This document shows positions 1-64,000 of a stretch of DNA of 64,000 nucleotides, piece by piece. Made by a program: the position numbers and the translations under genes. Source of the stretch: Saccostrea cucullata (lineage: Eukaryota). The notes beneath the pieces were generated by a model. The model ran no database searches. It was not told where the DNA came from and saw only the letters and a list, made by a program, of their open reading frames with translations. Where the stretch lies: positions 62,001 to 126,000 of the forward strand of contig NW_026918226.1 of the NCBI RefSeq assembly GCF_032062105.1, read 5' to 3'. The first letter of the stretch is position 1; each line of letters starts with the position of its first letter.

Positions 1-1936
1 CTTGACACTTATAATGCCATCTTCTTAACCAAAACTATTTTTATTTATAGCAACTTTTATAGAAGCTGAGATTGGATCATTGGAAGGTTGTAGACAGACA
101 GACAGACTACAGACTATTAAAATGTGATTTTAAAAAAAGCTCACTTATTGTATGATTATCCTTCGAGGCACTACTCGCAAAATAAAATTCTTCACTTTTA
201 TGTATAAGCGTAAAAATTCTGAAACAAAATACATATGAGAAATCTGCAGTATACGTAGATGCATTTTTACAATGCATTTTATGAAATTCAATTAAGTATG
301 TCAGACAATTAGGTCTGCCAAAATTAATGATTGTCTTAATTAAAGCCATAAGGATTTAAATTGTTGGAATAAAAAAAAAACTTGATCAAATTTCGGGGGT
401 GCAATACATATTAAACATTTGATTAAATTTATTTAAATGACACTTAGGGGGTAATCTCAGATGGATAAAAATATTTGACATCTTCGATTTAATATGACAG
501 ATAAGGCATATTTCTGATTAAATTAAGTACCATCTACTCAATGGATACATTTGTGTGCAGCAAGTATTAAGGTATGAATCAATTAAGCTGAAGAGGAATT
601 GTTCACATGCAGGGACTTAGAAGAAATTTAAATAATTGATGTGCTAAATGGATACAATCTGGACACATTTTGCTGTTGCTATATCAATTACCAATGAATT
701 GTAGACTTTTTGTCTTTAGAAGTCATCATGGTTTCAGTTTCTTGACCATGTAGAGGTCAGAGTATGAAATCAGACATTCAGTTAGGACCCAGAAAGTGGA
801 TTACTGTACACGTTAAAGTCACAAATAAAACCAATTTGGAATTGGTTTACTAGCTCTGAAAGCTGGAATATATCAGCTGTATAAAAAAGAACTTGACCAT
901 TGTAGAATGAAATTTATTACGGAGAAAAAGGCTTGGTAATTACAATCAGAGGTGCCACAGGCATTTTTAGCAATTCTCGGTGTTGGTCATTTAAAAAGTT
1001 CTAAATCGGGAAGCATTATTTTGGTGTATGGTCGGGTTAATAGGCTGAGTTGTGTGATCATTGGATAAACTGTTTACACTTAGGTCAATCAAAAATCACT
1101 TCATTTTTTTCAGTTGCCAAGCACATAAATCTTTTGCCACCTAATATGACCTTTGAGTATATATGCAGTAAAGTGGGGAAAAACCTCACACAAAGGATAG
1201 GGCAAATATTTGGAGAGACATTAATCTTAAATGTTAGATATAGTAGCAACTGTTTCAAATAGGTGGGTGTCAGACATACAATAATGCTGGCTGTATTTTT
1301 TAAACCAATGCCCCCCCCCCCCCCCACCTTTCAATTATTTTTCTTTTCCCAAGCTCCATTCAATTATTTGTAACCCCCCCTCAAGAAGATAAAAGCTCAG
1401 CATCATGCAAGTGACAGAATGGGATTCAAAATTTGTGTTAAAACTTCTATAGCAAAAATTTTTAAGTGTTGTTTGTTGGAAGGAATTTTAAATTTTATTT
1501 TAAGGGGGTAGTAGTGGAATGATAAAGATATTTTTAAAAATCAATTACCTGAGGAATAACCTATTTAAAGTACATGTTTTAACAAATTGAGAATGCATAT
1601 CCTAAAATCAATTTTTATTACTTAAATAGAGCATTTCCAAAAATATAAATTGCATTGTACTCAAACTTTTTTCTCTATTCATGAAGTGTTAAAGGGGTGA
1701 TGAATTATTATATTTACATACAAAAGGATAAAAAAGATCGATCGTTAAAAAGCCATTTGCCTAGATTGAAGTTTTTTGTGGGACTGTTGTGTAAATTTAA
1801 AAAGGTAGAATTCTTTGACATCTTATTATAACCTTCTGAGCAGGGAATAGTTCTTTAATGATAATGCTCAGAATACAAATACAAATGAGGCATTATTGTA
1901 AACAAAGTTAAAAACAGAAAAAAAAGTGGGTCTTAC

Positions 1937-4462
1937 CTTCCAGATTGCCTTATTCGTTCATATTCACCTGTAAATAAAAATTCAAATGAAAAGTTTTAGT
2001 TACGGTTGGACCAAAACTTGCTGATTTCAAATGAGTAAAAAATGAAGAAAAAGCACAAATTCCACACCTCTGTCGAAATCACTGAAACCGATATAAAACC
2101 CTTGACTGTGGGGTTCCGGGTCAAGACCCGACCGGACCGGAAACACATTACGCCACTGGGTCAGCATCCCCAGATCATGTATACACAAAACACTTCTACT
2201 TAATGCTTTACACTGCTGGTTTCTACCATAGAATCAGTGCAACACACTTGTATAGAAACGTCTTGGACCATAGCCATAGAGAAACAAAGGATTCTCTCAG
2301 TGGTTGTAAAGGGTGTTAGTCTGACGGGGTTGTGATAAGACAATGTGCTGAGTAGGGGCTGTGTGTTTTATAGACCGTGTCTGAGGAACTGTTTCATTAA
2401 TATTTCAATATCTAGAAATAAACTTTAATTGTTAGTCACAGCAGAAACAGAGTGCAGGTAGTAATACAATGTAACACAATGGGTGTGATTAAAAACTTTT
2501 GAGTGAAATGACACAGCAAGTCATCTGTGTGGTTATGACACAGAAAATGCAGCTTAATGAATATTAGAAAATCAAAAGACGGGGGGGGGGGGGTTAACGG
2601 ACTTTAATTATTTACTAGGATGATATATCCTGGTGAGAGAGAAAGGATATAGAGAAAAATCATTTTATTCTTTTCCAAAATCGTTTTTATTGTTCTTCGA
2701 AAGTGACACATTAATCTAGCTTTTTTATGAATCGCATTTTTGTTTACAAAAATGTTTCCCGTCTTTCGTTTTTAAGGTAGGGGGTGGGGGTGTTGAATTA
2801 AGCCTGGATTATGAGAATTGGCCAAACTTTCATAAGCCAGACAATCTACCAGACTTGTAATTTATTTGGCCCGGACACTACAATGCACACTTATAGAAGA
2901 TACTGGTATGTTTTTAACGGAGTAGCATGAATTATAAATTAGTCATAAAATGTTTTGGCAGTTGATTATAGCCTCATCGGAAAGAGGGTGGGGTGGGATG
3001 TGTTTTTATTGTTGATTAAGCTTCATAAAGTCGTGTATCTATAAAAAAATAATAAGTCAAGGACCCAAATGTATAAAGTTTACAGATGTATAGATGTATA
3101 GAGAGCTGAAAGAGTATATAAAGATTACCAATCACGCAATATATCACAGAAAACATGCTATGTATACATGTAGAAGGCACAATACAGAGAAATCTCCGAC
3201 ACCATAATACAATGTAACACCGTCACAAACCTTCCTCTTCCTCGTCAAAGGTTAACTGGGTGTTACGATTATCTAAAATTACGTCAAAGAAAAACTTCAA
3301 AGTAAAATGAAAAAAAATTCTCGAATGGGACGTTAAGCAATATACAGTCAATCAATCAAAATACATGCATATTGAATGAGTTTAGTAATATATTGATCGA
3401 ATATGGAATCATTTTCCTTTTCCCGTAATATATTGATCGAATATGGAATTGTTTGCCTTTTCCCGTATCCATCGTATACATTTGCATGTAGGAGTTTTAA
3501 GGAATTTTTAAATGATTGTGGATTCTGGGCAACGAAAATATAATGATACTCATGCACTAGTAATAGTATCGTAACAGTGGGATATAATCTTTGGCTAGTA
3601 TACGATTTAGCAGGCTTTTGACATACGATAGGGGTGGAACGACGTTTGTAAATTGATCCCTGTCACAAATCTTGAAGACTTTCAGTGTTCAACACCTCTC
3701 CACAAATCTATTGTCAAAACTGTTGTTTCACCTCAGTGCAAGTATCAAATGTTTATACCATAATAAAATATTTTTGCCTCGGTAATTTTAAATGCAGGAA
3801 ATCTGGTGTCAGTAGAAACTATTGTAAGCTTTCTAATATACAAAACCAACAAACGTCTGAAACCTTTGTTCAGCATTTGTTTTGTTTTATTCTTTTTTCC
3901 CCCAATTTTGACAATATATTATATTTTTTTATCACTCAAGAAACTTTGATGTTAAACCATATTTAACTGCAAGCACAAGTGCATTAAGGATTATAACGTT
4001 TGGCCGATTTGGGGGTCACAATACGATGTATAATACGAAGTATAATGTGTATGTGATATTATGCTTTTAAAGGATTATTGTATAGACTTATTAGAGGAAA
4101 GATTAAACGGTGCATTGCTTTGTTAAACTCGATTAAATGCCCATTTCAACCGTCTCATTTTTTTTATGTAAAACTAATTATTTTCAAGAATGCACGGTTA
4201 CATTTATCGCTCATTTTATTTTTCCAATTAAAATAAAAATTAATTCATAAGAAAATAAGTCTTGGCAAGCAACGAAATCGTATTGATTTTATCAGATCAG
4301 CTCAATATAAATGTAAACATTATGTAATCTAGGTATTTAAAAAAGATGTATACAAAAAACAATGTTCATTTTTAAAGCATTTCAAAAAACTTTGTATACT
4401 GAAGATAATTATCATTTAAATCTAAATGAACATTTACCTTTAACGCCAACATCGGCTGCCAT
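1937..4462 (-). CDS. Candidate first two small coding exons (4462-4438, 1967-1937) of a gene continuing leftward; product unknown (MAADVGVKGEYERIRQSG...)
   Basis: ATG at 4462 followed by strong donor AAG|GTAAAT; exon 1967-1937 flanked by TTTACAG acceptor and AAG|GTAAGA donor; phases compatible; promoter-like motifs (GTAGCAAC, CCACGTGACGTAA) at about 4575-4612. No homology recognised. Confidence 0.3.
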
Positions 4463-6023
4463 TATTTTACTTTTCCTTCTTTTCCTTTTACCAATTTAAA
4501 AAGTTTTTCTTCTCAGCACATGGTATATTAAAACTCCGTAAGGGAAAGTGAAACACTCTCCCATTTAAAGCGCGCGTAGCAACGACCTTTGACATAGCCA
4601 CGTGACGTAACAATGTGTCTCTTAGTACAATATTAACGTGCAGCATAACTAAAGGGATTTACCTGCAAAATTTTTCTTTCGGTATACACAATATAAAGAA
4701 AAAATCGATATGAATGGAAAATATCATAAATGATTAAAAATTATTGTCAACGATTGGTAGGGTGTTCAGTTGATTCTTCCCACATAGCTTGTAGTCAATT
4801 TCAGCATTTAGTTATTCGACAATCGCCAAACGATAAAGTCCAGGAAATTATTTTTAAAACATTTGATTTTTTTTATTTTTCTCTTTACAAGATGTATATT
4901 TACCAAGTTTAATATTCAAATGAACTAATATTTGTCAGGGGCAAGTCACAATCATTTGAAGCACAGTATTTGCTGAATGCTATTGTGTTTCAAGATTCAA
5001 GAACGCGAGTAAATGATAGATTTTAAAATTGTTCACTTATCAACACAATGCTTATTTTAATACCAGATAAATAGGCAATGAGTTTTGCGCATTTTTATTG
5101 AAAAGAACTTAGAGATCGAGTTTTCATTAGACAGAAAACATGGTATAAATTTCACTGGGTATGTATACGGGACGAAAAAAAAAAGCCAATTGGTTGCAGA
5201 ATTTGTTCAAGATTTTGCAGAATTTAGAAAGATCATATCTTATGTAATCAGTACTACATAGTTTTGTTTAAACAGAGATAAAACTTGAGCAGACGTCACA
5301 AGTAATGTACTGTATTAAGAAGATTATTGATCTGAGGTGATAAGCTAGATTAAAACAATACATCCATTATTCATCTGACAAATTTTGAAAAGACACAGCG
5401 ATAGCAAATACACTGTAGTCTAAAGACTTGATATGGACGGTGCTAGTTATATGACTCGACAGGGAGAGAAATATAGGGTATATAAGACAGACAAGAACAC
5501 AGCCCTAGAAATATATAAAATCACCCCAATACGAAAGCAAGCATATAATTGTGCGTTCGTTATCATTAAGGTGTTTATTCTGAACGCAGCAAAGGAAAGA
5601 TGGTGGCCGAAGATGAAAGGGTAAAGGAAAGGGGGGGGGGTGCCGAAGAAACACTAAGTAATATGTATATATACATTAAATAAAAAATGTTGACACTTAG
5701 TGAGTCCGCCTTATTTGACATATCCGAATTTAAAAATTCTCATTTATTGAAAACACGAGCACCAAAAGGTAATCATAAAGAATTAATAATTTTATGAATG
5801 TATGTATTCATATCATCACAATGACATGTATAACGAAATGGGACTTTTCTTCAGGAAATCATAATGTACTTTTTACAGCGAAAGTATTTTCAAAGAAAAT
5901 ACATCCCCCTTTTCATACCAGGAGGCGCTTTCTTTAAAGAAAGATAACTCTCCCTATATTTATACTAGTACATGTTATAGAAAACACCGTATGGGCGTAC
6001 ACATTTTAATTTTTATTTTACAG

Positions 6024-8793
6024 GATGCAGTTCTTTCATCCATGCACATGTTGAAGAAATCACCTTAAACAGACTCGAACCAGGGGCATCGGAGAACAAG
6101 CATGACAACTGCACCACTGGATCAGAATTTTGTCTCTCTGAACCAAACTCGTTGCCCTCCATCACCAGTTGTGTAGTACAGTCAAGTGGAGAATCTGGTT
6201 CGATCCCCTCAACTCCGCCCTGTAAGCGACTTATCGAGATGCCAAAGATTCCTCGGAGAGTGACCCGGACATACCGCGCCAAGCGACGGAACGGGCATTA
6301 CCTCACCCCCACGTTATGGGACACACCAGTCAAAAACCCTAACATAAACTCTGTATACTCCAGAAACGAAGGTATGCAAAAAATACCCCCAAGGAAGAAG
6401 CTTAGACTCTAAATATCTTTATTGTATGTATTTATTTGTATAAAAGTATATTTGCATAAAAACGGCGAATATTTTCATGTTTTTCCATTCACCATTTTCT
6501 TTGTTTCACCACAGAATTGCACAGTATACTCTTCGATTTTATGAAGTTTGTAGATTTGATTTATTAAAAATTAATATATAATATTTTACAATTAATGATT
6601 ACAGTGCCCTTCCACAAAGTAAGAAGAAAGCTGCATTTTGGTAGAAAGCCCCCTACAGATAGGCATAACACTGAGGTAAATTTAGTAGTACATATGTATA
6701 CATGTACATGAATGAATTTATTTTTTTTATATACAAATGTAGATAAACAGCTATTTAATATTTATCAAAAACCTTTTCACCATGTCTTTAGTAGAGCAAG
6801 AGATAAGGGGTCTGAATTCGAAGTTGAAGCATTAATTTTTTAGCTCACCTCAACGAAGTTGGGGGAGCTTATGTAATACCCTCGGCGTCGGCGTCCCGGG
6901 TTAAGGTTAAGTTTTTTGGAGCAGTTTTCTTTTTAAGTACTTCTATGTCCTATATTGATTAGACATGCATGGAAGATGGTTCTAGTGTGTTTCATTGTAC
7001 CAGTCAAAGTTTCAGATGCTGCAATTTTAGCAAAGGAATGACTAGGTTAATGTTTTTGGAGCAGGTTAACATTTTTGGTGCAGTTTTTGGTGTAGGTTTC
7101 ATTTCCAAGTAGCTATAAGCCCTATGTTAACCAAACTTGCATGGATGATACATCTAAGGATGCATACTACCGGGCTTGCTTCGGATGCTGAATCTGACCT
7201 ACTTTTTCCGGTTGAGTGAACAGGTTAAAGTTTTTTGGTGCAGGTTTCATTTCCAAGTATCTGTAAGTCCTATGTTGACCAAACTTGCATGGATGATACA
7301 TCTAAGGATGGATACAACCAGGCTTGCTTCGGATGCTGAATCTGACCTACATTTTCCGGTTGAGTGAACAGGTTAAAGTTTTTGGTGCAGGTTTCATTTC
7401 CAAGTATCTGTAAGTCCTATGTTGACCAAACTTGCATGGATGATACATCTAGGGCTGGATACTACCAGGCTTGCTTCGGATGCTGAATCTGACCTACATT
7501 TTCCGGTTGAGTGAACAGGTTAAAGTTTTTGGTGCAGGTTTCATTTCCAAGTAACTATAAGCCCTATGTTGACCAAACTTGCATGGATGATAAATCTAAG
7601 GATGGATACTATCGGGCTTGCTTCGGATGCTGAATCTGACCTACATTTTCCAGTTGAGTGAACAGGTTAAAGTGTTTGGAGCAGGTTTCATTTGCAAGTA
7701 ACTTTAAGCCCTATGTTGACCAAACTTGCATGGATGATAAATCTAAGGATGCACACTACCGGGCTTCGGATGCTGAATCTGACCTACATTTTCCGGTTGA
7801 GTGAACAAGTAAAAGTTTTTGGTGCAGGTTTCATTTCCAAGTAACTATGAGTTCTTTAATGACCAATCTTGCATGGATGATACCTCTTAGGATGCATACT
7901 ACCAGGCTTGCTTCGGATGCTGAATCTGACCTACATTTTGTGGATGAGTGAAAATGTTAGTTTTTGATGTATGTTTCATTTCCAATTAACTATGAGCCTT
8001 ATAATGTGCAAACTTGCATGGACGATACATCTTAGGATGCACACTAATGGACTTGCTTCGGATGCTGAATTCGACATATATATTTTTCAGACAATAGACC
8101 AGGTTAAAGTTATGGTTGCAGGTCTATTACCAAAAAACTTTAAGGCTTTTATAACATTGTATAAACCAAACTTGCACAAATGTTGCATCAAGAGATGAAA
8201 ACTCAAATTTGCTTTAGATGCTGAATTACATTTTCATGAAGAACTACTTTAAATTTTTTATGTTGGTCTACTTCAGTATCAGATCAAAATTGCTTAGATA
8301 TTTTCATTTTTGGAATGTACATTTTTTGTTGGTTAATTGTGTGACTTTGCCTTATTTAAAGACAACATTCGTTGAGGTGAGCTCTGTAATCTCTGATTAC
8401 CTATGTTTTTTTTTTGAATTCCTTACTTTGTGAGCACCCATTGAATAATGCATGATTTAAATTTACTAGTACTTTTTACTAGTTAAATATTTTAATAGTG
8501 ATCAATTTTATTTTCTTTCTTTACAGTCTGACAAAGAACCCTCATCATCTGATATCAGTGACAAAAAGAAAGTCATGGAAACTGCAAAGGATGATGGGAA
8601 CAGAGAAGTCACTATGGCAACGGAAGAAGATGAGCCCTTGGCTGTACCCCTTGTCAAAGGAAACAAGACAGCTAGAGAACTCAAACATTTAAGTGACCTC
8701 AGTGACCTGCTGCCCACCCGTCTTAGATCCTCCACCAAGTTTTGTAGTGAATCTCATATGCAAGATTTTACATTTCATGGCTTAAGGGCATAG
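6024..8793 (+). CDS. Spliced gene of unknown function, 5' end unresolved (exons 6024-6371, 6605-6675, 8527-8793); low-complexity Ser/Pro/Lys-rich protein
   Basis: Three open exons joined by GT-AG introns with matching phases (1 and 0); they link ORF-track fragments 6152..6412 and 8575..8793; contains KVRRKLHFG. Confidence 0.5.
6836..8414 (+). mobile_element. Non-autonomous Helentron-associated element (HINE/DINE-1-like) carrying a satellite-like array, inserted in an intron
   Basis: Subterminal inverted repeats AGCTCACCTCAACGAA (6842-6857) / TTCGTTGAGGTGAGCT (8368-8383); 3' palindrome GTAATC-tct-GATTAC (8386-8400); T-rich flanks; internal tandem array. Confidence 0.8.
6940..8240. repeat. Tandem repeat, about 147-bp unit, about 8-9 copies
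   Basis: GGTGCAGGTTTCATTTCCAAGTA recurs at 7237, 7384, 7531 and 7821, with variants at 7089 and 7678; outer copies are more diverged. Confidence 0.95.
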
Positions 8794-10545
8794 GTACATA
8801 AGATCTATGTATGCCATGCAATTATCGAGTGCTTATGTTCTGCACTATGTTGGAAAACCTCAGCATTAGTTTTACTTTTCAACATCTTGCCATGTTATAC
8901 TTTTTATAGTGTTCAGCAATGAGTGCTTCTATTGTCCAGATAGACAATTCTGACATTATGGTAGTCATTTTTATGATGGGAAAAATACTCAGAGTCGATG
9001 CAGAAATTGTAATGTTTGTTTTAATAGGATCATTTCCTTGTTTATTTTTCTTTTTAATTTTTTGTCAGATAGTTGTGTAAGTTGGTTTAAGATGGTCAGA
9101 GTCCCTAATATACATAATTATTTAATAAATAAGGTAAATAATAATCTTTTTGGTTTAAATGGACCATTTTATACTGAATTATTATATATTTTTTTTAGAA
9201 AAGACTGGATTTTGTACAGTATACATGTATATTCACATTTTTACCAATTCCTTTGTACATGTAAATTGCTAACAGATGTTTTATTGTAAGGTGCAGTTTT
9301 AATTTCTCCAATGTTTTACTATTTTTTCTTCAATATAATTATGTACATTTTGTACATACACATGTATATGGAAGAGAATTATTAATTTTTATGAAGAGAA
9401 AGAGTTGGTATTCTGAAGAGATTCTGCTTGCTCTTTTTTGGTTTTTAATATGAAGCGGATTGTTGTTTCATGTCTTTGTGTATATATATAAAATTAATCA
9501 CTTGAACCTTGAAAAAAACAGTAAACATATTAAATTTCATTTTAAAGCTGTGTTATCCAAAAGACTGCAATAGTGTTTTTGGTTGATTTTTTTAATACAA
9601 TATTGGTGGTGCTTGAGACATTTCAGAGTGCATTTTGTTTTAAATATGTGTTTAGAGTATATGTAATAATGATCACAAGTATGATACAAGAAAAAGCAAT
9701 TTAGATTTTTCTTTTATCAAAAGAAAAAATTCAAAAGAATTTTTTTCTCCTTCATGTGCTTTTGTTGCTGCAGATTTTCATAGTGCATTTCATTTTGTTG
9801 TCCATTTGCTTGACCATGTATGATATGTATGTCAGGTCAGCATACAGTGTACATGTCAACAAAATTATCGTTTTTCTTTGAGAAACCAATTTAGTAGGTG
9901 ATTTTTATGTGCAATTTGATGATCATTTGTTATGTTTCTTTTGAATAATAATGCCTGATTTTGTTGCATTATTTTTTTTTTTTATAAGTTTCTGATGTTG
10001 GTGACAAATTTTATAGAGGATGTACCGTATTGTTGACTCTTGTTTTTGTATAGTAGATGCATGCTTTATAGATGATACTATATTTCAGTTATTAAATAAT
10101 TCAACAACAAAAAAAATCCTTACGTGATTGTTTATAAAGCAATATACAGGTTACTGAGGTTACTAAGTAGTAAAGTTATATAAAATAGATTTAGCCTTAA
10201 ACTAAAATTCAAAAGCCATATTAAAATAGTGTAGAAAATTCATGTATATGTACATTTCCTGAGCTATATTTTGTACATGGTACAGATATTCAAACGCATA
10301 TAAAGAACACATATTGTAATACTTGCACAATAAGTATGACTAATGAAATAACTATTGATTTGCTATTTAGACAGTTCTATAAATCACTTATTCTTTATTA
10401 AAGAAAGGTCATAGAAAAATCAACTGCTCAAATTCTTTCAAACAGTGAAATAAAATTTAATTTAGTGAAACATTACATGGATCTTTGAACAAAATGTGAA
10501 TCTTAATTATTATTGAAAGATGAAAATTTCATTATATTTTGAATG

Positions 10546-13500
10546 TTAAGAAGGATCAGAGAACTTGTAAAATAACTCGGTATTTTCAATTAGAGTCTTA
10601 GCCAGAGACAGTGGAGGAATATCCACGATTCCTGCCAAAAGTTCAACCACACAATGCAGTATAGTGGGCACAGAACTGCCATCTTCACCAAACATGTTCT
10701 GTAAACTCTCTGGATGCAAATATCGTAATTGTTTTTGTGAGAAATTGATTTGAAAGTCTTTCATGTTGTGCCATGCCTTTCTCTTTATTTCACCAATGAA
10801 GGAGTGAGGTGCATTGCTCTGTAGAATTATTTTTTCCACCGGGATGACTTTATTCTTTATAAGGGAGGCTACTCTAGAATTATGTTTCAAATTAGCACCT
10901 GAAATAAAAAATAGAAATTAATTTCATTTTATAAGCAATATGATGCAGTGAAAATCAAAAATACAAAAACATTTTAAGAATATACATGTGTACTGTATAC
11001 AAGGAATTTTTTTCCATTTCCTCCTTCTCACTGGTGGGCAAATACATGTATACATAAGATGGAATGAATTAAACAACAGCATTGTGACTGGTTGAATTTA
11101 AAATGGGGCAAAAAATGTGAAAGCATGAAAATAAGATGGGGCGAAAATAACTGTATACAGTATCTATATTGATTGTTAACTACCGTATTCCCTATATTAA
11201 TGTCCTTACCTTCAATCATAATAAAACAACCAAAATCTTTGACTAGAGTGGAAATGTCCTCTTCAGTGAATATGCCATTTTCATTAAGAGAAACACAGTA
11301 GGAGTATATCATAAGCCGGTAATAATGAAGGGCATCTAGGAAGTCTTTATGGATGCTCTGTTTAGGACCTACATGAAAACGTATTGGTATCTTTTGGTTG
11401 TAACAGAATGGAATCTGCAAGTAGATAGAATTATTTGTTAAATAGTACATGTATTGGGCTAAAACAATGTTACAGTGAAAGGAGATAATCAAGAGAGTGT
11501 TATTTTAAAGTCACAGTAAGCCAATATGACAACTAATTCATATAACCTCTCACTTCTATTCCCAAAAGTTTATTATATAAACCAGCCAGGGAATATCTTT
11601 CTGAAAATGTAGTTTACTCTCTATAAGTATAATAAGCCATGGTTTGAAATAATTGTTTTGACATTGTCATGTATCTTTAGATAGAATACAATATATTGGC
11701 AAACTTGGGGGGATGCCACCCCCCCCCTTTTCAGTTTCTGCATCCATTTATTCAGAGGAATTTCATTTTATACGTGTAATACTGGTATGTTTGATGAAAA
11801 TCTTAAAGTTCAGCATTAGAAAAGCAGGGCTTGTATTCATTATGCTGTTTGTATACTGCACTGAATTAAGATCTGCAACACTCACAATTTCTTTAAAGTC
11901 CTGCAGCTGTTTTTCTTGAGTAAGTTTGCTGGCACGATAACCCAGAGGAACATCTCCAACACAAGCAAAGGCTTTGTGACTCCGGATTTGTTTGACATAC
12001 CTCAAACAAGACCTCACGTCTGAATTGTTTTTCTGAAGATCCAGATCAAAACCTGCAAAAGAGGAAACAAATCATAAACGTTTACATTATATATATTATG
12101 TTTTCACCAGAAAATAAGAATGTGAATCAAAATGATTGAAATCTCTCTTAATTCATAACTGAAATGAACTTAAAAATGAAATGTCCGTATTTGAACTCAA
12201 AGGTTATAAAAACTTTTAAAAAGTATAAAATCTTTTCTTTATATAGTTCAGAATGACAATGTCTATTTTTTCTCATTACCTACATCCACATAGATAAAAT
12301 GTTTGTACTTGTTGTCTTTACAGAATGCCAGGGCAGCTTTAGACTCCTCCATGTCTACTGTGTCAGCCTTGACTACTAACCGCTGGATACCTAAAATTGA
12401 TGAAGTTCACAATTTAATAGAAGAGAAAGATGAAAGTTTGATTAAAAGTTTAATAAATTTGATATAGTTCAGTAATCTGTGATAGGTTATCATTAAGCTC
12501 GTTGATTTCTTTTTGATGCTAATTGCTTTCTTCAGGCTGCATGGTGATGAACAAAGCATCTAGAACTCTTGGGATGCTTATCAAATAGTTTTTGTCAATA
12601 GGGTTTGATATTTTGTGTCAAAGGGATAAACTAGCGTGTGACAAGATAATTTAATCCAAAGGGCTATCAAATTCTAAGCATCCTTAATATATATTAAATG
12701 GGTGTTTGAGCATTGGGCATTAAAAATTTGTACATGCATGCTTGTATAAAGGATAGGTTTTTGACAATATGAATCAATGTCAAATTAGACTGAATTACCT
12801 TTTGATGCAAGATTATGGACAAAAGTTTTATGCTTTTTCTTGAAATCTTTGAAGTCAAAGAAAAAACATCCACAGTCAATAACACTGTAACCAAACTGTG
12901 TTTTGATTTCCTTCAGCAGAGGACATGATGTAACTTGGTCAGCCTTTCCATGGATTCTCCAGCTTTTGATGCTTTTAAATTGTAACAATTGTCTGCTATT
13001 GACTTTCTGGATTGTCAAGTTATCAGCTAATGAAGAGGCTGTCCTACAACAGTAATGGATATAAATAGTTTTAAATAAGATGTTGGTATAAAAAAAGAAG
13101 CTATAGACATTAAGATATACAATGTATTTATCTCAATCTTTGCCAAGTACTGTAAGTCCTTTTAATTCTATGGTGTTAAAATTTAACGAGTTATTAAAAG
13201 GTACTAATCTCAATTGATTTACCAAATTTCATGCTGCAAGAACTTAATTTTAATTTTTTATATGCATTTGAACATTTTTAAAAACCAATGATAGAATTCA
13301 TGATGGGTGTAATTTCCCAGATAAGATAATTAAATAAAAATTCGCAAATATAGTGAAATTAAAACCATCATGATTATTTTTCCAATCTACAGAATATGTA
13401 GTAGCAAAGTATGGAGAGAAAAAGTTGTCACCCTGTCTTTTACTGCTTATGATGGTATAATGCACCCAACTTCACTAATTTTTTTCTGAATGCAAATACT

Positions 13501-14476
13501 TGTAATGTTTGTTCAGCAACCCAGCCAAGCCAAAAGTAAGTATAAAATGATGCCAAATTTGTTAAAGTTATTTCTGGCTATAACTGTGAAAATTGTTTTA
13601 CAAGAAAATAAAGTGAAAATTTTAAATAATTACTTGCACATTTTAGGAATTCCACTGGCAATAAGATGCTCTCTTGGTATAGCCACCAGTGCTTTACCAG
13701 TATTCCCAGTTGTTGGCTGTTTTACATCAACTGGAATGGCTATCTGTAGAAATTCCTTTCCATCAAATTCATTCTTTTTAGTTAGCATCCGAAAAACAGT
13801 TTGTGGTGAAACTGTTGGTTTTAAGTTTTCTGCATGATCAAAAGCAAAGAATTATAAATCCACTTTTATACCATATTAAAAACCCATTTTTTTCAGAAAC
13901 TTTTGTGAAATTATGCCAGGCTGCAAACATTTTATGTTGGTGATTCTTGTGTGCATCTTCAACATGTTCAATATATAAAATTAACAAGTTAAACAAATGT
14001 TTACAAAAGTTCCTTTACATATATTACATAATCTAACAATATTTGTGAAAAGAAGGTACACATGGCCAAAAATTGGACAAATATAAATTATTTTAAGAAT
14101 GTACAACATCATGTACATGTATTTATATTTTTTAATCAAGATCTATTTATAACTTACCCATGAGGAAAAGAGCAGGACTTGACACAGTCACTTGATGAAC
14201 AGGAGTCAAATATTGACAAACATCCCTTACTTCTGAATTAAAAATCGAGTACACATTGGAAATCTTGGGGTAGATCCAAGAGACAAAGCTTTGTATTCTT
14301 CTCATAACAGGCCTCAATAGGCCTACCAGGAAAAAGAGGCCAAAAATAGCCGATAAGATATAATATACTCCCATTACTGCCGCTTTTATACCAGGAATAT
14401 CCAAGAACATTAATGTAAGCAGAATAACGAAAAATGTCAGAGTACAGATTGCTGCTTTATAACTGTTATTATGCAT
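10546..14476 (-). CDS. Membrane-anchored TatD-fold (amidohydrolase TIM-barrel) protein, about 531 aa, catalytically degenerate; exons 14476-14158, 13829-13634, 13043-12799, 12390-12280, 12052-11886, 11414-11210, 10898-10546
   Basis: All six introns are GT-AG and frame-consistent (1596 nt total). TatD-ordered motifs: VIDCGC, GIQRLVV, IYVDVGF, VGDVPLGY...QEKQLQDF, IPIRFH, GCFIMIEG, IPVEKIILQSNAPH. Two hydrophobic segments in exon 1. Confidence 0.75.
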
Positions 14477-15846
14477 GTTCACTCTCCTACTGTAACTGTA
14501 AGCGTCCGTGACAACGCGCTGTTCTTGAAAAGAACAAATTTAAGAATTCAATAACAAATACAATAAATGGCTTCCAGAAGAACAGGGTATCGCACTGCAC
14601 TAATACCACTCACATGATTCTAGTGTGTTTATCCTGTATTTATTTTTACTTTTCACTCAGATATTCTTGCTGTTACTTGCGCAATATTTACTTCAGGAAA
14701 TGAGTTACGCAACCTAAAAGTAAGACTTGTCTGAAAGAAATCATTTTATCCGGGTTGCGCTAACACATTCAGGACGTGGACAGTATGGTGTATACTTTGT
14801 TTTATGTCTAACTTGGTAAATACAAATGTTTTAGAAAATAACTTCCTAAATATTCCCCTTTAATCGACCTTCTACTGCTAGAAAAGGACAACCTATAATA
14901 GCTATACATAATACAATCATGTACAAACATGAAGTACTTCAAGTAATTATTTTAAGGAATTCAGTTTTTGTCAGTAAAAGAAAAAATATATATATAATTG
15001 CATGTGATTTTGATAGAGCACTATAACAGATCGTGGAATCTCAAATATTTTTGTGACATTGTCGAAGTTCAATGCCAAAATATGTACAACATTAACAACT
15101 CTTTGTTAATGAAAAGAAAACAGTACCTTTTTCTGCACATACAAGCTATATCTATTTATAAATGTACAGCTTATTTATAAAATCATCTCAAACCTGAGGC
15201 AAAAGAATTTTATACGATCCTCTTCCATTCTGAAAAAATAGCTTTACCGTACCGTAGCTTGAGACGATGACAGACTACACTGTATCATTCCAATAACAGC
15301 GTACATCTGTAAGTACATGTTAGATACAGGGGTCTTCGCCTTTTATGCAATTTATCCCACGATTTCAACTATTGTTGATGCCCTGTCATACTCTACCGAA
15401 TAGACAGTGATTACTTAGACATACACAAGGTACCTTACCTACTGATAATTTTTTAAGATATTCTTAATTTAAGATTATAGTGCCATTAGATGTTCATATA
15501 CAAAAAAGCAGCAGGGGTTTTGAAAAGATATCAAATTTTGAAAAAAATTATATTATTCAAAGAAAAATGTACAAAAATTACAAAACATAAATTCCAGATA
15601 TTTTTTCATTAAAAAAAACTGTTTTAGAAGAGATGTACAAATCCATATATAGACATTAAAAATATTGCACACAGGTCCTTCGTTTAGTGGAACATTCAAC
15701 TCCAGAGAAGAACCCTATAAAGTGCAAACTACGTTGCGTATGACCTTAAGTTAACCTCTAAGGTGAAGGTCAAAATTATTAGTATCTTTTCACAAGAAAT
15801 ACAATCGTGAAATATGAAAGCCCTGGTGATTACTGTTCAAAAGTTA

Positions 15847-16813
15847 CGAGGGGTGATCAAAAAGTTCGCAAACTAATTGAATAACTTCCATGCAAGAAAC
15901 AATATTTCGTTTTAATGTTGATTATATTTTAAATTAATCCTCCCCGATTTTAATGCACATCAACCACCGTTCTGCGCATGCGCGAATCACGTGATATTGG
16001 TGGTCACGTGACCCCCTCCGTAGCGTTCTGTCACAAAAGTTAAAAGATTTTTCCGAGTTTTATATTTCTTTCCATGTGAGTTAATTTTTATGACAAGAAC
16101 AGTTAATTTGTCAGAAATGGTCATATCTCGGCAACAGAATGGGTGGATAATAACATCCTTTCCAAAAATAAGCATGGCGACCATTAAAACACAAATCTTC
16201 TGTCTCAGGAGAGACCTTTATTCAAGGTGGATAGAAAATGGGTGCATCCTTTTTATCATATCTAATATGTTTAAAATCTAAAGTAAACGATATCTTAGGT
16301 ATTTAATACTTATATCATTGTTCAAATATTCAACTATTTTTCAAAGTGCTAATTGGATGGGAGGTCTTTGATAGCAAATTGCTTAATTAAAAATACATAT
16401 CTTTTCAAACTTGCTTTCACTGGGCAAGATGACAAGTATCATTTTTAACCATCAGCCTTCTTTCACTAAAACGATTAATCCAATCATTAATTGAATTTAT
16501 AGGAACTCATTTATCTCAATAAACTGTGTACAAATTATTATATGATACTGTAGAGGGATTTCTAAGATATTACAATAAATTGTACAGTCGTTTGTTGAAC
16601 GAGTTCGACTGAGACAACCATTTTTCGTCACAAGTGACCTAAATAGTGACGTCATTTTCACATTGTGACGTCACAAACAAGGAGAGAAACTTTATTCAGC
16701 ATATGCTGTTTATAGACCTTGTGTATGGCTATGTGTGTACCGAATTTCATTCTAATCTGAATTGTGATTTTGTAGATATAGAGATAGTTTGCGAACTTTT
16801 TGATCACCCCTCG
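15847..16813. mobile_element. Non-autonomous Tc1/mariner element (MITE)
   Basis: Perfect 29-bp TIRs CGAGGGGTGATCAAAAAGTTCGCAAACTA (15847-15875; 16785-16813) flanked by TA on both sides; no transposase ORF; interrupts an older satellite-like repeat. Confidence 0.9.
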
Positions 16814-17697
16814 TATGTTCAAGGTTAAAGTTTTTAAAAAGTGGGTCAAATTCTTAGGTCAAAATTGAAAGGTCAGAATTGTGGTACTGCTTTTGTCATA
16901 AGAAATACACATGTGAAACATGAAATATTTAAGCCTTTTGAAGAGGCAGCAGAATGCAACTGATTTTATTTTAAACATTAAATTAAATTAAGTGATGATT
17001 ATTACCGGTATACAATAAATCATATAAAAGACAAGAAATCAAAGAAGAAAAAAATGAAAATCATACAACATTTATTTTAAAATGAAATAAAGATAACAGT
17101 TATAGTATTGTTATACCTTTAAAAATTTGTTCCTATACATATCTATACGACAAAAAGCTTAGCATTTCTAATGTTTTACCCAGCGGTCATTAAAAAATCG
17201 ATGTTTGACTGCTGAGTGAGATGATGGACCTGTCGATGAGATGTTTGATCGCTAACGTCACACAAGTACAATAGGCGGGATCAGCTAACTCCGATTTGCA
17301 TTCGTTGATGTTTGACAGTGAAAGAATTAATTAACCGACTTAAATCACAGGTGACATCACGGAAGATAATTGCAATACAAGATTAATGCATACCAAAAAC
17401 AATAAATAAAATATAAGGTACATGTACAACAAAACATTTATTGACTTTGTTCTCAGGCAAGATGAGTTTTGTCGACCCTCGAACCAAACTGTTTGGTTCT
17501 TGAGTCCGACATAACACACGTTTTGAATCCACTCAATAAATGTAATGCTATATCATAAATTAAAATCATTTTGTTTTCCAAACCACATCAAACGGATGTT
17601 GAATACTGGTATAATAATTATGTTAACTTGTTCGCGCAATAAACGGTTCAATGTTTATTTTTCAATACTTTTGGACAAATTTTTTTTCTGTTTAGGT

Positions 17698-19080
17698 TTA
17701 TATTGTCAGAATCCTGTCTCTGAAATAACTGATGACTCTGGCATTTAAATTATTGTCATTATAACATCCATAAAGCACATTTTGCATTTCTGGAAAACAG
17801 TATTTTGCCGCCTCAACAAGTCTTGGGTTTTCCTTTTCAAATAAATTATATTTGACGTGAATTTTTGTGAAGTGTGAATCCGGAAAAATTTTACCAAGAT
17901 TTTCATTTCCGAGGAAAAAATCTGGTAAACACTTCTTTTCTAATGATAAGTATACAAATGTCATAAAGTATCCCAATGCCTCACGGACACCTGCAATATG
18001 GAAGCCAGAAGGCACGATGACGGTAGGAATTGTCAGCAGAAGGACGCAGTACATGGCGATAGTTTTTAAATGATATGACGTCAGCAGAATGGCGGCTTGA
18101 TTCGATTGCTCCTTTAGCCTTTTTACCAAGGCTTTCATTATGCGACACGACGTCATGATATAACGCCGCTCTCTGTTCATAAAACAGATATCAAACATGA
18201 ATTTTTCATAGGCAGAAGAGCAATTTCGCCATCTTAATTCTTTGTCTTTTTCACAAATATCGGCGTTCTCTTTATTTATCCATTTCATGAGTCCGAATCT
18301 CGGAAAGTTAATTGCTATGTCACAGGGGGATGAAATAATTGCCCCAGGAATTAAAATCATTTCACTGCCCAACATAAGTGCTGGAACAAAATCGACATAA
18401 ACAGTACTAGGATCTTGAAAGTCAACATTGACTGTCAAATCCATTGTAGGAGGTCTGGATCCTCTTTTAACATGATAAACATGTACTTCGGATGGTCGTC
18501 CGGTTTCCGGTGTCCCTTCTAAACGTTTTGCAGTTGCAAGAAATAATTCATATAATGTTTTATCCATTAGAGATTTAAACACTTGCTCTTGAAGTGCCTT
18601 AGTGTTGAGGAAACATGCGCCATTAACCACTTCAAAAACTCCTTCCCTCTGCAGTCGTGGGAGCATACCGATTTGTTCATCATTCATGACCCGGAGACGT
18701 ATTTGTCCTGGTAGATATTGACCAGCCGTGTCCCACAAATGAACTTCCTGTAGACGAAGCCCTTCAATTTTAAAAGGAACGATGGCATCAAACTCGTCAG
18801 GAGATTCGATTTTCAATCCCTGCCTTGCACTTCCCTGTCGTATAAAATTTCGATCTATTGTCAAGCCTTCGAAATACTTTTCGGCCTGTTTTTGAAGTTC
18901 TGTGAGAATGATTCCTAGAACATCATCTGCGACGAAGCAAGCATTTTCCCAAGCATACTGAGTGAAGTCTATTGGAATGGAAATCTTCCCCAGAACTTGA
19001 GATTTCAAATAAACTTCATAGTCAGGAAATAAATCGTCTGGATAGCGCCATGTATTCGGGAACAGTCCTTCTGACGCCAT
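17698..19080 (-). CDS. Mab21/cGAS-like nucleotidyltransferase (cGLR-type; MiD51/ITPRIP-like C-terminal motif), paralogue 1, 460 aa
   Basis: Pol-beta NTase motif RQGS...PDEFD, third acidic residue in VDFVP, Mab21 helical-lobe motif SYHLKT, LPDFFLGN; single coding exon; 5'UTR acceptor at 19117. Confidence 0.9.
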   Translation of the reverse strand: MASEGLFPNTWRYPDDLFPDYEVYLKSQVLGKISIPIDFTQYAWENACFVADDVLGIILTELQKQAEKYFEGLTIDRNFIRQGSARQGLKIESPDEFDAIVPFKIEGLRLQEVHLWDTAGQYLPGQIRLRVMNDEQIGMLPRLQREGVFEVVNGACFLNTKALQEQVFKSLMDKTLYELFLATAKRLEGTPETGRPSEVHVYHVKRGSRPPTMDLTVNVDFQDPSTVYVDFVPALMLGSEMILIPGAIISSPCDIAINFPRFGLMKWINKENADICEKDKELRWRNCSSAYEKFMFDICFMNRERRYIMTSCRIMKALVKRLKEQSNQAAILLTSYHLKTIAMYCVLLLTIPTVIVPSGFHIAGVREALGYFMTFVYLSLEKKCLPDFFLGNENLGKIFPDSHFTKIHVKYNLFEKENPRLVEAAKYCFPEMQNVLYGCYNDNNLNARVISYFRDRILTI

Positions 19081-20411
19081 GATCGTATAGAAAATTATCC
19101 CATAAAGTAGCTGTACCTAGAAAAAAAATATGAAAGTAAAATTTTACGAACAATACATTTTCAGAAAACTTAAACGTACATTACATAAAACCGATTGATA
19201 ATATTCAAAGTAAATATCAATACGTCATGTGCACAGGGATCCAAATACTTATATACATGTATATCAAGGTTAAATTTTATCAAGGCTATGATTGTAAATA
19301 CACCTATAGTAAAGTAGACTGCATGCATTTTAAAAAAAAAAAGATCACAAAGCAGAGGGCCAATTAGCAAGATATATTTTTATGTCTATTTTTCGATGTC
19401 CAAAGATTATGTAGTGTCCTTTATTATTTTTGTCTTAGTCATACACATGTATATATACAGTATGCATAAAAATTCTTCTTGCTAACTTTACGTTAGATTA
19501 TAGTATCGCAATGATATTTTTGTAATGTTTATACATATCGTCTTACATCATGTACATAATACATTTCATTTTCTTCAAAAATCATTCTTATAGCTCTTTG
19601 GAGATAAAGACCAACACATACTGGTATTCATTTAATCTTTTATCTATTCATGCAAGTTTCAAACATTTATTGAAATTTTATGTTTTATCTATTTATTTAA
19701 TTTATTTTTCTCTCTCTCTGCAATGACAGTTTTATGATATGTACCACAAAATTTATTCACTAAACAACACACGGCAACGTTTATTGATACTTTATTTATT
19801 GATTTTTTTATGTAATTTCTGTATATATATGATATTTATCATATGTGATTAGTTTCAGAGGTGTATATTATTGTTTTTATACTAACTTAATCATTAATTA
19901 AAAAGCTTTGAAGGTAAAGTTTTCCCGAGATCTTTTTTTTAACTTTGATATTTTGTTCTACAATACTAAATCTCTCTTTATATGTCAGATGAAAGATATT
20001 CAACCACAAATTTTTTGCCCACATATTTTGAAATATGTTTTTTCCGACCCCTGTAATAACATTATGAAATCAGACATTCAATTTGATTTTTGTGTTGGGG
20101 TACTGTGAGCATGAACTCACTAAATGATACCCCCGCCTCCCACATGATTTTAATGATAAAGTCCATGTTTTGCACTGGGAAACTCTAAATAAGTGCAGGT
20201 TAAAAAGTAAACTAGAAGTTGCACAGTGGCATTATGTTATACAGAATCTGTAAAAGCATCATTAAATTTTATTCAGTGGTATGAGAAGAGTTGTAGATAA
20301 GAGATTGGTGCCCTTCAAGGTTATAGAAAAATGGCAGTGTCAATGTTTTGCTATGGGAAACCAAAAGATGTGTCCGATCAAAAAGTAAAATGGTTCTATC
20401 TATTTGGTATA

Positions 20412-20815
20412 AGAGGAGTTGCGGATAAGAGATGGGTATCCCAAAGAGTAACGGACGGGTGGACGGACGTACTGACAGACGGACAGACATCCCGATCACT
20501 ATATACCAAGCGTTCTATTGCAAACTTATGGGGTACTTTCTATCAAGGCAACATGCTTGAATTAATTAAGTGAGTTTTCATACGACAAAGTGAGGGGATA
20601 TACTAGTAATAAAAGAATTGGAAGCAAGTTCTTACAACTAACGATTTACATAGCATAGGAACTCATTAATTGTAGGAACTTGCATCCGATTCTTTTATTA
20701 TACCCCCTGCTTGAAAAGCGGGAGGGTATATAGAGATCGGGATGACCGTCTGTTCATCCGTCCGTCCGTCTGTTACGCTTCGGGGTACCCATCTCTTATC
20801 CGCAACTCCTCCTCT
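20412..20815. mobile_element. Two oppositely oriented 5' fragments of a HINE/DINE-1-like element
   Basis: 20412-20507 is the imperfect reverse complement of about 20725-20812 (GAGGAGTTGCGGATAAGAGATGGGTA, (GTCC)n microsatellite); TTATACCCCC start near 20699. Confidence 0.65.
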
Positions 20816-21585
20816 ACCTCGAAATGAAATTTACTCACTTTTTAAATCTATATTTCTATGAACTATTTCAATTGCATGACATAAACTGTATATATAATAT
20901 GTCATGCGATTGAAAAAGTACATAGAAATATAAATTTAAAGTGATAAAAGTGAAAATTCTATTAGTAACATAGCAACTTAAATTCTAAATGTTTCATCAT
21001 TAGATAAATTTGATCCTTGACCTCTTTAACCTCTTAATGAGACCTTGACCTTTATTCTATATAAAGGTTAATGGAGACTCATTAGTTGATTGTAGAATTT
21101 TGCTAAATTAATTATTATGTTTAAAATCGTTGACCTTAAAACATCTTCCCAAATTCCTCTAAAAAAGATTAAAACCATTTTCAATTTAAAGGAAATCTTA
21201 GGTCTAGAACAACTTTTTGATATTTCATCCATTGATTGGTCATTGATTTGTTTTTACTAAATCATAAAGTAATAAGTCAACAAAGTTATAAGTAAACTGA
21301 CTGCTGGAGGCTGCCATGTTGAGAGATAAAGTATCTTGCTTGCTAAATATTTCCCACAATCCTCACTTTTATGACGTCTTCGGTCGGGGTTTGAAATCAG
21401 AATAAAAGAACGTACGAGGTTTTTTTTAATTCTAAATTCCCGACTGATGCCTTTCAGTGACAGAAGAACGTACATTTTTTTTTTAAATTCTTAATTCCCG
21501 GCTGATGACTGTCAGTGACATAATTAGTATACTGGTTAAAATCTCCTCCTGTAATTCACCCTCTCGGCAAGTGATGATGCTACTC

Positions 21586-21646
21586 GGATCCCCACTGAGA
21601 ACAGCTGATAACAAGGAGCACCATCACTTGACGACTTGCAGAGCAA
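21586..21646 (+). repeat. Split direct repeat A1
   Basis: Exact match to 27876-27936. Confidence 0.95.
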
Positions 21647-21724
21647 CAGATAAGACGTGTATAGCCAGTGTTAAGAAGAAAAGACAAACAAGGATAGGTA
21701 ATATATTAATTCTAAATTTACAAA

Positions 21725-22128
21725 AGCCGTTGAGGGCTGTTGAAAATTTCCTGCCGCTGAGGGCAGAGGTTAATGCATAAAATTTTAAGCCGCTGAGGGC
21801 TAATAGATAAATTTACTGCCGCTGAGGGCAGAGTTTAAGCCGTTGAGGGCTGTTAAACATTTTCTGTCGCTGAGGACAGAAGTTAATGCATGAAATTTTA
21901 AGCCGCTGAGGGCTAACTATTTTACTGCCGCTGAGGGCAAAAGTTTAATGCATGGAATTTTAAGCCGCTGAGGGCTAAACATTTTACTGCCGCTGAGGGC
22001 AAAAGTTTAATGCATGGAATTTGAAGCCGCTGAGGGCTATTGAACATTTCCTGTCGCTGTTATTTTACTGCCACTGAGGGTAGATTTATTGATATCAAAT
22101 GCATGAACTTTTAAGCCGCTGAGGGCTT
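21725..22128 (+). repeat. Array of about 13 short hairpin motifs (AGCC/CTGCC-GCTGAG-GGCT/GGCAG) in the retrotransposon 5' leader
   Basis: The motif recurs every 20-45 bp, with two stem types alternating, separated by AT-rich linkers. Confidence 0.9.
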
Positions 22129-22555
22129 TAGATATTGTTGAATGAAATGTAGAAAGTTAAAAGCCACTTGGGCGTGTAAAACACATGAAAGTTTGATAAG
22201 CCGCGAAATGATGATGATAATCAAAATATAGAGTTTGTCTATAAGCTAATTAATGAGATATTAGGAGATACTAGTTTATGAAGATAAGCTGCTTGAAAAT
22301 TCAATGCCAGTGAAGGGCCCGGGCTGTCCACGACTATTGAATAAAATCTTTAATATACGAAAGTTATTAAGAATAGATATAAATATATAGTATATTGTTT
22401 ATATGAATTATGGCTCTTTAAGTAATGATGCGAGAGGCCGAATCATGATGATTATAAAGATTTATAGATATAACATGATCAGATGATATTAAGATCAACG
22501 TCTAGCATATTAAGTTAAATGTGGTAATCATTTTCATGTATTTTCTCATTACTAG

Positions 22556-23731
22556 ATGCCACCTCCGACTGTCTTAAAGCGGAGACACTCTCTGCGGGGG
22601 AAAGACTTGTTCCCCGTCATCAAAGAGCTGCGAGGACTAGAACAGCCGGTGAAGCAGTTCGCACGGTACAAAATTAACACGCCGCTTGAAGACATGGACA
22701 AAGAGGAAGTAATTAACGCCGTCAGGGAGTTGACAGGAGAGTCGGAGAAAGACTGCCTGCAGATGGCTGGTAGAGAGATGTCAGACGAGAATTTAAGGAC
22801 GCTTCTCCATCTAGTTATCTTAAGGGCGAATGAGTTCGGCCAACCAGCTGGCCAAGAATTAGCCGCCGAGAACAAGGTATACAGTTAGACTGTAATGATA
22901 ATTACTGTAATTATTACTAGCATCATAACTACGGGATGTCTTAATCAATATTCCTTATTCCATGAATTATACTTGTGTAGATAAAATTATTTAAAAAAGA
23001 AAAGAAAAAAAAAAAAAAAAATAAATAAATAAATAAATAAACGATTTTCATTTTGATTGATTTTCACAATTATTTGTGTACAGGAGAGTGAGCCGGAAGA
23101 GCCACCTGCCAAGAAAGGAAAGTCGGCACCGAGCGTTGAGAAGAGACTACAAGAACTTGAGAAAAGTCAGAAAAATGAAGAGGACAAAGAAATAGAGAAT
23201 GTGAAAGAAAAGGTGAGGAGTTTGGCACTTCAAAGCAGCCCTAGTATCCCTCTTCTCCTTGTTACTTTGGATGAGCTCGCCAGAATAACTAGGCGGAAGG
23301 GCCATGATGAGGCCTCCGTGTTTGATGAGCTCTCCCGACAGGCTAATTTAAATCAAGACAAAATTGATGTCCCAAACTTTTGTCTGAGTGTCCTTGGAGG
23401 CAAAGCGTCTGATATAGTAGGTAAAGCGCTGTCTAAAGCTATCAAATCAAAACCCGAAACGAAACCTTCGGAAACGGAGAAGACTCCAACTCAAACTCAA
23501 TCTCCACTATTGAATCTATATGGTCAACCAAACTACATGGGATATATTCCACCACACTACAATTTTGTACCTGGTTCGCACGGAGTGGGTTCTCAGTATG
23601 GGTACCGCCGATACCAGCGCGCTCCATATCGGCAACCGAGGACCGGCTGTCTATTCTGCGGGGCAAATGACCACTATGTCCGAGACTGTACGAAAATGAA
23701 GGCTGCGAGAGGGAAAATGAATTCTCAATGA
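22556..23731 (+). CDS. gag: Gag-like protein (about 322 aa), two exons 22556-22876 and 23084-23731, C-terminal CCHC zinc knuckle
   Basis: Phase-0 AAG|GTATAC donor and TGTACAG acceptor join the 110-aa and 224-aa ORFs in frame; CLFCGANDHYVRDC = CX2CX4HX4C. Confidence 0.8.
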
Positions 23732-24090
23732 CATCTGACAATTTTAAAGAACGGATTTAGTCAATTTTAATTAATTTCTCAGACTTGAAATGTACATTTA
23801 TTGGTAATCTCTTTAAGTAAAATATGATATTAATTATCACTTGTCAATGATTTGAATACATTACATGTAGTGTGTTTTCAGTCTGAAAGTAGAATTAATT
23901 AAATATAAAATGAAATGAGTGTTATTGGTATTTGTTATCCCAATACCTGATATCCGGGGACACTGAAGCCCTAGTGAGTACTCTCACGTGGATTGATGGT
24001 TTGGGATCATGTTTTTCCATGTTATCCTAGTAGATGATGCTCAAATCAGAGGTATAATTATTAGTAATAATAAATATCTCATGTTTGCAG

Positions 24091-25857
24091 GAATTTAACA
24101 TTTACGTTCCTGACTGGGAGAAAAGTGACGAATTTAACCCAGAGGAAATTATTTTACGTAAGAGAGAGCATCCTACTTGGACGACATTGGGAGAATGCGG
24201 TTCCAAGCCAACAATCCATGCAGATGGACAAGTATTTATGGATTCTTACAGCGATTTACTGCATTTGTCTGTAAGAAATCCTGATCGATTCATTTCGGGT
24301 GAAATTCACAAACACAAAGATGAATGGTTGCGTATAACTCAAAGAAACTCGGACAAAATGTCAACTACAATTCAAAATTGGGTCAATAATGGCATTGATG
24401 TTAGGTCCTTCCTGCGTCCGTTCAAGGGAAACTTCAAGGGGCAATCATATGATAATAGACTCCCACCAAAACAGTATTTTCAAAATTCTAAAACTTGCAG
24501 AAACTTTGTTCATTTTATTAGAGAAGAAATAAGTGAGAGACTAGTGAATGGTTCATTGAGACTATGGGGAAGGGTGGGAACAAGCTGTCTCCCTCAGATT
24601 ATCATGCCTTTGACAGTGGAGCCAAATAAGCCACGACTCTGTCATGACGAGCGCTTTTTGAACTTGTGGACTAAGGATTTACCCTTCACATTAGATACAC
24701 TTAAAGACGTTCATAGACTTGTTGGGGAACATGCTTACATGATGTGTTGCGATGAAAAATCCGGATACGATCATATTAAACTCACCAGAGAATCAGAAAC
24801 GTACTTTGGAATTCAGTTTGGGGGATGGGTCTACACATACACAACCCTACCATTTGGTTGGAAAGCCTCTCCCTACATATATCAAATGATTGGGATGCAA
24901 ATCACATCATATCTTCGAGAGAAAGGTATTCATATGGTTCAGTACATTGATGACAGGCTTGCAGTGTGTCAGCAATATGTTCAATCAGAAATTCAAGAAC
25001 AAGCTTGTCCGTTACAAATGGTGAAACTTATTGTGACCGAATTAACAGCCTTAGGATATACACTAGCTATCAAAAAGTGCCAGCTTATCCCAACTACAGT
25101 AGTCCGATACTTAGGTTTTTTAGTTGACTCTACTAAACAGGCCTACTTACTTCCATTGGATAAAAAGGAATCATTCATCAGAATACGAGAGAGTATCTTG
25201 CAAACAAATGAAGTTGATGTTAAAACACTTCAACGATTCGCCGGGAAATGTATATCAATGGCAATCGTTATACCAGGTGCCAAATTATACACAAGGGAAA
25301 TGAATTTCGCGATATCACTGTGCATGAAGAATAGTAAACAAACAATCATTTCTCGTGAGCTGCGACAAGAGATCGAACACTGGAGGTTTTTGGACGACTG
25401 GGAAGGCTTCGCGCCTTGGAGACAAGAGAAACATCTTCAAATGTCACTGTCAACGGATGCATCCTCTTTCCGCTATGGAATCTCCCTTATGTCAGGCCAA
25501 GACAAGGGTCTATCTTTTGGAGACTATTGGTCAAGCGAGGATGATAGACCGATTCATCTTAAGGAAGCATCAGCTGTCGACATTGCCCTCAAGTCCTTAG
25601 CGATGAAAATCAAAGACCACAGATTAGACATCCATGTTGACAATACCGCAGTCTTGCATGCTTGGGAAAATCAAAGGTCACGGGACCGGCATTTGGCTGA
25701 TATAATGAAAAATATATTCCAGACAGTTTGGAAATTGAATATTGACTTGAGATTACACTATGTGCCGTCAACAGAAAATACTGCAGACGCTCCATCTAGA
25801 ACTATTTCTTACACAGATGTAATGCATGCTAAATCCCCAAACATGGCAGAGGGTTGA
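24091..25857 (+). CDS. pol: Reverse transcriptase-RNase H of the DIRS-type element
   Basis: DEKSGYDH, LPFGWKASP, YIDD, YLGF; RNase H motifs TDAS, HLKE, VDN, YVPS..N.ADAPSR; no ATG at the ORF start but a TTTGCAG acceptor at 24090. Confidence 0.95.
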   Translation, partial: EFNIYVPDWEKSDEFNPEEIILRKREHPTWTTLGECGSKPTIHADGQVFMDSYSDLLHLSVRNPDRFISGEIHKHKDEWLRITQRNSDKMSTTIQNWVNNGIDVRSFLRPFKGNFKGQSYDNRLPPKQYFQNSKTCRNFVHFIREEISERLVNGSLRLWGRVGTSCLPQIIMPLTVEPNKPRLCHDERFLNLWTKDLPFTLDTLKDVHRLVGEHAYMMCCDEKSGYDHIKLTRESETYFGIQFGGWVYTYTTLPFGWKASPYIYQMIGMQITSYLREKGIHMVQYIDDRLAVCQQYVQSEIQEQACPLQMVKLIVTELTALGYTLAIKKCQLIPTTVVRYLGFLVDSTKQAYLLPLDKKESFIRIRESILQTNEVDVKTLQRFAGKCISMAIVIPGAKLYTREMNFAISLCMKNSKQTIISRELRQEIEHWRFLDDWEGFAPWRQEKHLQMSLSTDASSFRYGISLMSGQDKGLSFGDYWSSEDDRPIHLKEASAVDIALKSLAMKIKDHRLDIHVDNTAVLHAWENQRSRDRHLADIMKNIFQTVWKLNIDLRLHYVPSTENTADAPSRTISYTDVMHAKSPNMAEG

Positions 25858-34932: not shown

Positions 34933-37900
34933 GCTTTTATAATTTTAAATCATGTCTTCATTTAAATTTTTACATAAGGAAGGTAAAGTTTATATTGACG
35001 ATAGAAATTGAACGCTAACATTTCATTTAAGGGTACTTAACACAAACAAAAAATGGATGCACGGACTGATATATATTTTTTGACTGATTTTGATTTGAAA
35101 TGACATAAATAATAAATCCCTGAAATATAAAGAAATCGTAGGTTTTCCTTGGTGCTAAGATTTGAGACTTTGTTTTGCTTCCTATATAATCCCATACAAA
35201 ATTTTGCAGAAATTTCGAATTTTATGACAAAATCTTATAAATTTCACCCATTTTACTCGGTAAACATCATTCAGGTTGTCAATTTAAATGTAAGTCTATG
35301 AGAAATATTCCTGATTTCTGTAAAAAGTTTGTTTGTGTTATTTATCCTTAAGGACACCTACCCACTATTATACTGGCCAATGAACACAATATCAGGGATA
35401 CAATGATAAGGAATCCAGTGAGCCATTGGTATGATAAAGAATAGAAACGGTCCAAACCTTGCCTGAAAAGATGCAGGTAAACTGTCTTATCAAAATACTT
35501 AATCCACTTTTTTAAATAATGAATACCATTTCAACTATTTGTTTTTTCAGTTACTATTTTCAAGATATCATTAGAATTTATGGGAAAGAAAATTAACCTA
35601 AAAGGACATATTCTGCTCTTTTAAAGTTTATTACGTTATACGTTATTTGCATTAATCACCAAAAAGCTTTGTGAAAATCCCACATAGATTGTGCTCCAAC
35701 CCTTAAATATTATGATACATATGTATTCTATTCCTTATATGAAAAGGTTTTAAAACATAACGTACGGTTTTTGTTGAATCGATGCTGTGAGAAAATCAGT
35801 TGTTGTTTCTGTGGTGTAATAATCTGTCCAAGAAGTGTTCTGCATCATGGTTGTACTCATAACCGTCATATTTGACAGTGACGTCATATCGTAACATTTG
35901 TCTGTTGGTCCTGGTGGCAGTCCCGGAGTACGTTTAAGGGTTGTGGAGAAGTTTTGTCCATTAGTAATCCACAATCCGATAACTGCAGTAAGCAGTGTTC
36001 CTATGATAGCTCCCTGAAATATTTTCGTCAATTTATTGATTTGCCTGTAGGCTAAATACAAGCCCTTCACCATCCGATTGATATTTTCTCTTATATAGAC
36101 CAAATTGTGAATGAAGTTTGAAGTTGAATTTTGAAAGCGTTCCGAGATTTATTTTTAATTTTGCAGACGTCAGCTACAAACCTTTGCATTTCCCCAAGTA
36201 CAAAACACGGAGAAAAGGAATAGTCCAGATGCAGGACCACCAAAGGCAGCAAGAACGCTGAATGTTATCTGTGGAAAATTTTATCAGTCAGAAAAAAGCA
36301 AAAACTATGAAGATATTAATGAGCTGTATCATAACAACAGAATTGTTTTATATATCATGTACCTGCGACATTGGTCCTTTAATCTTTGCTATAAGAAAGG
36401 ACACCCCGACGCAGAGAGCACCAATAACCACAACTATGAAAATATGTCGTCAGAGTTTAATAAACATATTGTTTGATTTGTTAATTCTATTCTGTTCTAT
36501 TTTGTTACATAAAGTGAAAACTTTACCANNNNNNNNNNNNNNNNNNNNNNNNNNNNNNNNNNNNNNNNNNNNNNNNNNNNNNNNNNNNNNNNNNNNNNNN
36601 NNNNNNNNNNNNNNNNNNNNNNNNNNNNNNNNNNNNNNNNNNNNNNNNNNNNNNNNNNNNNNNNNNNNNNNTGTCACCGATCTTTCTGACAAGGACTTAA
36701 ACTTTGGTTTGACGACATCTTCAATGGCTAAAGCTGAGAGACTACTCAACCCCGAGGAAAGTGTACTGAAAGAAGATTTAATTGTCAAACACCATACTAG
36801 AGCTATACTTTACATGTAGCTAAAAGTATGAACTGGACAAAATAATAAATATTTAACCTCAATGATGCGCTGAAAAGGGAGGCCATGAACAGCCCAGCCA
36901 TTCCTGGAGCATCTTTGAAAATCTCTAAAACCATGAATGGCACAACCTGAAATTGTATTTACCATTTCTGAATGACAAAAACTTAAAGATTACGTTCAAA
37001 TTACTGTCTATTTGCATCGTTGCAATGATCTACATCAAAGCTGCTTTAATTTTTTTCGTCCCAATTTTACCTGATTTGGGTTGGAAATTCTTTTGGACTT
37101 GAGAGGATCACAACCAAGGGAGGAAAAGTACGCATAAGCCACGGCTCCCTCTAGAGTGGCCAAAGTGAGGGTAATGAAGAAAGCAGGTCCAGCTAAAAAG
37201 AGCACTCTACGAAAGAGAACCATGGTGTAAACAGCTATTTTTGAACAAAGTATTAAAAATGTACAGACGCGATATGCATCTCGAAGTTTTCTGAGAAAAG
37301 AATTTTACCGAGATGAAGATATATATTCTGCTGCATTTAAAATTGGAAAATGTTTCAAAAAGATAAGTTTAGTACTACATCTTACTGTGATGTTAAATAT
37401 AATATAGACAATAAAAGACAAATGATTTAGATCTACCCACCTATTAGCAGCTTTCTCGGTGGGCGTGGATACAATTCTTTGTACCGAGGTTTGTCCGATG
37501 TTGAGACTCGCCATACGAAGACAACTGCCAATAACAAGGCTCCAAAACGTATGTCGGACTGTAGGATCCGGGTCAAAACTGGAAATAATCAAATATAAAT
37601 TTTCTGTCTTTCATTGCGCTTGCCTGGTATATTTTACAATCATTCTAAAAAACAATGTACCAATAATCAAATATTGTACGTTACATTTTACATGCAGTCA
37701 CTGAAAGTCTGTTTCTTTTCATACATAAAGATTTCCTAATTCATGTAACATTGAAAAAGGACATAAAACTACTGTAAAAAATCATAAAATGAAATATTTA
37801 CTTGAACATATCTAATCTTCCTGTATTTTTGTTAATCTCGATTACATTTGATACGCCACCGGCAACCATTGTGCCCTTCAAAAGAAATTGGACATTAATC

Positions 37901-39591
37901 TGAGTTTAAAATTGGAAATTGGTAAAAAAATTTTACATGTATACCTATTTACATTTTTAATCTTTATCATTGTCTCATCTTGAATGAATTTTAAAAATTA
38001 TAAAAATTAATTATAAAATGAAAATGATAAAATTGAATGATTAGATTCTATCAAAAAAAGAAGCAAGGCCATGCTAGCAATTACTGAGTATACATAAATA
38101 TTATGCATTTTAAGTTAATTAAATACTAACCTTTATAAGAATGGCAAATATACCCATGAACATGACAAGGCTTTGAAATACATCTGTCCATATCACTGCT
38201 TTTATTCCACCCTAATAGACAATTAAGAGAAAGTGAGAACGTGCAAATGTTGCTTGTCATTTGGGTATTTACTTTTCGCCCTCTAAATAAAGAGTGAGGT
38301 ATAAATAATAGATATAATTGGAATAATATTGTGAATAAATGGAGTAAAGATACTTGCACGTACATCTGCATACATGTTTAATAATGAGTACTTACGATGG
38401 ATGTGTATATCACCGAACATACAGCTACTACTAGAGTAGAAGCCCACATAGGAAAGTTTGTCACTGAAACGAGTATCAACTGTGTTATACCATCCAATAT
38501 ACTTTTTGGAAAACTATTCATTAATATGTTGTTTGAATTTCATGAAAAATTTTGTAGAATTACAGTAATGCTGATTGTAGAAATATTCAGAGTGGCGCTC
38601 TTTTTGTACCTGATTCCAGGGCAATACCAGGACCAAACAACACAATGCCCATGTATAAAATCTGAAAAACAGTAACTATTGCCTATTTTAAGACTGATTT
38701 ATCTAGCATTGCTTTACATATGTGTATATAACATAGTAAATTTTATCATTATACTAGACAAGAAGCCATTACAGGTTTCATAATAAATAATACATGCCAC
38801 AATCCTAAAGAAATACAGATGTGAGAGACAAATGAAATGATAATTTTCTTAACGACATTTGTTATTTAAATATTAATGTGCACAAATGTAACGACAAAGA
38901 CTTTTTTTAAAAACCTTCATATTATTTAATTGAAATAAATAGAAAAAAGAGATAAAACTTACGTAATTAATGTACCCTAACGTCAGATTCAGCAACCGCA
39001 CATATCGGCTGTTATATCGTAATTCAAAATACTGCAAAATTATTTATAAAAAATGAAAGGGATGTTCAATGTTTTATAGCTGGTTATGGAATTTATTTCA
39101 CAAGATGGACACCACTTTTTGAATAATTGCGCGAGAGCCAATTTAAGTACGAATTTCTTTTTTCAGTTTTTTAGAGGATAATGTTTATAATTCACCATTA
39201 ATCAGCATAAACATTTTACTTAAAAAAAGGGGAAAAATCAAATTTGATAAACTCCTTTAAATACCTCATTTATGCTGGTAATTCTCAATGGATGTACAAG
39301 TGGCACGACCATGCGGGTAGCCATAATACACGAGGCAAGAAATCCGAAATTAGACAACCAAAACATCATTCCATAAACATAAGTTTCCGCGGGAAATCCT
39401 AACATCATAATGGAGGATTCAAACGAAACCATGAGAGAGATTGCCACGGGTAGAATTTTCATTTGTCGACCTCCGACAAGATATTCGGAGGTGGTTTTCT
39501 GGCCAGCAATGGCATAGTAGACACCAATGCCAAGAGAAATCGCAATAGTAATACAGAAAACAACATAGTCAACAGCTACGAAGCTAGACAT
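34269..39591 (-). CDS. SLC5 sodium:solute symporter (SMCT/SMVT/NIS-like), about 15-16 exons, interrupted by an assembly gap
   Basis: DYVVF...IGVYYA...EYLVGGRQM..LPVAISL, YFELRY, GGIKAVIWTDVFQ, FDPDPTVRHTFWS, SNPNQ, GMAGLFM, LSTLSSGLSSLS, YSLSY motifs on GT-AG-bounded exons; exact orthologue (SLC5A5/6/8/12 group) not assignable. Confidence 0.92.
34891..34932. repeat. (GA)n microsatellite
   Basis: Direct reading. Confidence 0.95.
35031..35347. mobile_element. Small TTAA-flanked MITE (Kolobok-like) in an SLC5 intron
   Basis: Imperfect 20-bp TIRs GGGTACTTAACACAAACAAA / GGATAAATAACACAAACAAA with TTAA on both sides. Confidence 0.65.
36529..36671. other. Assembly gap (143 N)
   Basis: Run of N truncating an SLC5 exon. 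Confidence 1.
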
Positions 39592-40705
39592 ATTGATGTG
39601 GATGATATGCCTTTGGATGAAGCGTTATAATGTTCCGACATCTTAACCCGTATCTTCAGATAAGGGCAAGCATGATTTTGAATTTTGATTACTACTGTAG
39701 TTCATCATTTGGTTAGTTCGAAGTGATTTAATTAACCTTAATATTATAATCCTACTGTATCTCATCTGTATATTTCATGTACTTGTTTCGAACATACCCC
39801 CTTTCATTCATAGCGTGAAAGAGAAATAGCAAGAACAGGCAAAACTTCACTGCCAAACCAAGTTTTTAATATCTGAGGGAGTTGACAATCGAAGCATCAA
39901 CCTCTGGTCAATAAATCCATTTGTTTACTTCATTTGGTCACTTCTCCTCTGGTACAGGAGTTATATAGTTTATATTCTTAATTCTTCACCTTAAAAGTCA
40001 CCAAAACAAGCATCAAATTTAACTTCAAATATCGGTACCTGATCAGATATTTTTAAAAATTATGCAATCACAAACAGTCAAACTTTCCAATATATAACAC
40101 TTAAAACATCATGTATAGCGAGAGTTATATTTATAGAGTGAATTTTACATCTTTTTATTAACACGATGTGTAATTAAACGACATGCTTAAGTAAAATAAG
40201 GTAGAATAAAGTGTTTTTCTTTCAAGACTGAAGACTAAAGACAGACTAGAAAAAATCGTTACTATAAAGCCTGATTATTAGCTGGGGATAGATATTTCTG
40301 TAAGACTGCCTGGAATATTGTGTAGCTACTGCTCATATATTTAATGACCTTTAATAGGAAATTAATCCATTAAGTAACTTCTGATTACCGTTAGACAAAT
40401 ATTATAATAAATATTTTATGAATTACATGAACAGCAATTCCAGCGCAAAAGACAAATTTTGACCGAAAGTGTGGGAAGCAATTGCAAAATTGAAATAGGC
40501 ATAATTTAAAAAGAATTTGTATAACATTTCATAGTTAAATTTATTCATCTTGTCTTCTTAAATTGAAAGAATGCAATAGCTTGAGCTCGTTTTAGTTGAA
40601 TTAATGAGAAGAATCTTTTCATGTTTCACCGACATATTTTGACATATTTTAATCTAAAGATGTTGGAAAACAAATGTTAAAATTTATTTTTATATACAAT
40701 TAATT

Positions 40706-40850
40706 TTGAAGCATACTCGGTACTCAGGGCCATTGATGAACGAGGGATCTTTTTCCTGCCAGCACGCACCAACTGCGACACTGGATTTCGGTTTATACGG
40801 TCTCACTAGGACCGGTCTCCACTTCTTACAGTCGGATTCGAGCCTGCGAC
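40706..40850 (+). mobile_element. SINE-like interspersed repeat fragment (related copies at about 52465-52550 reverse and 62070-62155)
   Basis: Shared core GGCCATTGA...GAGGGATCTTT...GCCA..AC....TGC.AC found three times in the window. Confidence 0.55.
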
Positions 40851-41149
40851 GTCAGAACAACGTGAGAACATCATCTTCTTACTTCGCGCGCGACTCTAGA
40901 GCAGAGGTTCATTCCACCGCGCCACGCGGGCGACTAAGTAGGTAAGAAAAGGCAAGTAAAATCTCACCTGGAAATGTGCATGCATGAAGTCAGGTTTGTG
41001 AGCATAAATATTCCATGAATAATTAGGTCTTAATACCCCATCACGGGCCGAATGAATTGCAAAGAAAAAATTCGAAAAACATTGAAGAAATTAACCATTA
41101 TTTAATTCAAAGAAGATTTCTGAATTATCAATCTACCTGATCAGTAAAT

Positions 41150-42420
41150 AGGGTTTAAAGCGACAAAGTCTTGTAACGAACACATTTATTGTGGCCTTCA
41201 ACTCGATCTCGACAATTTGATATATCAACGTCATAATTTTAATTTACAATAGTTAATTCCATTCTCATATCGATACGATATATCCCGGTGAGCTTCAAAT
41301 AAAAGGTACCACAGAATCTGCGTCATCTATTTCATATTTGGATATTTTACTAGAAAAAGACGTTTTTGGTAATATAATCAAAGTACTCAGAAGTACAGAG
41401 AGCCAGGCTCATTCACAGAGTAGAATGGATTTCTTACATGAATCACCTTTATATTCTAATGAAAAATTATTTTAAAACTATCAATATAAATAATAAGACA
41501 CTGACAGTGAGTTTTTCAATCCTAATACCACGGTCCGATTTTGTCAGAATCAGAATTAATCTGGTACCGCAACTGAAATGTAAACAAACAGGCCAGTCTG
41601 GTTCCCTCTCCTGCTTTACCTCGTATGTGTAGAGAACTACGGTAACACTGATTATCAAAAATCCTTACGCTAATGAACTATGTTCTTTGACTTATGAAGT
41701 TTTCAAAGTCATTACTACAAATGTTTATTTTATATAGATAAAACTTCGTTTTATTTTTGTTGCTTTATTTAGCGTTTGTATTATCTCAAAAGCGGTTGAG
41801 AGTAAGAACTATATTTTTGCACGTAACTTTAAAATGGCGACTATTGGGTTAACATCCTGCCTTTAACAGGATCACATAAGCCAGCAATTGCTCTTTGAGC
41901 AATAAGTCCGGCTAAAAGCCAATCTTTATGATAAACATAATAACTAACATTTTTATCGTCAACTTCCTTTACTTATGCAGCAATACACCATCGTTACCTG
42001 CATGCGGGGTTTACATCTATCTCTCTGTTGATTCAACACGCAAAAGTATGCTCTTCATATGAACAGTTTCTAAAACGAGGTAAATTATTGACAAACAAGT
42101 TGATGAAACGAGAATATCAGCTGACAGCAGTCTTTTTCAAAGTTATCATTTCGTAAGTTCTATGGTAGATACAATGACCTTGTCAGCAAATACAATTTAT
42201 CATTGTGTCAAATGCTGAGTGATGTTTTTCATACTACATGTAATTATTAGCCCATTACATGTATTTACACACTGAATTGACGACGGATTTTCCCGTCATT
42301 TCCCGATCATGATAAGGTGTGACCGGTCGGAAAGGGATACTCACTCCTCCATGGTATCTGATCCTACCTCTGATGTTTTGGAGGTCCGTTTTTGCTCTGC
42401 GCCAATTTTTTTTTATTGTT
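41150..42420 (+). mobile_element. Degenerate Penelope-like retroelement RT/thumb fragments, interrupted
   Basis: Translatable relics IYPGELQIKGTTESASSISYLDILL, LYDK and IVNFLYLCSNTPSLPACGVYI; conserved 3' block GTGACCGGTCGG..GGGAT.CT.ACTCCTCC...CTGATCC.ACCTCTG. Confidence 0.7.
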
Positions 42421-43038
42421 AAATGGACTTTTGAGCTTGAATTTTTGAACATTATCTCCGTGTATTTCACCTCTCAACTAGAGACTTTTTCTAGATACCT
42501 CTCAAATTTCAAGGCTCCGTATTTTGTGCCTTTTCACACAAATTTCTCTATTTATTAGCAGATTTTTGTTTTGATTGATCACTATTTCTTATCTTCCTAT
42601 TCTTAATTATAACTTTGGCAAAAGCTTCAACAATGCAAGCTTAATGTTAAATTTTAAAATATAAGGGGAGAAAAGTAAAGCTCAGTTATTTCCTTTTTTC
42701 CGAAAATATCCTTCTTTAATGGCGATCTTGTTAAATGTGGTTTTAATCATTACTAAATATTTATGTTTGAAGAAAATTGAAAATCAAAATATCATTTGTT
42801 TTTACTATCAATGCAATTCATCGAATTTTATCATACCATGAATGTTAACAGCTACTTGTATAACTTTCTGCAAATCTCATAAAATTATTACCTCATGTAT
42901 GGTAGGCTTGAATTTACTTGTTTTTTTTTTTGGTAGTATCGATAGCAGTAAAATAAAATCCTTCAAGGATATATTCATAATTGTAATTTACATTTCCATG
43001 GTTATTATTTTTTGCATATGCAATTTATGTCTGTGTAA

Positions 43039-43712
43039 AGTATAAGTCACATTATCCACCGATGGGGTATACGATGAGAAACCGATGCGTTTTTTGATGA
43101 AAATTCCGTGGTTGCCGGCCGGGCACCACTAGTGATCGGACGGTGACTGAGTCTTTTTTTGCGAATCGGTGGGGTCATCGGTAGGAAATAATTCGTAGTT
43201 AAAATTCAGCGATGTCTCCAACGATGCCTCACATCGCTCCTCATCGGCAACCCATCATTAATACATCTTTCAAGGATCGGCCGATGTATTGTCGAGCATC
43301 GTCCAATATCCGTTGAATCTGAGGTCATCGGGGAGTTTAGTGGTGTTCAACAGATAACGACCGATCATCGATCGATGTTCGAGCAAACATTGGCCTGTAG
43401 TCGACCGATGTACGAACAGTGTTCACCAATGTATGAGCGATGTAATATACATCGGCCAATTATCCTGGAACATCGTTTTATGATTAGCAATGCATCGCTT
43501 GGCCTTTGTAAGTTCGGCCGGCAACCACGCCATTTTTCTCATAAAACACATGGGTTGTACATCGTATATCCCATCGCTGGATAATGTGACTGATACTTTA
43601 AGGACTACTTGGCCGATGTGGACCGATGTTGGGGCATCGTTAACACCACGGATTACTAACGATTACCACCGGTCTACGGCTACCGGCCGGGAAATGTGAC
43701 CTAGGCATAAGC
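43039..43712. mobile_element. GC-rich non-autonomous DNA transposon with short TIRs
   Basis: GTCACATT inverted at about 43045 and 43701; internal reiterated ATCGG/CCGAT motifs; composition differs sharply from flanks. Confidence 0.5.
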
Positions 43713-45022
43713 TGATTAGATTTTGATCATTTCGCAAATTCTATTGTAGATGCAATGACTTTGTCAGCAGACACACCTCATCATTACGTCAAATCCTGAC
43801 TTGCGTTTTCCATACAGGTTGCTAGTTTATTATTTACACATTAAATTGTCTACATATTTGTCTGTATTCCTTGTGAAGAGTAGTACACAGCGAGGGAGAC
43901 CTAGCTTGCACCTATATCCATCTCTGATGTTTTAGAAGATCATGTTTGCTCTGCTCCCAATTTCTGTTGCTTAAATGTACTCATGAGCTTGATAAAAATT
44001 TTATAAAAGAATCTTTTCTCCAGATTCAAACATTTTTATTCCGGTTATATCAGTAACCCTCTGTTTACATTAATAAAAAATGCACTTAATACCAACGACA
44101 AGAATAAGAACTTTAAATGCGGGAAAAAATACACAGAATTTTAAATAAGAAAACTATAGGGATTAGACAGGTTTACGGGCTATAGATTAAGCTTGATGGT
44201 GATTAATTTTTTAAAAGAATGTATAAAATATCTAACTACATTTTATGACATTATGTAATATTTTGATATGTTTTGAAATTAAAATACTACAAAAATTTCA
44301 AAGATATTTCAAACAACTGATATTTTTGTACAAATTTATCTTGTACTTTTTTGAGACGAAGTGGCACACTATTCAGATGAGTTGCTTCATTTTAGTCGCT
44401 GCTAAGTGACTTGTATTTTTTGCGGATTCGCATCCCATTGAACAAATTCCATTAATAGGAGCAATTGAGAAGCGAACGTTGTTCACTTGTGACCGGAAGA
44501 TCGTACGTTTTGCAATCATCAATTAAAATAATATTTACTGAACACAATATGATAATTTCTTCCTGTACAGTTTAGAAACAATTTCACTTTCAATTTTTCT
44601 GAAACCTTTATAAAACCATGTAACTCGTTTCGCGCGACTAAATATGACGATAAAATGTCCAGAAATAAACTTTCGAGTGGAAGGATCTCAACATAGCAAA
44701 AATAGTTTCCGGCTTTTGTTTAACATTTTTTGAATTGTTGTTCTCTTTATATGATATTTTGAACCTTTAGAAATATTTCTTTTCAGGTTTTGCTAAAAAC
44801 TTTTAACAATTCTTAATTAAAATAGCTTAAGATATGGACCAAAAATTCTAGAGTTTTGATTAGGTGCTTAGTTGGAGTAATCATGCGCTATGCCCTGTCG
44901 ACCTGTCGCGCCAACCAAAATCCCTAAGCATCTACACGATAGACATAATATTTATCATATTAACAGATATGTCTAACACTTGGTAAAAGAAAACTTCAGC
45001 TAAAATACGAACCGATAATATA

Positions 45023-46612
45023 CGGAAGCGTAAATGGCTCTACACTTGTTGTGTTAGAACTTGGTATATTGTCTTATATTTTATCGACTTATCAACATAT
45101 AAAGTGTTATACCTTCTTATTTATGCACATATTTTGAATTGTATTGAGATGTATTTACATAATTGAAGGCAACTTCTTTTGTTCAGTAGATTTTATGGCT
45201 TAAAATTTTATCAACTGAAATATTATATTCATTTTCAAATATCGATCGAAACAAGATAATTAATCATGTCGATATAGTATTGTCGATATGAAGGAAAAAA
45301 TATGTAGTTATATCGATATAGACACTAGTATATGAATATTTTCGAGAAGAAGTGAGTAAAAGGTGTTTTTGAATTAATTTGGCGGGGGCGGGAAATCTAA
45401 TGAATCTTCACTTCACTTGGGAAGCTTATGTACCATGTATTTGCTATTGTGTACGATTATAGGCTGAGACAAAATTCAAAAATATCTAAAAATGGAGATG
45501 GAGAGACATCAACAGTTAAATTATATGCATTGTCATAGGGGGTTATTGTACCGATCATTTTGAAGGGGGGATCTGATATATTCTATCGTGGTTCACTGCT
45601 TATATCTCCTGAGTTCAGTGGGGATTGTAAATCGCTAATGAAACGAAAATAGAAAGTAACACTATTATAAAAGTAACACTGATTATGTACTTTGTAAATA
45701 TTTGATGTTGTTCAACTCTGTGGTATACATAGGATCTGACTCATGAACGCGAACCTCCACAGTCTTGAAACCTCCCAGCACCCCCCCCCCCCCCACACAC
45801 ACCCCTGCATAAAAATATAAACACCAGTTCTAACTTCTTATTGCTTAAAATAATATAATTTGTGATTTCAACCAATCTGTATAAGCTTAGTCACATAGTT
45901 TAAAAGAGGAAAGTGTGGTTTCAGCCAAATTAAATATATAACAAGAAAAACACCCCATGGATTTAATAATCCAACTGCAAGAATTTTCTTAATTTTGGGG
46001 TTATATTTGTAGATCTCTGCTGTACTCAGGTACTCAGTTTTTTTTAAAGCTGGATGAGGGACACTAAGATACTCTTGCCCCCCTCTTCAAAAGTGTTCAT
46101 CGGTACAACAGTCCCCTATGAATCTAACTTTTAATGTGTCTCCATCTCCCATTCTAATTTGATTCAGCCTTCAGTCGTACACGCTGGCAAATACACGATA
46201 CATATTAAGGTTTCACTGAATCCTGAGTGAAGTAAAGATTCATTAGAATTCCCGCCCCCGCCAAGTTAATTCAAAAACACTTTATTCTTACTTCTTTATC
46301 GCATATATTCATAAATTAAAATCGATATATCTATATCCTTATTTCATTATATCAACAATACTATATCGATATGATTAAATATCTTGTTACGATCAATATC
46401 TGAAAATCAATATATTATTTCAGTCGATAAAACTTACAGCAATAAAACCTACTGAACAAAATAAGCTGCCTTCAATTATGTTAGAAAATCTTAATATAAT
46501 TCAAAATATGTGTATAAATAAGGAGGTATAACACTTTATATGTTGATAACTCGATAAAATATAAGACAATATACAAAGTTATAACACAAGTGTAGAGCCA
46601 TTTACGCTTCCG
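45023..46612. mobile_element. Foldback-type MITE with about 550-bp terminal inverted repeats
   Basis: 45023-45575 is the diverged reverse complement of about 46075-46612; ends CGGAAGCGTAAATGGCTCTACACTTG flanked by TA. Confidence 0.9.
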
Positions 46613-49600
46613 TAAGTTTACGATATGCTAATTGTAAAAGGTAAAGGATGTTGTTGAAATCCCTTTAGTTTGTGCCTATGTTCTTTCAGATAATTTTGAA
46701 AATGTTTGAATGATGTGATGATTAAGTAATCATTACATACATTGTCTTATTGTCAACTTTTATAACACATATATCAGAATGAAAATTAAAATAGGTACAT
46801 GCTTTAATTAAATGAGTACTTGTCGTCTTCAATTATTAACATTTTTCATTTGATTTATCACATGTATTTACTTTTTTAACCATTTGTTGGAGTCGAAATG
46901 TTTATAGGAAATAATATTTATACGTGCTTTCACTGTTTAGATTATCACACTACTCCATTTAAAAAAAGGACTTGATTAATAAGTAAAAATTCAATATCTT
47001 CCACATAAACACGATATTCAAGATAATCGTCTGTTGACTTTTGTAAATGGGGAGCAATGTCAATTTGCCAAAGGATTGATTACATCTCCTTTAAATACAT
47101 CGAGTTCTTAAAGAATTAAATATTATATGCCTCTGATGTTATATTAAATTCATGTATTAATATTTTTCTCTCATAAAACTTATAATTCTTTTCAACATTA
47201 AAAGGTGATTCTGTTCAATAAGGAAAAAATGTGTTTAATTTTCTGAAAACTAATATAAAGACATGCCAGGAAGCATTTTCAGTAATTTCAAAATAGTAAC
47301 AATAATGATAACATGTTATTCAAAATAGACTAAAAGTTTAATGCCAAGCTTCGTGAAATTTATAATGTATATACTTGTCCAAGAGTTTATAAAAAGGCTA
47401 ACAGACACCGGTATCGGAATTTTTGGCTATTTTGATATTTGCCTTATTAAATGTATATTTTTTTTGTTCCGTAAAGATTAAGATACAGAACATTTTTGCA
47501 TACCTGATTACGTGTATCAGTTTTAAAATTGTTAAAATAGAAAAGAAATCAAGGACCCTTAATTGTCGTTTAGATTTCTTTACATTCTTTCCAGAGTCTG
47601 AACCTGTGGAAAATTTTGAAATACAATATTTCACTTTTCATTTTAACGGAAACCTTCATAAAAATGACTAAGGTTTTCCTATCTACACTAGTGGGACTTC
47701 TCTGATGACGTCTTGTCTATGAAAATACCCTCGAATGACAGAAAAGTAATGATGCATTTCCACAATTACTTTCACATTTTTTCATTAAGACCCTCTCAAT
47801 ATTGAATAATAAGCAAAAAAGTGACTTGGTAAATTATACAAAATGTCCGAATTGGAACTAATATTTACTTTAAGTTTGAATTTGACACAATTTCTTGTCA
47901 TAATATTATGATTAAAAAAGTGGGGAGGGTTTAAATGAATGTCGATTTAATTTATAATAATCATCGGGTAACTTTAAGCATTTAGACAATTCCTTGCTCC
48001 TCTGTACTATACATGTACTTCACAAAGCTGTTCATTGATTATTGTTCGATACCTGAATTTTACCATCTTTATTATCTTTGTTTTATATAAATATGACTAC
48101 CTTGACACAAATGACAAGGAAATTACCTTTGATACAAATATAGATGTTGATTTGTGTTAGTGCTTTTCAAAAAAGAATTTACGAAGTTATTCTACTGGCA
48201 GTAAAACGTTTTGTTGACATTTGATTCAGTTTATTTTTCCATTAGAATTAGAGACGATAGATTAAATTTGAACCATCTTTCAAACAATTTTCAGGATTAA
48301 GACAGCTTTCTTTTCAGACATTTGTAGCAGATGAAATTCATGTACGACAAATTAACAAAAATGAATGAAGAAATTCAGACATTCAGACAGTTTTTATTCT
48401 GAGACAAAGAAAGATAAAAACAATATTGAAAAAGTCTAATTTTTAATCAATTTTAAATATTACTATACTCATGCTATTTTTTTTCTTGAAATTTCTAATA
48501 TTAACTCGTACATGCATAGTAATTCGCATAATTAAGTGTTATTGAGTAATTCCTATAGCATTGAAAAATATTATACTATTTCAAAATATTTTGTTTTTTG
48601 TATGTTTAATTTTTCAAAAAATTACACGTCCACTGGTCAATAAGTAGCAATTCATGTCAGAGGAAGACGATTTTAGTTATCTGAGATAAAATTTTCAATT
48701 TCCTTATTTTCATATCTTATTCGGGAGACGAGAAACGGAATAGACAATATAAATATCTCCCCGCAAATATATAAAATTGATATATTTCCTGCTTCTTATC
48801 AGAATTTTCCCACCAAAATGATTATGAAGAAACATACATAAAGTCATATTTATACAATAATACAATAATGAATATCTTGTATTCATATAAAACGTAAAAA
48901 TGTCCTAAAATCACTTAAAACACGACGAAAGACAATGAATTTATTCTAAATTAAACAAATGTATTAACTCGTTAAAAAAAATGAAAGAAAGAGAAACACA
49001 CGGCGGGATAAACTGGTCAATAGGGGATGATTACTCTTTTTACTTGCTTACTCGATGATTACCATTAACATTCCTATATACATATGTATTTTCTATCATT
49101 TCTAGAACGTTTAAAGTTTTGATATCCTTGATAACAGACTTTTCAAAAAATTGTTTATTAAAATCGATGTATTTTTCTCATCTTTCCCCCATTCCTTTCA
49201 AGTGTTAATAAATCATTCAGACCTCAGCGAAAAATACCCCTTGAAGTCACGTCTTCGAATACATGTTTAAATTTCCCTTCCATACAACTGCAAAATTTGT
49301 CATTTTAAAGTTATGTATACATGTAATTGCAAAATAAAGTTTTCAATTTTTTTTAAAAGACAAGTTTTTCGATGCAATAAGTAGTAATTTTCATCAAAAA
49401 AGAAAGCTGTGATTAACCCATCATAACTTTCTTGTAAAATAAGGCTGCTTCGCGGATTATAAAGCGTAAACTGACCCAAACCAGGTTATCATCGAATAAT
49501 TTAGCCAAGAATTAGAGGCATTCCTTTAATACATGAGCAGGTTTTATTTTCCACCGTTATGAACAAATATTTTGATGTAAATTGATTTATTTTTTTATTT

Positions 49601-50378
49601 TAAATGTAAAAATTTATATTTGTTCTTAAGTTTTCCTGTTTCTAACTTATGTGTACGTAAGACATTTTCAAAGACAGACTAACCCACACCGCATATGAGT
49701 ACTTTGGAGAGAACCACGTATTAATATTAATGATCCTTTAGGATATTGTTGTTTACGATAATAGTTAATCAATGCTTGTAATAATAAAATTTTATTTAAG
49801 AAAAACACCGATACATGTGAATTATAATGTTATCCAGTTATAAAACTTTTGAAATATAAGAAACATACTATCACATTTCTATTTTATTTGGAATAAAAAT
49901 ACGATTTAAATTATCTTTTACTGGTTATTTTATTAAATTATTTCCCTTTAAAACTATCAATTCTAAATAATGTGTGTTGAAGTTCAAATTTCCGTTCCAA
50001 ACAAGATATGCCGAATATAACCATATTCGTGAAAGACTTATAATGACGTTTCTTAATGCATGTGGAAGGAAGTCAGTTTTGTCTACCATTTAATGTTTTT
50101 TTCATGAACGATATCATTGTGGTAAATTCACATTAAATTAATAATATTAATATTTTTATTTCATTGAATAGATGCATTGTGAAAAAAAATTACTTAATAG
50201 ATAAATTGAACGAAATATAAAATCATTTTCTGAAAATCTATACGGCAAACATGACATCAAATATATTCCATAAATGTTAACAGAATGGGTGATATGAGTT
50301 TTAAAATAGCCTAACTACGCCTCGCAGATGACAACCACCAACACAATTCAATAATAAAGGTCAATTAGTCCTCTGCTC

Positions 50379-50381
<3 letters not shown>

Positions 50382-50449
<68 letters not shown>
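50382..50449. repeat. (GA)n microsatellite
   Basis: Direct reading. Confidence 0.95.
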
Positions 50450-50453
<4 letters not shown>

Positions 50454-51284
50454 TTTCCAGTCGCCAACACTAAGATCATATATTTTGTTTTAATTGATGT
50501 TTCGAGAGATTTGTGTTGATAGTATTTTAAAATTTCATTATTTTTTTCATTTTTGCATTGAATAAAGAACATGGTTTTCGATTTAAAATGGCTATCATAT
50601 GATACCAGCAAATTTTTTGTTAACACTGATATAATGAGAATGATTAATGATTAAAAAAACAGAACAAATTAAATATCAGTATAGACTTATTTATCTGATC
50701 ATTATCATATTAAAAGAAGGTTTAAACTGCACCTACAATTCGATTTAATTTTATGTTTCAAGTGAACAAAGTTAAATTGTAGGTGTTTCTATTTTCCTGG
50801 TTTTAATACATCAAAAATCCATGCTTAGTGGAGTGATTTTCATAACATTTCACATGAATCATACCATTGCCTAGGATCTTAATACGCAATTTTTTTTATG
50901 TATATTAATTACAATTTGAGTATGAAAGATCGTATAATGTGCTTCATTTGCGGAAAGGGTTTGTAAATTTCAGGATTGAAAAGATATTTTTGTGCAACCT
51001 TAATGAAAACAATATGCTGAGCTACATTCTAGAAAAAATTCACAATAATTTGCACTGCCTTGAATGCCTTTGAATCTCAGTAAAAAATATCTTGTTCAAT
51101 AACATTTGCTCTTTAAGATTACTTCTAGATTAAATGTTAACAAAGCACACGTAAAATTCTTTCCTAAAAACTATGAATAATAAAAATGAAAATCTACTCT
51201 ACAACTGAATTTGTAAGTTTATCACTTCCTATGTAGTTTTTGGAGAGCAGATCTTTTAACAATCTTTTAAAATTCAAACGGTAT

Positions 51285-51483
51285 GTGGCAACGCACTTTG
51301 AATTGAAAAAACGCACTTTGAAAAAAATCTACTTTTAAATGTACTTCTTGAAGTTATGTACATTGTTTTCAAAGTGGTTTAATATGGTCGATATTAACAC
51401 TTTGAAATTTTTTTTTCAAAGTGCGTTAACTTGGTCCCAAGTTTAAAGCACTTTGACAATTTTGTTTCAAAGTGCATTGCACC
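51285..51483. repeat. Small foldback repeat built from GCACTTTGAA / TTCAAAGTGC motifs
   Basis: Several direct and inverted copies; the ends are inverted. Confidence 0.55.
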
Positions 51484-51518
51484 AACAGTACCCTTAGCGT
51501 ACAAATAATTGTATTTAT

Positions 51519-52230
51519 TTGAAGCCAAACTTCATAAAATTTTACATGAGAAAAAAAGAAGTTGGTGTTGCTTTCAACTTGACATTTCGATATATTGACG
51601 GTGTGTTATCAGTTAATTATTGTTTATTCCATTTCTATTTAGACTCGATATATTTAAGTGAAATTAAAGATAACAGAAAGTCACACATAATTGTTTCAGA
51701 TATTTGGATATATAACTAAAAAGAACAACAACATATTATTGGTCACATAACAACAAAGCTTTTTGAAAAACTTATTATTTCAACATTTCAATCGAATACT
51801 TTCATTTTAATGTAACAATACTAGTATACCCTGATAACTTGCATATGGGGTTAATGTCACCCATTTGATATTTCAAACGCATTCTCTAAGCACAAGCAAT
51901 TTTTAAAACCAGACAAGCTTTTGACAAACAAAAACATGAAACAACAATATAAAGAGTCATGTTCGCAATCATCATTTAGCAGTTTTTAAGGTGGGTTCAA
52001 TTTCCTTGTTAGCAAATAAAACCTATCACAAAATCAAACACTAACTGGGATTTTACTTTCAATCAAATTTTTCATCATTTGCACACAGAATTGTGTACGG
52101 ATTCCCCCCCCCCTTTTCTCGATCTTTACAAGGAGTACATTGCGGGTCTTTAGTGGGTACTCACTTCTCCATGGCATCTGATCCCACCTCTGATATTTTG
52201 GAGGTTTTTGTTTGCTCTTCTTCCGATTGT
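51519..52230 (+). mobile_element. Degenerate Penelope-like RT fragment
   Basis: AFNLTFRYIDGVLS (FRYIDDVLS-like RT motif) followed by the same 3' block as at about 42320-42400. Confidence 0.7.
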
Positions 52231-55200
52231 TTTTAGTTTTAATTGATTTTTGGGTTAAAATACTGTTAATTATCTCCATATTCCATTTCACATTGTCCTT
52301 TAATTAACGTGCCAATCATGTGTACGTGAAAATGATGGTAGAAAATGTAAAATGACCAATTCAAAAATGCTAATATAAAACTATGAATGTATTATATTTA
52401 GACTGGCAAACGTATATCATATTTTTGAATGCATGATATAAAAGACCATGTATCTCGAGTTGCAGAAGACGTTGGCACGAAAAGATCCCTCACTGCTCAA
52501 TGGCCCTGCATAGGTATTAATTAGCCTACCACAGGCAAGTAGTGGCGTGTTCATATGTGCAAAGATTGTTTAACAAAAAAAAAAAACAACAACAAAAAAC
52601 AAAAAAAAAAATCAACGGAAAATTAAAAATACCAGTCATAAAATACATGTAAGAACATACTTAACAAATCATGGGATAGAAAGATAAACATGTCCAAGAA
52701 ATATGACCCACTTCTTCAGCATTTGAGAAATCAGCCCCTAAAGATAATAGTTGTACAATGTATTTTGAATAGAATAATTGGAATAGCTACATCTACCAGT
52801 TTACCTCACGGTGTATCAGAACAAATTAGATAATAATAGATTACTGTGCCAAAATATATTCTCTTGTAGTATTGATATTTAAGTTCCCTATTACAAAAAT
52901 AACACGTCTTCTCTTTTAAAAGCTCGTAACAATATTACAATGAGCACTAGATTTCTCTTGAAATGAACAATGCTTAATGAGCTAGTTTAATTTTCACGGG
53001 CAAACGAGTGTCACTTTTTTCAGCATCTCTCCGAAATATCTCTGAAAGCTCTAAAGAGGATTTCCTCTTCCGAAACAAAGTAAATCTTCCGGGATCTAAG
53101 TGTTTTACTGCCAAAATAGCCATGCATGTTTTGATAACAATGCAGTGTGGCTCTCTGTGTATGTAATTACTAATTAAAGGTCTTTCTTGATCAGAGATTC
53201 AGAAAAAAAGATAAGGAAGATACAAACATAAATAAAAATGAAAATGATATTTACAAGCTTTAAACAAGATACGTAGAAAAAGGTTTTGTGTGTTTATTTT
53301 TTAGGAAACTTTTTAATTTTTCTTAAGGTTTTCTGAGCATTTGATTTATTTTAAACAGTTATCCCTGAAGTATCCTTATGGATCCTTAAAAAACCCAGAA
53401 ATTATTTTATAAATCTTAATTTTTAAAATAGAAGAGTTTTTTTTAAAATTTCAAATCTTACTTTTGAATACATCACAATGTAACATTAATGTATGTAATA
53501 ATATTGTTATGAAATCTCCTTCTTTTCTAGCTAAAGTCTTGGTGTTTGGTGCTTAACTTACTTATTACAAAGTTTCTGTACCACCTAACATTTCGCAAGT
53601 CCCCCCATTTTTGTTACAGTGCATGTCTGCTTTAAATACCTCAGGGATATTGAAATTCTCAAAACTAACCGAGTCACGTAGTTACTAATACTGTTGAGCA
53701 AACTAGTCCGTTTTTTACCACTGAAGACAAACTTTGTCCCTTACACAAATGTACAGTTCACTTATAGCATATATTTCCTCATAACTCCATTCTCAGTAAA
53801 GTCTATCAAACATTATCTTTGCAGCCTCTTACAATAAAGGATACCTTTTTCCTGCTCAAGTAGCAAATATACTAGTATAACAAGTGAAATTGTGTACATG
53901 CATCAATACTGAAATTAACACTGTACATTTTACTTCGTTTTAGGATAATGTTACACATTAAACACTATACAGTAAGTAGTTAAAAACAAAATGTTCCCCT
54001 GCTTTCCTATCTCATTTTTATAGTTCAATGTTGTTGCATACAAAACAAAGATCTACCAATTTTTCAAATTTTTTAACAATGTTTTTTCTCGAAATTATGA
54101 AATGTTATTTTTCAAAATAATGACACCCAAATGGTTATAACCACACAGTTACTCCATCTTTTTACATTTTTTTACTCTAGGAAAATACATGATTTTTAAA
54201 AGAGGCACTGAACCTTACATTTCTTCTTTTTAAGTCAGAACTCAATAGAAATTAATGACCCATGGATCGTCGAAAATAAAAAAGTAAACACAATAAAATA
54301 GTCCGAAAGAAAACAATTAAATGTTTTATTTATAAACTGTAAAGTCCAGTCTCTCAAGATTCATTTGTAATACACTTACTGCTTTGTGACTCTTCAGCGG
54401 TTTTCAGCCATTTAAAGTTGAAATAAAATTATCTTTTTGTTTTACTATTATACTTCTGTATTTATTTTATTAATCTGTTTAAATAGGAAAATACATTTGT
54501 CCTTCACAAGCTATATTTATTGCTATTCTCACATTACAAGAAACACCTGAATATCGATAATTTGATAAAAGATTCAAGTTTTGAAGTATTAAGGTGAAAA
54601 TCATCTGATTTAATATTCCTCTCACTCGATCAAATACATTTGTTTTGAAAATATGTTGACAAAATATGTAAGGGTAGAATCCTTCCATTTTAGACATAAA
54701 TTAAACCTTTGTTTCTAGGAGAAAACAAACAATTAGGGGAGTAATTTGGCAAATATATTGTTTATTACCCAAAGATACACCTTAAAAGTAAATGCTTGTA
54801 TTGTCGTTAGAATTTTCTTGTCAACAGCTTCAGAAACTTAAAGAACTCTCATATTTATTCAATAAAAGTTTTTTTTTAACGAGTAAAATTTATTAATTAA
54901 TTGAAATATAAAACACTTAATCATTTTTCGAATCGGAAGGACCTATTTATACATTTCCCCTATGAAAACGATTATGATGGATATTTACAGTAGAAAAGTG
55001 AAACCGTTTCAAAATGTAAAGAACTGAAACTCGTGTAGATATGATGGATTTAGTGAGAATTGTACAAGAAACTACGAGGTATTAAAGCATTAGATAAACT
55101 GACCAACTATACTTGTTTATTTTTGTCCTATTGTAGAAAATTTATATGTTTATTCTCCAAAAGCCAAAATCTATTAATTACAGCTGTCTCACAGAACGAC

Positions 55201-57122
55201 TGCAAAAAATAAAACGACAAGGGAAAAGTGTACTAATCCTAATATAAAAAAAAATATTTGAATATAAACAGATGAAATCTCGATATAACTATAAAGTTAA
55301 CAACACATACCTGTTCATACAATATCTATTATGCTTTGTTAAAATATTAAATTGATCTGTACCCTTAGCAACAGATGATACCTACAATGTACCTTCAGAT
55401 TTGCGTTTGTCTTTTCTTTGATTGTACAATAAATAGATGTTATATACATCACATGTACCCCAGCACAGTTATTAAATAATAAACAAAAATGTTAGCAAAA
55501 AAAAAAATCGGTAGTTATATAGGAAAATGCAGTGGTGATTGACGATTGCGCAAATGCCGCAAATAACGTGTTGTACAGAAACATTTTGTAAAATTCTGCG
55601 TTTTGAGACAATTTTTATAACTAAACATTTTAATACTTTTTAATTTTATATCAAAATTTGTTACACAGGTGTCAATTTGAAACCCTTTTATGATAGGTAA
55701 ACACTCCTACCCGAAAATGAGAGATTCACTTTTTTCGCTCACATTACTGTCTTCTGAAATAATCACTTTTCAAACATTTTTATCGAACAAAAGAGTATAA
55801 AGCTGTTTTCTTCCTCCTTAAGCTCAAAGTATGTTAAACAATGCTCAATAATGTCAGTATACATGTTAATGCATTATCAAAATAATTTTCAAATATTAAA
55901 AGAAAATTTAAGAAGTTTAAAAATTAAATCAATATATTATTTTTAATTATATATCAAGAAAAAAAAATAATTTTCGTTTAATATTTTTTCTTCTATTTAA
56001 GTAAACATAATAAATTCTTGAAGTTTTTATCGTCTGTCAAACACAGCAAGAAATATATTCTTCATGACACAGTTTATCCCGTATCTGATATTTTCGTACG
56101 TCAGCTTCTGTTCTGCTACCTATCTGTATTCTTTCAATGGACTTTTGAGCAGGATACTACTCGTTATCTCTAACGTAACATATAATTTTGAACTGTTTTC
56201 TAATATTTATTCTTGCTTTTGCACACTCTATGAAACAACCTGTTTTGTTCCGGTGGAAGAACGAAACGAGCATTGCATTCTTGTTTTTAAGTGACAAAAA
56301 GTAATAAACTACTTACAAGAGTAATCAAATATAGTAATACATATTAAGAAACATTTTATTTTGAATTTAGTGAAAATAAAATTAGTGTAGTAAAATTAAT
56401 TATGTTAATCGCATAGTACACTATCAACGACAAGTAGAACGTAACTACGCACAATTTTTTTAATGTCTTAACCCAAAAGATAATACAGTTGGACAGGTGA
56501 AAAAAAACTTGAATTAAAGAAAACATTCAACACTAATGACTTTTGTCATCATTCCATAAATCCCCATTAGTGCTATACACCACAATGTTATGAATAAAAT
56601 GTAAAGATTAAAACAGTTAATGAGCTTGAAAGTCCTTTGAAATAATTCAAACAGGTGCAGGATACTTAGCAGAGACCTCTGAAACATCAGAATTGGGATC
56701 TGTGAATTAAGTAAATGTTACTATATCAAATCAGAGATTTGAAGACATTTTTGCTGTGTGATTTCTGTGTACTTCATGGGAGTACTACATTTACACTGAA
56801 AAAATAACTAGTGAAAGTCACTGGGAAGACTAGCAAATTTACTGTCCATACATCACTACCTCAAAGTAGTTTAACTAGGTATTGGGTAGATTTACTAGAT
56901 AGCATTAGTAAATCTAAGAATTTATAAGTAACTATCACTAGGTATCTAAGTATCTTTACGACTTCGACTCCATTTATCACTATCTTAGCCAGTAAACAGA
57001 ATGATTACTTAACACTTCAATAGGCACTCAAGTTAAATTAACCAAGGTGTTTCTTTAATGTCAGTGTAATGATGACTCTCGTAATAACACAAAAACTGAG
57101 AGAGAACAATTGTCAACAAAAA

Positions 57123-57242
57123 CCACGTGGTCTCGAAAGATAGGAACTTTCCCTAGTTACACTGATAAACTTTGAATGGTATTTTTGCTTTTGAAAATTC
57201 TTCAAAAACTTCTGCTTCCGCTAGTAGAATTTATATATAAAA
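57123..57242 (+). promoter_or_regulatory. Candidate inducible promoter of the cytokine-like gene
   Basis: E-box CCACGTGG 57123-57130, kB-like GGAACTTTCC 57143-57152, TATATAAAA 57234-57242, ATG at 57307. Confidence 0.55.
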
Positions 57243-57306
57243 CGTTTTTTTAAGTAAGAAATTAAAAATCAAGAGTTCAACTTCTACTTCAATTGTAACC
57301 AATTCA

Positions 57307-60188
57307 ATGAAGAGCTCAACAAATATAATGAGTTTGGGTAAGGATGGTATGCAAATATATTTATATACATACTCATAGAACCTATATTCAGAATCGTTTA
57401 CGATATTTTTGGTTCTATTTTTTAAATAGGGACATTAAATAAAAATTTTTCAACATTCAATTTTTACACATAGGAAACACGTTTCTATTCTTGAGTTTTT
57501 CACTGAATATGTTTACATTTTTTGACATCCATGCCATAATTAGTATAACATTAATGACCTGATACATTGGATGTTCAGCAAGTTAGACCATCACGGGTTG
57601 TGACCTCATTAATATCTACAAAATAAATATGCGATTTTCTGAAATCAAAATTACAATAACTGTTTCCAGAGTAAAAATAATGCCTGATTTTTATTATATT
57701 ATTAAAGCGAGTTACAGTAGTATTCATACGAATGCCTTATCTATTTTAAAATAAATATAAAATTCATATGTGCACTTTTTACAAGTCTACTCATTTAGAA
57801 TATTTGTGCTTTTCTTAAATTACACGCATCTTAACATTTATATGATAAGATGATAGATAGTCATTTAAATGTTCAAGATTGATCAAAATCACAGACCAAA
57901 ACTTTAACGTTTCACAGAGGTGTGTTAAGATTTAACCATATAATAATTATATGCAGTTACTCGTCTATTAGTTTTCCATTATTAAAACGTATTCGAAAGC
58001 ACTGAAGAATGAATGCTATTTGTCTCCTTATAGGAAAACCAGTCTACATTACGTAAAGTTTGAAACTCTTTTAATTGGTGCAAATAACGTTTCCGTGCAT
58101 CTTTAAGTTCACTAGAAAAAGATCATTTTCAATAACGCCAAACAATAAAAAACCTTGTATTATTTTTTTTCAAAATTAACAAATTTTGATGAAGGGAAAT
58201 GCAAAACAGGTGCGTCCTTCGGCTGTATTCATTGTTGTCTGATTTGCGTAATTGTTTTGAGAATCTACGTTAACAATCTACATGTAGGAGTATGCATTCT
58301 AATTTCGCTGTGCCAAAAGTCAATAGATTTTCCCGCATAATATAGCAGAACATCTTTGGCTCTCGGCACGTTGTGTAGGCTATTCTGAGTAAAGTAAAAT
58401 TTTATTGTATATATTTACTTATTAGATCATACTTTATGTGAAATCACCGGTTTAATTATAGAAGGGAATAACTTATAAAGCTTGGTATGTAGAATCTTTT
58501 GTCATTTTTCATCCAAAGCAAAAACATGCGGTTAGATTGACAAAAACATGAAAACAATAGTGTACTCAAGCAAATATTGTAAAACAAATTTTCTTCAGGG
58601 TAAGCAATGGAAAATATTTGTATAATAATATTCTGAATAAGTAGATTTTTACAACTCTCAGATTCTTGATCTAATGATACAGAAGAATAACTGGTTTAAT
58701 TTCTTCAACTTCAGAATAACAATCATGTGTCATATCTAACACGAACATGACGAACACAACTTAAATTTCAAAACTGTTAACTTTTCTATGATCACATCAA
58801 TGGCTATATATGGTTTCTAATTAATATCAGCATGAAATTATGATAATCTTACCAAAAACAAAACTTTTGTTGGAGAATCAATGTACTATTAGGCCAGAAA
58901 GAAGATAGGCTTTTATAATTTTCCAGATCGTATCTACTAAAAATTATGATAAGTACAGCAATATTCAAAACAAACTTTATAAAATGACATAGCTTTCAAA
59001 TTCCAATTATATGATATAGTCAGTAAATCACATAAAAAAGTTAGTTATGTCTGCGAAAATCTATAAACTTATGCAAATCATATACAAGTTTACAAGTTTA
59101 GATTTGTTTATATTTTACGCCATTTCAGGATTCCTCTGTTTCGTCTTCCATGTTGTGACGTCAGATCATTTCCATCGATCATGTCCTCAGAAAACACTGT
59201 CCAACTCCTCACAAATCCAGGGCGTCAGCATCTCAGAAAGAGAAGTTATTGAGAGTCTAGAATCAAAGTCAAATAAATTTATCGACGCTGCGAAACAATT
59301 AAAAGAACAATATGTAAGTATTTGTAAAGTCATTTTCTATCATTATAAGCAAGCTTATCGAGGCACAAAAGGAGTATGTTTCGTGTAAGTTGGATGTGCA
59401 GAAGACTGAGGTGTTTAAAACATATTTTTAAGGCACTGAATAATCTTAAGGAATTTTGTCCTTTTTCGTTTCAGTCTTCAGTATCCCTACAGCTGTACTA
59501 AAAATGTCTAAAAAGTACATTTTTTTGTATCGTTATTTTAAAATTTCATCTCATATTACTACATTTGAGGAAGTTTTAGAACGATATATTATCAAAGTTA
59601 CTATTTTTGTTTTACAGATACCGCCAACGGGAAGAAGAATAACAAACACTCACTTAATAGATAGACTATCAGAAGTAGAAATAGACATTTTGCCAACAAC
59701 AAATTTTTCCAAGGCATTTATTCCTTTTACTGTTATTTATTATCAAACAATAAGTTCGATTCTTTCTTTCCTTTTTTCCATTTTATAAACTTTGCATGTG
59801 GATACATGTATAAAATTATATGTCTAATTTTATTTCAAAGGAACAGACTGAATTCTTGAATGAAACTTGGATTGATTTATCTGTTGTTTCCGACTGCTTG
59901 GAACTTGTGAGAAAAGAGGAAGAAGCTCTCAGTTTTGGAGAACTATCACATTACACAAATATGACAACGAATGCCTTATGTGCCATGCGCTTTGATCTTC
60001 ATACAGCATTACATTCATTAGAAATTGGTATGGGAAACCATGCTAGCTACAACGCAAATAGCAGTAGAGTGTGCAGAAGTTTTGTGAACCGTCAAGATAG
60101 GTACTTTAGGGACTTTGTCATTGTAAATCAGTCATTGAAATATATGGAGAGACTTCGTAATTATCTTGCACAAATGGCTGAAGATTAA
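57307..60188 (+). CDS. Secreted long-chain four-helix cytokine-like protein (IL-6/IL-11/Unpaired-like), about 219 aa; exons 57307-57337, 59129-59313, 59618-59713, 59841-60188
   Basis: Signal-peptide-like MKSSTNIMSLGFLCFVFHVVTS; four amphipathic helical segments, LP motif in the putative AB loop, R..RDFVI in the last helix; intron phases 1-0-0; AU-rich 3'UTR. The third intron requires a GC donor or an alternative GT at 59675. Confidence 0.65.
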
Positions 60189-62454
60189 ATTTAGCATAGT
60201 ACAAACTTATGAGAAGCATTGCCTGACTTGATAACAAACAATACACCTCATTTCAATGGTTGTCATAAAAATATTTAGTTGTATATTTACAAGCTCTTTT
60301 TAAAACATTGTTCATGATTTTATTTCTCATTAGATTAATCTATTTTATATCACTATTTTACAAAAAATACGTGTTTTTTTTCATATTATCAGTTTTGTAA
60401 ACCCAAAAGCCGATGTACATAAGTTTTATTGTTATTTTTTTTTATTCAAAATGCCAGTATATAATTCTCAGAAAGTATTTCACCGTTGTAATGATTTTAT
60501 AAACGTTTTAAAAATATATTTTATACTTTGAATTTTCTATTATTTATTGATGTCAGATTTTATTTATTATGCACTTACTTAACAAACATATCAATATTTA
60601 TGTGAAGCATTCGTAAATCTTTTGCATTATCTTAACAATAAATATTTTGCATTTGGGTGTTTTATGCTGCTTTCTTAACGTAAAATAATACAAATATATT
60701 ATAAAGCTTGATAAACATGCATTTTCTAAAGATTTGTGGTGCCAAAGAATGGTAATGGTTATGTTATATCTCATTACGTACAACAGGATTCTTTAAATAC
60801 GTATTGGTCTAACGAGTGCATAACAAAATTGATACATGAAATTCTTTTTAAAGCTAATTTTATACAAAAAATAGTTATTCATGTTATTGCAAGATTCTAG
60901 ATTCTTTATGCATTTATTTGATGTTCATATATTCAACTGCATTTAGATTCGGGTTTATGATACATCTATACACATTTTGAACACCTTTTCCACGTTATTA
61001 AAAAAAATGTAACATTTCTAAGACTTTCAACACTTTGCAAATACAATTTTAAATATTTAGAGAATGTAGATGAACATAAATCTAAAAGAAAAATACTTAT
61101 TCCTGAAAAAAATTTACTGTTTGCTGCTTTTCAATTAAACCATAAACATATTTGTTCAAGGTAGTTAAGAGTCTAAATTAATAGGCAATAATTATATGGA
61201 AGATGGTGTAATAACCTCTATGTATATAAGCCAAATACTCCAAATTTTTCCAAAGAAAAAAAAATGAAGCAAACGGAAGTATACCCTTCTCTTCTATGTA
61301 AATAAGAAATAAGTTCTGTGTGTTCTTCTTTTTTTTAATAAGAAGGAAATTTCTTGTGTGACGTTTTCACTGAGGATTTTAATTATCCATACAAGTAAAC
61401 AGGATTTGTAAGAAGAATAAATTCAAGAAGATGATGCCATAAAGTTTCAGGTAGTTGAAAAGCCCATATACCTTATATTCTTGCCAAATCCTATGACCAA
61501 TTTAATATCGATTGTTTTGAAAAGATTATTATGCTTGAGTTAATATACATGTACATTTACTGAGACATAAGTTTGGATAATCGTGCTGATTGAGATACAG
61601 ATTACCCGGAGATGATCAAATTACAGCTACTTGAATTGTATATTGAACAGATATGAGAAATTTGAAGAAAAATATATTTTCGTATACGTTATAAAATAGC
61701 TAATTATGGAAAGCCATAGGAGACCTCCAGGGTCAGGTATTCCTATAAATTTCCATAGCTAATTGGTAAGTTCGTCATGATAAGTTTCTGCAAAATTATT
61801 ACAACAATAATTTCTTACAGAATAGCTTAAAGTCATTAGGAATCATTGAAAAAATATCCTCTCATTTCTTTCACGGCAAACCAAAATTACCCCGTTTGAA
61901 ACGTTTTCGTCTCCAGCTATTGAGTGTGGTAAGATTTAACTTGTAATATTCAAAATTCCAATATTTTCCTCCTACTATCATAAATATATATGCGCATAAA
62001 AAAATCTAAAAAATATATTTGTTTGTTGAATTTTTCACTCATATTAAGACGCAATCATTTGTCGATGAAGGGCTATGTACTCACACCCATTGAGCAGTGA
62101 GGAATCTTTTTAATTCCAGCACCTACTGCGACTCGAGACCTCGGCTTATAAGTCTCTTTTATGTTCTTTTAAATGCAATTTCTTTTGAAATAAGGTATTG
62201 CTTAAATGAAATGTTAAAACTTAATTAAATTGAAACCATCATTTATTTATAATATTTGAAGTCTAGGAAATTTTTGATAAATTTGAATTAAATTTGAAGT
62301 ACAATAAATATGAGGAAAAAATCCTTTAGGGTAGAGCAGAGCAGGGGCATTATTCCAATATTATATGGTGTGTCCAAAATAGTATGTGTCCTAAGGAAGG
62401 CGTTAATTTTAAGACTGTAAGGAATTTCCATCCTCCTATAATGTCATAGGTTTT

Positions 62455-62485
<31 letters not shown>

Positions 62486-63039
62486 AAACAACAAACTGTT
62501 ATCATTGTAGGTTTTTGAAAAAAAACTGTTATTTATATAAATTCATATACAATACAACAAAACTTCATAGAAGAATGCTTTTCAATAGGTTTAATGATAG
62601 ATATTGTTAAGTAAAGGAATATAAAAGATGTATATTTATTTATTTAATCAATTATTCGATCTTTAATCAAGTGCCAAGGATGGAGAAAGCACAGTCCTAA
62701 ACGCTCTGTATTAGTTTGTAATTGTATAAGTATGAGCTTATTTGTTGAGAAATGGAAACCTTTACCAAAATGATTGTGTTTATATAAAAAGTAATATTTT
62801 GTTTAAAAAGCAGATTCTTTCTTTTATCTTATATTATCTTATTTCCTTTGTGTTTGATTGTAGATCTGAAAATATTGCAAATATCTTGCAGAGATATATA
62901 TATTTTTATATATATTTATTATATGTATATTATACAGATCTTTGCATGTATATTTGGTGTTTTTAATGATGCATTTAAAATCAGATTCAATGGCTTCAAT
63001 GGAATCGTGTTAACATTGAATTGTATCAGGATGTCTTAA

Positions 63040-64000
63040 CAGCCAGTTTACAAACAAATTGTAAAACAGCATTTCAGAAAACTACTGTTTGTCCCTTCAT
63101 AAATACTCAAGAGAAAGGGGTTACACAAAGTCATTCTATTTCAACCTGAACAATTCCGAACAGGGTATTTGCGACAGAAAAGAGTGTAAATTTTCCCATA
63201 CTTGTCAGCGCTGTGGGGGAGAGCGCAGTAGAAAGGTATGTCCCACTTCCCCCAAATCAACCACAAATGCTGAAGGAAGACAAAAGGTTTGAAGTAATCA
63301 AGGTCCGGTTGAATTCAAACAGTTCGCACCTAAATCAACAAAATAATTGATTTTGAAATTGTTAACCTCAGTTAACCTTGACATATATGGTTATCAAATT
63401 CCAATAGAACTGATAGGGAGTTCCTGGTCTTAGGTTCAAAAAAGGTGGTTAAACTACCTTTTAAGGGTAAAAACATCGTAGTCTCAGCGACAATTTAAAC
63501 TCTGCAAGGCAACATTTAGACATTCTTCAAGACAGAATTACACAAAGAATTAGCGTCTAGAATCTTTAAAAGTCCGCCCCTAGGCTGAGTGCCCAAAACG
63601 CAACTTGTCAAATTCGGGTTATTCATCATTTGACGTACCCAGAAGGTTCATTCATTAATGAAGGAATACCTCCAGAACTCTGTTACATCAAGTATAAAAC
63701 AATTGACGACTCTGTTTACATTTTTAAAAACAAAAATATAGCAAAGTGGCTTTATTTTTTACGACTGATATTGAGAATGCATTTAAAATAATTCCCGTTC
63801 ACCCTTCAAATAACGAATTACTGGGTTGACAATACATCCATAATTTTTGAAAGATAAATGAATTACTTCTGGAACATTATCCCTCTATACAGATGCAAGT
63901 TATCTTGGTTTTGGGAGTACTTTTCAGACGAATTGGTTTTATAAGGAATGGCCTGAAAAGTGGCTTCAGATATACATTACAATCGGGGAACTATTGCCTA
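63040..64000 (+). pseudogene. Decayed Ngaro-type tyrosine-recombinase retrotransposon fragment (gag zinc finger, RT, RNase H), internally deleted and truncated by the window end
   Basis: CKFSHTCQRCGG; broken PLG*VPK, KFGLFII/HHLTYPEGSFINEGIP, YKTIDD, TDIENAFKIIPVHP; LYTDAS..GFG...WF...WPEKW...IT; multiple stops and frameshifts. Confidence 0.8.

What the first reader, a model, noticed from the sequence alone, without database searches (positions are those of the whole stretch)
21725..22128. Array of covarying GCUGAG-loop hairpins in a psi-like position
Seen: about 13 motifs, each a 4-6-bp stem closing a GCTGAG loop (variants GTTGAG, ACTGAG). Two stem types alternate (AGCC..GGCT and CTGCC..GGCAG), one copy has a compensatory double change (TCTGTC..GACAGA, 21863), and another keeps a G-U pair (CTGCC..GGTAG, 22068), while the AT-rich linkers vary. 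This points to selection on structure, not only slippage. The array lies inside the predicted first intron (21698-22555). Inference: a multivalent Gag/CCHC-binding packaging signal present only on unspliced genomic RNA, analogous to retroviral psi downstream of the major donor; it superficially resembles lambda boxB hairpins, and Gag has an Arg-rich segment (YRRYQRAPYRQPR).
Basis: partly seen in the sequence, partly recalled or inferred. Interest (0 to 1): 0.85.

Follow-up and report, generated by a model that had tools for sequence, protein, structure and literature searches.

The report
Hairpin array in retrotransposon leader intron
An oyster jumping gene of the tyrosine-recombinase (DIRS-like) kind carries 13 small RNA hairpins with the same loop in an intron just before its first gene; related elements carry similar hairpin clusters with their own loops, so this is probably a tag that marks the unspliced RNA for the element's own proteins.

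Summary
Thirteen + strand hairpins lie at 21725-22128, each with a 4-8 bp stem and a GCUGAG-type loop (chance expectation 0.34). The host element is a DIRS-like tyrosine-recombinase retrotransposon with split direct repeats (21586-28175) in a Saccostrea-like genome. The array is also in a second S. cucullata copy (13 units) and a S. echinata copy (about 17). In the 23 distinct unit sequences the four inner pairs are always paired, through two-sided and G-U changes, and the loop is 90-100% conserved.

The array begins 27 nt after a conserved donor-like site. It lies in a predicted leader intron that ends exactly at the gag ATG, a layout shared by at least six related families.

Those families also have hairpin clusters just after the donor, each with its own loop (UGAUU/UGAUG, UUGGU, AAGAG, UGGGU) on different stems. 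Of 51 related loci, 22 show this upstream of gag on the sense strand, against 5 antisense, 1 in coding controls and 5.5% of shuffles.

Best reading: multivalent RNA hairpins bound by an element-encoded protein, probably the basic/CCHC end of Gag, marking unspliced genomic RNA. Binding, splicing and packaging are inferred, not shown. No description was found in the searchable literature.

The parts
21586..28175 (+). DIRS-like tyrosine-recombinase retrotransposon with split direct repeats (A1 ... B1A2 ... B2 plus a short inverted copy of the A start)
   Evidence: Pfam RVT_1, ALOG and Phage_integrase on its ORFs. Repeat layout. Two related copies: L001, 86% identical; L006, 98% identical.
21586..21646 (+). 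Terminal repeat A1, 100% identical to A2 at 27876-27936
21586..21697 (+). Predicted leader exon (112 nt, no ATG), ending at the donor-like site GGATAG|GTAATA
   Evidence: Mean column identity 97% with L006 and L001. Positional equivalent of the AG|GTAwAT donors in L002, L003, L008 and L009. No ATG.
21698..22555 (+). Predicted leader intron (858 nt, GT..AG, 28 ATGs), with its acceptor directly before the gag ATG
   Evidence: AG|ATG is conserved in WIN, L001-L004, L006, L008, L009, L028 and L053. Prediction only; no transcript evidence.
21725..22128 (+). Array of 13 hairpins with GCUGAG-type loops (the finding)
22050..22059 (+). Truncated 14th unit (5' arm and part of the loop only)
22556..22876 (+). 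gag exon 1 (107 codons)
   Evidence: 99% identical to residues 1-107 of the NCBI model P0121
22877..23083 (+). gag intron (phase 0, GT..AG, holds an A-rich tract)
   Evidence: Sequence. P0121 joins the two exons exactly here.
23084..23731 (+). gag exon 2, including the stop codon
   Evidence: 99% identical to residues 108-322 of P0121
23603..23689 (+). Arg-rich stretch followed by a single CX2CX4HX4C zinc knuckle at the Gag C-terminus
   Evidence: Pfam zf-CCHC is only E = 0.04, below its threshold.
24085..25857 (+). Reverse transcriptase / RNase H open frame
   Evidence: Pfam RVT_1, E = 1.4e-18. 91% identical to S. echinata LOC133172302.
25826..26281 (+). Overlapping open frame after RT/RH, with no family match. 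This is the position of the DIRS methyltransferase-like region.
26316..27530 (+). Tyrosine recombinase with an ALOG-type N-terminal domain
   Evidence: Pfam ALOG_dom E = 9.5e-14, Phage_integrase E = 2.7e-6
27802..27936 (+). Internal repeats B1 (27802-27876) and A2 (27876-27936), that is, the circle-junction template. A 9-8-9 inverted repeat lies at 27861-27886.
28075..28175 (+). Terminal repeat B2 (28075-28149) and a short inverted copy of the A start (28149-28175)

Best explanation
The array is a tandemly amplified cluster of small RNA hairpins in the 5' leader of a DIRS-like tyrosine-recombinase retrotransposon. Each hairpin shows the same six-base loop (GCUGAG) on a 4-8 bp stem. The cluster starts 27 nt after the leader splice donor and lies in an intron that ends at the gag start codon. 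It would therefore be present on full-length unspliced RNA and absent from a spliced gag mRNA.

I propose that the loops are repeated binding sites for a protein the element itself encodes, most likely the basic plus CCHC-knuckle end of Gag. Many weak sites together would mark the unspliced RNA as the genomic RNA that is packaged and copied. Binding so close to the donor could also hold back splicing.

Shown: the hairpins exist, they are conserved, their stems covary while the loop is fixed, they lie in the leader, and related families have equivalent clusters with different loops.

Inferred: splicing of the leader, the identity of the binding partner, and the packaging role.
For: 1. The array is real. 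There are 13 of 13 motif copies on one strand against 0.34 expected, and each hairpin alone folds at -6 to -9.8 kcal/mol.
2. It is conserved. There are 13 units in a second S. cucullata copy and about 17 in S. echinata.
3. The stems covary. Among 23 distinct units the four inner pairs are 100% paired, with types AU13/UA10, GC22/GU1, CG18/UA3/UG2 and CG22/UG1. Loop columns are 90-100% conserved. The covariation score is 0.328 against 0.161 for shuffles, reached by 0 of 500.
4. Closure is specific to the leader. All 13 of 13 loop-motif occurrences in the leader are closed by at least 4 bp, against 0 of 7 elsewhere in the 10-kb stretch scanned (window 20000-30000, element plus flanks). The same pattern holds for L001 (18/21 vs 0/18), L002 (5/6 vs 0/45), L008 (5/6 vs 0/19) and L003 (4/5 vs 0/32).
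5. L002 and L008 have UGAU[UG] hairpins on different stems. 96.4% of cells are paired against 54.8% in shuffles, and all 5 pairs change on both sides.
6. An unbiased statistic counts the different arms that close one identical loop. It is 3-5 in five of seven leaders and never above 2 in 618 control windows.
7. In a survey of 51 loci, 22 are positive upstream on the sense strand, 5 on the antisense strand and 1 in coding controls, against 28 of 510 shuffles. The sense bias points to G-U pairs and so to RNA.
8. The position is consistent. The cluster starts 20-32 nt after the donor in five families, the acceptor abuts the gag ATG, the leader exon has no ATG in 7 of 8 loci, and the intron has 2-31 ATGs.
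9. Two families in the same genome assembly (S. cucullata: L006 and L002) use different loops. That fits an element-encoded partner better than a shared host factor.
10. Every family examined has one CCHC knuckle at the Gag C-terminus.
11. From established knowledge: retroviral NC knuckles prefer exposed G and purine loops, and retroviral psi lies downstream of the major donor. A purine loop is needed for Gag-dependent encapsidation of MMTV RNA (PMC8096270, title seen).
Against: - There is no transcript evidence for leader splicing. The window's donor matches only 6 of 9 consensus positions and ties with other GT sites.
- There is no binding or packaging evidence of any kind.
- Independent stem changes within the Saccostrea family are few, about 5-6 events. 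One of them breaks the outermost pair (C-A in two units).
- Thermodynamic z-scores are modest (-2.9) and similar on both strands.
- The Gag model (mean pLDDT 61.5) has no structural match to any capsid, and the knuckle is below Pfam's threshold.
- A 4-bp stem is expected by chance in many 30-nt units, so some arrays in distant families may not be real hairpins. In L057/58, L035, L053 and L059 local folding is no better than in shuffles.
- In L028 the best donor lies after the array.
Confidence: 0.45

Rival explanations
1. The hairpins are real RNA structures, but they bind a host factor or act in cis on RNA processing. They could control leader splicing (intron retention), export unspliced RNA in the manner of a constitutive transport element, or block scanning and translation of the unspliced RNA. 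Gag would not be involved.
For: The cluster always starts 20-32 nt after the donor. The intron holds 28 upstream ATGs. Multicopy structured export elements are known in retroviruses (established knowledge).
Against: The loops differ between families, even between two families in the same genome assembly. A shared host factor would be expected to keep one motif.
Confidence: 0.2
2. The sites are bound by another element-encoded protein, either the reverse transcriptase (template recognition or priming) or the tyrosine recombinase with its ALOG DNA-binding domain. In the second case they would act as reiterated accessory sites on double-stranded DNA or on folded single-stranded cDNA.
For: Short inverted arms around a 6-nt spacer recall recombinase core sites. 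The circle junction itself is a 9-8-9 inverted repeat at 27861-27886. The junction arm of L003 matches one window array unit at 11 of 12 bases. DIRS-1 is reported to amplify via linear single-stranded cDNA (PMC7192593, title and abstract seen).
Against: The arms are only 4-5 bp. G-U pairs are used on the sense strand, and positives are 22 on the sense strand against 5 on the antisense strand, which favours + strand RNA. The likeness to junction arms is not seen in L002, L003, L008 or L009. An 8-mer shared with the window's own terminus is expected by chance.
Confidence: 0.13
3. The array works at the DNA level as a transcription-factor, enhancer or insulator array in the 5' untranslated region, like the reiterated Su(Hw) sites of Drosophila gypsy.
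For: It is a reiterated GC-rich 12-mer in AT-rich spacers just downstream of the 5' terminal repeat. All copies have one orientation.
Against: Two-sided compensatory changes and G-U intermediates keep pairing but alter the DNA motif. Relatives keep the loop on unrelated stems. The sense-strand bias also argues against it.
Confidence: 0.07
4. It is a neutral minisatellite. A unit that happened to contain a short inverted repeat was amplified by slippage, and the apparent covariation reflects a few inherited changes.
For: TRF finds a 62-nt unit. Copy number differs between species, 13 against about 17. The independent events are few. Four-bp stems are common by chance.
Against: The inner stem shows no unpaired cell among 23 distinct units, while the loop is fixed and one linker class varies. 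Non-tandem hairpin clusters with the same design occur in L002, L003, L008 and L009. The survey shows about an eight-fold excess over shuffles.
Confidence: 0.05

Closest known systems
Retroviral psi packaging signals (leader stem-loops downstream of the major splice donor, bound by the Gag NC zinc knuckles)
   Same: It lies between a leader donor and the gag AUG. It consists of small hairpins with exposed G- or purine-rich loops. Gag has a basic region and a CCHC knuckle. The logic that only unspliced RNA carries the signal also fits.
   Different: Here there are 13 near-identical tandem hairpins rather than a few distinct ones. The element has no LTRs, uses a tyrosine recombinase, and no primer-binding site was looked for or noticed. 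No palindromic dimerisation loop sits in the hairpins themselves. No binding or packaging data exist.
Reiterated stem-loop packaging signals of RNA viruses: alphavirus nsP1-region stem-loops with G-rich loops, and dispersed coat-protein-binding hairpins of RNA phages and small plant viruses (from knowledge; PMC6475782 discusses the dispersed-signal idea)
   Same: There are several copies of a short hairpin, a conserved loop motif and variable stems. Avidity comes from multivalency.
   Different: Those signals lie in coding regions of viral genomes and bind capsid proteins without zinc knuckles. This one lies in a non-coding leader intron of a genomic retrotransposon.
Lambda boxB / N peptide
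   Same: A short hairpin that can be reiterated, and an Arg-rich peptide in the candidate partner.
   Different: boxB has a five-base GNRA-like loop, whereas this loop is six bases (GCUGAG). There is no homology and no Rfam hit. The likeness is formal only.
Su(Hw) binding-site array in the 5' untranslated region of Drosophila gypsy
   Same: About a dozen copies of a 12-bp motif separated by AT-rich spacers, downstream of the 5' terminal repeat.
   Different: That array is a double-stranded DNA site for a host zinc-finger protein and is not an inverted repeat. Here the stems covary and G-U pairs occur on the sense strand.
DIRS-order retrotransposons with split direct repeats (Pat1-like / Ngaro-like; PMC4157794)
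   Same: The host element has RT, a tyrosine recombinase downstream, the A1-B1A2-B2 repeat layout and a zinc-finger Gag.
   Different: In the papers I could search, descriptions of these elements do not mention leader introns ending at the gag ATG or leader hairpin clusters.

Membership tests
DIRS-order tyrosine-recombinase retrotransposon | Reverse transcriptase domain | tested here: met
   Pfam RVT_1, E = 1.4e-18. 709 relatives at E <= 1e-20.
DIRS-order tyrosine-recombinase retrotransposon | Tyrosine recombinase in place of an integrase | tested here: met
   ALOG_dom E = 9.5e-14 and Phage_integrase E = 2.7e-6 on 26316-27530
PAT/Ngaro-type (split direct repeats) | A1 ... B1A2 ... B2 repeat layout, with the internal repeats downstream of the recombinase | tested here: met
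   A1 = A2 and B1 = B2 at 100% identity. The same layout is found in L002, L003, L028, L053 and L059.
Pat1-like (as against Ngaro) | Methyltransferase-like domain between RT/RH and the recombinase | tested here: inconclusive
   The 151-aa frame at 25826-26281 has no Pfam match even at E <= 1
Pat1-like | Zinc finger in Gag | tested here: met
   CX2CX4HX4C at 23648-23689 and in all relatives checked. Pfam zf-CCHC is below threshold, E = 0.04.
Retroviral psi-type packaging signal | Lies downstream of the leader splice donor and upstream of the gag AUG | tested here: met
   Based on predicted splice sites only: donor 21697|21698, acceptor 22555|22556, conserved layout in relatives
Retroviral psi-type packaging signal | Conserved structured hairpins with exposed loop bases | tested here: met
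Retroviral psi-type packaging signal | Specific binding by Gag/NC | not testable with these tools
   No binding data. Only the presence of a basic stretch and a CCHC knuckle.
Retroviral psi-type packaging signal | Needed for selective encapsidation of genomic RNA | not testable with these tools
   This needs a functional test that lies outside what this report may propose
Retroviral psi-type packaging signal | Palindromic loop for RNA dimerisation | tested here: inconclusive
   The hairpin loops are not palindromic. A palindrome AUGCAU recurs 5 times in the conserved linker in both the window and L001, but palindromes are not enriched overall.
Lambda boxB-type hairpin | Five-base GNRA-like loop on a 5-bp stem | tested here: not met
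   The loop is six bases, GCUGAG. No Rfam match at E <= 1.
Neutral minisatellite | Head-to-tail units that drift without positional constraint | tested here: not met
   It is tandem, but the inner stem is never unpaired and the loop is fixed while one linker class varies

The most novel reading that the evidence does not exclude
DIRS-like retrotransposons use a family-specific 'loop code'. Clusters of leader hairpins, placed in a retained intron next to the splice donor, would be read by each family's own Gag. This would tie the splice-or-package decision to self-recognition, so that families sharing one genome do not package each other's RNA. The Saccostrea array would be an amplified, high-avidity version.
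Probability: 0.3. Interest if true: 0.8.

Novelty: new variant of a known kind. Interest (0 to 1): 0.68.

Why it matters
How tyrosine-recombinase retrotransposons choose and copy their genomic RNA is largely unknown. No cis-acting RNA signal has been described for them in the literature I could search.

A conserved, covarying multi-hairpin cluster next to a conserved leader splice donor gives a concrete candidate signal, and it can be studied with purely descriptive methods. It also suggests that the retrovirus-like arrangement, with spliced mRNA set against unspliced genomic RNA tagged in the intron, arose or persisted outside LTR elements.

It further gives annotators a new landmark for these elements: a leader intron that ends at the gag ATG.

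Tried and rejected
- Rfam at E <= 1 over 20500-29000 gave only three weak chance-level hits, none in the array.
- A CATATG hairpin-like array upstream of the L002 RT looked like a parallel case. It lies about 1.4 kb outside that element's A1 repeat and was dropped.
- Thermodynamic z-scores of the whole array are modest, -2.9 on the + strand and -3.2 on the - strand, and do not tell the strands apart. In some distant arrays local folding is no better than in shuffles.
- Gag fold: the AlphaFold2 model has mean pLDDT 61.5, and Foldseek against the PDB gives nothing below E = 2. A PDB sequence search gives only weak NC-knuckle similarity at E = 0.3-0.7. The name 'Gag' therefore rests on position, the knuckle and the DIRS literature.
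- Exact look-ups of the window's own ORFs and of P0130 found nothing on record.
- Scanning for the doubled 12-mer in bacterial and archaeal genomes and in IMG/VR found more than 120 and 7 contigs. The two I inspected are unrelated. L125 is a 21-nt tandem repeat, probably coding; L209 has two spaced copies in what looks like coding sequence.
- The idea that each family's loop motif recurs in its own terminal repeat was checked only by eye and by a rough estimate. The matches (an 8-mer in the window, a 5-mer in L009) are at chance level.
- Six-base palindromes are not enriched in the leaders.
- Five literature searches and one full-text check found no description of leader hairpins or leader introns in DIRS-like elements.
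- The joined gag exon model was not searched. The exons were searched and compared apart, by reference.

Full report
**1. Observation**

The region 21725-22128 holds 13 copies of a 12-base core: a GCC arm, a six-base loop and a GGC arm. All 13 are on the + strand and none occur elsewhere in the 64-kb window. Shuffles give 0.34 matches on average and never more than 2.

- Two stem types alternate, AGCC/GGCU and (C)UGCC/GGCA(G).
- One unit has the doubly changed stem at 21863.
- One unit keeps a G-U pair at 22068, with an ACUGAG loop.
- A truncated 14th unit lies at 22050-22059.
- TRF reports a 62-nt higher-order unit.
- Single units fold as predicted at -6 to -9.8 kcal/mol.

One detail differs: the linker that carries AUGCAU is conserved rather than variable.

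**2. Context**

The window looks like rock-oyster DNA (about 31% G+C).

- The best RT match is 91% identical to a Saccostrea echinata protein.
- The gag exons are 99% identical to the NCBI model LOC134236043 of S. cucullata.

The array sits in a 6.6-kb element at 21586-28175 on the + strand. Its parts are listed below.

| Part | Coordinates | Basis |
|---|---|---|
| Two-exon gag ending in an Arg-rich stretch and one CX2CX4HX4C knuckle | 22556-23731 | |
| RT/RNase H frame | 24085-25857 | |
| Overlapping frame with no family match | 25826-26281 | |
| Tyrosine recombinase with ALOG domain | 26316-27530 | |

The repeats are laid out as A1 ... B1A2 ... B2 at 100% identity, followed by a short inverted copy of the A start. 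This is the split-direct-repeat architecture of the Pat1-like/Ngaro-like branch of the DIRS order, as defined in PMC4157794. Whether a methyltransferase-like domain is present could not be settled.

The element lies between two Mab-21-family paralogs on the other strand. The N run at 36529-36671 is far from the element and was left untouched.

**3. Other copies**

- L006 is a second S. cucullata copy in a different gene context. It is 98.3% identical over 21586-25770 and has the same 13 units.
- L001 is a S. echinata copy, 86% identical over the body, with about 17 units.

I aligned 30 units, 23 of them distinct.

- The four inner pairs are paired in every row. The pair types are AU13/UA10, GC22/GU1, CG18/UA3/UG2 and CG22/UG1.
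- The loop columns are 90-100% conserved.
- The covariation score is 0.328 against 0.161 in shuffles, reached by 0 of 500. Slid controls pair in 28-54% of cells against 79% for the tested six-pair helix.
- The U-G intermediates of the C-G to U-A change are present in S. echinata.

One caution applies. The independent events number only about five or six, and one of them breaks the outermost pair.

**4. The leader intron**

The array begins 27 nt after GGATAG|GTAATA (donor at 21697|21698). The intron ends at ...TACTAG|ATG (acceptor at 22555|22556).

- The first 140 nt, donor included, show 97% mean column identity with L006 and L001.
- In L002, L003, L004, L008 and L009 the gag ATG is likewise directly preceded by a pyrimidine-rich tract and AG. 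L028 and L053 also have AG directly before the ATG.
- A donor of the form AG|GTAwAT lies 85-112 nt after the start of A1 where A1 could be located (WIN, L002, L003), and at the equivalent place in L008 and L009. L053 has GTG|GTAAGT.
- The leader exon has no ATG in 7 of 8 loci. The introns hold 2-31 ATGs, 28 of them in the window. Only a spliced RNA would therefore present gag's AUG first.

The second gag intron (22877-23083) is used by NCBI's own model. I compared the exons apart and did not search the joined model.

Leader splicing remains a prediction. The window's donor matches only 6 of 9 consensus positions, and I had no transcript data.

**5. The wider pattern**

This goes beyond the finding. 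More distant families (RT 40-53% identical) have no GCUGAG array. Their leader introns nevertheless start with clusters of short hairpins that share a loop on different stems.

| Locus | Shared loop |
|---|---|
| L002, L008 | UGAUU / UGAUG |
| L003 | UUGGU / UAGGU |
| L009 | AAGAG |
| L053 | UGGGU |

Several tests support the pattern.

- **Closure of the loop motif.** In L002, 5 of 6 occurrences of its loop motif in the intron are closed by at least 4 bp, each on a different stem. None of 45 occurrences elsewhere in the locus is closed. L008 gives 5/6 against 0/19 and L003 gives 4/5 against 0/32.
- **Covariation.** Eleven L002/L008 hairpins aligned on the loop give 96.4% paired cells against 54.8% in shuffles, and all five pairs change on both sides.
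- **Unbiased statistic.** I counted the different arms that close one identical loop. The count is 3-5 in five of seven leaders and never above 2 in 618 control windows.
- **Survey of 51 loci** with enough upstream sequence. 22 are positive upstream on the sense strand, 5 on the antisense strand and 1 in coding controls, against 5.5% of dinucleotide shuffles. The loci are not all independent. I estimate about 14 distinct families from a rough grouping of the positive loci, and one positive (L002) is a false hit outside the element.

Many metagenome-derived relatives also carry long tandem arrays of such units upstream of gag. In some of these, folding is no better than chance.

**6. Interpretation**

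- A fixed loop with covarying stems is the usual signature of a protein-binding RNA hairpin.
- The sense-strand bias points to RNA rather than double-stranded DNA.
- L006 and L002 come from the same S. cucullata assembly but use different loops. This argues for an element-encoded partner that co-evolves with its sites, and against a shared host factor.
- Every family has a basic stretch and a single CCHC knuckle at the Gag C-terminus.
- The loops contain exposed G or purine runs of the kind retroviral NC knuckles prefer (established knowledge; see also PMC8096270).

Taken with the position just downstream of the donor, the most likely function is a multivalent Gag-recognition signal on unspliced genomic RNA, possibly also restraining splicing. 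I give this 0.45. That the array is a selected RNA structure I hold at about 0.85-0.9.

The rivals are these:
- a host-factor role in splicing, export or translation;
- recognition by the RT or by the recombinase;
- a DNA-level enhancer or insulator;
- a neutral minisatellite.

**7. Comparison and novelty**

Functionally it most resembles retroviral psi and the reiterated stem-loop packaging signals of some RNA viruses. It is not a member of any described RNA family, and it fails the boxB loop definition. Five literature searches and one full-text check found no mention of leader hairpins or leader introns in DIRS-like elements. The library is incomplete, so an older description in a subscription journal cannot be excluded. 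I class it as a new variant of a known kind.

My script printed the consensus-unit column of TRF for repeat arrays of related elements. My note lists short motifs read from those lines. After noticing this I worked only from actual copies. No consensus of the element or of its genes was built or saved, and nothing was deleted.

I did not catalogue breaks. The window copy's frames are described only by their bounds.

Noticed in passing
window 27861-27886; L002 about 11180-11215: The internal B1|A2 junction is an inverted repeat around an 8-nt spacer: 9-8-9 in the window and a perfect 10-8-10 in L002. This has the architecture of a tyrosine-recombinase core site. It also implies that the 5' and 3' ends of the RNA are complementary.
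   Followed up: partly
L003 3357-3372 (- strand) against window 21866-21877: The junction arm of L003, a different family, matches one window array unit at 11 of 12 bases. The post hoc chance estimate is about 0.02. No explanation was found, and the window's own junction arm is less similar.
   Followed up: partly
window 21773, 21886, 21948, 22010, 22099 (start of each copy); five copies in L001 between 3417 and 3755; L053 2237: The palindrome AUGCAU recurs in the conserved linker of the 62-nt unit, where local folding puts it in a weak loop. It also occurs once inside the L053 array. It could be a dimerisation-type contact, but six-base palindromes are not enriched overall.
   Followed up: partly
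window 17698-19080 and 30588-31922 (- strand): Two paralogous Mab-21 / cGAS-like nucleotidyltransferase ORFs (460 and 444 aa; a 183-nt block is 73% identical) flank the element about 12.8 kb apart. The retrotransposon therefore sits between tandem paralogs.
   Followed up: no
L002 3759-4250: A tandem array of CATATGA-TTC-TCATATG hairpin-like units lies 1.4 kb upstream of, and outside, the L002 DIRS-like element. It probably belongs to another mobile element.
   Followed up: partly
window 24036-24090: The RT frame is preceded by an acceptor-like ...TTTGCAG| at 24090, and a short ATG-containing stretch with a GT lies just upstream. How pol is expressed relative to gag (separate start, splice or other) was not worked out.
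   Followed up: no
window 21406-21520 and 20406-20940: A 58-nt tandem duplication lies directly upstream of the element's 5' end. Three inverted-repeat pairs lie further upstream, with chance-level Rfam microRNA hits. They may be remnants of other small mobile elements.
   Followed up: no
L028 308-565, donor-like site at 601: In this distant family the hairpin array seems to lie before the best donor. There it may be exonic and present on both spliced and unspliced RNA.
   Followed up: partly
L125 1291-1386; L209 1108-1152: The doubled 12-mer of the array also occurs in many bacterial genomes and a few IMG/VR contigs. L125 is a 21-nt tandem repeat, probably coding. L209 has two spaced copies in what looks like coding sequence. 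This is a coincidence and unrelated to the oyster element.
   Followed up: yes

What the first reader, a model, noticed from the sequence alone, without database searches (positions are those of the whole stretch)
57123..60600. Probable invertebrate IL-6-family cytokine missed by the ORF track
Seen: four exons assemble to about 219 aa with a signal peptide; a tiny first coding exon with phase-1 then phase-0 introns; helical segments EREVIESLESKSNKFIDAAKQLKEQY, EQTEFLNETWIDLSVVSDCLELVRKEEE, ELSHYTNMTTNALCAMRFDLHTALHSL and RQDRYFRDFVIVNQSLKYMERLRNYL; kB-like site plus TATA; many ATTTA motifs in the 3'UTR. Established: this exon-phase pattern and regulatory layout typify class-I helical cytokine genes, which diverge too fast for BLAST. 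Inference: a candidate JAK/STAT ligand in a mollusc, 25 kb from cGLR sensors.
Basis: partly seen in the sequence, partly recalled or inferred. Interest (0 to 1): 0.75.

Follow-up and report, generated by a model that had tools for sequence, protein, structure and literature searches.

The report
Oyster four-helix cytokine-like gene family
This stretch of hooded-oyster DNA holds a small split gene whose predicted protein folds like the vertebrate IL-6/LIF/IL-11 group of signalling proteins, so it is a candidate for the missing messenger of a mollusc immune signalling pathway, although nothing yet shows that it is made or what it binds.

Summary
Window 57307-60188 (+) of Saccostrea cucullata holds a 4-exon gene. 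RefSeq already annotates it as 'uncharacterized protein LOC134259610' (222 aa, P0031).

Evidence for a real, selected gene:
- It belongs to a tandem family with 17 terminal-exon loci on 8 contigs. That count includes haplotigs.
- It has homologues of 32-35% identity in Crassostrea gigas and C. angulata.
- dN/dS against its paralogs is 0.41-0.53.

Sequence methods see no known family (Pfam, PDB profile). AlphaFold2 models of the oyster protein and of its C. gigas homologue both give four long helices joined by long AB, short BC and long CD loops. An all-against-PDB structural search puts IL-11, LIF, IL-6, OSM, CLCF1, CNTF and IL-27 p28 first (Z 17.1-14.8 and 14.9-12.5). The first non-cytokine scores Z 8.9.

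The conserved sequence blocks lie where gp130-family cytokines carry their site 3 receptor epitope.

Not shown: transcription, splicing, secretion, receptor binding. No RNA run was listed.

Weak points:
- The exon 1 region is absent from paralogs B and C.
- The exon 3 donor is GC.
- The ATTTA motifs and the kB-like site are no more frequent than chance.

The parts
57143..57152 (+). kB-like decamer GGAACTTTCC, about 80 nt upstream of the TATA-like run
   Evidence: It is one of 4 GGRRNNYYCC matches in the window (3.93 expected by chance). Function is not shown.
57232..57242 (+). TATA-like run (TATATATAAAA), 65-85 nt upstream of the two candidate start codons
   Evidence: Read directly. It lies in 69-72% A+T DNA, so it is weak evidence on its own.
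57307..57346 (+). Exon 1 coding part. RefSeq's version is ATG 57328 to 57346 (donor G|GTATGC). Both leave phase 1, and both complete a Gly codon with the first two bases of exon 2.
   Evidence: P0031 starts MSLGKDG then FLCF. The region has no counterpart upstream of paralogs B and C, and no transcript check was possible.
59129..59313 (+). Exon 2. It encodes the rest of the signal-like hydrophobic stretch, the N-terminal Cys (CPQK) and helix A. It ends ...KEQY|GTAAGT in phase 0.
   Evidence: Acceptor and donor are conserved in paralogs B and C, and identity to paralog B is 93% nt with no indel. Distant paralogs D and E end this exon at the same ...Y|V(GT) point.
59618..59713 (+). Exon 3. It encodes the AB crossover loop with the conserved IPPxGRRIT block and a short helix. 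Its donor is GC in this copy (AAG|GCATTT).
   Evidence: Paralogs B and C have GAG|GTATTT at the same position.
59841..60188 (+). Exon 4 with stop codon. It encodes helices B, C and D, the BC loop and the CD loop. It follows the canonical AG at 59839-40. RefSeq's model starts this exon at 59820, which adds MSNFISK.
   Evidence: The exon is 100% open. Identity to paralog B is 91% nt and 84% aa with no indel.
60189..60660 (+). Probable 3'UTR with AATAAA at 60637-60642. It holds 6 ATTTA motifs, 3 of them within TATTTAT.
   Evidence: The ATTTA count is not above its own composition (4.4 +/- 2.1 expected). The end of the transcript is inferred from the AATAAA only.

Best explanation
The locus encodes a secreted, N-glycosylated protein of about 200 mature residues. 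It has the long-chain four-helix-bundle fold (up-up-down-down) of the class I helical cytokines and most resembles the gp130-type group (IL-11, LIF, IL-6, OSM, CLCF1, CNTF, IL-27 p28).

It is copy A of a fast-evolving, tandemly duplicated gene family that sequence searches find only in oysters.

The most likely mode of action is that of a cytokine. Inferred steps: the hydrophobic N-terminus directs secretion. The bundle then bridges receptor chains of the class I cytokine-receptor type (gp130/Domeless/IL6R-like), which molluscs are reported to have together with JAK and STAT. Receptor contact would run through the family's conserved tip, made of the end of helix A and start of the AB loop, the end of helix B with the BC loop, and the start of helix D. 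That tip is the topological equivalent of site 3 of gp130 cytokines.

Shown here: gene structure, family, selection, predicted fold, and the position of the conserved blocks along the chain. Inferred: secretion, receptor class, signalling, and any immune role.
For: Gene and family:
- RefSeq protein P0031 (222 aa, LOC134259610) lies on the window's own contig.
- Paralogs on C20427 and C12610 and more distant copies give 26 exon-level profile matches. That is 17 terminal-exon loci on 8 contigs, 6 of them in one orientation on C20427.
- Distant paralogs D and E keep the same exon boundaries.
- C. gigas and C. angulata homologues are 32-35% identical.
- dN/dS is 0.41 (p 0.003) and 0.53 (p 0.034). 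Exons 2 and 4 are 87-93% identical without frame-breaking indels, except the 11-bp deletion of paralog C. Introns and flanks are 70-87% identical with many indels.

Fold:
- AF2 of P0031 gives pLDDT 72.1 and pTM 0.73, with helices 43-66, 107-137, 143-166 and 191-221 and short helices in the AB and CD loops.
- AF2 of C. gigas P0002 gives pLDDT 66.5 and pTM 0.69 with the same layout.
- VIA-align against 48,161 PDB representatives ranks IL-11 at Z 17.1 (163 aligned of 165, rmsd 3.0), LIF 16.2, IL-6 15.7, OSM 15.6, CLCF1 15.6, placental lactogen 15.2, CNTF 14.9 and IL-27 p28 14.8. The first 25 rows are all helical cytokines. The first non-cytokine is at Z 8.9 and covers half the model.
- The P0002 model gives the same order: IL-11 14.9, CLCF1 14.6, IL-6 14.3, LIF 13.7, OSM 13.1, CNTF 13.0.
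- In Foldseek, 41 of the 45 rows shown are helical cytokines or hormones, with TM up to 0.73 by target.
- ESM Atlas feature neighbours of both proteins are all long-chain cytokine clusters (score 0.95 and 0.94, 218 and 217 of 256 features shared).

Conserved blocks:
- The blocks are 65-77, 134-143 and 190-202 of P0031.

Other:
- P0031 has six N-x-S/T sequons.
- Molluscs are reported to have IL6R-like, JAK and STAT genes without a known ligand (PMC13203501, passages read).
Against: - No sequence-level link to any cytokine family exists. Pfam gives nothing over cut-off for 3 exon pieces and 4 full-length proteins. A PDB profile search has best E 0.65 and no cytokine. The Pfam IL6 model on the whole genome gives 2 matches at E above 6.
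- Foldseek E-values are all above 0.001 (best 0.077).
- The models rest on a shallow alignment of 16 rows, 11 of them covering only the C-terminal part, and both models share those rows. The loops and the first 34-38 residues are low-confidence.
- Helical models can reach best Z of about 14 without true kinship (tool note).
- No transcript evidence could be obtained. The exon 3 donor is GC, and RefSeq's exon 3/4 junction is non-canonical.
- Exon 1 and its promoter are not shared with paralogs B and C.
- The FXXK motif and the Trp anchor are not present as such. The family has R-[YF]-[FY]-R-D-F instead.
- No receptor was identified here. The IL6Ra-bind search was uninformative.
Confidence: 0.6

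Rival explanations
1. It is a helical cytokine of another kind: an interferon-like (class II) antiviral cytokine, or a growth-hormone/leptin-like hormone. In that case it would signal through a different receptor class from gp130-type receptors.
For: - Type I interferons and placental lactogen also score high against the P0031 model: fish IFNa Z 13.6, IFN-beta 13.1, placental lactogen 15.2.
- Hormone_1 clusters top the Atlas feature list.
- Oysters are reported to have an IFN-like protein, CgIFNLP, induced through cGAS/STING (PMC8218723, passages read).
- Two Mab-21 (cGAS-like) ORFs lie 25-40 kb away.
Against: - gp130-type cytokines rank first in both models. With the C. gigas model the gap widens: IL-11 14.9 against IFN 9.5 and growth hormone 9.2.
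CgIFNLP therefore appears to be a different gene.
- The Mab-21 genes are separated from this gene by a retrotransposon and a transporter gene.
Confidence: 0.15
2. It is a secreted helical-bundle protein with no signalling role, for example a haemolymph or matrix protein. The cytokine-like topology would then be convergent or an artefact of modelling from a thin alignment.
For: - No sequence homology to cytokines was found.
- Foldseek gives no E <= 0.001.
- Helical models often reach Z of about 14 by arrangement alone (note).
- All ten top Atlas hits sharing one clan also happens for a third of shuffled proteins (note).
Against: - The loop pattern (40-residue AB, 5-residue BC, 24-residue CD) fixes the up-up-down-down connectivity. 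That connectivity is rare outside cytokines.
- Non-cytokine bundles (COQ7, Dps, ferritin) align to only half of the model at Z <= 8.9.
- Z 17.1 with 163 of 165 residues aligned stands well above the rows below it.
- The conserved blocks lie at one tip rather than along the hydrophobic core only.
Confidence: 0.17
3. The window copy is a decaying or non-expressed member of a birth-and-death family. Other copies would work, and this one would be mis-spliced or silent.
For: - The exon 3 donor is GT in paralogs B and C but GC here and in the 99% haplotig.
- RefSeq's exon 3/4 junction for this copy is non-canonical.
- Paralog C carries an 11-bp deletion in exon 4 and is annotated as a truncated 149-aa protein.
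- Exon 1 of this copy has no counterpart in B and C.
- No RNA run was listed.
Against: - All four coding pieces are open and in compatible phases.
- GC-AG introns are used by spliceosomes (recalled knowledge).
- dN/dS against B is 0.41.
- RefSeq models it as a full-length protein without a low-quality flag in the name shown.
Confidence: 0.08

Closest known systems
gp130-type long-chain class I helical cytokines (IL-6, IL-11, LIF, OSM, CNTF, CLCF1, IL-27 p28)
   Same: - The predicted fold and connectivity match over nearly the full length of the solved chains (Z 17.1-14.8).
- Like IL-6, the model has a short extra helix in the CD loop (PMC7378365, passage read).
- The size is about 200 residues, with a signal-like N-terminus.
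- One intron sits in the signal-peptide region and the others in the helical domain, as described for IL-6 genes (PMC13081863, passage read).
- The conserved residues lie on the site 3 elements (PMC10022904).
   Different: - No detectable sequence similarity.
- 4 exons instead of the 5 of IL-6.
- No FXXK or Trp anchor. The family has R-[YF]-[FY]-R-D-F at the start of helix D.
- A different cysteine pattern (C25, C126, C154, C185, of which only the first and last look conserved in Crassostrea).
- A lineage-restricted tandem family.
- Receptor and signalling are unknown.
Drosophila Unpaired (Upd1-3), ligands of Domeless
   Same: They are invertebrate, secreted, glycosylated helical ligands of a gp130-like receptor. 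They were also recognised by fold and function rather than by sequence (PMC7378365 passage; otherwise recalled). An arthropod cluster without a Pfam family is among the Atlas feature neighbours.
   Different: No Upd sequence was available to compare, so similarity was not tested. Upd proteins are about twice as long (recalled).
CgIFNLP, the interferon-like protein of Crassostrea gigas
   Same: It is an oyster helical-cytokine-like protein of low similarity to vertebrate cytokines. It is reported to bind a cytokine-receptor-like protein and to act on JAK/STAT reporters (PMC8218723 and PMC9756803, passages read).
   Different: - It is described as about 15 kDa with an IFN domain and a class II-like structure.
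- Its published primer pair encodes no 5-residue word found in this family.
- Its sequence itself was not available, so non-identity with every paralog is not proven.

Membership tests
IL-6 / gp130 family of long-chain class I helical cytokines | Four long helices in up-up-down-down order with long AB and CD crossover loops and a short BC loop | tested here: met
   AF2 models of P0031 and P0002. VIA-align top rows are IL-11, LIF, IL-6, OSM, CLCF1 and CNTF at Z 17.1-13.0 over nearly full length. These are predicted models, not solved structures.
IL-6 / gp130 family of long-chain class I helical cytokines | Match to the family's sequence profiles (Pfam IL6, LIF_OSM, CNTF, IL11 and relatives) | tested here: not met
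   No such family appears at E <= 10 for 3 exon pieces or 4 full-length proteins. The PDB profile search gives no cytokine. The Pfam IL6 model on the genome gives nothing over cut-off.
IL-6 / gp130 family of long-chain class I helical cytokines | Aromatic anchor at the N terminus of helix D (FXXK in the LIFR binders, Trp in the gp130-D1 binders) within a site 3 made of AB-loop start, helix B end, BC loop and helix D start | tested here: inconclusive
   The family's conserved blocks sit on exactly these elements, and helix D starts with conserved R-[YF]-[FY]-R-D-F. Neither FXXK nor Trp is present. Spatial clustering is inferred from topology, because model coordinates could not be inspected. 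The definition comes from PMC10022904.
IL-6 / gp130 family of long-chain class I helical cytokines | [quoted passage not shown] | tested here: inconclusive
   Phases 1, 0, 0 with 4 exons. IL-6 genes have 5 exons and 4 introns, one of them in the signal peptide (PMC13081863). The phase series 1-0-0-0 for IL-6, GH, EPO and LIF is recalled, not checked. Exon 1 is unverified and not shared with the paralogs.
IL-6 / gp130 family of long-chain class I helical cytokines | Secretion through an N-terminal signal peptide | tested here: inconclusive
   A hydrophobic stretch FLCFVFHVV followed by V-T-S is conserved in the family. Six N-glycosylation sequons are present. No signal-peptide predictor was on hand, and the true N-terminus is uncertain.
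IL-6 / gp130 family of long-chain class I helical cytokines | Binding to gp130/LIFR-type receptors and activation of JAK/STAT | not testable with these tools
   This needs binding and signalling assays. The IL6Ra-bind Pfam search of the genome rang nowhere, controls included, so it says nothing.
Type I interferon / class II helical cytokines | Best structural match to interferons (five-helix arrangement) | tested here: not met
   Interferons score below the gp130 group in both models: 13.6 against 17.1, and 9.5 against 14.9.
CgIFNLP (oyster interferon-like protein) | Identity or close similarity to the published CgIFNLP gene | tested here: not met
   The 12 reading frames of the two published qPCR primers share no 5-residue word with any stored family protein.

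The most novel reading that the evidence does not exclude
This oyster family would be the long-sought endogenous ligand set of the molluscan gp130/IL6R-like receptor-JAK-STAT module. It would also be a true, deeply diverged homologue of the vertebrate IL-6/LIF/CNTF group. Long-chain gp130-type cytokines, with their signal-peptide intron and a site 3-type receptor tip, would then predate the split of protostomes and deuterostomes rather than being a vertebrate invention.
Probability: 0.25. Interest if true: 0.85.

Novelty: new member of a known kind. Interest (0 to 1): 0.66.

Why it matters
A 2026 survey found IL6R-like, JAK and STAT genes together in molluscs but no IL-6-type ligand in any invertebrate. 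It suggested that other ligands must exist (PMC13203501, passages read). In my searches, no held paper contains both 'IL-6-like' and 'Crassostrea', and none contains the C. gigas locus name LOC105334490.

A family of secreted oyster proteins whose predicted fold is closest to IL-11, LIF and IL-6 gives named candidates, with coordinates and accessions, that can be expressed and tested on oyster receptors and haemocytes. Oysters are farmed animals with large losses to viral and bacterial disease, so a handle on their cytokine signalling has practical value.

The case also shows that fold-level and language-model searches recover cytokines that sequence profiles miss.

Tried and rejected
Steps that led nowhere:
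- Sequence links to cytokines: Pfam on exon pieces and full-length proteins, a PDB profile search and the Pfam IL6 model on the whole genome gave nothing.
- The IL6Ra-bind model for a receptor found nothing and rang in no control either, so it is uninformative.
- P0003, a 1419-aa repetitive protein with E 1e-6, was dropped as a spurious match to a repeat. It was used in no alignment.
- The alternative start (TATAAAA at 58978-58984 with an in-frame ATG at 59047) was considered. The TATA reads TAGAAAA in paralogs B and C, and the equivalent ATGs are out of frame in B. It is not preferred, but it is not excluded for this copy.
- The ARE and kB arguments were rejected as evidence.
- I could not obtain a source for the intron-phase series of class I cytokine genes. 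The paper I recalled was not held and the last literature search found none. The phase series is therefore marked as recalled.
- No vertebrate cytokine or Upd sequences were on hand, so no profile-profile comparison was made.
- The primer table of PMC8218723 is in a supplement, and supplements are closed, so I did not ask for it. It might have given more CgIFNLP sequence.
- The scan's own index had no note under the words cytokine/helical/four-helix.

Full report
**What is in the sequence**

- An ATG at 57307, and a second in-frame ATG at 57328, are followed by G|GTAAGG at 57337/8.
- An acceptor TTTCAG|GA lies at 59128/9.
- Exon 2 is 59129-59313 and ends KEQY|GTAAGT.
- Exon 3 is 59618-59713.
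- Exon 4 runs from the AG at 59839-40 to the stop at 60186-60188.
- The intron phases are 1, 0, 0, and the sum is 219 aa.

The three larger pieces lie in three different frames. They show up as separate ORFs of 113, 110 and 122 aa, which is why no single ORF represents the gene.

The donor of exon 3 is GC (AAG|GCATTT).

**Identity of the genome and of the gene**

Earlier notes of the scan call the genome the hooded oyster. Cluster look-ups name Saccostrea cucullata.

An exhaustive HMMER search with exon 4 found 5 proteins at E <= 0.001 among 1.84 billion. Four belong to this family. I dropped the fifth (P0003, a 1419-aa repetitive protein) as spurious.

Through the paralog P0001, a word-indexed search returned P0031. 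This is 'uncharacterized protein LOC134259610 [Saccostrea cucullata]', 222 aa, on a contig of 136,115 bases, which is the window's contig C363. The gene is therefore already annotated, without a function.

It differs twice.
- It starts at ATG 57328 and uses the donor G|GTATGC after 57346. That donor also leaves phase 1 and joins the same acceptor.
- It has seven extra residues, MSNFISK, encoded at 59820-59840, between exon 3 and exon 4. The skipped stretch 59714-59819 would begin GC and end AT, which is not a canonical intron.

I cannot tell which junction this copy uses.

**Transcripts**

Expression and splicing therefore remain unchecked.

**Family and selection**

Exon-wise searches of the assembly and a profile search (26 matches at E <= 0.01) show the following.
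- There are 17 loci with a terminal exon of this family on 8 contigs. Some are haplotigs.
- C12610 carries a 98.6-99% copy of the window locus, followed 15 kb on by copy B.
- C20427 carries six copies in one orientation, at 110.6, 91.5, 68.9, 41.0, 27.5 and 7.7 kb.

The window gene is thus copy A of a tandem array.

A multiple alignment of A, its haplotig, B and C gives these points.
- All acceptors and the exon 2 donor are conserved.
- B and C have GT where A has the GC donor.
- C has an 11-bp deletion in exon 4, which explains its truncated 149-aa RefSeq protein.

The distant copies D (43% identical in exon 4) and E (25%) keep the same boundaries. Their exon 2 ends ...Y|V(GT), and D has an exon 3 that starts IPPKGKRIT.

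Between A and B, conservation differs by region.
- Exons 2 and 4 are 93% and 91% identical with no indel.
- Introns, the upstream flank and the 3'UTR are 76-87% identical with 2-46 gap positions.
- dN/dS is 0.41 for A-B (21 of 128 synonymous against 36 of 487 non-synonymous sites changed, p 0.003). It is 0.53 for A-C (p 0.034).

Outside S. cucullata, the only named relatives are C. gigas and C. angulata proteins of 225-245 aa, 32-35% identical. Two further database searches found only oyster or unnamed fragments: 3 of 102 candidates and 9 of 2290 candidates.

This is a real, moderately constrained, fast-evolving gene family that sequence searches find only in oysters.

**The 5' end is the weakest part**

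DNA shared with paralogs B and C starts only at about 58346.
- RefSeq starts paralog C at an ATG directly upstream of the exon 2 acceptor.
- In the window copy an in-frame ATG at 59047 lies 63 nt after a TATAAAA at 58978-58984. That TATA reads TAGAAAA in B and C.
- In B the corresponding ATGs are out of frame, so B needs an upstream exon that I could not find.

A spliced first exon is therefore likely for the family, and RefSeq models one here. Its exact start and donor are unsettled.

**Regulatory motifs**

- The 3'UTR has 6 ATTTA in 462 nt, or 13 per kb against 4.2 per kb in the window. It is 77% A+T, and a first-order Markov model of it gives 4.4 +/- 2.1, with 28.5% of simulations reaching 6.
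- The kB-like pattern occurs 4 times in 64 kb against 3.93 expected. One of the four sits about 80 nt upstream of the TATA-like run. That placement is suggestive at most and was chosen after the fact.

**Fold**

Pfam finds nothing over cut-off in the exon pieces or in four full-length proteins. A family profile finds no cytokine among PDB sequences.

I folded RefSeq's P0031 with a 16-row alignment (A2). Eleven of the rows cover only the C-terminal part.
- The result has pLDDT 72.1 and pTM 0.73.
- The helices are 43-66, 107-137, 143-166 and 191-221, with short helices at 79-86 and 179-184 and a disordered 1-34.
- The loop lengths (40, 5 and 24 residues) impose the up-up-down-down connectivity. 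PMC7378365 describes that connectivity as the mark of helical cytokines, along with a short CD-loop helix in IL-6 (passages read).

Foldseek gave no E <= 0.001 (best 0.077). Even so, 41 of the 45 rows shown are CNTF, prolactin, G-CSF, IL-6, GH, LIF, IL-11, CLCF1, IFN-beta or IL-27, with TM by target up to 0.73.

The Foldseek-independent search of 48,161 representatives gave the following.

| PDB match | Z |
|---|---|
| IL-11 (163 aligned of 165, rmsd 3.0) | 17.1 |
| LIF | 16.2 |
| IL-6 | 15.7 |
| OSM | 15.6 |
| CLCF1 | 15.6 |
| placental lactogen | 15.2 |
| CNTF | 14.9 |
| IL-27 p28 | 14.8 |
| interferons | 13.6-12.0 |

The first 25 rows are all helical cytokines. The first other protein scores Z 8.9 and covers only residues 105-222.

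A second model, of C. gigas P0002 (pLDDT 66.5, pTM 0.69, same helix layout), gave the same order: IL-11 14.9, CLCF1 14.6, IL-6 14.3, LIF 13.7, OSM 13.1, CNTF 13.0, interferons 9.5. The two models share their alignment rows, so they are not fully independent.

The ESM Atlas feature search returned only long-chain cytokine clusters for both proteins (0.95 and 0.94; 218 and 217 of 256 features). Among them are a mollusc cluster of 114 proteins in which 11% carry Pfam IL6, and an arthropod cluster without a family. The Atlas's own structure search of its own model gave nothing above TM 0.43, which counts mildly against.

**Where the conservation lies**

Mapped on P0031, the conserved blocks are:
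- KEQYIPPxGRRIT (65-77), at the end of helix A and start of the AB loop;
- [DE]E..[FY]SxGEL (134-143), at the end of helix B, the BC loop and the start of helix C;
- FDLHT (158-162), in helix C;
- NRQxR[YF][FY]RDFVI (190-201), at the start of helix D.

By topology, three of the four blocks meet at one tip of the bundle. [quoted passage not shown] Its anchor is an FXXK or Trp at the start of helix D (passages read).

The oyster family has conserved aromatics there but not that motif. I could not inspect model coordinates, so the spatial clustering is an inference.

P0031 has six N-x-S/T sequons and four cysteines after the signal-like stretch.

**Comparison with what is known**

- PMC13203501 (2026, passages read) reports IL6R-like, JAK and STAT genes in Mollusca and no IL-6 ligand in any invertebrate.
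- CgIFNLP, the oyster interferon-like protein, is about 15 kDa and described as class II-like. The peptides encoded by its published primers match nothing in this family.
- Searches for LOC105334490 (0 papers) and for 'IL-6-like' with 'Crassostrea' (0 papers) were empty.
- Six broader searches showed no description of such a family among the 12-20 papers each listed. Each search matched from 17 to several hundred thousand papers, so this is not proof of absence.

**Surroundings**

Two intronless Mab-21 ORFs lie at 17698-19080 and 30588-31922 on the minus strand. Their Pfam scores are 25.5 and 24.0 bits against a cut-off of 24.1. They flank a retrotransposon. A sodium:solute symporter exon lies at 39238-39591. 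The cytokine-like gene is therefore not adjacent to the cGLR-like genes.

**Verdict**

The fold inference is supported by two models and three kinds of search. The family is uncharacterised in the sources I could reach. Family membership in the strict sense, expression and function remain open.

Noticed in passing
window 59714-59840: RefSeq's protein for this gene joins exon 3 (end 59713) to 59820. The implied intron begins GC and ends AT. The canonical AG acceptor shared by the paralogs is 21 nt further on (59839-40).
   Followed up: partly
L018 3938-4501 (G000:C12610:23938-24501) and G000:C20427:110578-111138: In paralog B, exon 3, intron 3 and exon 4 form one uninterrupted open frame of 221-237 aa. 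Retaining that intron would therefore keep the frame.
   Followed up: no
L020 (G000:C20427:91322-91649, minus strand): Paralog C has an 11-bp deletion in exon 4 and is annotated as a truncated 149-aa protein (P0001). This is a sign of gene birth and death in the array.
   Followed up: partly
window 17698-19080 (-) and 30588-31922 (-): Two intronless ORFs of 460 and 444 aa give weak Pfam Mab-21 (cGAS-like nucleotidyltransferase) matches at the cut-off (25.5 and 24.0 bits against 24.1). They flank the DIRS-like retrotransposon noted earlier by the scan.
   Followed up: partly
window 35750-39591 (-): Exons of a sodium:solute symporter (Pfam SSF, E 1.6e-6 for 39241-39591) lie between the Mab-21 genes and the cytokine-like gene. 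A run of 143 N lies near 36.5 kb and was left as it is.
   Followed up: no
window 50348-50626 (-): A dinucleotide microsatellite reads as a run of Ser-Leu repeats in one ORF.
   Followed up: no
window 58978-59047: A TATAAAA lies 63 nt before an ATG that is in frame with exon 2. This is a possible unspliced alternative start for this copy only, because the TATA reads TAGAAAA in paralogs B and C.
   Followed up: partly
ESM Atlas neighbour lists: A cluster of 114 mostly molluscan proteins of about 229 aa has Pfam IL6 in 11% of members. An arthropod cluster of 56 proteins of about 230 aa has no family. Both are among the nearest neighbours, so there may be wider invertebrate families of long-chain cytokine-like proteins.
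   Followed up: no
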